From the NCBI GenBank assembly GCA_965216565.1, contig OZ244170.1:5024001-5088000 (forward strand): a stretch of 64,000 nt of DNA, written 5' to 3'. The stretch is from Bythopirellula sp. GTDB taxonomy: Bacteria; Planctomycetota; Planctomycetia; Pirellulales; Lacipirellulaceae. This document shows positions 1 to 64,000 of the stretch, piece by piece. The notes under the pieces are model-generated. The model saw only the letters and a list, made by a program, of their open reading frames with translations, was not told the DNA's origin and searched no databases. Both the position numbers and the translations under genes were made by a program. Each line of letters starts with the position of its first letter. Position 1 is the first letter of the stretch.

Positions 1-278
1 AATTGCTCGGCTGGCTCCTCAAGAATGCTTGTATGTCGACTATGGCTGTGTTGTGTGGATTTATGCTCGGTTCACTTCGGTTGATGTGGCCCTTTCAAAG
101 GGACCTCACTCCTAAAGTGGAGAAGCTCAAGCTCAAGCAATTCGAGCCAATTCTGCCAGAGGCCTGGGACTACGAGGTCACTGCGTGCCTGGTCATTGCC
201 GTGGTTGCGGTGGCTGCCGTGTTTATGCTGGAGAGATTTTCAGTCTGTGAGGAGCCTAAAAGTCAACCTGAGCAGTAA
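1..278 (+). CDS. DUF368-family membrane protein, C-terminal part (5'-truncated by window edge)
   Basis: AVLCGFMLGSLRLMWPF resembles the C-terminal GxxxGSLxxxWP motif of DUF368, followed by a final TM helix. Confidence 0.7.
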   Translation, partial: LLGWLLKNACMSTMAVLCGFMLGSLRLMWPFQRDLTPKVEKLKLKQFEPILPEAWDYEVTACLVIAVVAVAAVFMLERFSVCEEPKSQPEQ

Positions 279-344
279 CAAACAGAATGCTGAGAGTTGG
301 ACGTCGGGTCACTGAACATAGGGGCTGTGCACTTCCCCCCTGCC

Positions 345-1571
345 CTACTCCGCTCGATAGCCGGCCTGCTCCACGAGTTTTTTCACGTGAGCCGCAGACG
401 TCCTGCCATACACCTTGGCATAACCCGGCTCGAGCGTGATTTCCACGGCGTCGATTGCTTCGTCGGCCATCAGCTTGTCTTCCAAGCCTGCAACGCAATT
501 GCCACATGTCATCCCACGGACGCAAACTTCAACGGACTCGCCCTCACGTGCTGATTTAGTTTGTCGACTCCGCCAATAGCGAGCCAGATCTTGCCACGCG
601 AAAAATCCGATGAGCAGTAGCAATAGAATGGCCGGGCCGATACTCCACCAGTGATTCATGGTGTGAAGTTCGTGCTCCGTGGGTGATTGGGCTTCGATAA
701 GCGACTCAAAGGCCCAGCCGCTGGCGATGCTGCCGAGGATGATTGTCACCAAGTAGATCACGAGTGGACGTCGACCGAGAGTACGGGATACGGCCCCCAA
801 CGTCGCTGCATTGGTGGCTGGGCCTGCCATCAGAAAAACCATCGCCGCACCTGTGGGCAATCCACCTGCGACAAGCGCCGCAGCAATGGGCACCGACGCA
901 GTTGCACAGACATAAAGCGGGAGCGAAATGCCGAGGGCCACTCCCATAGCCGCCAGCGTACCGCCGGTTCCGAGGCCGGTGAGGGCCGTTTCGGGCACGA
1001 GCGTGGTGATCGCCGCGGAGACTAAGACGCCAACAACTAGCCAGCCCCAGATCGACTGAATGAGCTCCAGCGAGTGGGTGACGATCTCTCGCAGCTTACC
1101 CGCAGTGTGATGCGAATTCGCCGGTGGGCTTGATGGCGAAATCTCCTCAGCCTGCGGTAAAGCGATCGATTCGTCGACGTTCTTCAAATCCGCGATCCAT
1201 CCCCCCAGCAGCCCCGTGACTGCCGCACTAATTACTTTGAAAATGGCGAACGGCCAGCCCAGCATCGAGGCGCTCACCAGTATCGAATCGGCACCCGTTT
1301 GCGGCGTACTCGTAAGAAACGCAACGACTGAGCCCGTGCTGGCGCCGCTCTTTTTGAGTTGCAGCCCAACCGGAATAACGCCACAAGAGCAAAGCGGTAA
1401 CGGCACGCCCAACGCCACGGCTTTTAGCACGCTCCCTCGGCCGGTGAGTTGATTACGCAGGAAGCTATCCGGCACAACCACATGCAGAATGCCGCCAATC
1501 AAAGCGCCCAGCAATAGCCAGGGGGCCAGTTCCAGCAGGACACTCCAGATGGCGAGAATGAATTCGACCAT
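345..1571 (-). CDS. ArsP/DUF318-type (SO_0444-like) permease with C-terminal HMA metal-binding domain
   Basis: PLPLCSCGVIP and PLYVCATASVP motifs in two TM halves; His-rich loops; C-terminal GMTCGNC. Confidence 0.88.
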   Translation of the reverse strand: MVEFILAIWSVLLELAPWLLLGALIGGILHVVVPDSFLRNQLTGRGSVLKAVALGVPLPLCSCGVIPVGLQLKKSGASTGSVVAFLTSTPQTGADSILVSASMLGWPFAIFKVISAAVTGLLGGWIADLKNVDESIALPQAEEISPSSPPANSHHTAGKLREIVTHSLELIQSIWGWLVVGVLVSAAITTLVPETALTGLGTGGTLAAMGVALGISLPLYVCATASVPIAAALVAGGLPTGAAMVFLMAGPATNAATLGAVSRTLGRRPLVIYLVTIILGSIASGWAFESLIEAQSPTEHELHTMNHWWSIGPAILLLLLIGFFAWQDLARYWRSRQTKSAREGESVEVCVRGMTCGNCVAGLEDKLMADEAIDAVEITLEPGYAKVYGRTSAAHVKKLVEQAGYRAE

Positions 1572-1650
1572 ACGCTCATCATACGCAGACTAGGTATATA
1601 GGGTGAGTCCACCCGGAGCCTTTTCCAGGGTGGAGAGTTTTGCTGAGCGC

Positions 1651-1693
1651 AATAAAAAGGGCCGGCGAAGTGCGGGATACTTCGTCGGCCCTT
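1651..1693 (-). terminator. Intrinsic terminator (minus strand)
   Basis: 15-bp stem 1657-1671/1679-1693 with one mismatch, followed on the minus strand by TTTATT. Confidence 0.7.
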
Positions 1694-1817
1694 AGAGGGG
1701 GGGAGACTTACTTTTGGGTGGGACTGTCTCTTGCGAGGGCTCAAGCGTGGTTGGCACTAAATCCTAGGTGTGCCCGCGGGATTGGCCGCTTGAGTCTCGC
1801 GACTCTCTTCTACCGAC
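1651..1817 (-). ncRNA. Candidate ~165-nt structured small RNA (or attenuated leader)
   Basis: Lies between a sigma54 motif and a terminator; long stem GCGAG-A-CTCAAGCG...CGCTTGAG-CC-CTCGC with inner GGCAC/GTGCC; no convincing ORF. Confidence 0.45.
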
Positions 1818-1827
1818 GCGTAAGAGA

Positions 1828-1844
1828 AGCAAAGGGGATGCCAA
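1828..1844 (-). promoter_or_regulatory. sigma54 (-24/-12) promoter
   Basis: Minus strand TTGGCATCCCCTTTGCT: TGGCA...TTGCT with exact GG-N10-GC spacing. Confidence 0.65.
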
Positions 1845-2158
1845 AAGTCGGACTGGCCCGATCCGGAAACTGCTAGCAATTGCACAAAGCCTAGCATTAC
1901 GCCGGTTTGTAAGGATTTAGCTTGGAAAAAGAACATCCGACCACCGCGAGCTAGCATGGTGGGGTAGTCGTGAAGTTGTAATAGTTACCAAAGCCGATTG
2001 TAGCTTTTGCCTGCTGGCGGTGAACTTCTTACTCGCTGCTAGCGTACAGAGCCTTCCGAAAGATTGCTTTTTGCCTCGTGAATGCGGTTCGCCTGTTGCA
2101 GGGAGGCGAGTCTCGTTATGATGCTAGGCCCTGCTAGCACCCAAGGTATTTCCAGCAC

Positions 2159-2845
2159 ATGCTGCTGATAGAGAACGTCAAGAAATCTTACCGCGAGCCG
2201 AACGGCGAGCTGCTGCCAATTCTCGACATCCCGCGATTCGTTATCGATGCGGGAGAGCAGGTCGTGCTGCGCGGCCGCAGCGGCTGCGGGAAAACCACGC
2301 TGCTGAACTGTATTGCCGGGCTGACGACGACAGATTCTGGCAACATCACCATCAACGGCCAAAACATTGTTGGCTTGCCGGAGGTTTCCCGCGATCGATT
2401 TCGTGCTTGCTTTCTGGGGTTCGTCTTTCAAACATTCAATTTGCTCCAAGGCTTTACGGCCTTGGAAAATGTCCTGCTCGGAATGACCTTCACGGGGCAA
2501 AAGCCCGACTACGATCGTGCCGAAAAACTGCTGGCCGATGTGGGGCTGGGCCACCGATTGACGCACAAGCCGACGGCCCTTTCAGTGGGCGAGCAACAAC
2601 GGGTCGCGGTCGCCAGGGCTCTTTCGAATCAGCCGAAGCTGCTACTCGCCGACGAGCCAACTGCCAACGTCGACCCGGCCCACCAACAGCAAGTGATCGA
2701 CCTGCTCCGCGAAGCCTGCAGCCGCGAGAACATTGCCATGCTACTAGTAACCCATTCGCCAGAGGTCTCGCAACAGTTCGACCGCATAGAAACACTCGAA
2801 GAAGTCAACCACGCCGTCCCCAAGTCCCTAGCCTCCAGCCTCTAA
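2159..2845 (+). CDS. ABC transporter ATP-binding protein (LolD/MacB type)
   Basis: Walker A GRSGCGKTT, signature LSVGEQQRV, Walker B LLLADEPT, VTH switch. Confidence 0.95.
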   Translation: MLLIENVKKSYREPNGELLPILDIPRFVIDAGEQVVLRGRSGCGKTTLLNCIAGLTTTDSGNITINGQNIVGLPEVSRDRFRACFLGFVFQTFNLLQGFTALENVLLGMTFTGQKPDYDRAEKLLADVGLGHRLTHKPTALSVGEQQRVAVARALSNQPKLLLADEPTANVDPAHQQQVIDLLREACSRENIAMLLVTHSPEVSQQFDRIETLEEVNHAVPKSLASSL

Positions 2846-2861
2846 CTCCTAGCTCCTCTAC
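2826..2861 (+). repeat. Degenerate 7-nt tandem repeat
   Basis: cctagcc-tccagcc-tctaact-cctagct-cctctac across the ATPase stop/permease start. Confidence 0.5.
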
Positions 2862-2864
2862 TTC

Positions 2865-4184
2865 ATGTCCTTCTGGAAAATAGCTTGGCGCAACATGGAA
2901 CAGCGAGCCCTGGCCTCGTCGCTCACGGGGCTGTCGATGGCGCTGGGCGTCGCGCTCATGATTCTGGTGATTGTGATTCACAGCGTGACGGTGGAGCAGT
3001 TCGAGAACGATGCCGAGGGGTATCATCTGATCGTCGGTGGCAGCAAAGGCGGCGACATGCAATTGGTGATGACCACGGTTTTCCATTTGGGAAAGCCGCT
3101 CTATCCGATTCCCTGGAGTTACTACAAGAAGTTTGTCGATGGCGAATTCGCCCCCTACACGTCGGTAGCCGTTCCCTATTGCCTCGGCGATAGCTATCAC
3201 CACGAAGACTTGCAGTTTCGCGTAGTGGCTACTTCTTCCGACCTATTCGGTTCGATCGCATACGGAGCCAATGAGGATGGCACCGACCGCAAGTATGAGT
3301 TTCGAGAAGGACGAAACATCAAAGACGAGAATTTCTTCGAAGCGGTGATCGGCTCAAGTGTGGCACGAAAGACGGGGCTCAAAGTGGGCGATTCCATCGA
3401 GCCAACCCACGGTATGAGTTCGGGTGGGAACAAGCATATTGAGTTTGAGGTTGTCGGAATCCTAGATACAACGGGCACGGCCAATGATCGGGCCATCTTT
3501 GCGAATCTAGAGGGTTTCTTCCTCCTTGATGGGCATCAATTGACGCCCGAGGATGGCGAGGCGCACAAAATGCCTAGCGAAAGAGAGCTAGCCGAAGGTG
3601 CGGAGGTGAAACCGTTGCCTGAGGCACAGCGCGAGGTGACATCGATCTTGGTGGTTTGCAAAGATTCCTTCGGTCCGATGATTCTTGACAACAAAATCAA
3701 CAAAGACAAAGCGCGAATCGCCCAGGCGGTTGCGCCGCGTGAGGTCGTCAGCCGACTTTTAGAGGGCATCGTGGGACCCGTTCGGGTTGTGCTCATGGTG
3801 CTCACGATTTTGATCATCGTGGTGGCCGGCATCAGCATTTTGGTGAGTATCTACAACTCGATGAGCGAACGCAGCCACGACATCGCGGTGATGCGGGCCT
3901 TGGGTGCAAGCCGCACTGCGGTGATGGGCATTATTCTGGTGGAGTCCATCCTGCTTTCGCTTTTGGGTGGATTGGCGGGTGTGCTGTTGGGCCACTGCGC
4001 CCTGGCTATTGCGGCCCCCTATGTCGAGGCCAATGCCGGAGTGGTGCTGCGTTTCTGGCAGTTCAATTGGCTGGAGGCCCTGTTGATTCCCGGATTGGTG
4101 CTGTTTGCCTCGCTCGTGGGGTTCCTGCCCGCTCTCACGGCCTACCGCACCGATGTCGGTAAAACACTAGGTGGCGCTCGCTAG
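2865..4184 (+). CDS. ABC transporter permease, FtsX/MacB family
   Basis: N-terminal TM, large periplasmic domain, ERSHDIAVMRALGA motif, three C-terminal TMs, final LPALTAYR. Confidence 0.93.
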   Translation: MSFWKIAWRNMEQRALASSLTGLSMALGVALMILVIVIHSVTVEQFENDAEGYHLIVGGSKGGDMQLVMTTVFHLGKPLYPIPWSYYKKFVDGEFAPYTSVAVPYCLGDSYHHEDLQFRVVATSSDLFGSIAYGANEDGTDRKYEFREGRNIKDENFFEAVIGSSVARKTGLKVGDSIEPTHGMSSGGNKHIEFEVVGILDTTGTANDRAIFANLEGFFLLDGHQLTPEDGEAHKMPSERELAEGAEVKPLPEAQREVTSILVVCKDSFGPMILDNKINKDKARIAQAVAPREVVSRLLEGIVGPVRVVLMVLTILIIVVAGISILVSIYNSMSERSHDIAVMRALGASRTAVMGIILVESILLSLLGGLAGVLLGHCALAIAAPYVEANAGVVLRFWQFNWLEALLIPGLVLFASLVGFLPALTAYRTDVGKTLGGAR

Positions 4185-4268
4185 GGGCGGTCTGAGCCGC
4201 AGTAGGGCGGTTTTCCACGTCGACCCCCTGCCGATACAATAGAAGAACCTTGCCACGATCCCAGCTAT

Positions 4269-5837
4269 ATGAGGAATTCGATAATCGTGTATCCCCGTCA
4301 TTCAGCTTTTTGTGTCTTCGTGCTTTGGTGCGCTGCGGAAGCAACGGCGGTAGCCTGCCCATTCTGCAGTGCGACCTCGCAGACGCTGAGTGAGGAACTC
4401 GCCACGGCTGAGGTTGCTGTTCTGGTGCGACTGACCGAACCTGCGGAGCCATTCGATCCTGCCACGTCGCCCGATTCGGTCGATCCCGATGCGGGTACTG
4501 CCACGTTCGAGGTTGTCGAATTCATTCGCGGTGAAAAGAAATTTCCCGAGCTGAAGCAACTAAAAGTCGTTTACTTCGGCGAGAACGATCCGAATCAATT
4601 GTTTCTAATCAACGGGATCGACGCCGGCATACCGCCTGCGAACAGTACCCAAGTGGCCGATTGGACGACTCCCCTGCCTTTGTCGAAACGCGGGAGGGAA
4701 TATGTGAAACTGCTCGACACATTGCCCAAGAAGGGCGCCGAGCGGTTGGCATTTTTCCAGAAGTATTTCGAAGACGAAGACCCCCTCTTGGCACAGGACG
4801 CCTACGACGAATTCGCTCGAGCCCCCTACAGCGAAGTCATCGCCCTGGGTCCGCAGATGGACCGTGGGCAATTGATGGAGTGGATCAACAACTCGGAAGT
4901 GGGCCCGACGCGACGACGGCTTTATCTCACCATGCTCGGCGTTTGTGGCAAACCGGAAGACGCAGACCAACTCGAGACGATGCTGAAATACGATTTCCAA
5001 CAAATCCAGCCCGCACTAAACACGATGGTGACGGTGATGGGGCTGCAGGGATCGCCCTTAGGCGCACCGATCGCTGCCGAACTAGTCCGGGCCGACGTGC
5101 GACGTCAGCAACAATGTCTCGACGCGCTCGTGGCAGCGTATCTCAAGCTGAAAGGGCCCGAGGGATTGCCGCTGATTAACGAGCGGTTCTTGGCGAATCC
5201 TGACGCTGAATACACCCATGTCTACGCCACGATTATGGCTTTGCGGTTTCACGGTGAAGAGACAGACGTATTACCCAAGGAACAGCTCTTGGAATCGATG
5301 CGGCTGGTACTCGATAACTCTGAGATTTCTGATCAAGTGATACCCGACCTCACCCGTTGGGAAGATTGGAGTATCCTGGACCGCTTGAATTCTATGTTTG
5401 AAGAGTCTGAAGAGGATGCCTGGATCCGTCAGCCGGTGATTTCCTACATGTTGACCGCTGCCGAGCAACCGGGCGAAGTGGGAGAGCGTGCCAATGCTGC
5501 CTTAGAGGCCATGGAAGATATCGATCCGAAGGCCGTGAAGCGCGCCCGTAACTATCAGAATTTCGGTATGTTTGCCCGTAGCTTCAGCGAGGGTGCCCCA
5601 ACCGCTGGGAATAATACTGATCAAGCAAACGAAACAACCCCAACAACAAAAGGGAATGACTCCGTTAGTGATCGGAAGCCCCCAAGGCAAAGATCCCCGC
5701 TGTCCTCCGCTAGAATTCCCAGCCAATTCACAATCATCACCACGCCGCTGGTGGCCTGCCTATTCTTAATGGGGCTCTATGCCTTGCTCCTGCGAAGTGG
5801 CGATGTACGAACTCCCAGCGAATCCCAGACAGAATAA
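4269..5837 (+). CDS. Exported hypothetical protein with N-terminal CPFC motif, helical-repeat body and C-terminal TM anchor
   Basis: Signal peptide ending AVA, then CPFC; 522-aa ORF co-oriented with the ABC genes. Confidence 0.75.
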   Translation: MRNSIIVYPRHSAFCVFVLWCAAEATAVACPFCSATSQTLSEELATAEVAVLVRLTEPAEPFDPATSPDSVDPDAGTATFEVVEFIRGEKKFPELKQLKVVYFGENDPNQLFLINGIDAGIPPANSTQVADWTTPLPLSKRGREYVKLLDTLPKKGAERLAFFQKYFEDEDPLLAQDAYDEFARAPYSEVIALGPQMDRGQLMEWINNSEVGPTRRRLYLTMLGVCGKPEDADQLETMLKYDFQQIQPALNTMVTVMGLQGSPLGAPIAAELVRADVRRQQQCLDALVAAYLKLKGPEGLPLINERFLANPDAEYTHVYATIMALRFHGEETDVLPKEQLLESMRLVLDNSEISDQVIPDLTRWEDWSILDRLNSMFEESEEDAWIRQPVISYMLTAAEQPGEVGERANAALEAMEDIDPKAVKRARNYQNFGMFARSFSEGAPTAGNNTDQANETTPTTKGNDSVSDRKPPRQRSPLSSARIPSQFTIITTPLVACLFLMGLYALLLRSGDVRTPSESQTE

Positions 5838-5954
5838 ATCAAACTAGATAGCGTAAAGCAGCTAGCCCAGGTACATAAAATCCCTCCTCTAATCCCTCTC
5901 CCAACGACGGGTGAAAGGGGTTATAGGATAAGCACGAAGAAGTTTTTTACACGT

Positions 5955-6671
5955 ATGGCAACTACCGAAGCATTTTCCAGTCCGACAGACCCCGAAGCCA
6001 ACGAGTTCGATTATCGACCTCTGAGCATGGCGGCCATTGCATCGCTTGTGTTCGGGCTCGTGAGTTCGTTGACGATTGTGGCGGCGCAAACCAGCCCTTC
6101 GCAATGTCTGATGATGTGTCCTATTCCACTGCTTGGAATTTTTTTGGGGGTGACCGCTTTATCTAGGATTCGGCAGATGCCCGACCAACTCACTGGCAAA
6201 GGTTTGGCTGTGGCGGGGCTCACGCTGTCACTCGTCGGGCTGATAGCAGGCGTTGGGTACGCTAGCTTTGTTTATGCGACAGAAGTTCCGGAAGGCTATC
6301 ATCGCACTTCGTTCGAAGAAATGCGGCCTGACGAGGTCGAACGGCGCGGCAATAACCTCATTCCTCGCGATATTCAGAAATTGGATGGCAAGAAGGTCTT
6401 TATCAAAGGCTATATGCGGGCCGATTCTACTCCCAGGCGACACAACGTCGACAAGTTTCTGCTAGTTCGGGATAATGAGCAGTGTTGTTTTGGCGATTTG
6501 TCCAGCGTGCAATTCTTTGACCAGGTCTTGGTGGAGACCGTTGACAATCTGACGACCGACTATTCGACGAGAATTTTCCGCACCGGCGGCACGCTTCGGA
6601 TTCATCCGGAGAACTTGGGACTCGGCGTGGGACACCCTGTTTACGAACTCGAAGCGGATCATCTGGAATGA
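5955..6671 (+). CDS. Membrane protein, DUF4190-like TMs plus DUF3299-like domain
   Basis: AIASLVFG...GKGLAVAGL TM pattern; LDGKKVFIKGYM...FLLVRDNEQCCFG. Confidence 0.75.
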   Translation: MATTEAFSSPTDPEANEFDYRPLSMAAIASLVFGLVSSLTIVAAQTSPSQCLMMCPIPLLGIFLGVTALSRIRQMPDQLTGKGLAVAGLTLSLVGLIAGVGYASFVYATEVPEGYHRTSFEEMRPDEVERRGNNLIPRDIQKLDGKKVFIKGYMRADSTPRRHNVDKFLLVRDNEQCCFGDLSSVQFFDQVLVETVDNLTTDYSTRIFRTGGTLRIHPENLGLGVGHPVYELEADHLE

Positions 6672-7180
6672 TTGCCCAGCGAATGGCCTTGCTGCTCCTC
6701 GGATGCCTGGTGCTTGCGTGCCTGGGGTGCAATCGATCTACCTCGATTGCCTCTGCCACAGGGAATTCCACAAGTAGTTCCAGTCCCAACAGTGCCGAGG
6801 GGACCCGCTACCACGAAAAGACCTTCGACGACATCAAGTTCGAGATGGAGAAGACAGAGACTTTTCAACGCTCAATGCTGACGCCGAAAATTGAGGAAAC
6901 ATTCGGCAAGAAAATTCGCATTCGTGGCTATATCTATCCCACGATGAAGAAGCGCGGACTCAAGCAGTTTGTGCTGGTGCGTGACAATCTTGAATGCTGT
7001 TTCGGACCCGGGGCGGCGCTCTACGATTGCATTCTGGTGCACATGAAGCCAGGGAAAACGGCCGAATACTCGATCCGCCCGGTGGCGGTGGAGGGGAAAT
7101 TCAGCTTCGAAGAGTTCAAAGACTTCGATGGCGTGACGCGAGCTATCTACCGCCTCGATGGCGACGCGGTGGATCCTTAA
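6668..7180 (+). CDS. DUF3299-like lipoprotein
   Basis: Lipobox CLGC; GKKIRIRGYI...FVLVRDNLECCFG; ATGA overlap with the upstream gene. Confidence 0.78.
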   Translation: MIAQRMALLLLGCLVLACLGCNRSTSIASATGNSTSSSSPNSAEGTRYHEKTFDDIKFEMEKTETFQRSMLTPKIEETFGKKIRIRGYIYPTMKKRGLKQFVLVRDNLECCFGPGAALYDCILVHMKPGKTAEYSIRPVAVEGKFSFEEFKDFDGVTRAIYRLDGDAVDP

Positions 7181-7197
7181 GAAATTGATGGCATGAA

Positions 7198-7276
7198 TGA
7201 GCCGACGGCGCTAGCCGCGGGTAGCCTCAGAGTTCGCCAAGCCACTGAAATACCCGCGGCTAGCGCCGTCGGCTCA
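7198..7276. repeat. REP-like inverted pair, family 1
   Basis: Perfect 26-bp inverted repeat TGAGCCGACGGCGCTAGCCGCGGGTA (7198-7223/7251-7276) between convergent genes; second copy at 37658-37739. Confidence 0.85.
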
Positions 7277-7322
7277 GTGTTCACAAACAGTTCGGCTTTG
7301 AAAGAATCTAGAACTGCTATTG

Positions 7323-9281
7323 CTACTCGTCTTCTTCGTCCTTGATGCCCAAGGCGGACAGCCAACGTCGACGTGGTTTTTCGGGGGAGTTTTCGTCTTC
7401 TTTTTGTTCGTTAAAGAAGTTCTGCTGCTCTTCGAGTTTCGCCTTCTCGCGGGCGATTTCGGCACGCTGCACGGAAATCTCTAGTTCTGCCTGTCGGAGC
7501 TTATCCTTCCACTCTTTTTGTAATTCGGCCAGGCGAGCCCGTTCTGTTTGGATTAGTTCATCTTTCTCGAACAACTCTTCTTGGGCTTCGCGACGTGCTT
7601 CTGCACGGATTGTCTCGACGTCTGCCTCGCTCGGACCTGCGGTTGGTTGCGAGCGGAGTTGTTGCTTCAGCTCGGCTAGCTCGCGGTCTTTGTCGGCGAT
7701 GACCTTATCAGTGATCGAAATTGTGCCTTCGATCGTGGCCCGCTCTTCTTGTCGCTGCGGCGAAGCGGACTGACCATCCTCTTCTGAAAGTTCTTGGAGA
7801 AGCCTTGCCTTCTGCGCCTGCCAATCGAGGCCACCACCACCTGTTCCACTGGCGTCTGCGGGCGAAGTAGGGATCGCTGACTGCGACTCCATTTGCTCTT
7901 TGAGCGATTCGTTTTCCTGTTTTAGGCTGCGGAGGTCTTCCACAGCCATTTCGAAACGCCTCTGTAGGTCATTCAGCTCTTCGATTTCGCCCTGCTCGGT
8001 AGGCATTGCAGCAGCATTTTCAAGCTGCTCGACGCGTTCAGCCAGGGCATCGCGTTCCGCACGCAGGCTGACAAGTTCCGGGGTTTCTTGCGTGCCATTC
8101 TCGGGACGCTGACTTAGCTCTTCGGTAAGCTCGGCATTGGCTTTCTTTAACTTGTGGACGTCCGAAAGAGCCAATTCACATTTGCGGTTCGACTGCTCAA
8201 GTTCTTCGGTAAGTTCGTCGAGTTGCTGTTTGTGGCTGTCTTCGAGTGTCTGCAAAGCTTCGTTGAGCGTGACGATTTCTTGCGTCTTGGCGGTAAGTTC
8301 ACTGGCCGCCTGTTGTTGCTCTTGCTGAACCGACTCGAGTTGCTCAGTAAGCGTCGAGAGCTGCTGCTCCAACTCGTAGTGGCCAGCTAGGGCGTCGGCG
8401 AGTTGCTCGCGGAGCTGAGATTGTGCTTGTGTTTGTTGTTCGGAAGAATCTTCTAGACTCGCCCGGGCGCCCTTGAGTTCGGCGGCGAGGCTATCTCGTT
8501 CACTTCCCAGTTCGGTAAGCTGTGTGCGAAGCTGTTCGATCTCGCTGGCCAGCACGTTCTTGTCGTTTTCGACATTTTCGTGCTGGGTCGTGAACTTCTC
8601 GATCTGGTCGTTGAGCCTCGCACATTCGCGTTCTGCTTCGTCACGCTGCTCGTTGGTTTCCTCGACTTGATCACTGAGACGTGATGTTTCTGATTTGGAA
8701 GTCTCCAGCAGTTCACGGATTTGCTCTAGCTCGGCGGTAAGCTGGTCGCGCAACTGAGCAAGCTCGTCATGGTGCTCTTGTTTTTCAGAGAGTTCACTGG
8801 TTAGCGCGCTAATCTGCTGGACGCTTTGGTCCTGCTCTTGCTGCAGCAGTTCCAGAGTCTGGCTCAGCTGATCGCGTTGTTGCTCGCTTGACTCAAAACT
8901 CTTATTGAGCTCGGCCAACTCTTCGGCAAGTCGTAGCTGTTCGGTCGATTGTTCGTTCTGTTGGTCTAACTCTTGCTGGGAGATTTGCTCGCGTAGCTCA
9001 GCAATCTGGGATTCCGCTGCCTGCAGAGCTTGGTCTCTCTCGTCGAGTTGCTCCTTTAATTCTAAGAGCTGTGCACCAGCTTCCTCATGGGTTTGCGAGT
9101 CGTTCCCCAACTCGGCGACAATCTGTTCAATACGTTTGCCTAGCTCCGCCTCAGTCTCTTCAATACGGCGAAGTTGAGCCTGGAGCACCTTATTGGCTTT
9201 CACGCGCAGATCGCGCAGAGTCTCCGCAGTTTCTGCGGAACGAGATTCCGCTGATTCAATCGGAGTTTGAGATTCTTCCAT
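7323..9281 (-). CDS. Long acidic coiled-coil protein of unknown function
   Basis: 652 aa, E/Q/L heptad-rich, no Walker motifs; C-terminal RRRWLSALGI. Confidence 0.8.
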   Translation of the reverse strand: MEESQTPIESAESRSAETAETLRDLRVKANKVLQAQLRRIEETEAELGKRIEQIVAELGNDSQTHEEAGAQLLELKEQLDERDQALQAAESQIAELREQISQQELDQQNEQSTEQLRLAEELAELNKSFESSEQQRDQLSQTLELLQQEQDQSVQQISALTSELSEKQEHHDELAQLRDQLTAELEQIRELLETSKSETSRLSDQVEETNEQRDEAERECARLNDQIEKFTTQHENVENDKNVLASEIEQLRTQLTELGSERDSLAAELKGARASLEDSSEQQTQAQSQLREQLADALAGHYELEQQLSTLTEQLESVQQEQQQAASELTAKTQEIVTLNEALQTLEDSHKQQLDELTEELEQSNRKCELALSDVHKLKKANAELTEELSQRPENGTQETPELVSLRAERDALAERVEQLENAAAMPTEQGEIEELNDLQRRFEMAVEDLRSLKQENESLKEQMESQSAIPTSPADASGTGGGGLDWQAQKARLLQELSEEDGQSASPQRQEERATIEGTISITDKVIADKDRELAELKQQLRSQPTAGPSEADVETIRAEARREAQEELFEKDELIQTERARLAELQKEWKDKLRQAELEISVQRAEIAREKAKLEEQQNFFNEQKEDENSPEKPRRRWLSALGIKDEEDE

Positions 9282-9559
9282 GACGATATGGGGTTGCCGA
9301 GGGTGCCGAAACGTTTCGTGTCCTAGCCGCGCGACTTAGGGAGTCTCCCTCGTCAGAAAGACCTATCGCGCAGAAGGTTTCGCAAGAATATATAGGTCGC
9401 TGGCGGCCTCGGGTCAAAGCGATTTTCGCTATCAGTATGGGTTCTGACGACTGTGACGGTCGGCATGCTCCGAATGTCGAAATTGTGGCTGATGAGATTG
9501 TTTCGCGCGTGGGTAAGGGAAACTAAACTGCACTTCGCCAATGGGTAATTCGGAGCATG

Positions 9560-11158
9560 TTACTGAGCGCTCAGCCCGGCCAATAGATGATCGAGTTGAG
9601 CCGCAAAACTGTTCGCAATTTTCTCTCGACAGAGGCTCATTTTCGGAGTCAACTCTCCCGCCTCTTTCGAGAAATTACGGGTGAGTATTGTGAATGGACC
9701 AACCTGGTTTTCATGGCCTGTACCTTCCAGCAAGCGATCGATCTCTTCGCGATAGAGCTTGCGAATTACCGGGTGAGTGACTGCTCGACGCTTCGACCAA
9801 ACCCACAAGCGGCGCTCGCGGATTTCTCTGCGAAGCATCTCTGGGTTGGGAACGACCAGGGCCACCAGGCATTTGTGACCTTCACCGAAGACGCAAACAT
9901 GTTCGATGAGAGGAGAGCTTGAGAGCCGCTGTTCGATAGAGGTTGGTGCGACGTTCTTGCCTGTGGAGAGAACGATCAACTCCTTCTTGCGGCCTACGAT
10001 ACGCAGATTCCCTGAGGGGGCGAACTCACCCAGGTCCCCGGTATGTAGCCATTCATCCGCCAGGGCTTCCGCGGTCGCCTGTTCGTCCCGCCAATAACCT
10101 GTCATCACACTCGGTCCCTGGACAAGAACTTCGCCGTCCCGAGCCAGCTCGACTTGGAGATTCGCGAGCGGCTTTCCGACTGAACCAGGCTGGTAGTTTG
10201 TGGGCGAAGTGGCGGTCACCACGGGGGCCGCTTCGGTAAGACCGTAGCCCGAGAGAATGGGGAGACCTTGCGTTTCGAATAGCTTTTCTACGGCGGGTGC
10301 GATGGCAGCCCCACCACAGAAGCAGCGTTTTAGATTGCCCCCCAGTAACTTCTGCACGACTCCCGGCTCGGTAGTTTTTCCGGCCGCATGCAACTCATCG
10401 GCAACCTTTTGATAGAAGTAAGGTACGCCGTTGATTACGGTGGGCTCCGCGAGCTGACAATCGCGGATGATCGTATCGCGACTCTCGGCTAGCACCAGTC
10501 TCGTGCCGCGATGTAGCCAGCTATAGAGGTCGCAAGTACGGGCGTAGATGTGGCTGAGAGGTAAGAAGCAAAGTCGCGTTTCTTCTGACGAGGCCCCGAC
10601 CGCTTTCCCAGTCGCAATCGCATTGCAAACGAGATTGCGGTGGCTGAGCATCACCCCACGCGGCTTGCCGGTTGTTCCGGAAGTAAAAAGTATCGTAGCG
10701 AGGCTGTCGGGCTCAACGGAACGATCCGACAAATCATGTAGGGTACGTGAAGTGGAGCGTAACGCACCGTGCGTGGTGATGCGCCCGGAAAGTCCATTTT
10801 CCAACTGTTCCGGCTCATCGACAATCAGGAGCCGAGCATCGGCACGCTCGAAGAGTTCAAGGGCCTGTCGCGGAATTAGCGAAGCGTGCAGGGGCACGTG
10901 TACCGCACCGAGCGAAAGAATGGCGAGGTCCGCCAAAATCCATTCATAACTGTTGGGTGCGTACTGAGCAACGCGCTCCCCCTGCCCTACCCCGCTCTTA
11001 GCTAGGCCGTCGGCCATGCTTTGTATGTCCGTCGCCAACTCCTGCCAGGTGTGCCAACGCAAGTGGCCTTCGGAGATGGTGGCTATCGCTGGCTGGTCGC
11101 CGCAGCGAGAAGCTGAGTGGCGAAGGAGATCGGGGATGGTTACATGAGCGTCGGTCAT
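9560..11158 (-). CDS. Long-chain fatty acid-CoA ligase (AMP-dependent synthetase)
   Basis: FTSGTTGKPRG, GYGLTE, WLHTGDLG, GRKKE motifs; start placed at ATG 11158, which overlaps the pheT stop (ATGA). Confidence 0.92.
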   Translation of the reverse strand: MTDAHVTIPDLLRHSASRCGDQPAIATISEGHLRWHTWQELATDIQSMADGLAKSGVGQGERVAQYAPNSYEWILADLAILSLGAVHVPLHASLIPRQALELFERADARLLIVDEPEQLENGLSGRITTHGALRSTSRTLHDLSDRSVEPDSLATILFTSGTTGKPRGVMLSHRNLVCNAIATGKAVGASSEETRLCFLPLSHIYARTCDLYSWLHRGTRLVLAESRDTIIRDCQLAEPTVINGVPYFYQKVADELHAAGKTTEPGVVQKLLGGNLKRCFCGGAAIAPAVEKLFETQGLPILSGYGLTEAAPVVTATSPTNYQPGSVGKPLANLQVELARDGEVLVQGPSVMTGYWRDEQATAEALADEWLHTGDLGEFAPSGNLRIVGRKKELIVLSTGKNVAPTSIEQRLSSSPLIEHVCVFGEGHKCLVALVVPNPEMLRREIRERRLWVWSKRRAVTHPVIRKLYREEIDRLLEGTGHENQVGPFTILTRNFSKEAGELTPKMSLCREKIANSFAAQLDHLLAGLSAQ

Positions 11159-13170
11159 GCCCGCAATTCGGCGCCGAGTTCTTTGCCGGCCTCGGCAACG
11201 ATCTTCTCTCGCACTGCATCTGCTTGCTCGTTCGTGAGTGTTCCTCCGTCCGAACGAAGCTGAATTGAAAACAGCAAGCTTTTCTTGCCGGTGCCGATGC
11301 GTTTTTCGTCTCGATAGACTTCCTGGAAAGAGATGTGTTCGAGCAACTCGCTGCTGCATTTACGGACAATGCGATCAATGGCGGCCCAACGGACTTTTTC
11401 GTCGACGACCAGATTGAGATCGCGCCCCACGGGTGGATAGGGTGAGAGCTGATCGACTTGCCGAATTAATTGGGCGACTTCCACTAGAACTGCGAGATCG
11501 ATCTCAGCAATGGTCGCAGCACCCCGTAATTCGAAACTGGCAAGTCCCGACTCGCTAACCTCTCCTAGATAGCCCAGCAGTTTTCCGTCTAACTCCAGCT
11601 CGCTACCTCTGCCCGCAGAAAAGAAGGCTTCGTCTTTGGACTTAGTCTCTAACGTGCTGCCAGGAGCAATGGATTGAATGATGGTTTCGAGCACGCCTTT
11701 GAGTGCCAGGAATCCATCTCCGCAGGTGAGTGCCAACATGCGGCGTTGGTCGGGGATTTCTCCCTTCACCGGCAAATAGACATTGGCAATTTCGAATAAC
11801 TCGACCTGATGGTTGAATAGTGTTTCGTTGGTCCGCCGAGCGGCAAGCAAACTAGGGACTAGGCTCTGACGCAGGTAGTTAGCTCGTCGCAGGACGGCAG
11901 TGCTTGTCTCGAGTGGCTCAGCAGTCGACCACGGGCGATAGGCTTCCAGCCAATCGGACTCCACGGTGCTGAGCGTCATGGCTTCGTCGAAACCTGCTGC
12001 AACGAGAGCCTGCCTGACCCGATCGAGCACGAGATCTTCTCGGCTTCGTGTGGAGGCCACCATCTTTACCCCAGCATCTTCAGGGATCTTGTCGTAGCCG
12101 TGAATCCGGGCGACTTCCTCGACGAGATCGATTTCACGCGTAAGATCAGCACGCCAACTAGGTGGCACCACTTTTACGCAGTGATCGCAAGTATGTGTTT
12201 CCTCACAGCCTAAGTCCGTAAGGATCTTGCTAACGGTCTGTGGTGGGATTTCAATGCCCAGAACGCGGAGAAGTTCTGGAAAGCGCAGTTTGAGGGGCTC
12301 CAGGGGTTTCCACTGCATGCCGACATCCAGCATTCCTTCGCACAACTCGCCGCCTGCGATTTCCAAGATCAACTGGCAGCAACGTTGGCTGGCCCAATCG
12401 ATCCCCAACGGGTCAACGCCCCGTTCAAAACGATAGGACGACGGACTGTGCAGATTGAGTGCTCGTGCTGTGGTGCGGACAGAGAGTGGGTCGAAATCGG
12501 CCGCTTCGATCAAAAGCTCGGTCGTCGCATCACTAACCTCGGTATCGGCACCACCCATGACGCCGGCAAGTGCCACGGCCCGTTTGGCATCGGCAATGAC
12601 ACAAGTGCCGGTGGGGAGTTCGTACTCCTGATGATTGATCGCGGTGAATTTTTCTTTGGCCTGCGACTCTCGCACAATAATCTCAGGGCCGGCCAGCTTT
12701 GCGAAATCAAAGGCATGCAGTGGTTGGCCGCATTCCATCATCACATAGTTGGAAATGTCCACTACGTTATTGACAACTGCGATGCCAAGCGACTGTAGAT
12801 GGCTTACCAACCAATCGGGACTGGGTCCAATCTTCACACCGCGGATTACCCGTGCGGTGTAACGCGGGCACAGCGCGGGGCTCTTAACGGAGACTTTTGT
12901 CAGACCGGAAACATCCTCACCCCCAGCCGGCAAATCGATTTCAGGAGTCTTCAGTGGCGTCTGATAGAGCACCGAAATCTCGCGGGCCACGCCAATATGC
13001 CCCAAGCAATCGGGGCGATTGCTGGTGACTTCTAAATCGATGGCCACATCGTCGCCGATTTTCTCAACGCCCTCGAGGTTCAACCCACTGAGCGTAAGGC
13101 GATCGGTAAGCTCATCGACGCTCATATCGAGATCGACGTAGTCTTTCAGCCAATTCCAGGATACCCACAT
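11155..13170 (-). CDS. pheT: Phenylalanine-tRNA ligase beta subunit (short form)
   Basis: MWVSWNWL start, NRPDCL, GQPLHAFD, SYRFERG, DLVEEVARIHGY, C-terminal FDX-ACB domain. Confidence 0.97.
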   Translation of the reverse strand: MWVSWNWLKDYVDLDMSVDELTDRLTLSGLNLEGVEKIGDDVAIDLEVTSNRPDCLGHIGVAREISVLYQTPLKTPEIDLPAGGEDVSGLTKVSVKSPALCPRYTARVIRGVKIGPSPDWLVSHLQSLGIAVVNNVVDISNYVMMECGQPLHAFDFAKLAGPEIIVRESQAKEKFTAINHQEYELPTGTCVIADAKRAVALAGVMGGADTEVSDATTELLIEAADFDPLSVRTTARALNLHSPSSYRFERGVDPLGIDWASQRCCQLILEIAGGELCEGMLDVGMQWKPLEPLKLRFPELLRVLGIEIPPQTVSKILTDLGCEETHTCDHCVKVVPPSWRADLTREIDLVEEVARIHGYDKIPEDAGVKMVASTRSREDLVLDRVRQALVAAGFDEAMTLSTVESDWLEAYRPWSTAEPLETSTAVLRRANYLRQSLVPSLLAARRTNETLFNHQVELFEIANVYLPVKGEIPDQRRMLALTCGDGFLALKGVLETIIQSIAPGSTLETKSKDEAFFSAGRGSELELDGKLLGYLGEVSESGLASFELRGAATIAEIDLAVLVEVAQLIRQVDQLSPYPPVGRDLNLVVDEKVRWAAIDRIVRKCSSELLEHISFQEVYRDEKRIGTGKKSLLFSIQLRSDGGTLTNEQADAVREKIVAEAGKELGAELRA

Positions 13171-13206
13171 GTTTTTGGTTCGCTCGGCTAGGTCTAATTT
13201 CAAACA

Positions 13207-13344
13207 AACCACGAAGACACGAAGAGCACGAAGAGACTAAACAAATGCAGCGCGTCCAAAGTGGCCCTCATGATTTGAACTTAGTTCTTATGTACTACGT
13301 TATCAGTCGTGATATCCCGTTGTGTCCTTCGTGTCTTTGTGGTT
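13207..13344. repeat. Imperfect inverted repeat element between pheS and pheT
   Basis: AACCACGAAGACACGAAGAGCAC at 13207 vs reverse complement AACCACAAAGACACGAAGGACAC ending at 13344. Confidence 0.7.
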
Positions 13345-13363
13345 CAAATGCTCAACGAACGCA

Positions 13364-14413
13364 CTAGAACTGTTCGAGAAATCTAACGTCGTTCTGATAG
13401 AGCGCTCGAATATCGGTAATTCCGTGTTGCCGCATACAGATGCGTTCCACGCCGAGTCCGAAGGCAAAGCCGGTGACTTCTTCGGGATCGTACCCCACGG
13501 CACGGAGCACGTTGGGATCGACCATGCCGGCACCGCCCATTTCCATCCAACCACTGTTTCCTTCTGCGTCTTGCCAATTCATGTCGACTTCGACGCTTGG
13601 TTCCGTGAACGGAAAGAACGAGGGGCGAAAGCGGACATGCACTTCGTCGCTGCCGCCAAAGTAACTCTGGCAGAACAACCGTAAAACACTCTTGAGGTCG
13701 GCCATGGTGACGCCCTTATCAACCAACAACCCTTCAATCTGGTGGAACATCGGGTAATGCGTGGCATCGGCCGTATCGGGGCGATAGACCCGACCCAACG
13801 AGATGATCCGCACCGGCGGCGGGGTGGTTTCCATCACGCGAATTTGCACGGTGCTGGTTTGGCTGCGGAGCAATAGCGGCGAGTCGTTCTTGCCGACCGC
13901 CATCGTGGCCGCACCGGTACTCAAATAGAAATTGTCGAGCGGGTCGCGTGCCGGATGCGAAAGCGGAATGTTCAGTGCTTCGAAGTTGTGCCAGTCGTCC
14001 TCAATCTCCGGGCCCTCGACGGCCGTGAAGCCGAGACGGCCCATGATCTCTTTCATCTCGCGGATGGTTTGCGTGATGGGATGCAATCGGCCTAGTCGCA
14101 CTGGTTTGCCGGGAAGAGTCACATCGAAGTCGTCAGCCGTAGAGCCGGCCTTCGACTCGAGCCGCGACTGCGCTTCGTTCCAGGCTGCCTCGACGAGTGT
14201 TTTCACTTCGTTAAAGCGTTTTCCAGCAGCAGGTTTATCCGTCTTGTCGACCTTGCCTAGCCCTTTTTGCACTTCGCGAAGCTGGCCGCCCTTGGCGCCC
14301 AAGTATTCTATGCGGATCTCTTCCAGCGCATCGGCGGACGTGGCCGCTGCGAACCCTTGTTTGGCTTCGCTGGCAAGCGTGTCCAGTTGAGCTAGAAAAT
14401 CGTCGAGAGCCAC
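13364..14413 (-). CDS. pheS: Phenylalanine-tRNA ligase alpha subunit
   Basis: [35 protein letters not shown]. Confidence 0.98.
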
Positions 14414-14455
14414 GACTATTGCCTTGGGTGCTCGTGGTGCGTCGTGGGAATGCGG

Positions 14456-14812
14456 CTAGGCAGCAAGTGCTTCGCGTGCCTTTTCGACGACCGCATCGAA
14501 TGCAGACGGATCGTGAATAGCCATTTCAGAAAGCATCTTACGGTCTAGTTCCACGTTGGCTTTCTTGAGCCCATTCACGAATTCGCTGTAACGCAAACCC
14601 CGTTCGCGTGCAGCGGCGTTGATACGAATGATCCAAAGCTTGCGGAATTCGCGTTTGCGAACGCGTCGGTCGCGGAAGGCATAGGCCTCGGCCCGCACGA
14701 GCGTTTCCTTGGCAGTCCGGAGCAGCGTGCCCCGACCGCCGACATAGCCTTTAGTTTTCTTGAAAAGTCGATTCTTCGCCCGATTACGGGCACTACCTTT
14801 GGTGGTTCTCAT
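14456..14812 (-). CDS. rplT: 50S ribosomal protein L20
   Basis: [31 protein letters not shown]. Confidence 0.98.
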
Positions 14813-14912
14813 TGGAGGAACCCTCGCGTTACGTGTTCAAGCCCAGGCCCCTTTACGGTGAAAGGCGTTTCTACCCGGCGTGATTGGTTTGATTGATCAG
14901 ACGGTTGCTGAT

Positions 14913-15116
14913 TTAGTAGCTATTTCCGGCCAAAGCTTCTTTGATGATCTTGGAATTCGAGTCCGTGGTGACCGTTGTGCCGCGCAGGTTACGCTTACGC
15001 TTCTGGTCCATCCGCGAAGCCAAGTGGCTGGTGCCGGCACTACGATGCTTGGCCTTGCCTTTGGCAGACAGGCGGAAGCGTTTTTTAGTGCCTTTGTGGG
15101 TCTTTTGCTTGGGCAT
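14913..15116 (-). CDS. rpmI: 50S ribosomal protein L35
   Basis: MPKQKTHKGTKKRF; position between infC and rplT. Confidence 0.97.
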   Translation of the reverse strand: MPKQKTHKGTKKRFRLSAKGKAKHRSAGTSHLASRMDQKRKRNLRGTTVTTDSNSKIIKEALAGNSY

Positions 15117-15274
15117 GATCTTACCTTTAATTTCTTATGAGCAAGGCTGGCTAGTTGATAGCGCAGCAGGCTGGGATATTCAGTAGCCCCGTATTCTAGC
15201 AAAAATAAGGGGAGAGAAAAGGTGGTCTCTCGCCAGATGGGGCTTTCCCTCTGGCTCGGGATCTACCAGGGCAA

Positions 15275-15778
15275 TTACTTCGGCGCCAGGATTACCACGA
15301 TCCGCCGGCCGTGCATGGCGGCGTTTTGCTCGATCTTGGAAACGTCTTCCAGCTCTTTGACCAAACGTTCGACCAGCTTGAAACCTTCGTCGACATGGGC
15401 ATTTTCGCGGCCGCGGAAGATGACCGAGCAGATAACCTTATCGCGGTCTTCCAGGAACTTGCGGGCGCGGTTGAGCTTGGTTTCGAAGTCGTGCTCGCCG
15501 ATTTTCGGGCGGAGCCGGATTTCCTTGTTCTTGCCATGATGAACATGGCCCTTGTGTTGCCGCTTTTTCTGTTGGTATTTGAATTTGCCGAAATCCATGA
15601 TGCGGCAAACGGGTGGCTTCTCTAGGGGAGCCACCTCGACTAAATCGAGACCAATCTCTCGTGCCTGTTCCAGGGCATCGTCGCGACTGAGGACGCCTAA
15701 TTGTGAACCGTCGTCACCAATTACTCTGAGAGGAGTCGTGCGGATCTGATCGTTGATCCGTTGCTGCTTGCGTTCGAT
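15275..15778 (-). CDS. infC: Translation initiation factor IF-3 (non-canonical ATC start)
   Basis: Frame extends upstream of the ORF-track start: IERKQQRINDQIRTTPLRVI...LDLVEVAP...PPVCRIMDFGKFKY; GGAG 9 nt before ATC at 15778. Confidence 0.93.
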   Translation of the reverse strand: MERKQQRINDQIRTTPLRVIGDDGSQLGVLSRDDALEQAREIGLDLVEVAPLEKPPVCRIMDFGKFKYQQKKRQHKGHVHHGKNKEIRLRPKIGEHDFETKLNRARKFLEDRDKVICSVIFRGRENAHVDEGFKLVERLVKELEDVSKIEQNAAMHGRRIVVILAPK

Positions 15779-15928
15779 TTTCTTGTTCTCCGAATGGGTT
15801 GTTGAAAGTTTTTTGGTGCTTGGTCGAGTGTTTTCTGGGCTGTCTGCCAGTCCGATGGTGCAGTATAGCTTACCCGTGTGCGGTGCCCGGCGACCCCTAA
15901 GTATCTGCGGAAGAGTGCCTGCGAGTCA

Positions 15929-16293
15929 ACACAGCCCAGAGATGGTCAGTGTTTTAGCAGTGTCTTGCCAAGGCGGATCAAGGAGATGGGGGGATGTTGG
16001 AGATAGTGGGGATAGTCTCTTCTGGGGCAGGCTCCCAAAAATGGCTTAGAGCGATCGGTCATCTATTTTTCGAGGGTAATCGATCCATTGGTTCAGGGAC
16101 GAACTGAAAAACGAAGGAATCTTGCACCGATAAACATGTTTTTGCACGAATATCTACATGAGGGTGGCTAGAGTCTCCCCCTGCCATCTGGAGCATGCTG
16201 GTGCTGGAACAAGCCACCTCCGTCATCTCCAGCATCCCCCTATCTCTTTTCCTCTTTTTGGGTCCTTAGCAAGACAGTATCAATACACAGCCC
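15929..16293. mobile_element. Degenerate MITE-like element between thrS and infC
   Basis: Inverted TGTCTTGC(C/T)AAGG (15961-15973/16264-16276) plus inverted 9-nt-period GGRGAT arrays; flanking direct repeat ACACAGCCC. Confidence 0.45.
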
Positions 16294-16340
16294 TGCCACT
16301 CCAAGTTTTGGTGATGTATCCAGAGTGCCGCCCTCAATTG

Positions 16341-18350
16341 CTAGTACTCGTTCCTCGGCCCTCGGTCAACTAAGGTCGCTCCCTCGCTTTTCGCTACCTG
16401 ACGCACTGTTTTGTCTGCTACTTCTTGTTTGAGCTTGGCTACAGCCTCGGCGTAGGGCATGGCTCCCAGATCGCCTTCGATGCGGTCTCGCACGGTGACA
16501 GTGCCGTTTTGAGCATCCTTTTCGCCCACCACCATCATGTAGGGGATCAAGCCGAGCTGGGCCTCGCGGATTTTCGCCCCCAATTTCTGACCCCGGTAGT
16601 CGGCGGTGACGCGGAAACCCTCGGCGGCGAACTTTCGCTCCACCTCCCGGCCATAATCTTCGGATTTTTCGCTGACCGTCAGCACGCGTACCTGTTCAGG
16701 GGCCAGCCAGAGCGGAAACGCCCCGGCAAAATGCTCGATTAACACCGCGATAAACCGTTCCATCGATCCCAGCGGGGCACGGTGAATCATCACCGGCTTA
16801 TGGGCTCCGTTGTCGGCACCTACATACTCGAGGTCAAAGCGATCGGCACTGGGTAAGTTGTAATCGAGTTGGACCGTGCCAAGCTGCCATTCGCGTCCGA
16901 TGCAGTCGGTCACCACAAAATCGGCCTTGGGACCGTAGAAGGCTGCCTCCCCGGGCTCGACAGACATGTCTGGCAAATCCATCGATTCGCACACTTCTTT
17001 TAACGCGGCTTCTGCTCGATCCCAAAGCTGTTCGTCGCCGACGTATTTGTTACTGTCTGGATCGCGAAATCCAAGTCGCACTCGATACTTGTCCATGCCC
17101 AACGATTTGAGGACTCCTTGGGTCATCTCCAGACAGCTGGTGAACTCCTCGGCAACCTGGTCTTCGGTGCAGAAAATGTGGGCGTCGTCTTGGGTAAATC
17201 CGCGTACCCGCGTCATCCCATTCAGTTCGCCGGACTGTTCATAGCGATAGACGGTACCAAACTCTGCGAGCCGCACTGGCAAGTCGCGATAGCTGCGCGG
17301 CTTCGACTTATAGATCATAATGTGGTGCGGGCAATTCATCGGCTTCAGCAGGTAACGCTCGCCGTCCTCCATGTCGATCGGTGCGAATTGGCTATCGCTG
17401 TAGTACGGATAATGTCCCGAGATCTCGTAGAGTTCGACGCGGCCGATGTTGGGCGTGTAAACCGCCTCGTACTTTCTTTTGGTGAGTTCATCCTTTAGGT
17501 AGTCTTCGAGGGTTTGCCGAATGACGGCTCCCTTCGGCAGCCACAGAATCAATCCGGAACCCACGGTTGGATTGACGGTGAACAGTTCCAATTGCTTACC
17601 CAGGACGCGATGGTCCCGTTTTTTCGCTTCTTCTAGCTGGGTGAGATACGCCTGCAACTCTTTCTTGTCGAAAAAAGCAGTGGCGTAGAGCCGTTGCAAT
17701 TGATCGCGGCTTTGATCGCCTTTCCAGTAGGCGCCTGCGACGCTAAGTAGCTTAAACGCTTTGCCGATGTGACGCGTGCTAGGAATGTGTTTGCCGCGAC
17801 AAAGGTCGACGAATTCTCCCTGACGGTAGAAAGATAGACTCTCCTCGTCCGCCAGGCCGGTTTGAATATGTTCGACCTTGAAGGCCTGGCCCATTTCTTT
17901 GCAAAGGCCGATCGCATCGCTGCGCGGCAGTTCTAGACGTTCGAATTTCTCATCGGCCGAGACGATTTTTTTCATCTCCGCTTCGATTTTGGGAAAGTCC
18001 TCTTCGCTAATGGGATGCTTTAGATTGAAGTCGTAGTAAAAACCGTTTCCAGTCACAGGGCCGAATGCCAGGCTCACTCCGTCATAGAGTCGCATCACCG
18101 CTTGCGCCATCACGTGGGCGGCGCTGTGCCGCATGACGTCTAGTGATTCGGCATCGCGATTGGTGAATAGCTTGAGTTGGACTTCGCCGTCGGAAGGCAG
18201 CGGCGAGTGAAGGTCCACTTGGTGCCCATCGACTTCTGCCAGCACAGCGGCCTTGGCTAGCCCTGCGCCGATCTCGGCGGCAACATCGTAGGAAGTGGTG
18301 GGAGTGTTGAATTCGCGCCGACTACCATCCGGCAAAACGACAGTTAACAT
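16341..18350 (-). CDS. thrS: Threonine-tRNA ligase
   Basis: TGS domain, [40 protein letters not shown]. Confidence 0.98.
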
Positions 18351-18909
18351 GAGTGGCTCGTCACCTATTAGATGTCAATTTATTGGATTACTTACGTATT
18401 GGACTACTTACTTGAGCAGTGGGAAGTCGCGTCCGGCCTGAGTGTTTAGCAGACGCATTTAGCTCAATGAAAGTTCGACCGAGAAGTATAAGCGTTCGCT
18501 AGTAACGCAACTACCGTAATGAGCGTGAGCTGTTGTCACGAGTGAATACAAAGTTGACTTTGCCAGCGAAAAGAAGGGTTCCTTAGTCCCCCCTGGGATT
18601 GGCAAACAACGGGCGGGACAGTCTATGACACACCGTTGTCACCTTGGTGGTAAGCAAGATCCAAGTGGCATTAAGCGAGCGAAATCGCATCGAGACGCGG
18701 TTTTATCTGATCTTGTGGCCCCGTGTCTCGCCAAAGCGAAAATGGGGTGGTTTTTCACCAAACGAGCACCGAGGAAAGTAAGAAAATTCTCAAAATTCCC
18801 GCAACCGGCCATTGGTCGTAAGTTGTTAGGAGTAAAGCAGAAAATGGAATTCTTCGCCCATTCTGGCCCCCTTTCCTAAAAAAACTCTATTTCTTGACAT
18901 GCAAAACTG

Positions 18910-18941
18910 TTGCAAGCCGCTTATTCCTTGGTAAAGTGTGA
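18910..18941 (+). promoter_or_regulatory. Candidate sigma70-type promoter of the PEP-CTERM island
   Basis: TTGCAA-16 nt-TAAAGT with TGn extension; GTAAAGTGTGA recurs at 28022. Confidence 0.4.
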
Positions 18942-19244
18942 GGAGGAATGGCAGACATTGTGTCAGCCAGACGGGAATCTTATCTTTCTAGCGACTCGAG
19001 AGATTAATACCACGGCGACAGCAGGTTATAAATCACTTGTGTCGACCCGAGTCCGTATGAATTAAAGGACGGGGTCGCATCACGCGTGGGGCAGGCTTCT
19101 TCGCTATAAGATAAGCATTTTTTTGTTGCGTGAGATTAACCGTATAGTTGACCCTTTAACCATTCATCCCCCAACAAACTAACTAATCAGTATCTCGCTT
19201 AGGATTAATTCGACCTCATGAGACGGGGAATTGGAGTAATGAAC

Positions 19245-20108
19245 ATGAAACATTGTCTGATATTGTCTATGTGCGCTGTCGCTCTGGCAGCTTTTGGCAT
19301 CAACGCCGCAAATGCCGGCGTCGATGTAGCTCTTAACCTAAACTACGTTGATCCCGCCGATCCCAACGACGGTGGATCTTGGACTCTGGTAGCCAAGTCT
19401 GACAATGCGAATGGCATCGCCGGACTAGTAGTACGAATTGAAGACGGCACAATTCCAGCCGCTGGAACCGTCGATGCTGGCATTGGCCATTCCATCAACA
19501 GCGGAGTCCTTCAAATTGGTACCTTCACCGATCCGAATGGCCCGGACTTCGTTGAATTTGTTTACGGTCAAGACCCGAATGCCGGGCTTGTCGGAAACGT
19601 CGGTCTTGCTGCTGCTGCATCCAACCAGGGTCCTGATCCTCTGGGCAATTCCGTCTGGGACGATGCAACAGTTATTGCAACTGGATCCTTCCTTGACGTT
19701 CGTCCGCTAGCTGTTCTGGCAGCTGCTACTGAAATTGATCCTAATGGAGCCATCATTGGTTCTAGTATCAACACTTTCAACATTCGCGGCGATTCGCTTA
19801 ACACGCTCGGGTTGGAAGATCCAAATGGTGCTGGTCTGCTCGCAGGTGATACAGACCGCGATAACGACGTCGACATTGCTGACCTTGGTACCTTGGCTGG
19901 TTCCTTGGCTGGTGGCGTAGGCGGATGGAACGACGGCGACACCGATGGTGACGGCGACGTTGACATTGCTGACCTTGGTGCTCTGGCTGCTAGCTTGGCT
20001 GTCGGTTCCGGCACACCTGCTGCAGTTGGTGCTGTTCCTGAGCCAACCACAGCACTGCTCGCTCTGTTTGGAGTTGCTCCTTGGGCTCTCCGCCGACGAC
20101 GAGCGTAG
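19245..20108 (+). CDS. PEP-CTERM protein with tandem dockerin/EF-hand-like repeats
   Basis: Signal peptide (ANA cleavage); GDTDRDNDVDIADL and GDTDGDGDVDIADL; VPEP-TM-RRRRA; GGAG 8 nt before ATG 19245. Confidence 0.9.
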   Translation: MKHCLILSMCAVALAAFGINAANAGVDVALNLNYVDPADPNDGGSWTLVAKSDNANGIAGLVVRIEDGTIPAAGTVDAGIGHSINSGVLQIGTFTDPNGPDFVEFVYGQDPNAGLVGNVGLAAAASNQGPDPLGNSVWDDATVIATGSFLDVRPLAVLAAATEIDPNGAIIGSSINTFNIRGDSLNTLGLEDPNGAGLLAGDTDRDNDVDIADLGTLAGSLAGGVGGWNDGDTDGDGDVDIADLGALAASLAVGSGTPAAVGAVPEPTTALLALFGVAPWALRRRRA

Positions 20109-20243
20109 GTTTAGTAACTAATCAGTTTGTTTCGGAACGAACTGAGGCACTTATAGTTAATTTGGTTAATGTGATCCTGCGAAGAAAGATAGTATCTGTT
20201 TCTGCACGATCGAAACATTTGTAATTCATGAGGATGTGATCTA

Positions 20244-20909
20244 ATGAAAAAACTTGTCGCACTAGCTATTGTAGCTACGCTTGTATTGGGTGTATCCAGC
20301 GCAAACGCGTTGATTATCACGGGTAACCTCACACCATCTGGTCAGGTAAACGACGCCTTCGGTGGCGGCTTGGGTGTGCTTGACGTGTACACAATCGTTG
20401 CCGATAACACGGTAGCTAACGGTGGTACAGGCACACCTGTAACTGCTATGGACCTCACGTTCGATGGTATTTTCGCCCAGGTGCAGAATGCTACCTTTGG
20501 AACGAACACCCCATCCCCGAAGCAATCTGACGTAGCTGCGTTTGGTCCTGATGCTCTTGCTCAAGACACACACTTCCTTCCAACGCTCGTTGAGCCAGGT
20601 CCACCGATTCCACCACCAACAGAAGGTATTATCACCAATGGGGCTCCCGGCAGTGGATTGGCCTCTGGACTACTCAGTAGCCAAGTTGCCATTGGTGGTT
20701 TAGACCAAGCTGAAGCTGTAGCAATCGCTCAGATTGTTGTTCAGGCTGGTACAGTACCAGCTGGTACCTTCCAAGGTACAATTGCTATCGCTGGAAACTC
20801 CACTCCAATTCCAGTCGCTGGAGTCATCGGCGTTCCTGAGCCAGGCACAATCGCTCTGGCTGGCTTGAGCCTTGTTGGGTTCTTGGCCAACCGTCGTCGT
20901 CTTGTCTAA
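20244..20909 (+). CDS. PEP-CTERM protein, unrecognised AQDTH-family domain (copy 1)
   Basis: MKK signal peptide, AQDTHF...PPTEG, VPEPGTIALAGLSLVGFLANRRR. Confidence 0.9.
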   Translation: MKKLVALAIVATLVLGVSSANALIITGNLTPSGQVNDAFGGGLGVLDVYTIVADNTVANGGTGTPVTAMDLTFDGIFAQVQNATFGTNTPSPKQSDVAAFGPDALAQDTHFLPTLVEPGPPIPPPTEGIITNGAPGSGLASGLLSSQVAIGGLDQAEAVAIAQIVVQAGTVPAGTFQGTIAIAGNSTPIPVAGVIGVPEPGTIALAGLSLVGFLANRRRLV

Positions 20910-20967
20910 GACAAGCAACGATATGAGTTAGATTGATCGGAGTTAGATCAGTCAACATGTAAGTTTC

Positions 20968-21005
20968 AAAGGTTCCCTCGTCTACGGGCGAGGGAACCTT
21001 TTTTT
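20968..21005 (+). terminator. Intrinsic terminator
   Basis: AAAGGTTCCCTCGTC-TACG-GGCGAGGGAACCTTT followed by a T run. Confidence 0.9.
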
Positions 21006-21210
21006 GTTTCTGCCCTAATTTTCTTCGACCCTCTTCTTGCACATTCAAAAGGCTATCTCTGAATCGGATTAGGGCGGTTTTGCAAGGGCATGATTTTCAT
21101 ATCCAAGAGTGTGTTGAAATGGCGTAAGGACGAATTGGTGGGCAGTGTCTAAAATGGAATACGGAGACGCGAAGAACTCGTATGGGTACAGGTACGGAGC
21201 AGAAGAAACT

Positions 21211-23229
21211 ATGAGTTCAGAAGATCAGGCATTCCTTCTTTCCCAGCTACGCTCAGTGCTAACAGTGTGCGTTGTATACATGCTGGCGGGTCTAACAGCG
21301 TTGTGTATCCAGTTGGAATCACGAGCGCAAACGTTCATTGACGTAACTGCAGGTGCGGGGATAAACCACACTCAAATTCCCGGCCCTCCAGGTCCATTCT
21401 CAGACCGAATGAGTGGCGGCGCAACAGCTGCCGACTTCAATGGCGATGGTTGGATCGATCTATTCGCGACGCGGATGAACGGGACCGACATGATGTACAT
21501 GAACAATGGGAACGGCACTTTCACCGATGTATCGGCCGGAGCTGGCTTTACCATACCGACGAAAACAAATGGGGCGGCAGCTGGCGATATCGACAATGAT
21601 GGCGATCTGGATTTGTACGTGACCTCCGTTTTTACCGATCAATACTATTTGTATATCAACGATGGCCTGGGAGGTTTCACCGAACAAGCTGTGGCTCGTA
21701 ATGCAGATGTTGACATCGACCCAGCTTTCTCGGGCAGTCGTCGTGGAAATAGTGTTTCGTTTGGAGATTACGATAGAGACGGCTACTTAGACATCCATAC
21801 CAACGACTGGGGACACCGTCTCACACCAGGTGGCGAGGTTCCAGACAGCTACACCGGTGCACGCCTGTTGAGGAACCTCGGTGGAGGCTCTGCCGGTTAC
21901 TTTGAAGACACAACGCTAGCCGCGGGGGTATCTCTAGCAACCGACCAGGCCTATACCGCGGATGGCACGATTTTTAAGGGAGTATGGTCGTTTTCGTCCC
22001 GCTTTGTTGATATCGACAAGGATGGTTGGGATGACTTGCTCGTGGCGGGAGACTTTCATTCCAGCCGGCTGTTTTGGAACAATGGAGACGGAACGTTTTC
22101 TGACGGTACGGCCACCTCGGGGGTGGCAACGGACGAGAATGGCATGGGATCGGCTGTCGGGGATTACGACGGCGATGGCGACTACGACTGGTTTGTTACC
22201 TCGATCCATGACCCAAACGAACCTTGCGACGATGGATCGTGTACTTGGGATGGATCGGGAAATCGACTCTACCGCTACGATGGCAATCGCCAGTTTAGTG
22301 ACCAAACAGATTCCGCTGGGGTACGCGATGGCGGCTGGGGGTGGGGGGCTGTGTGGCTCGATTACGACAACGACGGCGATCTCGATCTGTCGATGACCAA
22401 CGGCGTCGATTTCCTTGGCTACAACGATCCAGCCGACGAAGATTACCAATTCAATACCGATCAGATGAGACTTTGGCGGAATGATGGGGCGGGCAGCTTC
22501 ACAGAAGTCGCTACTGCCGAAGGGCTCACCGATACTGGTTCAGGCAAGGCACTGCTCAGCTTCGACTACGACAACGATGGCGACCTCGACTTGTTCAATG
22601 TCAACAACATTGGCGCACCGGTCCTTTATCGGAACGACACAATCAACACGAGCGGAAGCAATGGCAATGCCTGGCTGAAGATCGAAACGGTTGGCAACAT
22701 TAGCAATAAGGATGGCATCGGAGCACAAATTGTCATCGATCCCAATAGTAACGTCGCGGGTGACGAGATCTATCGCGATGTAAACGGTGGCAGCCATTAT
22801 CTGGCGCAGAGTGACATGACTGTGCATGTTGGACTTGGCAACCTGGCGGGTACTATCGATTCGATTTCCATCACTTGGCCCAGCGGTTATACGCAAGAGT
22901 TTACGAATGTGTCCCCCAACCAATTAGTCACGATTACTGAAGGGCTCTTAGCTGATTTCGACAACGACGACGATGTTGACGGAAGCGACCTGGCCTACTG
23001 GTCTTCCAACTACGGCATGTCCACGGGGGCAACGCGTGCCGACGGTGATGCCGATGGCGATGGTGACGTCGACGGCGAAGATTTTCTTCTTTGGCAGATG
23101 CAACATGGCATGTCAGTGAGCAGCGGCATGTCCCTGTCCGCGACAATTACGAGCGTTCCCGAACCGACCTCGGCTGTGCTGTTTGTAAGCATTTCGCTAC
23201 TTCACGCAGGTCGTCGGCGGAAAATTTGA
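21211..23229 (+). CDS. CRTAC1/ASPIC-UnbV family FG-GAP repeat protein with dockerin-like repeats and PEP-CTERM
   Basis: Seven DxDxDGxxD repeats, DGIGAQI...GGSHYLAQ...VHVGLG...ITWPSG UnbV segment, DFDNDDDVDGSDL, VPEP-TM-RRRK; start uncertain. Confidence 0.88.
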   Translation: MSSEDQAFLLSQLRSVLTVCVVYMLAGLTALCIQLESRAQTFIDVTAGAGINHTQIPGPPGPFSDRMSGGATAADFNGDGWIDLFATRMNGTDMMYMNNGNGTFTDVSAGAGFTIPTKTNGAAAGDIDNDGDLDLYVTSVFTDQYYLYINDGLGGFTEQAVARNADVDIDPAFSGSRRGNSVSFGDYDRDGYLDIHTNDWGHRLTPGGEVPDSYTGARLLRNLGGGSAGYFEDTTLAAGVSLATDQAYTADGTIFKGVWSFSSRFVDIDKDGWDDLLVAGDFHSSRLFWNNGDGTFSDGTATSGVATDENGMGSAVGDYDGDGDYDWFVTSIHDPNEPCDDGSCTWDGSGNRLYRYDGNRQFSDQTDSAGVRDGGWGWGAVWLDYDNDGDLDLSMTNGVDFLGYNDPADEDYQFNTDQMRLWRNDGAGSFTEVATAEGLTDTGSGKALLSFDYDNDGDLDLFNVNNIGAPVLYRNDTINTSGSNGNAWLKIETVGNISNKDGIGAQIVIDPNSNVAGDEIYRDVNGGSHYLAQSDMTVHVGLGNLAGTIDSISITWPSGYTQEFTNVSPNQLVTITEGLLADFDNDDDVDGSDLAYWSSNYGMSTGATRADGDADGDGDVDGEDFLLWQMQHGMSVSSGMSLSATITSVPEPTSAVLFVSISLLHAGRRRKI

Positions 23230-23302
23230 CAGGTTCTTAGCTAATGGACTAGACTCTGTTCCTGAGGGCAGTTCCGCAGGCTGACTGATTCACGGGGATG
23301 TC

Positions 23303-23983
23303 ATGCTGCGTGGCACAGTGATTCTATGCGTCTATTGTGTGCTCGGATCCGCTTACGGCTTTCAATCGTCGCGGGCGACAGGCCACCGTTTGCCAGCGTT
23401 TCAGGTCCCCGACACGCTGGGTGATTTGGGAGGTGGCATGTTGGACGTGTACCAGATTTATGTTCACGCTCCGGATTCGTTTACAAAGATCACGGCCTTG
23501 GTCGTCAGCTTTGAAGGCGAATTTGCCCAGGTGCAGCGAGATATCTTCGGCACGCATCTTCCGACGCCGCTGCTCTCCGATCTTGATGGCTTTGATCCGG
23601 CGTTCATTGCTCAGGATACGCACTTCGCAGCATCCCTCATCGTCCTCGGGTCTCCTATTCCCCCGCCGACCGAGGGCATGATTACACCCCCTTTGGGTTT
23701 TGATGGTAGTGGCTTAGCTCGAGACTTGAACAGCAGTCAAGTTGGCATTGCGGGGCCTGATCAGGCACCGACCGTGCTCGTCGCCCAAATTGTATTTCCC
23801 GCCGGCACGGTGAACGGAACTTTTGATGGGCTGTTTGCCGTCGCAGGCAACGCAGGTCAGTCTTTTTCATTTTGTGGTACCTTTGGTGTGCCCGAACCGA
23901 ATTCGGCGGTGTATGCCCTCTTGTCTACGCTTCTGTATGCTACCCACCGACGTCAGTTCTTTGACTGCCCGGGAGGATTGTGA
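23303..23983 (+). CDS. PEP-CTERM protein, AQDTH-family domain (copy 2)
   Basis: AQDTHF, PIPPPTEG, VAQIV, VPEP tail. Confidence 0.85.
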   Translation: MLRGTVILCVYCVLGSAYGFQSSRATGHRLPAFQVPDTLGDLGGGMLDVYQIYVHAPDSFTKITALVVSFEGEFAQVQRDIFGTHLPTPLLSDLDGFDPAFIAQDTHFAASLIVLGSPIPPPTEGMITPPLGFDGSGLARDLNSSQVGIAGPDQAPTVLVAQIVFPAGTVNGTFDGLFAVAGNAGQSFSFCGTFGVPEPNSAVYALLSTLLYATHRRQFFDCPGGL

Positions 23984-24073
23984 TAATTTGCACAGACGAC
24001 CCATTTCTAAGAAGCCAGACCGGTTGCCATGAATTCAAGCGGACAAAGACTACTATGTTGGACGGGAGTCGAA

Positions 24074-24763
24074 GTGAAGAAGTCCATTGCGGCCGTGACA
24101 CTTTTCCTATTGCTTACTCTGTGTGTCTCCAGCGTTCAAGCGTTGATCATTACTGGCCATTTTGCTCCTTCTGGCTTTACTAGTGATGCGTTTGGTGGTG
24201 GCCTGGGTGCTTTGGATGTCTATACCATTGTCGCTGATAATTCGATTACCAACGGCGGCACGGGTACAGCGATCACGGCCTTTGACCTGTCATTCTACGG
24301 CACGTTTGCCCAGGTGCAGAATGCTACGTTCGGCACGAATATCCCGTCGCCTAAGCGTGCCGATGTTGCGCCCTTTGGTGCTCAGGCGCTTGCTCAAGAT
24401 ACTCATTTTCTTCCTGCGTTACTTGAGCCAGGCCCACCAATTCCAGGTCCAACCGAAGGTGTGATTACCAACGGAGTTCCTGGCAGTGGCTTAGCTTACG
24501 GCCTAACCAGTAATCAAGTTGCGATCGCTGGTCCCGATCAGTCGGACTGGATCGCGATTGCTCAAATTGTTGTTCCAGCTGGTACGATCCCCGTTGGTAC
24601 TTTTGATGGTTCGATTGCCATTGGTGGCAACTCGACTCCAATTCCAGTCGCCGGAACAATTCCCGCCCCCGAGCCAGCAGCAGCGTTACTCGCGATGTTG
24701 TGTAGCGGTTGTTTAATGCTGCGGCGAGAGCGGAGCTTGGACGAGGCGCCAAAATCAATGTAG
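24074..24763 (+). CDS. PEP-CTERM protein, AQDTH-family domain (copy 3)
   Basis: GTG start after GGGAG; signal peptide VQA; APEP tail. Confidence 0.87.
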   Translation: MKKSIAAVTLFLLLTLCVSSVQALIITGHFAPSGFTSDAFGGGLGALDVYTIVADNSITNGGTGTAITAFDLSFYGTFAQVQNATFGTNIPSPKRADVAPFGAQALAQDTHFLPALLEPGPPIPGPTEGVITNGVPGSGLAYGLTSNQVAIAGPDQSDWIAIAQIVVPAGTIPVGTFDGSIAIGGNSTPIPVAGTIPAPEPAAALLAMLCSGCLMLRRERSLDEAPKSM

Positions 24764-26146
24764 GATCAGTTCGGTAAACAACTGCAGGTAGAGATAAGAG
24801 GATACAATCCAGTAAGTAGACATATCTCTTACGCTCCACTATTAATGACGCTCACGCTGCTGGGTGTGATGCCCCTTTTGCTTGTGCGCGTTGCGATAAA
24901 ACGAAGAAGTTGGGCATCTTCATGTAGGTGAATAGAATAGCTGGAGTTACTGATCAATTAGGAGGTGAGATATGCGGATCCCTTTGTCTATAGTCATTGT
25001 TAGTCTTGCTTTGTCGCTTTTTATGGCCGTTTCCTGTGCATACGCTTGGCGACTCACCGGGGCTCACTCCGGTCGTACTTATGATGCGTTCAATGGTGGC
25101 CTTGGGGCACTTGATGTGTGGACGATCGTTGCCGACAACTCCATCGCAAACGGTGGAACGGGGGCTCCCATTATTGGTTTTGACCTGACTTTCTGGGGCG
25201 AGTTTGTCCAGTTTCAAGATGGCAGTTTCGGTACAAATATTCCTACTCCCAGAAATTCTGATATCGTCAGATTTGATGCTCAGGCGCTCGCTCAAGACAC
25301 TCACTTCCTGCCTGATTTAGTTGAATTTGGTCCTCCAATACCACCTCCAACAGAGGGGGTTCTCTCTTTTGGTTATCCCGGTAGCGGTTTGGCCTCTGGT
25401 CTAACCAGCAATCAGGTCGCAATCGCTACTCACGATCAAGCGGCTGTTGTCGCGATCGCTCAGCTAGTGGTTCTAAGTGGCACTTATCCTGTAACTACAT
25501 TCGACAAGGAAGGGACTATCACAGTCGCTGGTGACCTAGGTCCCATTGTACTCACGTTTCCCGAGCCCTCGTCGGCGCTGCTCGCGATGTTGTGCAGTGG
25601 TTCTTTGATTCTGCCGCGGGGGCGTAGGTGAATAGTGACGTTCGACCGATGACCAAGTAGAATAGCATACAGCAACCCATCTCTGTGAGGGTAGATCCAA
25701 TAAAGCTCCGTCTTATGCTCGTGGCACTATTCCTAACGCTCACACTTGGCATTTCTAACACCAAGGCGTTAATCATCACTGGCACTCTTGCTCCTTCCGG
25801 CTCTGTTAGTGATGCGTTTGGTGGTGGCCTGGGTGCTTTGGATGTCTATACCATTGTCGCTGATAATTCGATTGCCAACGGCGGCACGGGTACAGCGATC
25901 ACGGCCTTCGACCTGACATTTAACGGCACGTTTGCCCAGGTGCAGAATGCTGCGTTCGGCACGAATATCCCGTCGCCTAAGCGTGCCGATGTTGCGCCCT
26001 TTGGTGCTCAGGCGCTTGCTCAAGATACTCATTTTCTTCCTGCGTTACTTGAGCCAGGCCCACCAATTCCAGGTCCAACCGAAGGTGTGATTACCAACGG
26101 AGTTCCTGGCAGTGGCTTAGCTTACGGCCTAACCAGTAATCAAGTT
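24181..26146 (+). repeat. Near-identical 340-bp direct repeat (24181-24520 and 25807-26146)
   Basis: Six differences by manual alignment; 24327-24520 is identical to 25953-26146. Confidence 0.9.
24972..25631 (+). CDS. PEP-CTERM protein, AQDTH-family domain (copy 4)
   Basis: Strong SD AGGAGG; signal peptide AYA; AQDTHF; FPEP tail. Confidence 0.87.
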   Translation: MRIPLSIVIVSLALSLFMAVSCAYAWRLTGAHSGRTYDAFNGGLGALDVWTIVADNSIANGGTGAPIIGFDLTFWGEFVQFQDGSFGTNIPTPRNSDIVRFDAQALAQDTHFLPDLVEFGPPIPPPTEGVLSFGYPGSGLASGLTSNQVAIATHDQAAVVAIAQLVVLSGTYPVTTFDKEGTITVAGDLGPIVLTFPEPSSALLAMLCSGSLILPRGRR

Positions 26147-26368
26147 ACGATCTCTGGTCTAGATCAGTCGGACGTGGTCGCGATTGCTCAGCTAGTCGTG
26201 CCCCCTGGTTCTTGCCAACCATTTAGCGGCGACGCGTTGATTGTCATCGCCGGTAATCCGAATCCAATCCCCGTGTCCCTTTTTCCAGTTTGTCCCGAGC
26301 CCTCGTCGGCGCTGCTCGCCCTACTGTGCAGTGGTTGCCTGGCCTTGCGATGCTCGAAGAAAATTTGA
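25685..26368 (+). CDS. PEP-CTERM protein, AQDTH-family domain (copy 5)
   Basis: Signal peptide TKA; AQDTHF; CPEP tail; start could be the downstream ATG (MLVALF). Confidence 0.85.
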   Translation: MRVDPIKLRLMLVALFLTLTLGISNTKALIITGTLAPSGSVSDAFGGGLGALDVYTIVADNSIANGGTGTAITAFDLTFNGTFAQVQNAAFGTNIPSPKRADVAPFGAQALAQDTHFLPALLEPGPPIPGPTEGVITNGVPGSGLAYGLTSNQVTISGLDQSDVVAIAQLVVPPGSCQPFSGDALIVIAGNPNPIPVSLFPVCPEPSSALLALLCSGCLALRCSKKI

Positions 26369-26420
26369 CAGCCTGAGGCCAATCAGCTAGTCTCCACAGA
26401 CTGACGGGTCTTTGCCTTCC

Positions 26421-26436
26421 TTGGCACCCTTATTGC
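26421..26436 (+). promoter_or_regulatory. sigma54 (-24/-12) promoter
   Basis: TTGGCACCCTTATTGC matches TGGCAC-N5-TTGC, ~140 nt upstream of ATG 26574. Confidence 0.6.
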
Positions 26437-26573
26437 CTAGATTATTTCTGCTTTGCCAGTGAACACCGCCTGAGATCCCTGCCGCGTAGCTAAGCTGCCT
26501 TCAGGGATGGCTATTGTCTCGGTTCTTCTAGTTCGCTGTTACTTTCACTGGTTATTTAGAGGAATGATGATTC

Positions 26574-27893
26574 ATGTCGAGAGTATGTTTGTTTGCCGGT
26601 TTTGTGCTTTGTATTGTCCATCTAGAGACAACTTCTCAAGCCCAGAGTGTTAGCGTATCCGGCCCGGTGATAGTTCCGGATTCATTGGGCGGCATTGGTT
26701 TCGAACTGGAGCAATATCGGGTGACACTGCATAGTGACGATCCGAATGTGAAGGTAACAGGATTTAACACTCAATTCGTTGGTACACTAGCACAAGTGCA
26801 GAATTTTGCTTTTAGCAATCCCCCGGCGCAACCGACACCTCAGTTTGAAGATGCCGTGCCATTAGGATTGGATGCGATCGCCCAGGACTCACATTTCGTC
26901 GGTGGCTTGATCATTGAAGACCCTCCAAATCTGCCTCCTGTGGAAGGGCCAATATTGAACCTTACGAAGCCTGACAGCGGATTAGCGGAGGGTCTTCTCA
27001 GCAATCTCGTCTCCATTGATCCTAACATACAAGCTCCGTCTCTTCAGATTGCCCAAATCGTACTAGCACCTGGTACTGTAGTGACCATGACTGGCGAAGT
27101 ATTTCTCAACGAAAACGAGGAGCCAATCACCCTCGAGCCTGTCCGGATTGGCGTACCCGAGCCAGGAAGCATCTTTCTTATCCTCCTGGGGAGCATGGTA
27201 TTCGCGCACCGAATATCGCGTAAATCAGCAACGGTAGCCAGTTTTTTCCTGGTTTGTTTACTTTTGAGTAGTCCGGTCACAGCGCAGAGTGTAAGCGTCT
27301 CGGGCCCGGTGATCGTGCCGGATTCACTGGGTGGCATCGGGTTCGATCTTGAGCAATATCGGGTGTCGTTGCACAGCGATGATCCGAACACATATGTGAC
27401 GGCATTCTCATTGATGTTTCACGGTCAGCTTGCTCAGGCCCAATTGGAATCTTTCGGACAAGCTCAGATGAGTGTGGAGCAACGGCATTTAGAAGGTTTC
27501 ACATCCGAACAATTGGCCCAAGATTCTCACTTGCTGGTTCAGCAAATCCTGTCAGGCTGTCCTTGTCCCGGGCCAATGGAGGGTACGATTCTGGATACGG
27601 ATGCTCCTGGCAGTGGGTTTGCTGCCAATCTCATCACATATCCTCAGGCAATTCCTGGGCCGTTGCAGACACCCTCCATCGAACTCGTTCAAGTCGTCCT
27701 AGCTCCTGGAACCAAGGTACGACTAACTGGAAGACTTGCAATCTCGGGCCATCCAGAATCGATCGAATTGCCAACGACGTACATCGGTGTCCCTGAGCCT
27801 GGAGCGATCGGCTTGGTATTAGCCTTGGTCGTGCTTTTGACCCCTTCTAAGCTAAGATCACGACTCCCGCAGCAGAGGTACCCAACGAAATAG
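26574..27893 (+). CDS. Tandem two-unit PEP-CTERM protein (AQDSH-family copies 6 and 7; internal and terminal PEP-CTERM)
   Basis: QSVSVSGPVIVPDSLGGIGF occurs twice; IGVPEPG occurs twice; second signal-peptide-like segment between the units. Confidence 0.88.
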   Translation: MSRVCLFAGFVLCIVHLETTSQAQSVSVSGPVIVPDSLGGIGFELEQYRVTLHSDDPNVKVTGFNTQFVGTLAQVQNFAFSNPPAQPTPQFEDAVPLGLDAIAQDSHFVGGLIIEDPPNLPPVEGPILNLTKPDSGLAEGLLSNLVSIDPNIQAPSLQIAQIVLAPGTVVTMTGEVFLNENEEPITLEPVRIGVPEPGSIFLILLGSMVFAHRISRKSATVASFFLVCLLLSSPVTAQSVSVSGPVIVPDSLGGIGFDLEQYRVSLHSDDPNTYVTAFSLMFHGQLAQAQLESFGQAQMSVEQRHLEGFTSEQLAQDSHLLVQQILSGCPCPGPMEGTILDTDAPGSGFAANLITYPQAIPGPLQTPSIELVQVVLAPGTKVRLTGRLAISGHPESIELPTTYIGVPEPGAIGLVLALVVLLTPSKLRSRLPQQRYPTK

Positions 27894-27944
27894 CCTGTAA
27901 AACTAGGCAAAAGGTACTTTTTCAAAGAATTTAACAAAAAAAGC

Positions 27945-27972
27945 TTGCGGAGTCGGAAAGCCCCATTACAAT
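27945..27972 (+). promoter_or_regulatory. Candidate sigma70 promoter with A/T-rich UP element
   Basis: TTGCGG-16 nt-TACAAT preceded by TTTTCAAAGAATTTAACAAAAAAAG. Confidence 0.45.
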
Positions 27973-28539
27973 ACAACTCAGACGAAGAAGCTGGTGCAGC
28001 CAGCAATTAATTCACCACCCAGTAAAGTGTGATCTAGTGACTTCCTAACAAAACGAATTGCTCCCTTCGGGTAGAGCTATCGTTTTGTTTCTATTTGACG
28101 GCTTATTCCTCTTAGCTTGCCGTCCCTTCTGGTGCCTTGGTTTGCCCAGTTTTATGTCGTTACTTTCTGCGACTCCAAACAGGCCAAATCACTGACCAGT
28201 TTTAACCGCGATTTTGCCGAGACGGCAGAAGAGTCGTTGCAAGCTTTTTCCACTGAGGACCGTAAAGCCTCGGAGCACTTACTAGCTTTTTCAAACAGTC
28301 ACACAACACATATCAGTCGATTACGACTTTAGACCATTAGAGGTTTGTCTTATGAGAAATTGAGAGGTTCGTGCGAGTCGAGCACAACGGTGTGCGAAGT
28401 AGACGAGTCACGAATCGGGGTAGCAAGATCAGGGTCGCCAGGAGGATGACCTGCTATTTTTCGACAAGGAAGAACAACTAATTTTTGAATAGAAAGCAAC
28501 ACCTTCGGGAGTTGCAAACCTCTTACTGGAGAACATCAC

Positions 28540-29541
28540 ATGAGAAAATCTATAACACTTACAATCGCAGCTTTTTCTTTCGCAGTACTATTTGCTGCCA
28601 ACTCGGCCCAAGCCCAAAGCGTCAGCGTGTCTGGTCCTGTATCAGTAGCTGACACGCTCGGCAACATTGGTAACAACCTTGACCAGTATCAAATCTTCTT
28701 GAACAGCGACAGTGGAGCAAACGTCACGGCGTTTGAACTTACTGTGACTGGTAGCCTAGCACAGGCACAGAACTTCTCGTTTGGCAATCACGTTCCTTCA
28801 CCATTACTAGCGGATGTCACTCCGTTTGGTGCTGGTGCAATTGCCCAGGACTCGCACATTGTTCCAGGTCTAGTTATTCCTGGCGCGCCAATCCCACCAC
28901 CAACTGAAGGTCTAATTACTCCCGATGTTGGAGCTCCCGGTAGCGGTTTTGGTAGCGATCTAATGACGAATCCTGTTGCTGTCGCTGGTCCCGACCAGGC
29001 ACCTTCTGTTAACGCTTTGCAGATTGTTTTGGATCCAGGTACCTTCGCTATCTTGACTGGTGAATTTGCAATCGCAGGAAATTCTGATCCATTCGTATTC
29101 GACGAAGTATGTATCGGTTCCTGTAATACCAGTAACACTCCACCCGTAGTCACCGATCTGTTCGCTGGTGAAGACTGGGATCAAGAAACTCAAGCCTTCA
29201 ACGGAACTCCTGCTAGCTATCAGTTGCAAGCTACAGACGCCGAGGATGGTGACGACGATAACCTAAGCTGGACCCTGGACGGTTTCACGGGACCTTTCGA
29301 TGCTGGTGGAAACCCAATCGCTGGTGCTGGAAACGGCAACCAGACTGTCAGTTCGACTGGCTTGTTTGAATGGGACCCAACTGGATCGACCAACGGTTAC
29401 TACTTCGCAGCTGTAACTGTCGAAGACTCCGGTGCCCTGACCGATAGCGGTATCCTCCGCGTTCAAGTTCCTGAGCCAAGCACCATGTTGCTCGCTGGAC
29501 TGAGCCTGGTTGGTGTATTCGCTCGCCGACGTAACAGCTAG
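28540..29541 (+). CDS. PEP-CTERM protein, AQDSH-family domain (copy 8) plus cadherin/Ig-like domain
   Basis: AQA cleavage; AQDSHI; NTPPV...LQATDAEDG...LSWTL...GLFEWDP...VTVEDSG; VPEP-TM-RRR. Confidence 0.9.
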   Translation: MRKSITLTIAAFSFAVLFAANSAQAQSVSVSGPVSVADTLGNIGNNLDQYQIFLNSDSGANVTAFELTVTGSLAQAQNFSFGNHVPSPLLADVTPFGAGAIAQDSHIVPGLVIPGAPIPPPTEGLITPDVGAPGSGFGSDLMTNPVAVAGPDQAPSVNALQIVLDPGTFAILTGEFAIAGNSDPFVFDEVCIGSCNTSNTPPVVTDLFAGEDWDQETQAFNGTPASYQLQATDAEDGDDDNLSWTLDGFTGPFDAGGNPIAGAGNGNQTVSSTGLFEWDPTGSTNGYYFAAVTVEDSGALTDSGILRVQVPEPSTMLLAGLSLVGVFARRRNS

Positions 29542-29581
29542 AGTCTTAGCACTCGGCTGATAAGGAAACTGATGTTTCTCG

Positions 29582-29619
29582 ACGCCCCTTCGCAAGCAAT
29601 TGCGGAGGGGTGTTTTTTT
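29582..29619 (+). terminator. Intrinsic terminator
   Basis: ACGCCCCTTCGCAA-GCAA-TTGCGGAGGGGTGT followed by a T run. Confidence 0.88.
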
Positions 29620-30095
29620 GTTGGGCAGCTCTTCGTAGGATGGCGATTAAGAATTCAGAATTGAAAATCAAGAACAGATTGGAGTGATTCGCTACGGTTG
29701 TTTACTCTGTGAAATCTCTAACAGAACAGTTGATTTCAATTCAACGACGCCTACTATGGAAGTAGAGGCAGATACGAAGAATCATTTGCCTTCCATTCTA
29801 TGAAAAGAATCCCAGGAACAGCTGGCTGTAAACACGAAATTTAGAGGTTTAGTCCCTCGTATCCACTTCGTTGCAGCTCGCTTTCGGCATTGGCATTCTT
29901 TCTTTCAGCACGGCCCGAATAGTGCGGTATTCATTGTTCGTGTGACTCAAGTCGAATGACAGCTCTGAGTTGCAACTAAGTCGAAAGTATTGTCTCAGCA
30001 CACCTATGCCCCGCTGTGTCCTTGCTTTTCATGCCTAGAGACACTGATAACTGCAATCACATCGTACAGAATAATAGCTAAGAGTCTCAGTAACT

Positions 30096-32093
30096 ATGAA
30101 TTTACAACTCATTTCTAGAGTAATTCTCACTTCAGTCGCGTTCATTGGTGCCATTCCATCTCATGCTGCCGACACGGTTGCCAGGCAATGGAATGAAGCT
30201 TTGCTGAATGCAATTCGACTAGATTTTCCGGCTCCGACCGTCCACTCGCGGAACCTCTATCACAGTTCTGCTGCGATGTACGATGCTTGGACGGTTTTCG
30301 ACAACACATCCGAGGGTATTTTCTATCAGCAGAAGCATACCGCACTAGATGTTGAAGCAGCAAGAAACGAGGCAGTCAGCTACGCCGCTTATCGAGTGCT
30401 GTCGCAGCGGTATACGCTGGCGGTTGATCCCAATGCATCACAAATGTTGTTCGACAACGTCATGTCCAGCTTGGGCTACGATCCGGGGGTTACGACAACT
30501 GTTGGTGATACGCCTGCCGCCATTGGCAACAGAATTGCGGAGCAAATCCTAAGTTCGCAGCTTAACGATGGCTCGAATGAGGCCAACGGCTATGCGGACG
30601 ATACCGGGTATGTACCCACTAACGATCCCATGATTGTAGATCACCCCTCAATTACAGGTCCAGGCGGAAATCCTCTGGCGAACCCCAACCGCTGGCAGCC
30701 TCTGTTTATCAATTCGGCTGTCACTCAAAACGGGTTACAGGGACAAGACTTGCAAGAATACATTGGCCCCCACTGGGGAAATGTCGAAACATTCGCATTG
30801 GGAAAGGTTGGCAACCCCCCAGGTCCACACAGTTGGTCGGCAATCGATCCCGGTCCACCTCCGGAGCTTAACGGGGTGGGAGACATTGAGTATCGACAAC
30901 AAACAGTTGAAGTATTGAGGTATAGCAATCTATTGGATCCCAATCAGGGAAACGGAACGCAACTGATTGACATTTCTCCTGCTAGCCAGGGGAACCGCAT
31001 CGTAGGCACTCAAAAGTTTCCTCTCAACCTTACCGGTAACGAAGGATATTCAGTGAACCCCTTTACCGGTCAGCCATACCAAGAGCAACTTGTGAAGCTT
31101 TCCGACTACGGGCGCGTGCTCGCAGAATACTGGGCGGATGGACCTGAATCGGAGACGCCACCCGGTCACTGGAATGTGATCGCCAACGAGGTGTCAGACA
31201 ATCCATTGCTTGAGAAGAAAATCAAAGGCAATGGCCCAGTGGTTTCAGATTTGGAGTGGGACATCAAGCTCTACGCTGCACTCAATGGTGCGGTACACGA
31301 TGCTGCTGTAGCAGCTTGGGGAACGAAGCGTGAATACGACTACGTCCGACCGATTACTAAGATTCGCTATCAGGGGGGCCTGGGACAATCTTCCGATCCC
31401 AACGACACGGCAACCTATCACCCAGATGGCTTGCCACTGGAAGCCAATCTTATTGAGGTGATTACTGCTAGTTCTATTGCTGAAGGTGGAAAACATCGCA
31501 ATGCGTATTTGAATGCCAATCGACTCTCCAACGGAGCTTTCGTCCCCAACCTGAATCTTACCGAGGCTCAAATGGTTGGAAAGATCGCAGTGAAAGCGTG
31601 GAATCATGAACCAATCGATCCCAACACGGAAGTGAGCGGAATTGAATGGATACTTTCAGAGAATTGGGTTCCTTATCAGCAGGACAACTTTGTTACGCCC
31701 GCGTTCGCGGCCTACGTATCTGGGCACAGCACTTTTAGCCGTGCTGCAGCCGAGGTGATGTCTTTATTCACCGGAAGTGAGTACTTTCCTGGTGGGTTGG
31801 GAGAATTAACTATTGGCATGAATGATTTCCTCGACTTTGAAATCGGACCCTCCAGTGACATCACTTTGCAGTGGGCAAAATATTCTGATGCTGCCGACGA
31901 AGCGGGGATTTCCAGACTCTACGGTGGAATTCATGTTGCTCCCGATGATTTTGCAGGCCGCATTATGGGTTCCACCATCGGTAAAGATGCATTCGCACTG
32001 GCGATGCGTTATTTCCAGGGTGTGCCCGAGCCGAGTGCTTTGCTGTTAGCAGGAATGGGGATCTTCGGCATGCTTGCTCGCCGGCAACGCTAA
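30096..32093 (+). CDS. Vanadium-dependent haloperoxidase / PAP2-superfamily enzyme with PEP-CTERM
   Basis: [26 protein letters not shown] vanadate/phosphate-site motifs; signal peptide; VPEP-TM-RRQR. Confidence 0.88.
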
Positions 32094-32179
32094 GATTGCA
32101 ACGCTTGGAACCTGTCACGCAATCGTGTAGATTTGCGTTTATTCAAGGTCCCTGCCCTCTCACCCCTGCTTCCCATCTA

Positions 32180-32614
32180 GTGAAATCTCTCACCGAAGAA
32201 CTTTGGATGGACATCCCCGAGCGGCGGGCGATTGTTTCCTTGCACCAGGATGTCGAGCGGCTCGTGACGGAGAGTGGCGTGCAGGAGGGAATTGTCTTGG
32301 TAAACGCCATGCACATCACCGCCAGCGTGTTTATCAACGACAACGAGTCGGGACTGCATGCCGACTACGAGCGGTGGCTGGAGGGCCTGGCACCGTTCGA
32401 CGCGGGCAGCGACCCCGGCTCCGGCGGGTATCTGCACAATCGCACGGGCGAAGACAATGCCGACGCCCACCACAAACGACAAATCATGGGCCGCGAGGTG
32501 GTGGTGGCCATCACCGAAGGCAAGCTGCACCTTGGGCCCTGGGAACATATCTTCTATTACGAATTCGACGGCCGCCGCCGCAAACGCGTGCTGGTCAAAA
32601 TCATCGGGGAGTAG
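32180..32614 (+). CDS. yjbQ: YjbQ/UPF0047 family (secondary thiamine-phosphate synthase)
   Basis: [37 protein letters not shown] start at 32180. Confidence 0.92.
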
Positions 32615-32868
32615 AAACGCAGAGCTCGCTGAGAATCGCGGAGGGCCGCGGAGTGATATGTTTGCCGCGTTCTGTACCTTCTTTAAGTAGTTCAGCTTCG
32701 AAAGTTACTGTCATTCCGAGGTCTGCCGAGGAATCTAGCTAGACCCCTCGGCAGACCTCGGGGTGACAGTAGGCTTTGGCCTTTGCAGAACAACGGCTTA
32801 CTTGAGTAGCCACTCAAAATCCTGTCTTCCTCCGCGGCCCTCTGCGATTCTCAGCGAGCTCTGCGTTT
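32615..32868. repeat. Nested inverted-repeat element
   Basis: 39-bp IR (1 mismatch) at 32615-32653/32830-32868 enclosing a 32-bp IR at 32706-32737/32740-32771. Confidence 0.85.
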
Positions 32869-32870
32869 AC

Positions 32871-33689
32871 TCACTTCCGGATCATCTCCGAGAATTCCTC
32901 TCGCTCCGCATAGAGAATTGTCTTCGGCGTAATGTAAGCCGCGGCTTTGGTTTCTTCGAACGAACCCTTGCGGACGATCAGTCCTTCGTCGTACGCCATC
33001 TTTGCCGAATGGCCGGGGAGCAGCACGCGGTAGTCGTAGCGAATCCGCCGGGGGGAGATGCGGTTGATATGCCGAGCGATGTTGGTGGTGCAGTTGTTGG
33101 TCATCGTCTCGTAGAACTCCGGCTTGACGGCGAGTTCATTGACGCGGCCAAGCACGTCGGTCAGTAGCAGCCGCGCTTGATCGGGAGTGGCGGTTGTTTC
33201 GTAGAGGTAGACATCCTCGCGGCGATGATTGCCACGCACATTCACTACGTCGCGTTCGTCAGCCAGCACATACATCAGCTCGTATTGCCGAGCACTCCCT
33301 TTCCAAGCTGCGTACTCTTCTCCCACTTCCTTGCGAATCTCTACGCTCACGGCCAGGTGTTCCGGTTTGCCTGGTTCGTTTTCGAATTCGAAACTCAGCA
33401 TCGTGTGCGCGATAGCGGGCATGTTTTCGAATGGGATCACAAAGAAGTCGACACCTCGTAGGGCGTTGAGATCGTATTGCCGATTATTGTGCTCCACAAC
33501 GTAGGTCTCCTCGTCAAAGTACCGGCAATGGCGAACATTGTGGACGACGACCTGGTTCCCCGTAAACTCGGCGTAGGGAAGCACCGCCTGGTCGGGCGAC
33601 CAGTTTCGAGTATTCGAAGGGGCTACGATCTTCGCCGCACTTTGGCAACCGAAGAGAGCAACCAGCAGCAGGAGCCACGGTGTCCGCAT
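32871..33689 (-). CDS. DUF4105 (Lnb-like) domain lipoprotein
   Basis: Lipobox LFGC; AHTMLSF, SVEIRKE, FYETMTNNCTTN. Confidence 0.85.
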   Translation of the reverse strand: MRTPWLLLLVALFGCQSAAKIVAPSNTRNWSPDQAVLPYAEFTGNQVVVHNVRHCRYFDEETYVVEHNNRQYDLNALRGVDFFVIPFENMPAIAHTMLSFEFENEPGKPEHLAVSVEIRKEVGEEYAAWKGSARQYELMYVLADERDVVNVRGNHRREDVYLYETTATPDQARLLLTDVLGRVNELAVKPEFYETMTNNCTTNIARHINRISPRRIRYDYRVLLPGHSAKMAYDEGLIVRKGSFEETKAAAYITPKTILYAEREEFSEMIRK

Positions 33690-33856
33690 CAGATTGGATC
33701 ACAGGGAAAAGGAGCGAAAAGAGAAAAGCAGGGGAGTTTAGCGAGCAGGCAAAAGGCTAGCAAGACCGCCCAGTATGATAGCTTCCGCATGTTAGAATAG
33801 AATTATCAGTCTTCTCTATTTACGCTTCGCGGTCCAAGCATCGAGAATTCACGAGC

Positions 33857-35143
33857 ATGATGTCCCATCCCGACCAGCCGAAGGTCCGCCCATTGGAGCT
33901 AGTTCCGCTATCTAGCCAGCGGGGGATGTATGCACTGCGCGATCCCCACGGCTTCACTGGTACGGTGGCCTTGCCGTTTGCCGCGGCGAAGTTGGTAACG
34001 CTGATGAATGGTGAGCGGACGTTGGGCGATTTACGCCGCGATTTTGAAGAGCACGTCGGCAAGTCGGTCACCCTCGACTACGTGCGGCAAGTCGTCGAGC
34101 AATTGGACGACCTCTATTTTTTAGACAACGAGCGATTCGCCGATCACGAGGCTGCCCAGATTGCTGAATACCAACTGCTTGATGTCCGCCCCGCTGCCCA
34201 TGCGGGGGGGGCTTATCTGGAAGAGGAATCGGCACTGCGCGAACAACTCAGCAACCTCTTCACGTGTGACCAGGGCCCTGGCATTCTCCCCTGGGAGGGA
34301 AACGTAAACAGCGACTTTTCAAATGCGAGCCCTGACCGACTCTGTGGGGTGATGAGCCCCCACATTGATTTCCATCGTGGCGGACCTACCTTCGCTTGGG
34401 CCTACGATCGGATTGTCACGGAGTCGGATGCAGAACTATTTGTCATCTTGGGAACGGCTCACACTGCCTTGTCGGGGTTATTTAGCGTTTCGCAGAAACA
34501 CTTTGATACACCATTGGGCCAAGCAGAGACCGATCGCGATTTCGTAGAGAGTCTCTATCGGCGATTTCAGTTGCGAACGGACGAGGCGGCGGCCCTGCAA
34601 GTCTTCCGCGATGAATTGCCGCATCGGCACGAACACTCGATAGAGTTTCAGGCTTTGATGTTACAGTTTGCATTGGGAGGCAGACGCGACTATCGGATCG
34701 TGCCGATCCTAGTGGGCTCGTTTCACCCTTTCATCACCCAAAGCCGACTGCCTAACGAATCAGCGGCAGTCGATAGCTTTGTATCCGCTTTGCAAGAGAC
34801 GGTAGCTGGTTGCCGTAAGAAGGTGTGCTTTGTGGCTGGCGTAGACATGGCCCATATTGGCTCGCAATTTGGTGATGAAGGCGAAGTGGACGACGAGCGG
34901 CTCAAAGAACAATGGGCCGACGACCAGCAACTATTGTCCCAAGCATGTGCCGCAGACTCAGCAGGGTGGTTCCAGCACGTCGCAGCCTCGAAAGACCGAA
35001 ACCGAATTTGCGGCCTAGCTCCCGTGTACACAATGCTGGAAGCCACAGGCACGCATCGCGGCGATCTCCTGCGGTACGACCAGGCCGTGGCTGAAGATGG
35101 GTCGTCGTGTGTCAGCTTTGCCAGCGTGGCATTCTACGAGTGA
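33857..35143 (+). CDS. amrB: AmmeMemoRadiSam system protein B (MEMO1 family), long form
   Basis: RPAAHAG, SPHID, GTAH, EHSIEFQ, DMAHIG, ICG motifs. Confidence 0.9.
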   Translation: MMSHPDQPKVRPLELVPLSSQRGMYALRDPHGFTGTVALPFAAAKLVTLMNGERTLGDLRRDFEEHVGKSVTLDYVRQVVEQLDDLYFLDNERFADHEAAQIAEYQLLDVRPAAHAGGAYLEEESALREQLSNLFTCDQGPGILPWEGNVNSDFSNASPDRLCGVMSPHIDFHRGGPTFAWAYDRIVTESDAELFVILGTAHTALSGLFSVSQKHFDTPLGQAETDRDFVESLYRRFQLRTDEAAALQVFRDELPHRHEHSIEFQALMLQFALGGRRDYRIVPILVGSFHPFITQSRLPNESAAVDSFVSALQETVAGCRKKVCFVAGVDMAHIGSQFGDEGEVDDERLKEQWADDQQLLSQACAADSAGWFQHVAASKDRNRICGLAPVYTMLEATGTHRGDLLRYDQAVAEDGSSCVSFASVAFYE

Positions 35144-35261
35144 AGTTTGAATTGTGAAGTGTGATCTGTGAAGTTACAAGGAGCTAACCGCACAGTTACC
35201 TTGGAATGAAGCACACTTCAACAAACACACTTCAAACTTCTAACTTCAAAATTTTCACTTC
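35141..35261. repeat. Inverted arrays of degenerate 7-nt repeats between convergent amrB and hisG
   Basis: TGAAGTT/TGAATTG/TGAAGTG at left; complementary ACTTCAA/ACTTCTA at right. Confidence 0.65.
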
Positions 35262-35262
35262 C

Positions 35263-36117
35263 TTACAGTCTGCAATTTGCAATCGCTGTTTCGAGAATTG
35301 CCGTTGCGCCCAGGGTTTCGAGTTGTTCCATGATCTCGATGACTTCGCCCCGCTTGACCATCGCACGGACGCTAAACCAGTCTTCTTCTTCCAATCGGCT
35401 CACGGTGGGCGACTCGAAGCCAGGGGTGATTTTCTCTGCTGCGGCGAGCTTATCGGCAGGGACGTTATATTCCAGAAGTGAGTAAGCTCGAGCGATGACT
35501 ACCCCTTCAAGCCGACGGACGATGCGGTCGGCCAGATCGGTATGCTTTGTTGCGGGGCTCTGGACAAGCACTGTTTCGTATTTGCCGATCTCTTCGAGTA
35601 TGCGAAGCCGATTCGCGGCCAGCGTGCTGCCGGTTTCGACCAGATCGACAATCGCATCGGCAATACCCAGGGCGATCATTACTTCGACTGAGCCGGTGAG
35701 TTTCACAATATGGGCCTCGGCCCCCTGCCCTGCCAGAAACTGTTCGGTGACGTGTGGAAAGCTGGTTGCGATTCGTTTGCCCGCGAGATCTTTGGCACTC
35801 TTGGCAGCACACTCGTCTGGCACGCAAAAGGTAAGCCGGCAATTGCCCATTCCCAACTTTAGGCGTTCGGCGAGTTCCACGCCACTTTCACAAACCAGGT
35901 CACCACCGGTGATCCCCATATCGATGGCGCCTTCGGCGCACAGCACCGGGATGTCGTCGGTACGCAGGAACGTGATATCGATGGGCATTCCACGAACTCG
36001 GGCGAACAGACTCCGATTCTGGCGACGAAAGCTGAGCCCGGCTTCTTTAAGAAGCTGTGTGGAAAGATCGGCCAGTCGGCCTTTGCTGGGAACACCAATG
36101 CGGAGGTTTTCAGACAT
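35263..36117 (-). CDS. hisG: ATP phosphoribosyltransferase (long form)
   Basis: PSKGRL, RIATSFP, GSVE, DAIVDLVETGSTL, C-terminal regulatory domain. Confidence 0.97.
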   Translation of the reverse strand: MSENLRIGVPSKGRLADLSTQLLKEAGLSFRRQNRSLFARVRGMPIDITFLRTDDIPVLCAEGAIDMGITGGDLVCESGVELAERLKLGMGNCRLTFCVPDECAAKSAKDLAGKRIATSFPHVTEQFLAGQGAEAHIVKLTGSVEVMIALGIADAIVDLVETGSTLAANRLRILEEIGKYETVLVQSPATKHTDLADRIVRRLEGVVIARAYSLLEYNVPADKLAAAEKITPGFESPTVSRLEEEDWFSVRAMVKRGEVIEIMEQLETLGATAILETAIANCRL

Positions 36118-36140
36118 TTGTTGATTTCAGAAGACAATGG

Positions 36141-36479
36141 TTATTTGTTGCGATTCGCTTTTTCGTCTAGTCCAGAGACACCCGTACGTCGGTCGAGTTC
36201 AGTCTCGACCTCGGCCAATGTAATACCCCGCCAAGCTAGTAACACCATGAGGTGATATAGCACATCGCCGGCTTCCCGGATGGTATGTTGCCGACCTTCT
36301 TCATCGAGCTCGCCAGCCGCTTCCACGACTTCAGCCGCTTCTTCGAGGATCTTTGCCCCAATTTTGGCAACGCCGCCTGCCAGCAATTTAGCCGTATAGG
36401 ACTTATCGCTAGGTGTGGACTGACGCGTCTGGATAGTTGCTTCCAACTCGTCGATTGGGCGGAGGGGGTTGTTGGGCAT
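36141..36479 (-). CDS. hisE: Phosphoribosyl-ATP diphosphatase
   Basis: SYTAKLL, KILEEAAE, EAGDVLYH. Confidence 0.95.
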   Translation of the reverse strand: MPNNPLRPIDELEATIQTRQSTPSDKSYTAKLLAGGVAKIGAKILEEAAEVVEAAGELDEEGRQHTIREAGDVLYHLMVLLAWRGITLAEVETELDRRTGVSGLDEKANRNK

Positions 36480-36613
36480 AGACTGACTGCGGTTAGGAAA
36501 CTGTGGGTTTTCCAAATGCTGATTGCAGCCCACAATGGGGGGGCAATCCAGTAGTTTAGGCGGTCATCGCACGGCTGGCAATTGCGACACAGCGAACCTT
36601 TGGACACGCCGTA

Positions 36614-37561
36614 ATGACAGAAATTAACCCTGCACGAGATTGCTGGTTTTTGACCGGGGCTACAGCCGTTGGGAAGTCGGATGTAGGCGTGGCGTTGGCT
36701 CAACAGATTGGGGCGGAAATTATTTCGCTCGATTCCATGGCTATCTACCGCGGGATGGACATCGGCACAGCCAAGCCATCCGCGGAGCAGCAGGCTCAAA
36801 TCCCGCATCACCTCATCGATATCGTTGATCCTCACGAAGAATACAGTATCGACCTCTATCTCAAGGCAGCCCATGAAAAAATGGAGGAGATCCTGCGGCG
36901 AGCGCGGCAAATTTTATTCGTCGGGGGGACTCCATTGTATTTGAAGGCTTTGCTACGGGGCTTGGCTACCGGCCCTCCGGCGAATTGGGAAATGCGGAAA
37001 GAGATAGAACAGGAAGTAGCTGAGGTCGGCAACCAGGCCCTCTTCGAACGCTTGGAAAAAGTCGATCCATTGGCCGCTTCGCAAATTCATCCGCACGATA
37101 CGCGACGGTTGATCCGAGCATTGGAAGTGTTCCGATCCACCGGTGAACCAATTAGCCACAATCAAATGCATTTCGACGAAGGTCTCCCAGCCGAGGAGTG
37201 CCGCGTGTTTGTCTTGCGACGACCTCGAGAGGAACAGCACGAGCGGATCAATCTCCGTGTCGATCAAATGATCGAACGTGGATTGATCGAAGAAGTGCAG
37301 GCTCTGATTTCGCAGCCAGAAGGTTTGGGGAGAACAGCAAGCCAGGCGGTTGGATATCGGGAAGTTAGGGAATACCTAGAGGGAGAATGCGACCGCGAGC
37401 GGATGATTTCGAACATCAAGACTCGGACCCGTCGCTTTGCCAAACGACAGGGGACCTGGTTCCGCGGATTTAGCGAATGCCGGTTTGTGGATGTTGAGGC
37501 GGACGATGATGCGGACGGCATTGCCGAGAAGATTCTAACGGAGGGCCCGCAGAGTAGCTAA
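36614..37561 (+). CDS. miaA: tRNA dimethylallyltransferase
   Basis: GATAVGKS, DSMAIYRGMDIGTAKP, GGTPLY, AKRQGTWFR. Confidence 0.97.
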   Translation: MTEINPARDCWFLTGATAVGKSDVGVALAQQIGAEIISLDSMAIYRGMDIGTAKPSAEQQAQIPHHLIDIVDPHEEYSIDLYLKAAHEKMEEILRRARQILFVGGTPLYLKALLRGLATGPPANWEMRKEIEQEVAEVGNQALFERLEKVDPLAASQIHPHDTRRLIRALEVFRSTGEPISHNQMHFDEGLPAEECRVFVLRRPREEQHERINLRVDQMIERGLIEEVQALISQPEGLGRTASQAVGYREVREYLEGECDRERMISNIKTRTRRFAKRQGTWFRGFSECRFVDVEADDDADGIAEKILTEGPQSS

Positions 37562-37637
37562 GGGCTGCTGAGTAGCGCTACGCCACGCCGCCTTGAAATC
37601 GGCACATGCTCTAAACTAGCCAAGAGAAGCCGATGAA

Positions 37638-37817
37638 CTAGAACCAGTTGTGAATTCAATGAGCCGAACGCGCTAGCGTCGGGTAGCATCGGAACACACC
37701 TAGACTTACGATACCCGCGGCTAGCGCCGTCGGCTCATTTAGAACTGATCTGATTTTTGAAACTGGTTCTAGGAAACTCTCTCTGCGCAACTCGGCGTCC
37801 TCAGCGAGCTCTGCGTT
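37638..37817. repeat. Composite REP cluster: family 1 pair inside a CTAGAACCAGTT IR, plus a half-copy of the 32.6-kb family
   Basis: 37658-37685/37712-37739 match 7198-7276; 37638-37649/37761-37772 are a perfect IR; CTCAGCGAGCTCTGCGTT at ~37800 matches ~32850. Confidence 0.8.
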
Positions 37818-37834
37818 GAGTTCTCCGCCGAACT

Positions 37835-38827
37835 CTACGCTGAGCGCCTGGTAACGAACTGACACATCGTCAACAAAGCCTCTTTCGCCGGGGAGACGGG
37901 CAGGGCGGCGAGTTCTTGCTCGGCGAGTTGGCTATGTGCCAGGGCGACGTCGCGAGCGTGATCGAGCGATCCAGATTCTGCGAGCCAAGTGAGCAGTTGT
38001 GCATTCGGTTCTGCGACCAACTGGCGAAGTTTCTCCTGCTCCTCGGAACTAATCTCATCGCGGAGGTAGATGAGCGGCAGCGTCATTTTTTGCTTGGCCA
38101 AGTCGGTGCCGAGCGACTTGCCCGTTGTCGCTTCGTCCCCTTCCAAATCGAGGAGATCATCGGTGATCTGAAATGCGATTCCTAGGTGACGGCCGAAGCC
38201 CTCAAGACTGGTCACAACCTGCTCATCTCCGCCTGCGTAGTGGGCTCCCAGATTGCAGCAGCAGGCGCAGAGCTCAGCAGTTTTAGCGTCGATGATGCGT
38301 AAATACTGTTCACGGCTCAAATCGAAATTCCCGCTGGCCGCGTTCTGCAGTAGTTCGCCCTCGCAAACAATGTTCGTCGATCGGCCAATGGTGCGGCAGC
38401 CATAGGTCGTGTCCAGGGTACTCGCTAGATAGAAGGAGTGAGTGAATAGATAGTCGCCCAATAAAACGCTAACCTGATTCTCCCAGCGAGCATTAATGGT
38501 CTCCTCGTGCCGGCGAAGTGTGGCTTCGTCGAGAACGTCGTCGTGAATCAAAGTTGCCGTGTGAATCATCTCTACCACGGCAGCAAGCGTGTGATGGGCT
38601 GGATTCACTTCGCTCACAGCCTGCGCGGAGAGTAACAACAGTGCTGGTCGAAGCCGCTTGCCACCAACGCGATACGAACGCTGAGCCAACTCGTCGATGA
38701 AAGGATTGGAATGCTTCAACTCACCTTCGAGCAGCGCATCGGCAATCGCCAGGTCTCTTTTGATAGGCTCGAACAATTCGCGGAGCAAGGCTTGGGTGTC
38801 CATCGGAAGAGGTCGTACGGAGCTCAT
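37835..38827 (-). CDS. Polyprenyl diphosphate synthase (IspB-like)
   Basis: [25 protein letters not shown]. Confidence 0.95.
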
Positions 38828-39312
38828 GAGTTTCCTTTCTGCTCGCGATTATATTCACCACTCGCGCCGCCCGACTTCGTTTCGAGCTGAATTTGTTCGA
38901 TGACCATACCGCGGTCGACTGCTTTGCACATATCGTAAATAGTGAGCGCTGCAACGCTAGTGGCGGTAAGTGCTTCCATTTCCACGCCAGTTTTTGCAGT
39001 GACCTCAACGGTGGATTCAACTTGCAGTGCCTCATCGCCTTGGGGAGTGAAGGCTATCTGAACCGACTCTAAGGCCAAAGGATGGCAGAGTGGGATTAAC
39101 TCTGCGGTTCTCTTGGCGGCCATAATACCTGCGAGACGGGCGACCTCCAGTACGTCGCCTTTCTTGTGTCCTCGCAAAAGGATCAAATTCAGCGTCTCCT
39201 GCCGCATCCGCACCACTCCACTGGCCCGTGCAATTCGGTGCGTGACGGCTTTATCAGCCACGTCAACCATACGGCTGGCCCCAGTCTCGTCAAAATGGCT
39301 TAGATCGGTCAT
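38824..39312 (-). CDS. moaC: Cyclic pyranopterin monophosphate synthase
   Basis: [36 protein letters not shown]. Confidence 0.96.
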
Positions 39313-39461
39313 GGTCAAAGACGGAGGTTGGAAGGCGGAAGGGCTCAAAAACCCCATTGTAGGGGGTCTCGGCCATGCGTCGAGGTGGTTTGGCGATGGC
39401 ATCAAGTTCCAGAAGGAGAACCGGAGATCGGCCGCAGAGTTAACACAATGTGAGGTGAGAG

Positions 39462-39494
39462 CCCAAGCCGCGACTCTACGAGTCGCGGCTTGGG
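39462..39494. repeat. REP-like palindrome, family 2
   Basis: CCCAAGCCGCGACTC-TAC-GAGTCGCGGCTTGGG; 21 nt recur exactly at 42049-42069. Confidence 0.75.
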
Positions 39495-39519
39495 GAAACT
39501 GAAGGATTTCTGCCGTTTA

Positions 39520-40227
39520 TCAACTATGCCGTAGACTTTGCCAACGTCGAGACCATATCACCAAGGAAGCTAAAAGAATTGTGGATGAGGGCTCTGGAAT
39601 CAGGTAGGCAGCTTCGATAAACACCAGGTCGCCATTTGGTCGTAGGGGGATATTTGAAAAATGCGGACCGGTGTTGTACCTCGAACGACCGTCCAAGAAC
39701 TTGTCAGCTGCGAAAATAGCACTTACTGTGTCCATGTCTCGTACCCTGCCGAAAATCGAAAACTCTTCGTCAAGAAAGGAATTCAATCTTCCGTTGATGA
39801 AGAAACTACTTTGGCCACTATCTGCGTCTACATTGCCCAACCCACCTATTAGAGCAAATGAGACGGTCCCAGGTTCATGAGTCAATCCAGTGGAGGAAGC
39901 AGTCTCGCCATTTACAGGAGGGTCCAAAGGGATTTCTAAGAATCCGTTTATTGTTGGCGGAGGTGATTGGGTTGTCGAATTGTAAAGTCCCATCTGCAAG
40001 ACATGATTCTCACCAGGATACGTGGTCGTATCCGCTCTATTGATTACCGTGTTATCATATCTTCCGCTGGTGACGTAATTGAGAAAGTTTGCGACGTTCT
40101 GCGGTGCCTTATCTGGAAAAAGCTCGATATCAATGACGCCTAGCGAGGTCTCGAGCCTTACCGTTTGAGCTAGGGTAGGTAGGGAGAATATCGCGAGGAT
40201 TGAATATGTACATACCAGTAGTCGCAT
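39520..40227 (-). CDS. Cyclophilin-type peptidylprolyl isomerase with PEP-CTERM
   Basis: LETSLGVIDIELFPDKAPQNVANFLNYV, SSFFIN, FLD, IFGRV; signal peptide; IPEP tail. Confidence 0.85.
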   Translation of the reverse strand: MRLLVCTYSILAIFSLPTLAQTVRLETSLGVIDIELFPDKAPQNVANFLNYVTSGRYDNTVINRADTTTYPGENHVLQMGLYNSTTQSPPPTINGFLEIPLDPPVNGETASSTGLTHEPGTVSFALIGGLGNVDADSGQSSFFINGRLNSFLDEEFSIFGRVRDMDTVSAIFAADKFLDGRSRYNTGPHFSNIPLRPNGDLVFIEAAYLIPEPSSTILLASLVIWSRRWQSLRHS

Positions 40228-40496
40228 AGTATTTGATCTCACAGAGTAATTGCAGAAGAATTCGAAAGCAATGCAATCAGGAATTGCAATGAGCGGCGAC
40301 TGCGAAAAGAAATTCCTTCTATCTCTTAGAAGGTCGCTCGGTCGAAACCAAGAGGCAGCCAGATTAGATTAGTTCACTAGACCTTGAATCGCATGGATGT
40401 ATTCCAAAGGCTCTCTTCTGAGTACATATCATAACCGACATTCGCTGCTCGGTCAAAAACGAATTGCCAAGTATCGGCAATTATCCCCACTTCCAC

Positions 40497-40532
40497 AAAA
40501 AAAGACCCTGTCGCTTTTCAGCAACAGGGTCT
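40497..40532 (-). terminator. Intrinsic terminator (minus strand)
   Basis: AGACCCTGTTGCT-GAAA-AGCGACAGGGTCT followed by a T run on the minus strand. Confidence 0.85.
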
Positions 40533-40678
40533 CGTGAACGGGGTAAGGACGACTTATTCGGGAGATTTCAGTCGTCCGGCAGCTGACTCATTCAACAGCC
40601 CCAGATCATATGTGATCCGTTGGCGTCTCCCCAACGGTTTAGCCTTTCCAAGCAAGACATCCAGCGTAAGACTGACGC

Positions 40679-41251
40679 TTAGACCAACTCTTTCTTCGAG
40701 CCGATTAGTGTGCGAAGTCGTTCGGCGAGCAAAGCTGCGTCGAAAGGCTTCTTAAACGTCTCGTTGATGCTCGAACGATCGAAGCTGGCGGTCGTTCCAT
40801 CGTCGGGTAGCAGTGCGATCAGAATGGTTTCAGCAAAGTCGCTGCTGCGACGCAGATTCTGGCAAATCTGTAGTGCTTCGACCTGACCAATCGAGAAATC
40901 GACGATGATGCAGTCGGGGTGAAAACTTTCAGCCTGGATACCGGCTTCGAAACCGCTGGCGGCCATCGAAGTGCGGAAAGACTTTTCTGGTGGCAACTCA
41001 CGTTTCAGGTTTTCAATGAGAACCTGATCTTGGGCCACGATCAAGACTTTGGCCATTGCCTCGTCTTCTAAATCGCCCAAGGGCATGCCATGCTCTTTGA
41101 GAAACTTAATTAGGTATTCGCGGGGGATTCTCCGGTCCTGGGAGCCGGGGATTCGATAGCCCTTCAGGCGACCTGAGTCAAACCATTTGCTGACTGTTCG
41201 CGGGGCTACTTTGCAGATCTTGGCGACCTGACCAGTTGTAAAGACCTTCAT
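40679..41251 (-). CDS. Excisionase/MerR-type HTH plus receiver-domain regulator
   Basis: FTTGQVAKICKVAPRTVSKWFDSG...DRRIP; receiver with PDCIIVD and KPFD. Confidence 0.9.
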   Translation of the reverse strand: MKVFTTGQVAKICKVAPRTVSKWFDSGRLKGYRIPGSQDRRIPREYLIKFLKEHGMPLGDLEDEAMAKVLIVAQDQVLIENLKRELPPEKSFRTSMAASGFEAGIQAESFHPDCIIVDFSIGQVEALQICQNLRRSSDFAETILIALLPDDGTTASFDRSSINETFKKPFDAALLAERLRTLIGSKKELV

Positions 41252-42030
41252 CACGGGTACTCCAATAATGTCTTGCGTTCACGCTGGTCGTGTATCGAGC
41301 TTGGCGATCAAACTCGAATTTGGCTTCCCGTTGCTTGATTGCTCTCGATCAATCTGACGACTTACTCCCTTTGCGTCAGTTTCGGGCTGATCGATTACAA
41401 ACAACCTGGGTCGGGAATACTCAATATCCCATGTTGGTTTGGTTCAGGTCCTTCTGATCCTCGCCGCCATGTAATCCCCATCGGCAATGCAAGCACTGGA
41501 AGATTGGCAAAATTCGTTAAAATGGCGATTGTGCGTTCTGGCCGCGACAATCGTCACTGTTTGCCAAACTCCCAGTTGCATCTACCAACGGGCGATGCAA
41601 CATAGGGGTTGCTTCGGAGAGAGCTTGTCAGCCCAAATGGGCACGGGGCGGGCGCAAAGTGCCTGCTGGCATTTTACGTGTCCCTATAAGGCAGGCTCCC
41701 CCCTGCAGTCGGCTCTCTTTCTGCGGTCACTCGATCCGTGTGGATCGTGCGATGCGAAAACAAAGCCTTCCGATACATAGTGTCGATTCAAACGAGGGTT
41801 CGACTTTAGAAACTTTCCCTAGTCGGAGCGAAGGAACGGGTAATTCTGGATATTCCTGATGTGCCGGGGGAGGTAGCACCAGTGGGGAAGGGGGTGGACA
41901 GAAAGCGGAAGGGGGAAGGCCGGCTTGCCGCGAGCGTTAGCGATCGGACTAAGAAAGCAATGCTAGCCGTGCCATTCAACACACTTTGCGTGCTCAATCC
42001 GAAGTATCGCCGCAGAAATGGGTGCTCATA

Positions 42031-43308
42031 TTATTGCAACGCAGCATTAGCCGCGACTCTACGAGTCGCCGGGAGTGCTAGGCACAACGCCACTATTAGA
42101 AGTGTGGATGAGTCAGGTTCAGGAATCTTGAACAGATAAGCCTGCCCAATGCTAACGCCATTGACGTCGTGGGAAGGAGCTCCGACAAGGATTCTATTGC
42201 CTTCAATAACGACGGATGTGCCAAATTGATCTATGGTCGTTAGCGTAGGATCATCAAGTGTAAGCACAAAAGTCCCAGTATCCGCATCAAACAAATGTGC
42301 TTTTCCGACGGAGGTTCCCATTGCACTACTGTGAGGCGAGCCGATCACCACATAACTATCTGTGAGATCTACGGCAGTCCCAAACTTATTCGAATGTTCT
42401 CTTACAAGCGCTGGTTCATCAAAGGTTTGTAAAAGAGTGCCTGTTGTCGCGTCAAACAAATGAGCTTGACCAGTGTATAGACCGTTAGTGCTATCTTCTG
42501 GCGCTCCGATCAAAACAAAATTGTTGTGAAGAGCAACTGAACTTCCGAACCGGTCACCAAAGAATGTGGGGGTGGGATCATCAAATGTGTGTAACAACTC
42601 TCCGGTAATCGCATCGAATAGGTGGGCCTGCCCCACACTGTTAAGGGGAATTATATCTTCGGGCGCACCAATAAGAACGAAATTTCCATCAATTGCGAGG
42701 GCCGATCCAAATCCGAATCCAGTAGAAGGCATTGGGTCATCGAATGTCTGCAATAGGTCGCCCGTCGCCGCATCAAAAAGATGTACTTGCCCAATGCTTC
42801 TTCCATTCACATCGTGGCTAGAGGCTCCGATTAATACGTTTTCCCCCTGGACAGCGACTGATTTGCCAAATCTATCGTACGCAGCCGGAGTTATATCTTT
42901 AAATGTGCGAAGCAACTCACCGGACGTGACTTCAAACAGGTGTGCCTGACCTGAGGCTTCTCCATCAGTATCATCCCCAAAATCTCCCACTAATACGTAT
43001 TTGTCGGTAACTGCAACTGCGTTTCCAAATTGATCTACCGCTGTAGGTGTTGGGTCGTTGAACTCATGCAGAACATTACCCGAATTGATGTCAAATAGAT
43101 GTGCCTGTCCTAATCCTTTTCCTGTCGAAGTATCAGACTGTGCTCCTATAAGAACTAAATTGCCATCTATCGCAAGAGAACTCCCAAACGCACCATGAGG
43201 CGTAGGTGTAGGGTCATCAAAAGTTTCTAGTAGATTAGCAGTAGAAAACTGAGGGTCTAAACATAAAAAGCTTGCCATAAAAATACTGAAACCGAAAAAG
43301 TTGTTCAT
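42031..43308 (-). CDS. FG-GAP beta-propeller protein with PEP-CTERM
   Basis: Seven repeats DDPTP..D.FG..VA......IGAP...GQAHLFD; IPEP tail; start set at ATG 43308. Confidence 0.88.
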   Translation of the reverse strand: MNNFFGFSIFMASFLCLDPQFSTANLLETFDDPTPTPHGAFGSSLAIDGNLVLIGAQSDTSTGKGLGQAHLFDINSGNVLHEFNDPTPTAVDQFGNAVAVTDKYVLVGDFGDDTDGEASGQAHLFEVTSGELLRTFKDITPAAYDRFGKSVAVQGENVLIGASSHDVNGRSIGQVHLFDAATGDLLQTFDDPMPSTGFGFGSALAIDGNFVLIGAPEDIIPLNSVGQAHLFDAITGELLHTFDDPTPTFFGDRFGSSVALHNNFVLIGAPEDSTNGLYTGQAHLFDATTGTLLQTFDEPALVREHSNKFGTAVDLTDSYVVIGSPHSSAMGTSVGKAHLFDADTGTFVLTLDDPTLTTIDQFGTSVVIEGNRILVGAPSHDVNGVSIGQAYLFKIPEPDSSTLLIVALCLALPATRRVAANAALQ

Positions 43309-43862
43309 CAAGCGTGTCCTGTCTCCATGGCTGAATGGCAGGGAGAAGTAGTTTTCAGGGAAAAGCACACGAATTCCGCATACCCAACTCCGAAGTGCGT
43401 TGGTGAAAGCCGAATATCGTGGTGCTCTCAATTAGCGTTGTTCATAAGTAGTGCTGGCCTCTGCGACGAATTATAACCTCTGGCATGGTTCAGGACAAAC
43501 ATTGTGAAAGCTACGAACTAGGGGGAAACGAGCCTGAAAGGGAGATCATGCCGGCCAGAGAAATCATCTTCCCAGTTGTGCCTCGCAATATGCGACAATG
43601 GCTAGCATCTATCGCTGCTCGTTCTGTGAATTCTTGAAAGTCTAGGTTCGAGTGTCGAGATTTGACAGCTTTCCATCTTTAAGAGGGCCCGGCCAAATGC
43701 AAAACGTGATAGAGTTTTGCACGAGGAGAAAAACGAATGCCTGCGAACGACTTGCGAAGTGGGGACAGAGATCTGTAAAAACAATTGAATCGTTGCAGCA
43801 GTTTGTGGGACTCTTACGGTCAGTGCAATAATTGGCCTGCGACTCGTAAAGTCGCTGCTAGA

Positions 43863-46800
43863 CTACGCCGCCTTCGACTGCCCGCCCGAATTGCGGATTT
43901 TGCCATCGGCCGAGACGTCATCGAACCGTACGGAGACTCGCTTTGAAACCCCAGACTCTTGCATGGTCACGCCGTAGAGGGTGTCTGCACAGGACATCGT
44001 TCGTTTAGAGTGCGAAATCACTATGAACTGCGTATTGTCCATGAACTCACGCAGAACGTCGCTAAAGCGTTCGATGTTGGCTTCGTCTAGGGCCGCGTCG
44101 ACTTCGTCGAGCACGCAGAAGGGGCTGGGACGACTGCGGAAAATGGCAAGTAGCAGTGCCACGCAGGTGAGGGTTCGTTCGCCACCGGACAGCAGCGAAA
44201 TGCTCCGCGGTTGCTTGCCTGGGGGACGGGCAACAATTTCGATACCGCACTCCAGGACGTCGGCATCCTCGGATTGATCGATGACAATATCCGCCTCGCC
44301 GCCGCCGAAGAGGCTGCGGTACATGTTTTGGAAGTGCCCGCGGATGACTTCCAGCGACTGGGAGAATAGTTCGCGGCTTTCGACGTTAATGCGAGATACG
44401 AGTTGCTGCAGTCGATCTTTGGCGGCCTGCAAATCTTCGTATTGCTGAGCCAAGCCGGAATGACGTTCTTCGACGGCTTCCAGTTCGTCGAGCGCTTCGA
44501 TATTTACTGGGCCCAACGACTGGAGTTGTTGCCTGAGTTGTCGGATTTCCTGCTCGACCTCTTCTCGCTCGGCAGATTCCTCAGCAGATTCCTGAGTGGC
44601 TAGGACGGCCAGGTCGATGTCGTAGTCTTCTTGAATGCGGCTGGCAAGCTCGCTGCGTTGGAACTGAAGCTGTTCGATGCTCAACTGAATGCGCTGCAAC
44701 ACATTCTGCAATTTGGCAAAATGATTGCGGGCGGTATCCGCCATCTCTGCGAGCGTCGATTTATCCTCGCGGAGTAGATCGTGCATCTCTTGCACAAGCC
44801 TAACCAGTCGGCCAGCTTGATCGCGGCTATGATAAAGCTCAGTTAGTTCGCTGGTAAAAGCCAGTACCGATTCTTCAAGCGATTGCCGCTGAGCGTGACA
44901 CTCAGCCACACGATCTTTGGTTTCGACGAGAGCCCGGTCATGCTCCTGATGATCTTGTTCTAGTTGCGACATTTGCCGCCGCAATCCATCCCGCCGTTGT
45001 TCGCTGCGGGCGAGTTCAACTCGACTATCAGTCAATTGGCTCTGTAGTTCAGCCAATTGATCTTCGAGAGCAGTGCTCGTCCTGGAACTTTGTTCAAGCG
45101 TTGTTTGCGTCTGCTGGAGTTGTTGTTGGACCTCTACAAGTTGTTGCTTGTCTGCAACTACAGACTGTTCGGCAGCAACAGCGGATGCAAGTGATTCCTT
45201 TAAAGTCTGTTCTGCCTGTTCACAATGACTATTGATTTGCTCTAAGCTTTGTTGCAGCGAAACGGTTTGTAGTCGCGCGTCATTGGCTTTGTTGTTTAGC
45301 GATTTATGTTGCGCGGCAAGCTCTTTGACCTTTTGCTCTTGACCTGCAATGCTACGCTGGAGCCTTTCGCAAGCGATTTTGTCTTGCTCTTCGCGTTGCT
45401 GCATATCGCGAATCTCATCGAGCAGTGCTCGCAACTCGCTTCGCCGCGAAAGTAGCCCAGTGGTCGACTGTTGGGGACCGACGGTCAAGGTTCCATCAGC
45501 GGCGACCAACTCTCCCACGACGGTGACGAAGTTCAGGCCACGACCCAAGGAGTGTGAAAGCCGGAGTGCCGTGGCAAGTGAATCAACTAGCCAATGACGA
45601 CCTAGCAAGCGACGGGGCAGGGCGGACAACTCCGCCGAGGTCTCGACGAATTGATCGGCACGACCAATGACTCCTGCCTCTCCGGCCAAGTTGATTTGAT
45701 CCACCGCGCTCGCCGGTTGTGGAACATCGAGCCTCAGGAAACTCGTCCGACCCGGAAGCTCGGACTCAATCAATTCCCTGAGTGCCGAGTCGATCTTCTC
45801 GATCAGCAGATGATTGGCACGTTCTCCCAATGCAATTTCAACGAGCGAAGCGGTGTCGGCATCTACACGCAGCAAATCTGCCACCACACCCCGCACGCAC
45901 CCGAATGGTCCCTGGGGATCCTCCTTCGCGCGACGGAGCACTTCTTTGGTGCCGCTGCTTAAGCCATCCAGTCGCCTCTCCAATTCTTCCAGAACAATAG
46001 CTCGTTCGTGGGCCCCTGTGAGCCGTCCACGGAGATCCGCAAGTTGGACCTGAGCACTGGCAATCTGCGAACGATTGCTGCGCAGCGTTTCTTGAGCAAC
46101 CTCTAGCTCGTGAGCAGAGGACTGAGCCGAGGCTTCCGTGGAGGTGAGCTGCGCTTTGGCGGCTGTGTATTGTTCGCGAAGGGTCGTTAGTTGCTCCTGA
46201 TGCTGCTCTAGTTGTTGCTTAGCCGTAGTGCTTTGGGCGACTGCGTCAGCGTGCCGGGTCTCCTGGGCTTGGATTTGGTGCTCGAGCCGCGCTGCCGTGC
46301 TCCCAGCTTCGGAATGCTGGCGTCGAGCTTCCTCACCAGCCGATCGGAAGTCTGCCAACTTCTGCTGATTCTGGTCGAGTGTGGACTGCTGACTCGCGAC
46401 TTGCGACTCTAGCTCATCGTAGTGCGATTCGGCACGGGTCAGCTCGGCGGTGGTCTCGGCGACTAATTGCTGGGCGTTTCCCGCTTTGGAAGTCATCGAC
46501 AGCAACTGATGCTGCATCCGTTCCGATTCTTGCTGGAGCTCGTCACTACGAGCCAACTGGCTTCGCCGGGTCGACTCGCACTGGGCAATCCGCTCGCGGA
46601 CGTTTGCCGCACGATCGTTAGAGCGGTGCATTTGATTTTGTAGGGCGTCGAGCGTTCCCTCCAGCAAGGATAGTCGTTGCTCAGCAGTGGAAAGCTCTGA
46701 TTGACGAGTCTCACTCTGTTGGATCACTTTGGCAGATTCGTTTTCCGCGGCCTGCAATTTGTGAGAAAGCGAACGCCAATCGGAAAGTCCTACTTGAGTC

Positions 46801-47474
46801 CGAAGCTCTTTGAGCCGATCGGAGCATTCTTTATATTTCTTGGCTTTGCCTGCCTGTGAGCGTACACTTCGCAAACGGGAATCTAGCTCGTCAACGATGT
46901 CGGAGAGACGCAATAAGTTTTGGTCAATGCGCTCTAGTCGACGAGTTGCCTCTTGTCGTTTTTGCTTGAAGCGACTGATGCCAGCGGCTTCTTCGAAAAT
47001 TAGGCGTCGTTCTCGTGGTGACGATTGCAGCAGGGCGTCGACTTTGCCTTGTTCGATGATGCTGTACGCACCGGTCGACATGCCGGTGCCGGCAAATACA
47101 TCCTTAAGATCGCGGAGTCGGCATTGTTGCCGATTGATGAGATACTCTGATTCGCCACTACGATAGACACGGCGCGTGACGTGAATCTCTGACGAATCGA
47201 AGTCAAAATTCCCCGCCGAATTGTCCAGGATTAGTGAGACTTCCGCGGAGTTGGTTTGCTTGCGGCCTTGAGCCCCGCTGAAAATGACATCGGTCATCTC
47301 CTTGCCACGGAGAGCCTTGACGCTTTGGGCCCCTAGAACCCACTTTATGGCGTCGACCACATTGGACTTGCCGGATCCGTTGGGCCCGACCACAACGGTG
47401 ATTCCCTCCGGAAACTCGAAGCGAGTGCGATCAGCAAAGCTTTTGAAGCCGTTGAGTTCTAGGGCTTTGAGCAT
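43863..47474 (-). CDS. smc: Chromosome segregation protein SMC
   Basis: GFKSFAD, GPNGSGKSN, hinge, LLSGGE, LDEVDAALD. Confidence 0.97.
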   Translation of the reverse strand: MLKALELNGFKSFADRTRFEFPEGITVVVGPNGSGKSNVVDAIKWVLGAQSVKALRGKEMTDVIFSGAQGRKQTNSAEVSLILDNSAGNFDFDSSEIHVTRRVYRSGESEYLINRQQCRLRDLKDVFAGTGMSTGAYSIIEQGKVDALLQSSPRERRLIFEEAAGISRFKQKRQEATRRLERIDQNLLRLSDIVDELDSRLRSVRSQAGKAKKYKECSDRLKELRTQVGLSDWRSLSHKLQAAENESAKVIQQSETRQSELSTAEQRLSLLEGTLDALQNQMHRSNDRAANVRERIAQCESTRRSQLARSDELQQESERMQHQLLSMTSKAGNAQQLVAETTAELTRAESHYDELESQVASQQSTLDQNQQKLADFRSAGEEARRQHSEAGSTAARLEHQIQAQETRHADAVAQSTTAKQQLEQHQEQLTTLREQYTAAKAQLTSTEASAQSSAHELEVAQETLRSNRSQIASAQVQLADLRGRLTGAHERAIVLEELERRLDGLSSGTKEVLRRAKEDPQGPFGCVRGVVADLLRVDADTASLVEIALGERANHLLIEKIDSALRELIESELPGRTSFLRLDVPQPASAVDQINLAGEAGVIGRADQFVETSAELSALPRRLLGRHWLVDSLATALRLSHSLGRGLNFVTVVGELVAADGTLTVGPQQSTTGLLSRRSELRALLDEIRDMQQREEQDKIACERLQRSIAGQEQKVKELAAQHKSLNNKANDARLQTVSLQQSLEQINSHCEQAEQTLKESLASAVAAEQSVVADKQQLVEVQQQLQQTQTTLEQSSRTSTALEDQLAELQSQLTDSRVELARSEQRRDGLRRQMSQLEQDHQEHDRALVETKDRVAECHAQRQSLEESVLAFTSELTELYHSRDQAGRLVRLVQEMHDLLREDKSTLAEMADTARNHFAKLQNVLQRIQLSIEQLQFQRSELASRIQEDYDIDLAVLATQESAEESAEREEVEQEIRQLRQQLQSLGPVNIEALDELEAVEERHSGLAQQYEDLQAAKDRLQQLVSRINVESRELFSQSLEVIRGHFQNMYRSLFGGGEADIVIDQSEDADVLECGIEIVARPPGKQPRSISLLSGGERTLTCVALLLAIFRSRPSPFCVLDEVDAALDEANIERFSDVLREFMDNTQFIVISHSKRTMSCADTLYGVTMQESGVSKRVSVRFDDVSADGKIRNSGGQSKAA

Positions 47475-47518
47475 GGCCAATCCGAAGTAAACCGTTCGGA
47501 CACTTTAGGGTAGGAACA

Positions 47519-49228
47519 CTAAGACTTCGATTCAAAGAGTTCAGAATCGGGAGTTCCTAGTTTGATTGATTTCTCTTCGGCCTCGTCCTTAGCCTCGCTG
47601 TCGTTCTTCGAAGAGTAGCCTGTCGACCTACCTCCAACTCGAGGGAGGGCATTCACGCGGAAGCGGCTTTGCAAACTACCCGCCGACTTCGCTTGCTGGA
47701 GGAATTGGACCACGTCAGGGTAAGTTCCCCCTAACTCCACGACGGCTCGAACCACGGAGTCGATGTCGTTCGGCACCACACGCTGCTGAGTGGTTTCGGA
47801 GAAGTGGCTGACTTTGATCTGCGTTCCGTCGAGCCCATTGATCAGAATCCTTGGACCCGCGTCTAGCACCAGTGGCAGTTCGAGCGGATGATCGTGGCCG
47901 AATAATACAATTTCGGGACGATGGCTGCTCGTAGCATGAACCATCGGTTCCCCAGGGACGTCGAGAATGTGATACGTAAACAGTCCGTTGAAATCTTCAC
48001 CTCGCAGGAAGGCATCGTTGGGGGCCATTGACCGCAGGGCGCGGAATGCTCCGTAGCGAGTCTCTGCACTCTTGACCGACAGAAGTGTTTTGAGCGAATC
48101 GTAGGCCGCTCCATCGTCCATAGCACTAAGTGCTGCCAGGCAATGAGCGCGAAAAGCGGGTTCCTCCCTAGCGGAACGAATCAAGGGATCGACGGCGGAA
48201 GTTTCATCTAAATAAGCGAGCGCCTCAGCGGCATAAAACCGCACTTCAGGATCGGAGTCCGCAATCCCTTTCTGCAGAATCTCAATGGCTTGATCCGAAC
48301 CGATTGCTTCCAGCCTAACGGCGGCCGCAGCGGCAGTGACCGGATCGAGCAATTGCTCGCGTAGTAGTTGCAACCGCGATTGACGGTGTGAGGCACTCTC
48401 TTTGACTGCCAAATTGCGTACCACACGCATAAATCGGCCCACGTTGTCTTTGTAGCGTGGATGGAGTCTGAGCTCGACAAAGTCTTCTGTCTTGGGTGTG
48501 GCAACACCTTGTTGTCCACCCTCGGAGAAGCTGTGGAAGCGCGTGTTGATCGCATTGCCAATTTGTTGACTCATCCTTACCGAGCGTTGTTCGTGATCGA
48601 TCACCAGTCCCAGATTGCGGCTCTTGGTCGCGATGCCGCCGCTGAGGATGCGTCCTCGAGTAGCTATCTCTGCTTCGTCTGGCCCGGCCGAGGGATCCAC
48701 TAGCACGGCACCATTGGCCACGGCCATCAGGTGCCCTTGCCTGACTTGGCTATCTAGCACAGCTGTTTCGCTGAGCCGAGTTTCGAGCAGGTTGCCTCCA
48801 CGGAGGCTTGTCGAATCGCTCCGCGAGGGAGTCCGGACTTCTATATCGAAGCGATCTCCAGCTTGTATGCCGGGTCTGAGGTATCCCTTCACAAGAACTA
48901 AGGCCGTATTAGGAGAAGCGAGTACCGCGTTCGGATTTTCAACTTCCCGGCGCTTCATTTCATCCATCAGCCGAGCCCGCTGAGAACTGGGAGCCGGGTC
49001 GTCCCCTGTTCCACTAAGACCGGTAGCAAGCGAAACCGATTCCAGCTTGATATAGTTCATGCCATAGGGATGGGCGATGTCGCCAACGAGCTTGGCCTCG
49101 CGCGGATTCTCGCTTCCGTGTGCGGGCTCGGGACTCTGCTGGCGCAGGATGGGACTCATGCAGCCTACTACCGCACTACAGAGTGCCGTCAGTGCTAAGA
49201 CATTCTTCGCCAACCTTTTACAATCCAT
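47519..49228 (-). CDS. FlgI (P-ring)-like lipoprotein fused to HEAT repeats
   Basis: GLSGTGD, NTALVLV, GDRFDIEV, SLRGGNLLET; VRFYAAEALA and TRYGAFRAL HEAT-like repeats; lipobox VVGC. Confidence 0.8.
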   Translation of the reverse strand: MDCKRLAKNVLALTALCSAVVGCMSPILRQQSPEPAHGSENPREAKLVGDIAHPYGMNYIKLESVSLATGLSGTGDDPAPSSQRARLMDEMKRREVENPNAVLASPNTALVLVKGYLRPGIQAGDRFDIEVRTPSRSDSTSLRGGNLLETRLSETAVLDSQVRQGHLMAVANGAVLVDPSAGPDEAEIATRGRILSGGIATKSRNLGLVIDHEQRSVRMSQQIGNAINTRFHSFSEGGQQGVATPKTEDFVELRLHPRYKDNVGRFMRVVRNLAVKESASHRQSRLQLLREQLLDPVTAAAAAVRLEAIGSDQAIEILQKGIADSDPEVRFYAAEALAYLDETSAVDPLIRSAREEPAFRAHCLAALSAMDDGAAYDSLKTLLSVKSAETRYGAFRALRSMAPNDAFLRGEDFNGLFTYHILDVPGEPMVHATSSHRPEIVLFGHDHPLELPLVLDAGPRILINGLDGTQIKVSHFSETTQQRVVPNDIDSVVRAVVELGGTYPDVVQFLQQAKSAGSLQSRFRVNALPRVGGRSTGYSSKNDSEAKDEAEEKSIKLGTPDSELFESKS

Positions 49229-49392
49229 CGCAAATGGCTCCCACAACAAACTTCAAATACAGACCTTCCCCGCAGGGAAAAGGAGTGGGAGCTTAGGAAT
49301 CTTGGCGAGAAGGGTCAAGGCGGCAATCGGTATCGCGATATCTGGAGCTACGGAGCGATAGCAGTGCTAGTTGCAATTGCTGGACTAGGCAA

Positions 49393-49632
49393 TCAGGGAG
49401 GATCGTGACCACCCGGATGCCAGGGATGACATTTACCGATGCGGCATATTCCTTGCCAGGTTCCCGCCAAAGCACCGTGTTTTCTGACAGCACCGATGAA
49501 ATACTCGCTGCAACTAGGTGTAAAGCGACAATTCTCTCCCAACCAGGGGCTAATCGCAAACTGATAGCCGCGGACAAATGAGATCAGCAGCCAGCTGAGA
49601 AGTCCCGTCAGCGATTGCCAAAAGAATCTCAT
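49393..49632 (-). CDS. yidD: Membrane protein insertion efficiency factor
   Basis: YQFAISP, CRFTPSCSEY, CHPWHPGGHDP. Confidence 0.95.
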   Translation of the reverse strand: MRFFWQSLTGLLSWLLISFVRGYQFAISPWLGENCRFTPSCSEYFIGAVRKHGALAGTWQGICRIGKCHPWHPGGHDPP

Positions 49633-50012
49633 CGAGCTTTGTCCGATTGCTGCGTCTGTTTCTCCGAAAGCCGCTTTTCCAATCGGTTCGCTAATACAAT
49701 CAGAGAAGACCTGAGTTTTGTAAAAACTGGCGACGCTCCTCGACGGGGGAGTACCACAAGATCGTAACCCGTGGGCAGTTCTTCATATCCCATTCGAAAT
49801 GCTTCACGTAGGGTGCGTTTCCAAGAGTTGCGCACCACGGCATTCCCACACTTGCGTGATACAATAAGACCTAGGCGGGTTTTGCCGTGTTCGTTGGGAG
49901 CTGCGTACACCACCACGAATCCATCCGAAGCCGATTGGCGTTGTTTCACCACGCGATCGAAGTCAGAAGACTTCAATAGCCTGGCCGATTTGGGAAATCT
50001 CATCGGCCTCAT
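49629..50012 (-). CDS. rnpA: Ribonuclease P protein component
   Basis: RLLKSSDF, RLGLIVSRKCGNAVVRNSWKRTLRE. Confidence 0.93.
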   Translation of the reverse strand: MRPMRFPKSARLLKSSDFDRVVKQRQSASDGFVVVYAAPNEHGKTRLGLIVSRKCGNAVVRNSWKRTLREAFRMGYEELPTGYDLVVLPRRGASPVFTKLRSSLIVLANRLEKRLSEKQTQQSDKAR

Positions 50013-50320
50013 CCGTTCTTGGTGTCTTGGGTGAGTGTTGTCTCACCGGTGGGGAGATTGTCATCCGGGGTTGGTGGTTCATCGTCGGTATCAGCAGGTT
50101 TAATGACAAAGTCCGGCGGCACGACCGGCCCACGCCTATGCTCGCCAAGTCGGCGTACCCAATGCCCCCCTAGTAAGATGATCACAACAATCAGCATTCC
50201 TAACAGAGCAATACCCAACAGGGCCATCATGGCAGCCGCTTTGGTAGTTTCTGGCATCTGAGGTTTGGCGTCGACTTGCGCCAAGAGTAACGTACATTGG
50301 ATGAACAATCGCTCTACCAT
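50009..50320 (-). CDS. Small hypothetical membrane protein
   Basis: One TM helix; overlaps both neighbours in an operon-like manner. Confidence 0.6.
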
Positions 50321-51261
50321 CGCAATTCTGCGCGGGGATTATTTGAGTATTTGCCTAGGACCTCTTCGAGAGATTTGCGGTCCTCCTCGTCGATTGATTC
50401 AGGCAAAATAATCTGCAATTCGGCCATCAAATCGCCGGGCGTGCCATTCGCAGGTTTGACGCCCTGCCCTTGGATCCGCAATTTTCTGCCGCTCGATGTA
50501 CCTGGAGGAACCGTCACGGTAACTGTGCCGTGGGGCGTCGGGAGATCGATCTTGGCCCCTGAGATTGCTTCGCTCAAAGTAATTGGCACGCGCACCTCGA
50601 GCTTCTTACCTTGGCGGCGGAAGTTGGGATGCTCCGCTGCATGAACCTTAATCAAGATGTCTCCCGCAGGGCCACCATTGGGGCTCGGCTCGCCTTGGCC
50701 GCGTAGTCGGATTTTCTTTCCATCTTCGATACCGGCAGGAATCTTGATCTGCAGAGTCTCCACTTGTCCATCACCACGACGAATGGCGATCTGTGCTTCA
50801 CCACCAAGTACAGCCGTCGTAAATGGTACAGTGAGCTGGTGTTCGATGTTGGATCCTCGTTGCGGCGCGCTGCGTCGAGCCTGCCCTGGTTTGCCACGAC
50901 CTCCGAACTGTTTAAACAGGTCGGCAAAGCCACCACCACCCGCTCCACCGAATAAGTCTTCTAGATCGATGTTGACGTCGGCTCCCCCGGCCGGCCCCCC
51001 GCGCGGCCAACCTTGGGGCCCTGCTGCCCCCGAGCCGACAGATTCGTAGGCGCTGCCATAGCGATCGTACATCTCACGCTTTTGTTTGTCGCTGAGAACG
51101 TCGAATGCGTTCTGAACTTCCTGGAATTTCTTCTTGGCCGATTCGTCGTCCGGATTGAGATCGGGATGAAACTTCCGCGCAAGATCACGGTACGCTTTGA
51201 CAATTTCATCGTCAGAGGCTGTTCTTCCAACGCCCAACGTCTTGTAATAGTCTTCTGACAT
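50314..51261 (-). CDS. DnaJ-class B / CbpA-like co-chaperone
   Basis: J domain with HPD, G/F region, DnaJ C-terminal domain, no zinc finger. Confidence 0.93.
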
Positions 51262-51475
51262 CGTTCCTCAAAGATATATTAAAAATCCAGGTCAAAACGC
51301 TCTGGGAAGGCATCCAGCTACGATGCACTGGAATGGTGGCTTCTTCGCTTCCAAAATGGCTGAAACAGTATTTTACCGCCTCCTCGGCTCAGGGGTAGCG
51401 CCTGCGAGCATGCTAGACTGGTGGATAGAAGCGAAATCTACGAATTGCACAAGAAATGACGGCCAAGAAAACCGG

Positions 51476-52996
51476 ATGCAAACCTCTATTCTGAAACAAT
51501 GCTCCCGGCTAACTGTCTTGATGTGCCTCCACACCGCCTGCCAGGCCACCTTGGTCGCGTACGATGGCCAATTGACCGTGTCTGTCTCCGACGAAGAGTC
51601 GGGCGAGCCTATGCCTGTCCGCATGGAATTGCTCAATAGTCGAGGCCGACCTGTGCGAGTCCGACCGCCTGGAGCCATCCTCAGAGACGGCTACATGGTT
51701 TTCGATAGCGAGGTGGTCCTTGAATTGAAGAAGGGCTCCTATCGATTTCAGCTGGACGCAGGTCCGGAGTTCCAAACTCGACAAGGCCATTTCACCATCG
51801 AGCGCCATGCCGAGGACAATTCGGATGTTTCGCTTCGCCGGCACGTCGACATGGCAGAAGAAGGCTGGTGGGCCGGCGATCTGGATGTACAGCATCGAGC
51901 TGTCGACTTGCCGTTGCTCAAGAGGGCAGCCGGGGTGAGCTTTGTGCCGCCGACGGTGAGCCAGAACATCAGAGGGAAGAGTAAGAAGCTAAGAAAAAGA
52001 AAAGGCGACGGCTCAGGCCCAGTCGCGGCACTCGACTATAGACGTGGCGGCGGTTTGATGGTCCTGGCTGACTCGCCAGAACTGATTGACGCATTGGAAC
52101 TGTCAAACCTCAAAGATGAGGATTCTTCTGGGGCCGTTTTCGATAACGGGCAGGATGGAGATGTGGATCTCGTTGCGTTAACCCCCTATGCCTGGGACCT
52201 ACCGCTTTGGGTAGCGACCGATCGGCTCACGGCTATTCAAACTATGCACCGACAGACGTGGCCTGATGGCAAACATCCGAACGAAGGTTGGGGACGTCCC
52301 CGCGACAAAGATGTTTTCCCTGGCCGACAGGGGAATGGTCAATACAGCGAAGTGATTTACCATCACTTGCTCAACTGCGGCTTAAGAATCCCTCCCGCGG
52401 CCGGCAGCGGATCGGGAGCCAACGGATCACCCCTCGGTTTAAATCGAGTGTATGTAGACTGTGGTGATGAATACTCTGAGCAGCGCTGGTTTGAAGGGCT
52501 GCGCGCTGGCCATGTGTTGGTCACCAATGGTCCGCTGCTCAGGGTTTCCGTGGAGGGAAAGACGCCTGGGCATGTCTTTCACCTCGATCGTGATGATCGA
52601 CGCGAATTCCAAATTGCACTGAGTTTGTCGTTCTATCAGAAAGCTCCGGTCGAGTACCTGGAGATCGTGAAGAATGGCCAGGTAGAATACGAAATTCGGC
52701 TTTCAGATTTGGTCAAGAAAAAGGGCAAGCTGCCACCAGTTGTTTTTGAACAAAGCGGCTGGTTCCTGGTGCGTGCGGTGACCAGCAGCACGGAGACCTA
52801 CCAATACGCATCGACTGGACCCTACTATGTGGAATCGGAATATCGACCCAGGGTGAGTCGAGCGAGCGTTGCCTATTTTCTCGAATGGCTGGACGAGGCT
52901 CAGAAGAAGTTTGCCGGCAACGAACAGGTGGCAAGTGAAATCGAAGCGGCCCGGCCCTTTTGGGAGAATTTGAAAAGCCAAGCGAACGCAGATTGA
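51476..52996 (+). CDS. Exported CehA/McbA-family metallohydrolase-like protein
   Basis: GWWAGDL, YHHLLNCGLRIPPAAGS, GLNRVYV, VTNGPLL, LEIVKNG; signal-peptide-like N-terminus. Confidence 0.65.
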   Translation: MQTSILKQCSRLTVLMCLHTACQATLVAYDGQLTVSVSDEESGEPMPVRMELLNSRGRPVRVRPPGAILRDGYMVFDSEVVLELKKGSYRFQLDAGPEFQTRQGHFTIERHAEDNSDVSLRRHVDMAEEGWWAGDLDVQHRAVDLPLLKRAAGVSFVPPTVSQNIRGKSKKLRKRKGDGSGPVAALDYRRGGGLMVLADSPELIDALELSNLKDEDSSGAVFDNGQDGDVDLVALTPYAWDLPLWVATDRLTAIQTMHRQTWPDGKHPNEGWGRPRDKDVFPGRQGNGQYSEVIYHHLLNCGLRIPPAAGSGSGANGSPLGLNRVYVDCGDEYSEQRWFEGLRAGHVLVTNGPLLRVSVEGKTPGHVFHLDRDDRREFQIALSLSFYQKAPVEYLEIVKNGQVEYEIRLSDLVKKKGKLPPVVFEQSGWFLVRAVTSSTETYQYASTGPYYVESEYRPRVSRASVAYFLEWLDEAQKKFAGNEQVASEIEAARPFWENLKSQANAD

Positions 52997-53002
52997 AATC
53001 GC

Positions 53003-55192
53003 TCAGCCCTTCTTTTGCTTGCGTTGCGATTTCTCTTTCTTGCCTTTCGCTGATTGTCCATTCACACTCGACGCCACCGATGGGAAGCTGGAACGGCCAT
53101 TACCATTCGTGGCCAGAAGCAGTTCTTGCTGAGAGCGGTGTGAGGCCTCACCCTCCACCTGCGCTCTTTCGTAGTGGCCATCGGAATTAAGTTCGCGGGC
53201 ACGGCTGTCGTCTCTCAGATAGATCGGAATGATCTCGTTGCAAATGCGACGCACCAGTTCCGGTGCTTCGATAGGAAACATCACCTCGACTCGACGCTGA
53301 AAGTTTCTGGGCATCCAGTCAGCACTGGAAAGGTAAACCTGCTTCTTACTACCTTCCCCAAAAACCAAGATGCGACTGTGCTCGAGAAAGCGATCAACAA
53401 TACTACGCACGCGGATGTTCTCCGAGATTCCTGGTAGCCCAGGCCTTAAGCAGCAGATGCCGCGAATGACCAAATCGACGGGAACGCCGGCCTGACTTGC
53501 TCGGTACAACGCTTCGATGGTCTTGCGGTCGACAAGCGAATTGAGCTTAGCAAAGATTCGAGATTTCTTGCCTGCCTTAGCACGCTCCGTTTGTTCGTCG
53601 ATCTTCTCGATGGTGACTCGCTGTAAATCGTTAGGGGCCACGACTAGTTTTTTCCACTGATGGCCTTGGGAGTATCCGGTCAGGAAATTAAAGAGTGCTG
53701 TGGCGTCGTCGGCAAACTGTTTGTTCGCAGTAAACAGGCCCAGGTCCGTGTACAACCGGGCCGTGCTCGGATTGTAGTTACCTGTGCCCAGGTGGACATA
53801 GCGGCGAACTTTCTTGCCTTCTTGTCGGACGACCAGCGCTACTTTGCAATGAGTTTTCATGTCCATAAACCCATAAACAACATGCACACCGGCGCGTTCC
53901 ATTTGTCGAGCCCAGATGATATTGTTGGCTTCATCGAAACGGGCCTTAAGCTCCACTAAAGCGGTGACGTGCTTGCCGTTTTCGGCTGCCTGGATGAGCG
54001 CCTGCACGATCGGGCTATCGCCACTCGTACGGTAAAGCGTTTGTTTGATCGCTAGAACCTTAGGGTCTTCAGCAGCTTTCTGGATGAAATGCACCACTGG
54101 GTCGAATGAGTCGTAGGGATGGTGCAAGATCGCGTCACGCTCACGGATTTCGGCGAATAAGTCGTCGTTGTGCCGCAAGCCTAAAGGTTTACGGGAAGCA
54201 AACGAAGGGTCGCGCAGATCTTCTTTCCCGGGGAAATTGATAAGTTCCCACAGCGATGTCATATCGAGGATGCTATCGATATGGTAGACCTCGCTGTAAG
54301 CTTGGTCTTCGACTTCCAACTTCTTGTGCAGACTTTCTTCGCTCAAGAGCATCGTCAGCAAGTCTTGATCCATTCCCGCCTGAACCTCAAGCCTGACAGC
54401 CTCTGAGCGTTGACGGTCTCGGAGCCTCGCCTCCAACGCCTGGAGCATGTCATCTGATTCTTGCTCGAGTTGGTCGAGGTCCATGTCTCGCGTTACCCGG
54501 AATAGAGCGTGGTGGTCGATGGTGTAGCCACCGAATAGCTCGGGCAGTTTGGTGGCTAGAATGTCTTCTAACATGACAAACTTGTGCTCGCCTTGATTGC
54601 CAACATGCACAAAACGAGGCAAAACCTGAGGGAGTTGCACAACAGCAAAAAGATCGGTGGGACCAAATCCGCTGGATCGGTAGAGCATAGCGACCAAGTA
54701 TATTCCGCGATTATGAAATCGGGGGCTAGGGTGGCTGGGGTCGATCGCCATGGGCGTAAGAATGGGAAAGGCCCGTTGCTCGAAAAACGCGTCGACGATA
54801 CTCCGCTGAGTTTTGTCTAAATCTCGTACTGAAAGTATGTGTATTCCGTTCTCTCCTAGCGCCGGGACAATCTCGTCATTAAAGCACTGCGATTGCTCTT
54901 CCACGAGCTGACGTGTCCGCTGAGAAATCTTCAATAGTTGCTGCATGGGCCGAAGGCCGTCGGCCGAAACATCTTGAGCTGCCACGCCACCGAATGTTTG
55001 TTCGCGAATCCCCGCGACACGTACCATGAAAAACTCATCGAGATTTGAGCTAAAGATGGCCAAGAATTTAGCGCGTTCCAACAGCGGATTCGATGAATCT
55101 TGTGCTTCTTCGAGTACTCGCGCATTGAATTCTAGCCAACTCAACTCGCGGTTGATGAAGTGCTCGGGCAAGAATTGTTGAATTTCGGACAT
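53003..55192 (-). CDS. ppk1: Polyphosphate kinase 1
   Basis: NRELSWLEFNARVL, HHPYDSF, ELKARFDE, KTHCK, HLGTGNYN, SADWMPRN. Confidence 0.97.
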   Translation of the reverse strand: MSEIQQFLPEHFINRELSWLEFNARVLEEAQDSSNPLLERAKFLAIFSSNLDEFFMVRVAGIREQTFGGVAAQDVSADGLRPMQQLLKISQRTRQLVEEQSQCFNDEIVPALGENGIHILSVRDLDKTQRSIVDAFFEQRAFPILTPMAIDPSHPSPRFHNRGIYLVAMLYRSSGFGPTDLFAVVQLPQVLPRFVHVGNQGEHKFVMLEDILATKLPELFGGYTIDHHALFRVTRDMDLDQLEQESDDMLQALEARLRDRQRSEAVRLEVQAGMDQDLLTMLLSEESLHKKLEVEDQAYSEVYHIDSILDMTSLWELINFPGKEDLRDPSFASRKPLGLRHNDDLFAEIRERDAILHHPYDSFDPVVHFIQKAAEDPKVLAIKQTLYRTSGDSPIVQALIQAAENGKHVTALVELKARFDEANNIIWARQMERAGVHVVYGFMDMKTHCKVALVVRQEGKKVRRYVHLGTGNYNPSTARLYTDLGLFTANKQFADDATALFNFLTGYSQGHQWKKLVVAPNDLQRVTIEKIDEQTERAKAGKKSRIFAKLNSLVDRKTIEALYRASQAGVPVDLVIRGICCLRPGLPGISENIRVRSIVDRFLEHSRILVFGEGSKKQVYLSSADWMPRNFQRRVEVMFPIEAPELVRRICNEIIPIYLRDDSRARELNSDGHYERAQVEGEASHRSQQELLLATNGNGRSSFPSVASSVNGQSAKGKKEKSQRKQKKG

Positions 55193-55399
55193 AGTCGATC
55201 GTCGCTACGATTGGAGCGACATGCATCTAGAAGAGAACCTAGGGTGATTCAGAGCTACACAACCCTATTATATACAGTAACCCCGGCCGAGAATCCCCTC
55301 CGCCAGGAATGCCGAAACGTGCTGAAACTTTGTTAGGAACTGGTCCTGCAAATCAGCTCAAATCGATTGTGCGGGCCATTGAGAACCGTTAAGAAACGG

Positions 55400-55723
55400 C
55401 TAACCCCAGGAATCGAATACCCGGACCTTGGAACAGTTGTCTAGCTGCTCCGCCAGAAATTGCTGATGGCGGTCAGAAGTCTGATAGGTTTGATGATCTT
55501 CATCCGTGGCGAATACCAAGACCAAGGCAACGTCGAACTCATGGTCGTTGACTGGTCTTTGATATTTTTCTGCTCTGGGCCCGACACTAAAGTGAATCGT
55601 ACCAGGGTGATCGGTCAGGTACTTCTTGCAGGCTGCGACCAAACTGTCGATTGCAGATTGGGAAGATTCCTTCAACGAAAAAAATACCAGGTGCGAAAGC
55701 GACAGAGACGATTCGGTAGACAT
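55400..55723 (-). CDS. Dabb family (stress-responsive A/B barrel) protein
   Basis: HLVFFSLK...FDVALVLVF...YQTSDRHQQF...VRVFD. Confidence 0.85.
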   Translation of the reverse strand: MSTESSLSLSHLVFFSLKESSQSAIDSLVAACKKYLTDHPGTIHFSVGPRAEKYQRPVNDHEFDVALVLVFATDEDHQTYQTSDRHQQFLAEQLDNCSKVRVFDSWG

Positions 55724-55766
55724 AAGTAAATCCTTACAGGATAGATCGTAGGGGCTCAGAGTCGTT

Positions 55767-57734
55767 TCAATCCGTGGTTGGTTGGTCGCTCTTGGCAGCT
55801 GAGTGAGCCGACCCGGAGGAGCGTTCCGGATAGCGGTTTACCGAGCGGCCAATGAGAGACTCGATTTCTCCCATGTCAAGTTCTTCACGTTCCAGGAGGG
55901 CCTTGGTGAGAATTTCTAGTTTGTCGCGATTCTCGTTCAGAATGCTCTCGGCTTGCTCGGCTGCGGTGTGCAGGATGTTAGTCACTTCTTCATCGATGAT
56001 TTGGGCTGTATGCTCGCTGAAGTTGCGATGCTCGTGGGCCAGTTCGCGGCCGAGGAAAGGTTGTTCCTCGGTGTCGTTGAAAGCTACAGGGCCCAGTCGG
56101 TCGCTCATTCCCCAGCGGGTAACCATGCGTCGCGCCATAGCAGTGGCTTGTTTAAGATCGTTTTCTGCTCCCGCGCTATACTGGTTGGACTTCATCTTCT
56201 CAGCGGTACGCCCACCAAGCAACATGGCTAACCGTGCGGTTAGCTCGCGCTGCGAAATGTTGTGACGATCTTCCTCGGGTACCAACTGGGTGACCCCCAA
56301 GGCTCGGCCTCGCGGAACGATTGTCACCTTGTGAACTAAATCGCTATCCGGGAGCAACCATGCCAAAATCGCATGGCCCGCTTCGTGGTAGGCCGTGAGT
56401 TCCTTGTCTTCTTCAGAGAGAATATCTTCTCGTCTAGCGCCCATGAGAACCTTATCGCGGGCATGTTCGAAATCGGCCATATTCACCACCTGCTTGTCGT
56501 GGCGAGTTGCCCAGAGGGCGGCCTCATTCACCAAGTTCCGAATGTCTGCCCCGGTCAGACCAACGCTGGCGCGAGCGAGGGCTTTGAAATCTACGTCCTC
56601 CGAAATCGGAACTTTATTGCTGTGCAATTCGAATAGTTCTTCACGTGCTTCCACGGAAGGCCGGTCCACGGTCACATGGCGGTCGAATCGACCGGGCCGA
56701 AGTAAGGCTGGGTCCAACACATCGGGGCGATTGGTCGCCGCAAGAACGATGACCGTACTGGTAGCGCTAAATCCATCCATTTCACTGAGGATTTGATTGA
56801 GGGTCTGTTCCCGTTCGTCGTGGCCACCCCCCAGTCCGGCACCACGTTGCCGCCCAACCGCATCGATTTCGTCAATGAACAGGATCGCAGGAGCGCTTTC
56901 CTGAGCCGTCTTAAACATATCGCGAACGCGACCAGCTCCAACCCCAACGAACAGCTGGATGAATTCCGAGCCGTTGATCGAGAAGAACGGTACTTCCGCT
57001 TCACCTGCCACGGCGCGGGCCAGAAGAGTTTTTCCCGTTCCGGGAGGCCCCATTAGTAAAACACCTTTAGGAATTCGGGCGCCTAGTCGATGGAACTTTT
57101 CCGGTTCTTTAAGGAATAGGACGATTTCTTCCAAGTCTTGTTTAACGCCTTTCAATCCGGCTACGTCGTCGAAGGTAACACGGGTATCATCGACTTCGTA
57201 GCGTCGGGCGGGGCTCTTTGTCACGCCCCCCAACATTCCTCCCCCCAGCATCTGTTCTCTGGTGCGGCGGATCATTCCCCAGGCGAAGAAAACTAGGAAG
57301 ACTATCGCAATCAACGACAAAAGCATCAGCAGATTGTCGAACTTGGCGACGTCTTCCGACGTTATTTCGACGTTCTTCTCTTCTAGATCCTCCAATAGCT
57401 TCTCGCCGACCTGAGGCGGAAGCGTGCAGCTGAAGCGAAGACTTTCAGTTTTAGGTTTGTCCTTGTTACTTGTGTCTTTCTGTTCCGCAGTTTTCACAGG
57501 TTGTCGAAACTCCCCGACCAATTGCTTGCCGGTGATCGTCACTTTGTGGACATTGTCGGCACGAAGCTGCTCTAGGAACGCACTGTAGGAGATCTCACGA
57601 TGATCAAACCATGCCGAGCTCAGCAGCATGAGCGTCGCGAAGCCGAGTAGTAAGAGCACCAGCCATTGAAGCGGATTCTTACGTCGAGGTGGGGTAGAGA
57701 GTTCTTGGTCGGGTTGCTTGTCGTTGTCGGACAT
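55767..57734 (-). CDS. ftsH: ATP-dependent zinc metalloprotease FtsH
   Basis: Two TMs, [26 protein letters not shown]. Confidence 0.97.
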
Positions 57735-57846
57735 AAAGCAGCGATAAACTTCAATCGATCAGAGCGAACGGAACGGGCCCTGTTTATGGGCATCGTTCCA
57801 GATGGTAAGCAGAAGATGCGGTAACGCGGAATTTGGGCGGAAGAGC

Positions 57847-58548
57847 TTAGTAATAGATCGGATCCCCATCAGGCCTGCCTTCCTTGAACTTTCGTTCGAG
57901 TCTTTTCTTGCCAGCTTCATCCCATTCTGTGAATGTGCCATCCATTTTGCCGGCTTTAAGATCGATTTCTTGTTTCTTCTGTCCGTTCTTGTAGTAGCTA
58001 ATTCGCTTGCCTTCAAGTCTTCCTGCATCGTAGTTCAGCTCGAGCATTACGTCTTCGCCGTTGGGATAGAAAAAAATCCACTGACCATCCCGCTTTCCTT
58101 CGTCGTAAGCTTGGATTTCGGATTTTGTTCCGTCTTTGCGGAAGACTTCCCAGGAGCCTTGGGGGAGGCTGGACTTGTAAGTGATCTTTTTGCAGACTTG
58201 GCCGTTGGGATGCCAGTAAGTCCATTCTCCTTCGTAACCACCGTCCTTGAACGTGCCCTGTTGAAAAATCTGGCCATCGCGGTAGTATTCGATATACCGA
58301 CCATCGTTCACAAAAGTGTCGTCAGAGAGTTGCACCACCTCGTATCGCAAGCGAGGGGTTTCATCCGAATACTTTTGTTCGACTTTGCGTCGGCGCACCT
58401 CCTTGGCGGGTGGTGGCTCTCGCTGTTCGACCAAGTATGTACCGGAGGAGTCCGCATTGTCCTGAGCTTGCAGTTCGACGTTACTCACCACTTGCATGAC
58501 GATACAAGCGGCGGCCACTACTAGCGTTGATAAAGCTGATTGTTTCAT
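57847..58548 (-). CDS. Exported MORN-variant repeat protein (YwqK-like)
   Basis: Repeated G.W..(W/Y).PNG units; signal peptide. Confidence 0.82.
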   Translation of the reverse strand: MKQSALSTLVVAAACIVMQVVSNVELQAQDNADSSGTYLVEQREPPPAKEVRRRKVEQKYSDETPRLRYEVVQLSDDTFVNDGRYIEYYRDGQIFQQGTFKDGGYEGEWTYWHPNGQVCKKITYKSSLPQGSWEVFRKDGTKSEIQAYDEGKRDGQWIFFYPNGEDVMLELNYDAGRLEGKRISYYKNGQKKQEIDLKAGKMDGTFTEWDEAGKKRLERKFKEGRPDGDPIYY

Positions 58549-58711
58549 TCTCGATTTTGAACCTATCCGGACATTGAGGAACTGCGGGCCTGAACATGCA
58601 TGGCAAGGATTGCTTGCCACCTAAAGTATTGCACACCCGTCGGTTGAGACCAACCTCCGGAAGAGGAGGAAATACGACATCTAGCTGCCCAAAAGGCAGT
58701 CCCCAGCTGAT

Positions 58712-59998
58712 CTAGGAATTCCAACCGACTGGAAGTGTGGAGTTTTTCTCCACCACTAAGATGCCATCTTTGGCTGTGCAGCAAGTATCCAAATTTCCAG
58801 GATCAATTTGGTCGTGATTGACAATCTGCGACCCAGCCCCAATCCGGCAATTCTTGTCCACGATTGCTCGCTCCACCGTGGAGCCCGCGCCGATGCCCAT
58901 GGGAAGCATGTTCTTGCCAGAAATTTCCACTTCGCCAGGCGGTTCGTAGAAGTCGGAGCCCATTATGATCGAATCGCGTACCGTGACATTCCGTTCAATT
59001 CGACATCGCAGGCCGATGACGCTGTTCTCGATTTTGGCTCCCGGCTCAATAACACAACCATCGGCAATCAGGCTGTTAGAGATGGAAGCTCCATCGATGC
59101 GAGTGGGAGGCAAGTATCGTGGGCGTGAATAAAAGGGCGATTCTTCCGTTGCCAAACGGAAAGGCGCATCTGGCCGAGCAAGTTGCAGGTTGGCTTCAAA
59201 GTAGGAGCCAATCGTACCGATATCTTCCCAGTAACCATCGAAAAGATGGACCTGCACCCTGCGGCGATCAATCGAGGTCGGAAAGACTTCCTTGCCGAAA
59301 TCTTGGTGGTCGGTTTCAGAAAGCGCTTGTTTGAGAACACTCTTGTTGAAAATGTAAATTCCCATGCTAGCCAGATGATTACGGCCTTCGCTCTTCACAC
59401 CTCGTTTATCGATCCAGGAAGGATCCATTCTCACGCTAGCTAGTTGCTCTTCGCTTGTTGGTTTTTCAACAAAACCATCAACGCGCCCTGTTTCGTCCGC
59501 GTGCATTACACCCAGTCCGGTTGCTTCGTTGCCATGCACAGGTTTAGCAGCGATAGTGATTTCGGCTTTGTTCTCGCGGTGGGTTCTCAGCATCTCAGCA
59601 AAGTCCATGCGGTAGAGCTGATCGCCGGAAAGAATAACGACATAGTCGATGCCGGGTTGAGTGAGGTAGCGGAGATTCTTTCGTACCGCGTCGGCCGTGC
59701 CTTGATACCAGTCGGTCCCCTCGGCCATCGTTTGCTGTGCTGCCAGAAGTTCCACGTAACCATTGCTGAAGTTGTCGAAGCGATAGGTGCGACGAATGTG
59801 ACGATGCAAGCTCACGGAAAGAAACTGCGTAAGCACGAACACCTGGTTTAGGCCGCTGTTAATGCAATTGGACAGCGGGATATCGATGAGCCGATATTTT
59901 CCTGCCAAAGGAACGGCTGGTTTCGAACGGTACTTTGTCAGCGGCATCAGCCGCGAACCTTGTCCCCCACCCAACACCACAGACACCACATTGCGCAT
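58712..59998 (-). CDS. glgC: Glucose-1-phosphate adenylyltransferase
   Basis: GGGQGSRL, RSKPAVP, WYQGTADAV, FVEKP, DFGKE, YWEDIGT. Confidence 0.97.
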   Translation of the reverse strand: MRNVVSVVLGGGQGSRLMPLTKYRSKPAVPLAGKYRLIDIPLSNCINSGLNQVFVLTQFLSVSLHRHIRRTYRFDNFSNGYVELLAAQQTMAEGTDWYQGTADAVRKNLRYLTQPGIDYVVILSGDQLYRMDFAEMLRTHRENKAEITIAAKPVHGNEATGLGVMHADETGRVDGFVEKPTSEEQLASVRMDPSWIDKRGVKSEGRNHLASMGIYIFNKSVLKQALSETDHQDFGKEVFPTSIDRRRVQVHLFDGYWEDIGTIGSYFEANLQLARPDAPFRLATEESPFYSRPRYLPPTRIDGASISNSLIADGCVIEPGAKIENSVIGLRCRIERNVTVRDSIIMGSDFYEPPGEVEISGKNMLPMGIGAGSTVERAIVDKNCRIGAGSQIVNHDQIDPGNLDTCCTAKDGILVVEKNSTLPVGWNS

Positions 59999-60036
59999 TT
60001 CAAAATCCTCAAGAAGAGTTGATAAGCCTGGATCGG

Positions 60037-62700
60037 CTATCCTTTAGTCACAAAATTTACGAGTCGTCCTGGCACGACGATTGTTTTCACAATTTCTTTG
60101 CCGTCAAGAATCTCTGCGATACGAGTATCCTCGCGGGCCAGTTTTTCGACGGTTGCCTGGTCTGCCTCAGCTGGGACAGTTACCTTGCTTCGCACTTTTC
60201 CTTTGATTTGCACAGGAATCTCGATTGAGTCCTCGACGAGTAGAGCCTCATCGTACTGTGGCCACGGCTCGTAAGCTAGCGATTTTTTATGCCCCAGCGC
60301 TAGCCAAAGTTCCTCGGCAATGTGGGGTGCAAACGGGGCGAGCAGAAGTAATAGCTGTTCCAGTGCGACTCGTGGTCGACGCTGCTGTTTAGTAAAAAAG
60401 TTCGTGAACTCCATCATTCGGGCGATGGCTGTATTGAACGAGAGCTTCGCGACGTCGTTGGTGACAGCCATGATAGTCTTGTGCAAGACACGATTCTGCT
60501 CGTCGGTCGGCGCCTCGTCGCTTACTGCCTCTTGGAGAGTCATTGCCTCGGCATTATCGTCGACAATCATTCGCCACACACGACCGAGAAAGTTGTAAAC
60601 GCCGTTCACCCCTTCCATACTCCAGGGCTTCACTTGCTCGAGCGGTCCCATGAACATCTCGTAAAGCCGAAGCGCGTCGGCCCCATACTCGCTCACGACA
60701 TCGTCGGGATTAATAACATTGCCGCGGCTCTTGGACATTTTCTCATTGTTCTCGCCAAGAATCATTCCCTGGTTGACGAGTTTCTGGAACGGTTCGGCCG
60801 TGCTGACCACTCCGCGGTCGTAGAGCACTTTGTGCCAGAAGCGGGAATAAAGTAGGTGCAGTACTGCATGCTCCGCACCACCGACATATAGGTCGACGGG
60901 CATCCACGCTTTTTCAATTTCGGGATCAATAGGTGCATCTGTATTTGTAGGATCGAGAAACCGCAAGTAGTACCAGCAAGATCCTGCCCACTGCGGCATG
61001 GTGTTCGTTTCGCGTTTGTAGCGAACGCCGTCCACCACCTGGTAGAGCCACTCCTCGGGAGCTTTGTCGAGCGGTGGCTCGGGACGACCATGGGGTTTGA
61101 AGTCGTCTAAATGGGGCAAGTCCACCGGAAGTTGCTCTTCCGGAACTGCTCGTACTCGCCCCGTCTTGTTTCCCTCGTCGTCCAGCTCATGCAGGATGGG
61201 AAAGGGCTCGCCCCAGAAACGTTGTCGGCTAAATAGCCAGTCACGGAGCTTGTAGTTGACGGCCTCTTTGCCGAGGCCTTTGCTTTCGAGCCACTCGGTG
61301 ATCTTCTGTTTGAATTTCGCTGTCGGCAGACCATCGAACTCTCCAGAATTCACGGCTAGACCGAGTTCCGAATAGACCTGCTCGCCCGCAAGCACAGCCT
61401 CCCGCTCGCTTGCGGTTTCGCCAGGGTCGACCACGCATTGGATGGGGATGTCGTATTGCTTGGCAAACTCAAAGTCGCGCTCGTCGTGCGCGGGAACAGC
61501 CATAATCGCTCCCGTGCCGTAGCTCACCAGCACATAGTCGGCAATCCAGATGGGGACTTTCTCACCATTCACAGGATTAGTGGCAAAGCTGCCAGTGAAG
61601 ACACCGGTCTTTTCTTTGGCCAATTCCGTTCGATCCAGTTCGCTCTTTTTCGACGCCTGCTCGCAATAGGCTTTCACAGCTTCGGCTTGCTCGGGAGTCG
61701 TCAGTCGCTCGACGTAAGGATGCTCCGGAGCGATGACCATATAGGTCGCACCGAAGAGTGTATCTGGCCGAGTTGTGTAGACTCTTAAAACATCGTTGTT
61801 AGGCTTTTCTGTGAATCCAGTTCGCTCGCTGATGCTATACCATTCGATTAGATCTTCTAAATCGTCGAACCCTGGCCCTGGGATTCGTACAAGAAAATCT
61901 ACTTCCGCCCCGGTGCTACGGCCAATCCAGTTGCGCTGAAGCGATTTGATGCCCTCGGACCAATCGAGCCCTTTCAAATCATTTTCCAATCGCTCCGCGT
62001 ATGCAGTAATGCGGAGCATCCATTGACGGAGTGGACGACGTTCGACCGGGTGACCGCCCCGTTCGCTCTTGCCGTCGATCACTTCTTCGTTGGCCAGCAC
62101 TGTTCCCAACTTGGGGCACCAGTTCACCGGCGCTTCGCTTTGATAGGCCAGCCGGTGCTCGTCTTGATAGTCGCGGACCGCCTCGGCACCGGCTGCTTCG
62201 ACATCGGCGGGAATCGGCAATTCGCTAATCGGTCGGCCGCGCTGCTCGTCGTGGTCGAACCAGGTGTCGAAGATTTGCAGAAAGATCCACTGGGTCCAGC
62301 GAAAATACTCGACGTCGGTAGTGGCCAACTCGCGCGACCAATCGTAGCTGAAGCCAAGCATCTTGAGCTGCCGACGAAAAGTGTCGATGTTCTGCTCAGT
62401 TTGAATCCGCGGATGCTCACCGGTCTTGATGGCGTGCTCTTCGGCGGGGAGACCAAACGAGTCGAATCCCATCGGATGCACCACCGATTTGCCTTGCATC
62501 CGTGCGGCGCGGCAGACGATGTCTGTGGCCGTATAGCCCTCGGGGTGGCCCACGTGCAGACCGTTACCGCTGGGGTAAGGGAACATGTCGAGAACGTAGA
62601 GCTTCTCACCTTTCGGCAAGCGAGGAGCAGCAAAGGTATCTTGCTCTTCCCAGTGCTTTTGCCATTTCGGTTCGATGACGGCTGGATTGTATCGCGGCAT
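60037..62700 (-). CDS. leuS: Leucine-tRNA ligase
   Basis: [35 protein letters not shown]. Confidence 0.98.
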
Positions 62701-62968
62701 AAGTGAGTTGCGGGTTTTCTGGATTCTAGATTTCGAAATGCCCCGCCAGTCGTTATCGAAAATCGGCTAATGGGCAGCATTGGGGAGTCGGCAAAGACCT
62801 GATTCTAATGGTGTTTTAGCCCTGTGCCTACCTTGCCGCCAGTTGACTTGCGATTGTTCAACTAAGTACGATAGCAGGTTTGCCGTGCCTCCGAGATCCG
62901 CCCCTGAGAAACTTAATTTGGGGAACGGAGGAATCATACGGCCACTCCGGGTCCAGGGCTGAATTCAC

Positions 62969-64000
62969 ATGGAAACGACCAAAGTTGGCATCATCGGTTT
63001 GGGAACAGTCGGTTCCGGGGTGGCGAGATTGCTGCTGGACTTTGGCGATCGTACTGGTCGCCATGCCGGACGTACCCTCTGGCTAGAAAAGGCAGTGGTT
63101 CGGGATTTGAAGAAGGCCCGAGACTGCGATCTGCCCACCGATGTTCTCACCGACGACATGGACGCGGTGATCGACAATCCTGATATCCAGGTGGTTGCCC
63201 AATTGATTGGTGGACTGGAGCCCGCCCGCACGATCATGTTGCGACTCCTGGAAAGTGGCAAGGACGTCATCACAGCGAATAAGGCCTTGCTCGCGGAGCA
63301 TGGGCCAGAGATCTTCGATCGGGCCCGCGAATTGGGCCGCTGCGTGGCCTTCGAGGCATCGGTTGCCGGGGGCATCCCCATTATCGCCAACATTGGGCAG
63401 TGCTTGTCGGCAAACCAAATCGAATCGCTGCAGGGCATACTCAACGGGACCAGCAACTTCATCCTCAGCAAGATGCACGAAGAAGGCCTGGCCTACGATG
63501 ATGTATTGGCCGAGGCGCAACGATTGGGTTATGCCGAGGCAGATCCGACGATGGATGTCGACGGGACCGACGCCGCCCAGAAGCTGGCAATTCTTGCTCA
63601 CTTGGCATTTGGGGCACGAGTTCACTGGAGCGACATTCCCCGCATTGGAATCGACAATCTTCAAGTGTGCGATGTGGGCTACGCGCAGGAAATGGGCTAT
63701 CGCATCAAGTTGTTGGCCGTTGCCCAACTTGTGGACGAAGGATTGGAACTGCATGTGTCGCCAACGCTAGTTCGCAGTGGCCGACCGCTGGCAGAAGTCG
63801 GTGGGCCTTACAACGCGATCCGCGTTACTGCAGATGCCGTAGGGCAATTGCTGTTTTATGGTCCCGGTGCTGGGCAAATGCCGACCGCCTCGGCAGTCGT
63901 TGCCGACTTAATCGATACGGCAGTGGGCCGCGCACAAATCACTTTTAGCACCCTAGAACTTTGGTCGAATCAAACAGCCCGCGTGAACGCCGCAGATTTC
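62969..64000 (+). CDS. hom: Homoserine dehydrogenase (3'-truncated by window edge; absent from the ORF track)
   Basis: Manual translation METTKVGIIGLGTVGSGV...TANKALLA...FEASVAGGIP...GILNGTSNF...GYAEADPT.DVDGTDAAQK...YGPGAG. Confidence 0.95.
   Translation, partial: METTKVGIIGLGTVGSGVARLLLDFGDRTGRHAGRTLWLEKAVVRDLKKARDCDLPTDVLTDDMDAVIDNPDIQVVAQLIGGLEPARTIMLRLLESGKDVITANKALLAEHGPEIFDRARELGRCVAFEASVAGGIPIIANIGQCLSANQIESLQGILNGTSNFILSKMHEEGLAYDDVLAEAQRLGYAEADPTMDVDGTDAAQKLAILAHLAFGARVHWSDIPRIGIDNLQVCDVGYAQEMGYRIKLLAVAQLVDEGLELHVSPTLVRSGRPLAEVGGPYNAIRVTADAVGQLLFYGPGAGQMPTASAVVADLIDTAVGRAQITFSTLELWSNQTARVNAADF

Follow-up and report, generated by a model that had tools for sequence, protein, structure and literature searches.

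A planctomycete locus holds eight clustered copies of one domain that belongs to no named family. The locus lies in a window of 64,000 nucleotides (the whole stretch of DNA that was analyzed) from a Bythopirellula genome (G000; 5.21 Mb, one contig), and the copies are carried by seven plus-strand open reading frames (ORFs) starting at positions 20244, 23303, 24029, 24972, 25685, 26574 (two copies), and 28540, as a preliminary description of this DNA had counted them. They align as one domain, with a core identity of 29–85% and 22 columns invariant in all eight. A profile of the domain matched all eight copies at E ≤ 1e-67, with the next match in the genome at E 0.39 and no further copy beyond the array by this search, and a second profile, for which only 17 distant homologs from outside were used, recovered the same eight at E 4e-13 or better and gave no other match below E 0.4. 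The acidic composition described earlier, almost free of basic residues, was confirmed (0–5 K+R and 11–17 D+E per ∼147 residues), and the two N-terminal subfamilies are real, the LIITG type comprising 20244, 24029, and 25685 and the QSVSVSGP type comprising 26574a, 26574b, and 28540, with 23303 and 24972 as variants. Across 92 family members, D87, S/T88, E106, and V144 are invariant (92/92), so the earlier claim of invariant Gln-Asp-x-His and Glu-Gly motifs stands for the Asp and the Glu and fails for the His (71/92) and the Gly of 'EG' (12/92), with Q58 present in 86/92. A polar set (Q58, S70, D87, T88, H89, and E106, within window 20307–20831) is nearly invariant despite the low family identity, and could serve to hold a metal or to build a Ser/Thr-Gln ester link that the protein forms by itself, such links being found in Gram-positive adhesins.

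Every array gene ends in an xPEP motif with a hydrophobic run and basic residues behind it, read directly, and begins with a basic-hydrophobic-AxA signal-like pattern, read by eye (hydropathy was computed for 26574 only). Sec export and exosortase handling of such PEP-CTERM tails are well established, the genome encodes an exosortase (PF09721, E 1.5e-54, over cut-off, at C1:4778479), and 238 of its ORFs end in a PEP-CTERM-like tail by a simple rule. With tails on all array genes and an exosortase in the genome, the surface location given in the preliminary description is predicted to hold. That description had left out the tails, along with the conserved upstream gene, the swapping of domains from genome to genome, and the internal sorting signal of 26574 that are set out below. 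In the cited sources, exosortase is believed to cleave proteins of this kind, which reach the surface by a route described as unsettled (PMC1569441; PMC12188702). The PF07589 profile is above its cut-off in three of the seven genes (20244, 26574, and 28540). Copy 1 (20244..20909, +) combines a signal, the domain (20307–20831), and a canonical PEP-CTERM tail (PEP at 20835; PF07589 27 bits, cut-off 20.7), followed by a terminator-like hairpin (20968..21001, +; 15 pairs, then a T run), and copy 8 (28540..29541, +) combines a signal, the domain (28615–29124), an Ig-like domain (∼29130–29465; Big_9 below cut-off), and a canonical PEP-CTERM tail (PEP at 29470; PF07589 33.7 bits), with a second such hairpin behind it (29581..29614, +; 15 pairs, then a T run). 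Degenerate tails, which keep the xPEP, hydrophobic, and basic pattern and lack a PF07589 match, are found in copy 2 (23303..23983, +; no match at E ≤ 0.1), copy 3 (24029..24763, +; true start probably later), copy 4 (24972..25631, +), and copy 5 (25685..26368, +). An FG-GAP/ASPIC-UnbV gene with a dockerin-like module and a PEP-CTERM-type tail (21145..23229, +) stands within the array.

Copies 6 and 7 share one frame (26574..27893, +), in which a signal and a domain are followed by a PEP-CTERM helix (internal PEP at 27156), a basic patch, a second hydrophobic stretch with a signal-type cut, the second domain (from 27285), and a terminal PEP tail (27792). The best PF07589 stretch of this protein is the internal one (residues 194–211), and its topology suggests that the chain may be cut into two proteins at the internal PEP-CTERM/second signal peptide. 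Contigs of runs X1 and X4 span the junction without differences, both from one sample that may be the window's own source. Four ORFs with an internal PEP were flagged in the genome, of which three look real; besides 26574, the ORFs at C1:2868943-2871678 (-) and C1:4897787-4900840 (-) have a signal-like stretch behind their internal PEP-CTERM.

It is very improbable, in our judgment, that function is confined to copies 1 and 8, with the middle copies and the fused gene 26574 as duplicates of recent origin in decay. Such decay would fit the missing PF07589 matches of copies 2–5, the tract shared by copies 3 and 5 (24181–24520 against 25807–26146, six differences in 340 bases), and the absence of a 26574-type fusion from the few close homologs, but every frame is open and all eight copies retain Q58, D87, S/T88, H89, and E106 at 29–85% identity. 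Arrays of degenerate-tail copies also recur in five other genomes (G004, G010, G528, G539, and G530), and the two-unit layout with the array domain recurs in P0027, G478, and G482 (the last split by an insertion), which argues against decay. In the preferred reading given below, copies 1 and 8, with canonical tails and their own terminators, would be the founding units, and the middle copies would have arisen later by duplication.

The inability of the preliminary description to place the domain in a named family was upheld by wider searches, and the parts of the cassette described below are of known kinds while the array domain family itself is unnamed. Pfam gave no family match for the domain in any of the 92 members, and its cohesin profile matched 0/92 at E ≤ 0.05; the named NCBIfam PEP-CTERM families (THxN, FxDxF, QFxxD, MHFG, PepA, XDP1, and others) reached at best 27 bits against cut-offs of 50–125, the matches of the array proteins centering on the tail and falling below the curated whole-protein cut-offs. 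A PDB sequence search with the domain returned nothing significant (best E 0.12) and no cohesin chain, and ESM Atlas matches for it were all under 0.9. Close relatives are scarce (three outside proteins by word search; one of 60 related genomes), and an HMM scan of 1.84 billion representatives yielded 29 matches, namely four from the window, two false, two fragments, and 21 usable. P0018 and P0029 were discarded as repeats without the motifs, and P0023 and P0031 were left out of the member set as fragments. Within the host's bacterial family, a wider profile found the domain in 19/120 genomes and the widest in 32/120 at E ≤ 1e-12; a count of 106/120 (alignment A4) was rejected as inflated because that profile had absorbed the PEP tail. 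A phylum sample gave 3/400 other genomes, two of them weak, and since nine candidates were scored per genome, this figure samples the range beyond the family too thinly. In a quick, midpoint-rooted tree of members, the eight copies and three metagenome proteins form one clade, and no copy lies elsewhere in the genome, in agreement with the earlier proposal of local expansion; copies group by genome on this tree (31 label changes against 57 when shuffled), near-copies driving the effect. At L053:6440-9154, L055:8765-10732, and L064:7007-8170, proline-rich linkers connect two or three domain copies ahead of a single terminal PEP-CTERM, a scaffoldin-like layout, and L062:7008-8909 (G517) holds the domain gene in three near-identical tandem copies.

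The predicted model of the copy-1 domain (pLDDT 94.2, pTM 0.90) is all-beta and consists mostly of strands, which bears out, at the level of a model, the β-sandwich suggested before. Eleven of the 15 best rows of a structural comparison are cohesins (Z 6.0–6.9, rmsd 3.5–4.1 over 112–119 residues), among them 3kcp, which we take to be a cohesin, whereas the adhesin domains of Mfa5 (Z 7.5) and Als9 (Z 7.2–7.5) tie with or outrank them, Als3 is also among the best adhesin rows, and no row reaches Z 8. Foldseek against the PDB gave no match at E ≤ 0.001, and viral structures gave no significant match. In fold class, the domain is thus predicted to be a cohesin/adhesin-type β-sandwich whose modeled likeness to cohesins is tied with that to adhesin domains (Z 6–7.5) and is not decisive. 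The adhesin rows speak for a reading, plausible though rather doubtful, in which the array proteins and their counterparts in relatives are stand-alone variable adhesins or coat proteins that bind polysaccharide or host surfaces and whose swapping and duplication would be driven by phages or predators, with linkage as the sole reason why the dockerin-like module next door moves along. The Ig-like domains of Als/MSCRAMM-type and Mfa5 adhesins are the top structural rows (Z 7.2–7.5, rmsd 3.0–3.6), but identity to the array domain is 6–10%, and the array domain differs in being a single domain with different sorting; under Z 8, the modeled match may reflect just a common arrangement. PEP-CTERM proteins that stabilize the contact between cells and extracellular polymeric substances in Zoogloea, Aquincola, and Nostoc, according to the part of the source consulted, are in line with an adhesive role (PMC12188702).

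The cassette starts divergently from thrS (16341..18350, -), a landmark here and in several relatives, and its gene A (19218..20108, +) encodes a signal peptide, a predicted cohesin-fold domain (19317–19826), a duplicated dockerin-like module (19830–20012), and a PEP-CTERM tail (PEP at 20037). Among named thrS records, those of Bythopirellula polymerisocia (79%) and Lacipirellula limnantheis (76%) come closest, which places the host probably within Lacipirellulaceae. The first domain of gene A is found in 98/120 family genomes, mostly as a single copy, and its model (pLDDT 72) returned cohesins in all of its best 15 structural rows (Z 8.2–9.7, rmsd 3.4–4.8 over 119–135 residues; best non-cohesin row Z 8.0), which points to a cohesin β-sandwich topology in the model; gene A had no Pfam cohesin match. 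The duplicated D-rich loop of the module was read directly, PF00404 giving 10.3 bits against a cut-off of 22.9, and 19 of 24 aligned kin of the module match PF00404 at E ≤ 1 (best 2.8e-9). The common dockerin-like type of the genome carries a Trp in the recognition helix (121/148 repeats, 99 ORFs), and the helix of gene A differs from it; in other genomes, cassette-type modules give one strong match per genome, with two in G004. A second gene-A-like domain in G000 (C1:3823442-3824068, +) has a PEP-CTERM and, judged by length, no dockerin-like module.

Our preferred reading, held tentatively and with somewhat less than even confidence, is that gene A is an adaptor and the eight copies a swappable anchor array, together forming a cohesin-like/dockerin-like surface cassette. 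The conserved cohesin-fold domain of gene A would bind the common dockerin-like type of dozens of PEP-CTERM proteins, its one-off dockerin-like module would take the slot domain (the domain of the gene or genes behind gene A) as its partner, and slot domains would serve as surface anchors for that module. Recombination would exchange dockerin and slot domains as one unit, breaking off within gene A at one side and within the final gene of the array at the other. The eight copies are likely one of the two halves of a surface lock-and-key pair that is specific to the lineage. Against the adaptor and anchor reading, it leaves unaccounted for why one private dockerin should have eight receptors and why each partner should have its own anchor. 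A complex prediction of copy 1 with the gene A module and two calcium ions scored 0.12 and 0.07 (mark 0.32) and speaks neither for nor against the pairing. A bolder extension, which we regard as unlikely, is a Lacipirellulaceae-wide exchangeable cohesin-dockerin lock-and-key, in which the conserved adaptor docks dozens of exosortase-sorted proteins on a lineage-specific anchor array that comes in tens of types, each excluding the others; since the two halves of the pair would sit on the surface, cross-linking of same-type cells is also conceivable, as a kin code for rosettes or aggregates.

The slot itself is conserved in position and variable in content. Of 40 additional loci selected through gene A and nothing else, 37 have a PEP-CTERM gene that lacks a dockerin in this place, and the domain type of that gene varies by genome, forming ∼32 clusters among 62 loci (similarity link 0.2), a diversity that variable adhesins would also show. 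One-type arrays per genome recur (G027, G478, G004, G010, G528, G539, and G530), and some slot types are ∼115 residues long. Comparison of profiles of 20 other slot proteins with the array domain gave a weak match (probability 55%), and common descent of all slot types is therefore not established; the cohesin Pfam family had no match in 30 slot and upstream proteins. G020 retains gene A (47%), the Ig-like domain and tail of copy 8 (59%), and downstream genes that we take to be yjbQ, Memo, and hisG, as in the window, while both of its slot genes carry another domain type and its dockerin type is also different. One block exchange would explain G020 under the adhesin reading as well. A relative in run X5 matches window 18300–19576 and 29137–29540 in two contigs, which hints that this exchange also took place between close strains. 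Many genomes have a second dockerin-like gene (type B) inserted behind gene A. Weak gene-A-like domains occupy the slot in G508, G490, and G518, and insertion-sequence-like DNA, recognized by eye, interrupts the cassette at L056:9335-11599 (G482) and L071:9130-10577 (G012).

The slot type varies together with the dockerin-like module beside it. In the 26 first loci, picked partly by domain hits, the nearest neighbor of the slot was among the top three by dockerin in 21/26 and by the N-domain of the same protein in 9/26 (shuffle mean 3.2), and in 36 new loci the figures were 22/36 and 15/36; four of the 40 new loci had been dropped, three without a slot gene (one also without a dockerin) and one with a slot gene but no dockerin. 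Over all loci, which include kin and are not independent and whose domain boundaries were set by rough rules, the dockerin tracks the slot in 40/62 against 20/62 for the N-domain (shuffle mean 3, maximum 12). Same-slot pairs were distinguished with an AUC of 0.91 by dockerin and 0.74 by N-domain, a control handicapped by two upstream gene types that are not homologous there. Rank correlation is weak when all pairs are taken together (rho 0.16) and absent across the two upstream gene types (rho 0.03, p 0.40), and none of the 62 loci is a near neighbor of the window's slot type (best 0.08). Dockerin and slot adjoin on the DNA, and one-block exchange therefore explains the co-variation without binding, as linkage alone would under the adhesin reading. 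That reading is harder to reconcile with the place of exchange, which in 19/19 pairs with like N-domain and unlike slot (non-independent) ends before the dockerin-like module, with dockerin similarity ≤0.45 throughout, and not at the conserved tail of gene A; with the layout of gene A, which reads as a cohesin-fold domain plus a dockerin-like module; and with distant proteins in which the array domain is fused to the same dockerin-like module. Such fusions occur in P0020, P0028, P0034, and L013, and out of the 62 loci, the window has the dockerin that best matches those of P0020 and P0034 (0.54 and 0.52; next 0.40 and 0.39).

The arrangement of the array in G004 repeats the gene order of the window with another domain type, including a 48% identical FG-GAP gene at the same place. 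The G004 counterpart of that gene (L072:1779-3764) has a dockerin-like module 61% identical to that of G004 gene A; the window's FG-GAP gene, unlike it, carries the common dockerin-like type. The repeated order, together with canonical copies 1 and 8 that flank degenerate ones and have their own terminators, would suit major and minor subunits of a fiber or surface lattice, copies 1 and 8 being the bulk and the middle copies minor variants, a reading that the preliminary description had offered and that we consider improbable, no result pointing to such polymers in particular. Pilin and adhesin domains among the lower fold rows would also suit it, as would the extreme T bias at fourfold sites that gene A shares with copies 1 and 8. 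T at these sites is 0.40–0.43 in 19218–20909, 24972–25631, and 28540–29541, where the genome averages 0.21, a value within the top 0.5% of 2945 ORFs. High expression, as it might be read from this bias, is not supported by a codon score against 11 housekeeping reference genes picked by motif, which does not single out these genes, and sigma-70 sites are not enriched (six found, 9.8 expected). A fiber or lattice is further opposed by the monomer model, which is confident over almost the entire length with no segment under pLDDT 50, and by the occurrence of the domain within large multidomain proteins (P0028, P0034, P0035, and L066).

To our knowledge, most PEP-CTERM proteins are without an assigned role, and we know of no identified partners of planctomycete dockerin-like modules. 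As far as the consulted parts of the sources go, the array shares with PEP-CTERM/exosortase substrates (Haft et al., 2006, PMC1569441; PF07589, TIGR02595, and PF09721) a signal-like N-terminus, an unrecognized mature part with PEP, membrane helix, and basic cluster behind it, and a host genome with many substrates (238) and one exosortase match; it differs in a mature domain outside the named PEP-CTERM families, its place in a conserved cassette with swapped content, and one gene with an internal tag. Cellulosomal adaptors, as described in the sections consulted, carry a cohesin and a dockerin of other specificity, with largely species-specific recognition (PMC12484212), and the cassette resembles them in the predicted cohesin-fold plus dockerin-like layout of the small gene A protein, in its common and private dockerin-like types, and in lineage-specific recognition positions. 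By the same account, it differs from cellulosomes in having a diderm host, a PEP-CTERM tail on every part, and mostly single-domain genes rather than poly-cohesin scaffoldins, and in having no cohesin Pfam match and no cellulase in the cassette (PMC12484212). For Nemodlikiaceae, the "Planctosome" hypothesis (Andrei et al., 2019, PMC6461901), as far as consulted, likewise proposes a non-cellulosomal cohesin/dockerin surface complex with an adaptor in planctomycetes, but it concerns a different lineage and rests on peptidases and a lamin-tail/P-domain anchor of 2,210 aa; the accessible main text contains no "PEP-CTERM", and its description includes no variable cassette. In the window, Pfam on the 13 genes of 19218–35143 found no poly-cohesin scaffoldin, no lamin-tail/P-domain anchor, and no dockerin-borne hydrolases. 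A literature search, for which subscription journals lay mostly outside reach, found neither the cassette nor a paper joining PEP-CTERM with cohesin or dockerin, and nothing relevant for PEP-CTERM as a polyprotein; the accessible parts of PMC12078418 and PMC11557425 hold nothing on the cassette.

As candidates, the locus offers an adaptor gene that is nearly universal and a slot of changing content, and cultured relatives supply natural pairs of both kinds, cognate and non-cognate. Should binding be limited to cognate pairs, the cassette would amount to a code for surface assembly, akin to serotypes, in a diderm phylum, and many orthogonal cohesin-dockerin pairs could be drawn from it; otherwise, what would remain is a domain family without a name and a hypervariable surface cassette that had been overlooked. 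Directly after the array, window 30096–32093 encodes a vanadium haloperoxidase-like protein (DUF6851, VCPO_2nd) with a PEP-CTERM.

Follow-up and report, generated by a model that had tools for sequence, protein, structure and literature searches.

The open reading frame at 26574-27893 is one stop-free frame of 439 codons that holds two complete units (positions are those of the window, the whole stretch of 64,000 nucleotides of Bythopirellula sp. DNA that was analysed). Judging from its sequence, we consider it on balance probable that the frame is an in-frame fusion of tandem PEP-CTERM genes and that its product would be a secretory polyprotein, processed by signal peptidase I and exosortase in the manner of the viral Gn/Gc precursor. 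An earlier, sequence-only reading of this DNA had proposed a polyprotein that releases two mature surface proteins in a 1:1 ratio. Polyprotein processing remains the best reading and is backed at the level of layout, in that both enzymes are encoded in the genome, the second signal resembles an N-terminal one and the in-frame junction is widespread; a strict 1:1 ratio, on the other hand, does not follow from sequence.

Results

Architecture of the two-unit reading frame

The frame lies on the plus strand, as do all of its features. It opens with the ATG at 26574, 10 nt downstream of a Shine-Dalgarno (SD)-like GAGGA recognized in the sequence (26559-26563), and closes with the TAG at 27891-27893. 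Signal peptide 1 (26574-26642, residues 1-23) is 23 residues long, with a cut predicted by a home-made matrix between SQA and Q, and is followed by the unit 1 cargo domain (26643-27152, residues 24-193; 170 residues, 17.9 kDa), a predicted beta-sandwich with weak cohesin or adhesin likeness. The internal PEP-CTERM tag (27153-27227, residues 194-218) consists of VPEP at 27153, a hydrophobic helix of 14 residues (27165-27206) and the 7-residue basic loop HRISRKS (27207-27227). Internal signal peptide 2 (27216-27284) shares its n-region with that loop and ends in PVTA at 27284; its predicted cut, between VTA and Q, is the top site of the matrix. The unit 2 cargo domain (27285-27788, residues 238-405; 168 residues, 17.8 kDa) is a paralogue of unit 1 with the same predicted fold, and sequence and tag scoring place the terminal PEP-CTERM tag, with VPEP at 27789, a basic tail and the stop codon, at 27789-27893 (residues 406-439). 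The signal peptides, VPEP motifs, HRISRKS loop, PVTA end and glutamine starts picked out by the sequence-only reading were all recovered in place. Its argument that the topology is consistent also held, with the tag helix running out-to-in, the basic loop inside and the signal helix running in-to-out, as the well-established positive-inside rule would have it. This topology also accords with section 5 of Haft 2006 (PMC1569441).

In the mechanism that we propose, signal peptide 1 would send unit 1 via Sec into the periplasm, and the internal PEP-CTERM helix would stop transfer and leave the basic loop in the cytoplasm. The next helix, acting as an internal signal peptide, would then restart export, so that the two helices form a hairpin. 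Signal peptidase I would cut between VTA and Q (A237 and Q238), freeing unit 2 with an ordinary terminal PEP-CTERM tag, and exosortase would cut at both PEP motifs, the weakest step of the scheme, to yield two beta-sandwich proteins of ~18 kDa and a leftover two-helix membrane peptide. Since every signal needed for processing is already in place, it is likely that fusions of this kind are tolerated and, in other families, have been retained. Counting against the polyprotein reading are the short loop of just 7 residues and an internal tag that is weak for this genome (G000), at the 7th percentile of its terminal-tag range.

Sorting signals and processing enzymes

With both TIGR02595 (22.2 bits for the whole protein, cut-off 16) and PF07589 (24.7 bits, cut-off 20.7), the best stretch of the frame was the internal tag. 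The terminal tag ranked at the 15th percentile of the terminal-tag range of G000, so that both tags of this frame are low. The frame has the PEP motif, hydrophobic helix and basic cluster of the class. An extreme C-terminal position, with no helix between signal and tag, was found only for the second tag, the first having a tail of 245 residues behind it that includes the second hydrophobic segment. Because the first tag departs from this defining C-terminal position, the frame is, as classified from sequence, a variant of a PEP-CTERM substrate and not a plain member.

Signal peptides were scored with a home-made position matrix derived from 171 N-terminal signals of G000 PEP-CTERM proteins, which were themselves scored in-sample (median 18.9, 75th percentile 21.8, 5th-25th percentile range 11.8-15.7). 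As controls, mature regions gave a median of -0.3 and a 95th percentile of 6.5 (n=206), and terminal tags a 95th percentile of 10.5. Signal peptide 1 scored 13.4 at the cut between SQA and Q and 16.3 two residues earlier, within the training range of N-terminal signals. Signal 2 provided the top site of the whole protein, between VTA and QSV, with a score of 21.6, at about the 75th percentile of the 171 N-terminal signals. It has a basic n-region (RKS), an h-region (SFFLVCLLLS) and small residues at -3 and -1 in V-T-A before Q, as expected from the -3/-1 rule of signal peptidase I; its internal position sets it apart from signals that lie N-terminally behind their own start codon. The mature start QSVSVSGP is common to unit 1, unit 2 and the paralogue at 28540, in each case directly after the signal, and signal 2 opens with xRKS where that of 28540 opens with MRKS; a DNA alignment of these two signals was too weak to prove descent. 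G000 encodes exosortase at one locus (PF09721, E 1.5e-54; TIGR04178 and PF09721 both over cut-off), and signal peptidase I scored over the TIGR02227 cut-off in two adjacent frames. In E. coli, searched as a control, no exosortase was found.

A possible internal start, the ATG at 27195-27197 (plus strand), is the sole in-frame ATG, GTG or TTG between the tag and the second hydrophobic segment. The GGAG that precedes it by only 1 nt makes a poor ribosome-binding site, and RNA folding around the ATG was not unusual (z 0.30). No Rfam match was found within positions 14000-38000 of the window. A search for promoter-like sites found none, and one weak terminator-like hairpin (27236-27254) was within shuffle expectation (6 found, mean 2.6).

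The tandem array and the origin of the fusion

The frame belongs to a tandem family at 20244-29541, seven genes with eight domain copies that stand amid other PEP-CTERM genes; a neighbour of the array is, we presume from its sequence, thrS. Five stand-alone one-domain paralogues lie upstream on the plus strand within 20244-26368 (20244-20909, 23303-23983, 24029-24763, 24972-25631 and 25685-26368), each with a signal peptide, the domain and a PEP-CTERM-like end. The closest stand-alone paralogue (28540-29541, plus strand) combines the same domain with an Ig-like domain and PEP-CTERM. In the paralogue tree, units 1 and 2 are sisters (98/97 support) and 28540 is sister to the pair (92/93); the longest end branch is that of unit 2 (0.99). 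GC content is 48-55% across the array vs about 54-57% in the flanks, and the array genes at 24029 and 25685 share 89% DNA identity over 300 nt. Among 101 genomes of the host's family, the array family occurred in G000 only, save two weak single-unit hits.

Units 1 and 2 are 48% identical overall, and measured against the family-invariant columns of the other nine members, unit 2 keeps 18/23 and unit 1 18/22. Their first 34 mature residues are identical at 32 of 34 positions, with 14 synonymous and 2 non-synonymous codon differences (dN/dS ~0.022, for a stretch that had been chosen because it is conserved). Identical residues with changed codons numbered 14/32 in this stretch vs 40/50 in the rest (p=0.0016), and this lower silent divergence makes partial gene conversion between the units likely, as judged from sequence, at a tract of 108 nt (26639-26746 and 27281-27388). 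The tract begins at the signal cleavage site and is 83% identical between units, compared with ~44% for the rest. The proposal of the sequence-only reading that both units are under selection is borne out insofar as the low dN/dS speaks for constraint on both domains; it does not place that constraint after the fusion, since the stretch was picked for conservation and has lower silent divergence. Nor does dN/dS give a test of selection on the fused gene, since no orthologue was found. Outside G000, a search of 41 relatives gave no orthologue, only one weak hit to a single unit; the 101 family genomes gave none apart from two weak single-unit hits, and none was found in JGI metagenomes or 185,579 species genomes. 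Among 5.8 billion proteins of 241-769 aa, with the best 8000 candidates scored, only the protein itself and the paralogue 28540 were recovered, and ENA yielded just four single-domain or partial relatives.

Spacers between the other array genes measure 73-646 nt and mostly carry an SD at normal spacing; none is left at the junction of units 1 and 2. This fusion probably arose in a lineage-specific tandem array via loss of the stop, spacer and start between neighbours. The DNA at 27215-27222 can be read as a start codon with one extra base, and a stop in another frame follows at 27235, so the fusion may be very recent. It could have been created by a deletion or by a one-base event, either of which is compatible with the sequence.

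The cargo domain

AlphaFold2 predicted a beta-sandwich for both units, with pLDDT values of 76.0 (unit 1) and 75.6 (unit 2). The top fold match was in each case the cohesin 2vo8 (unit 1: Z 7.8, rmsd 3.6, 117 aligned; unit 2: Z 7.5, rmsd 3.6, 116 aligned). Cohesin and adhesin-domain matches (VIA for unit 1) had Z 6-7.8, with none at or above the Z of 8 that separates kin from common folds, shared 5-16% identity and were tied with unrelated beta-sandwiches. The cargo had no significant Pfam, PDB-sequence or Foldseek match and no Atlas hit of at least 0.9 (best 0.89). The likeness to cohesin modules and to the Ig-like folds of MSCRAMM/Als-type adhesins thus concerns the cargo only, where they are the top fold matches of both units; unlike established kin, these matches stay below Z 8 at low identity. 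From these models, a cohesin-like or adhesin role of the array domain would be a lead only. Dockerin-like motifs occur in 88 of the 236 terminal-PEP frames of G000, including the neighbours at 19218-20108 and 21145-23229, and the array domain together with such neighbours gives a model-based hint of a cohesin-dockerin surface network. A further PEP-CTERM protein nearby (30096-32093) has motifs that, by eye, suggest a vanadium-haloperoxidase/PAP2 relative.

The tag and internal signal junction in other proteins

The layout recurs widely, in line with the suggestion of the sequence-only reading that internal PEP-CTERM tags followed by a signal segment be sought across Planctomycetota, and the junction type is kept in frame in two other families. 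A junction profile built from 21 sequences gave 3131 matches at E<=0.001 and 207 at 1e-10 among 1.84 billion representatives. Each of the 150 matches listed (150/150) had at least one internal tag; together they held 333 junctions, with one junction in 23 proteins, two in 92 and up to nine in a single protein. A second hydrophobic segment was present in 313/333 of these junctions vs 8/301 control windows, a difference that is partly built in by the profile. The linker contained a Met in 109/313 junctions of the matches listed (37/183 among short linkers) and none in 204/313. In 12 proteins that were scanned, cargo varied from unit to unit, with unrelated lectin-like, kelch, peptidase and FGE domains, and the source names of 10 proteins read Planctomycetales, Pirellulales or Planctomycetota. 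One Planctomycetales protein of 2500 aa (P0005, MCA9247495.1), annotated only as a PEP-CTERM protein, has nine internal tags, most of them followed by a signal-like segment. A family of ~1350-1500 aa with two internal tags, and hence three units, was seen in many genera of the host's family (L049, L050, L051, L101, L110 and L115-L130); its scanned member P0040 carries laminin-G-like domains.

With the best 64 candidates scored per genome, 60 of 89 host-family genomes had a match at E<=1e-8; the match was stop-free in 45/89, of which 31 were outside the training set. All 16 of the 16 non-training loci inspected were true internal junctions. Elsewhere in the phylum, 1 of 200 genomes matched at E<=1e-9 (28 candidates scored per genome, with a family-biased profile), and the layout is by this profile concentrated in the host's family. 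An SD-led in-frame start was found at 15 of the 44 distinct junctions with DNA vs 137/218 N-terminal signals (p=0.0007, a value that overstates the difference since relatives are not independent). The remaining 29/44, among them that of the frame at 26574-27893, have no SD-led start, and 22/44 have no ATG of any kind. In the literature searched, we came across no account of an internal PEP-CTERM tag with a second signal behind it; subscription papers and supplements may hold a mention.

Conserved and split relatives of two further internal-tag genes

Only 3 of the 231 PEP-CTERM-like motifs of G000 have a tail of >100 aa, and all three (3/3) lead on to a segment resembling a signal peptide and then to a second unit with a tag of its own, which argues that the layout is not due to chance. 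Two further internal-tag ORFs of this genome lie on the minus strand. P0002 (L009:4785-7733 = G000:C1:4897784-4900732) encodes 982 aa in two related units, each with a dockerin-like module, and P0003 (L010:4941-7661 = G000:C1:2868940-2871660) encodes 906 aa, in which a domain of unknown type is joined to an M14 zinc carboxypeptidase.

P0003 is fused across the junction in G000, G004, G013, G016 and G017 (63-78% identity; in G017 a frameshift follows further on). In G010, G023 and G024 it is split, stop and start overlapping in ATGA, so that both states are visible. The ATGA overlap of the split relatives shows, at the level of sequence, a putative route from translational coupling to fusion. 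The linker has no ATG in 4/5 fused copies; that of G013 has three, all without an SD, and the internal tag of this copy is degenerate, with its PEP motif lost. For P0002, 12 non-redundant genomes have the fused and 5 the split form, at ~37-56% identity and with several linker lengths; one further locus, which stops short of the junction, is left out of this count. An SD and ATG persist in the linker of most fused P0002 copies, which makes internal initiation possible in this family; the L098 copy does not keep them. In two of the split copies, the two parts lie in the same frame. Five diverged P0002 orthologues with an unconserved linker all retain P-E-P. Split orthologues in both families indicate that fusion is not required.

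Fused and split copies were interleaved in the trees, whose forks are open. Two changes are needed, though there may have been a single origin, and the change may have run in either direction. In the P0002 tree, the L093 row is a match to unit 1 that was selected on score, and its only role is that of outgroup. Upstream of that match, L093 (plus strand) has another internal tag, with an SD and ATG directly after the basic cluster, in a gene beside a split P0002 relative. Sixteen fused ORFs were located by way of their cargo, and in these the internal and terminal tags scored alike (mean 44.9 vs 42.4, p=0.23). Internal tags score as high as terminal tags in the same ORFs and are not decayed, contrary to the suggestion, in the cited part of Haft 2006 (PMC1569441), that long-tailed tags may be non-functional.

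Viewed from sequence, the frame at 26574-27893 is a young, unconserved example of a well-supported class, and the P0002 and P0003 relatives are for that reason better bench targets. PEP-CTERM-rich planctomycetes may follow a general, virus-like polyprotein strategy, in which a modular junction of tag and signal would give two to ten surface proteins per chain and would fix their co-export without separate starts; the present frame would be a newly born member in an expanding array. We regard the case for this wider proposal as evenly balanced.

Alternative explanations

The sequence-only reading had pointed to read support across the junction as a safeguard against a hidden stop, and such support was obtained. 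Logan contigs of X1-X4 (depths 19, 31, 29 and 94), four runs of one sample that may be the source of the assembly, run across the junction without a single substitution or gap. X5 and X6, both from other studies, are partial: X5 covers 26972-27207 only and X6 27044-27217 only, each with 0 differences, and the whole junction is spanned by X1-X4 only. Mismatching letters in read contigs proved to be unit 1 aligned onto unit 2 and were rejected as variants. Two further runs, which may derive from RNA, yielded no match. A sequencing or assembly error that conceals a stop or frameshift between two ordinary genes would require little, since a one-base difference at 27217 would yield two overlapping genes, and the four spanning runs come from one sample, which may be the source of the assembly itself. 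Against this stand the base-for-base agreement of X1-X4 at a site with no homopolymer, the X6 contig from another study, which reaches 27217 without a difference (its end base, and so weak support), and the conservation of the junction type elsewhere. Since four runs of one sample span the frame without difference, a hidden stop at the junction is unlikely, and error as an account of the whole frame strikes us as very improbable.

The other rivals accept the frame and differ on what becomes of it. One is that processing is only half completed: signal peptidase would free unit 2, exosortase would reject a tag that precedes a second helix, and unit 1 would remain anchored in the inner membrane through a hairpin of two helices. 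Known tags do lie at the extreme C-terminus, 87% of those tallied in the cited part of Haft 2006 having <10 extra residues (PMC1569441), the internal tag here ranks at the 7th percentile, and that of the G013 copy of P0003 lacks the PEP motif. Set against this, the internal tags of the 15 other fused ORFs come as close to the consensus as terminal tags do, P-E-P has stayed invariant in the five diverged P0002 orthologues despite their unconserved linker, and a mid-chain GPI signal was functional in the report cited (PMC2288913), by eukaryotic analogy only. We consider half-processing unlikely, while giving it more weight than the rivals that follow. Unit 2 could instead be made mainly by re-initiation at ATG 27195, an in-frame codon that would provide unit 2 with a normal 30-residue signal peptide, with read-through merely tolerated; the SD and ATG kept in most fused P0002 copies, the two copies split in frame and the Met in the linker of 109/313 junctions among the matches listed would fit. 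This ATG, however, has its GGAG only 1 nt away, while most array genes have a normally spaced SD; SD-led starts and ATGs are absent from 29/44 and 22/44 junctions; and signal 2 would in any case be present in the long product, which would have to be dealt with. We judge this rather improbable, and hold an accidental recent fusion of no benefit to be improbable to the same degree. In the latter, a small mutation would have joined array neighbours and unit 2 would be poorly made, mis-sorted or decaying, as might be expected of an array confined to G000 among 101 family genomes (two weak single hits aside), a gene with no orthologue found, a junction compatible with a one-base event and a unit 2 whose end branch is the longest of the paralogue tree (0.99). 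Yet unit 2 is intact, keeps 18/23 family-invariant residues, has a predicted fold as good as that of unit 1 and bears the stronger of the two signal peptides, and in two other families junctions of the same kind have lasted along long branches.

Discussion

Should the polyprotein reading be true, exosortase tags need not be C-terminal, bacteria would own a repeatable way of turning a single gene into several exported proteins, and hundreds of PEP-CTERM proteins now annotated as 'multidomain' would be precursors. As a natural linker, the junction might also be put to use in the co-secretion of proteins. A conserved example in a named strain is available at locus L092, titled Bythopirellula polymerisocia Pla144. 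In the passages cited on PEP-CTERM/exosortase systems (TIGR02595, PF07589; Haft 2006, PMC1569441; Haft 2023, bioRxiv 10.1101/2023.06.07.544157), exosortase cleavage is inferred from archaeosortase and genetics and not directly mapped; with its chemistry still open there, a precursor-product pattern would offer a direct assay for this cleavage.

The frame resembles substrates of the PEP-CTERM/exosortase (EpsH, Xrt) system in that each unit has a signal peptide, cargo without a known homologue, and a PEP motif with helix and basic cluster, in its tandem paralogue expansion and in the exosortase of the genome. It differs in the 245 residues behind its first tag, among them another signal peptide and another unit with its own tag, and in the two extra membrane helices between first signal and last tag. 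An internal signal peptide in a bacterial precursor has a forerunner in FbcH of Bradyrhizobium japonicum, a cytochrome b-c1 precursor from which one gene reportedly gives two proteins by cutting at a signal-peptidase-type site. FbcH is a single respiratory-complex case, whereas the PEP-CTERM junction is a modular element that links unrelated cargo and occurs up to nine times over. Envelope polyproteins of flaviviruses and hepaciviruses likewise have anchor, loop and internal signal in series.

That a normally C-terminal anchoring signal can work mid-chain, with further protein behind it, is seen in the cited part of the report on engineered DAF-hGH, where a GPI signal did so (PMC2288913); this construct is engineered and eukaryotic and depends on another enzyme, and it goes no further than to show that a signal of this type can function in an internal position. 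The nearest parallel is the phlebovirus Gn/Gc precursor, in which, in the portion of the source cited, a membrane anchor, a cytoplasmic loop and an internal signal peptide likewise stand in series in one frame and separation by signal peptidase, predicted for the present frame, has been demonstrated (PMC4974537). The likeness is one of layout, with no homology claimed: the frame described here is bacterial, its cleavage is a prediction, and each of its units, unlike Gn and Gc, has a sortase-type tag to be cut again.
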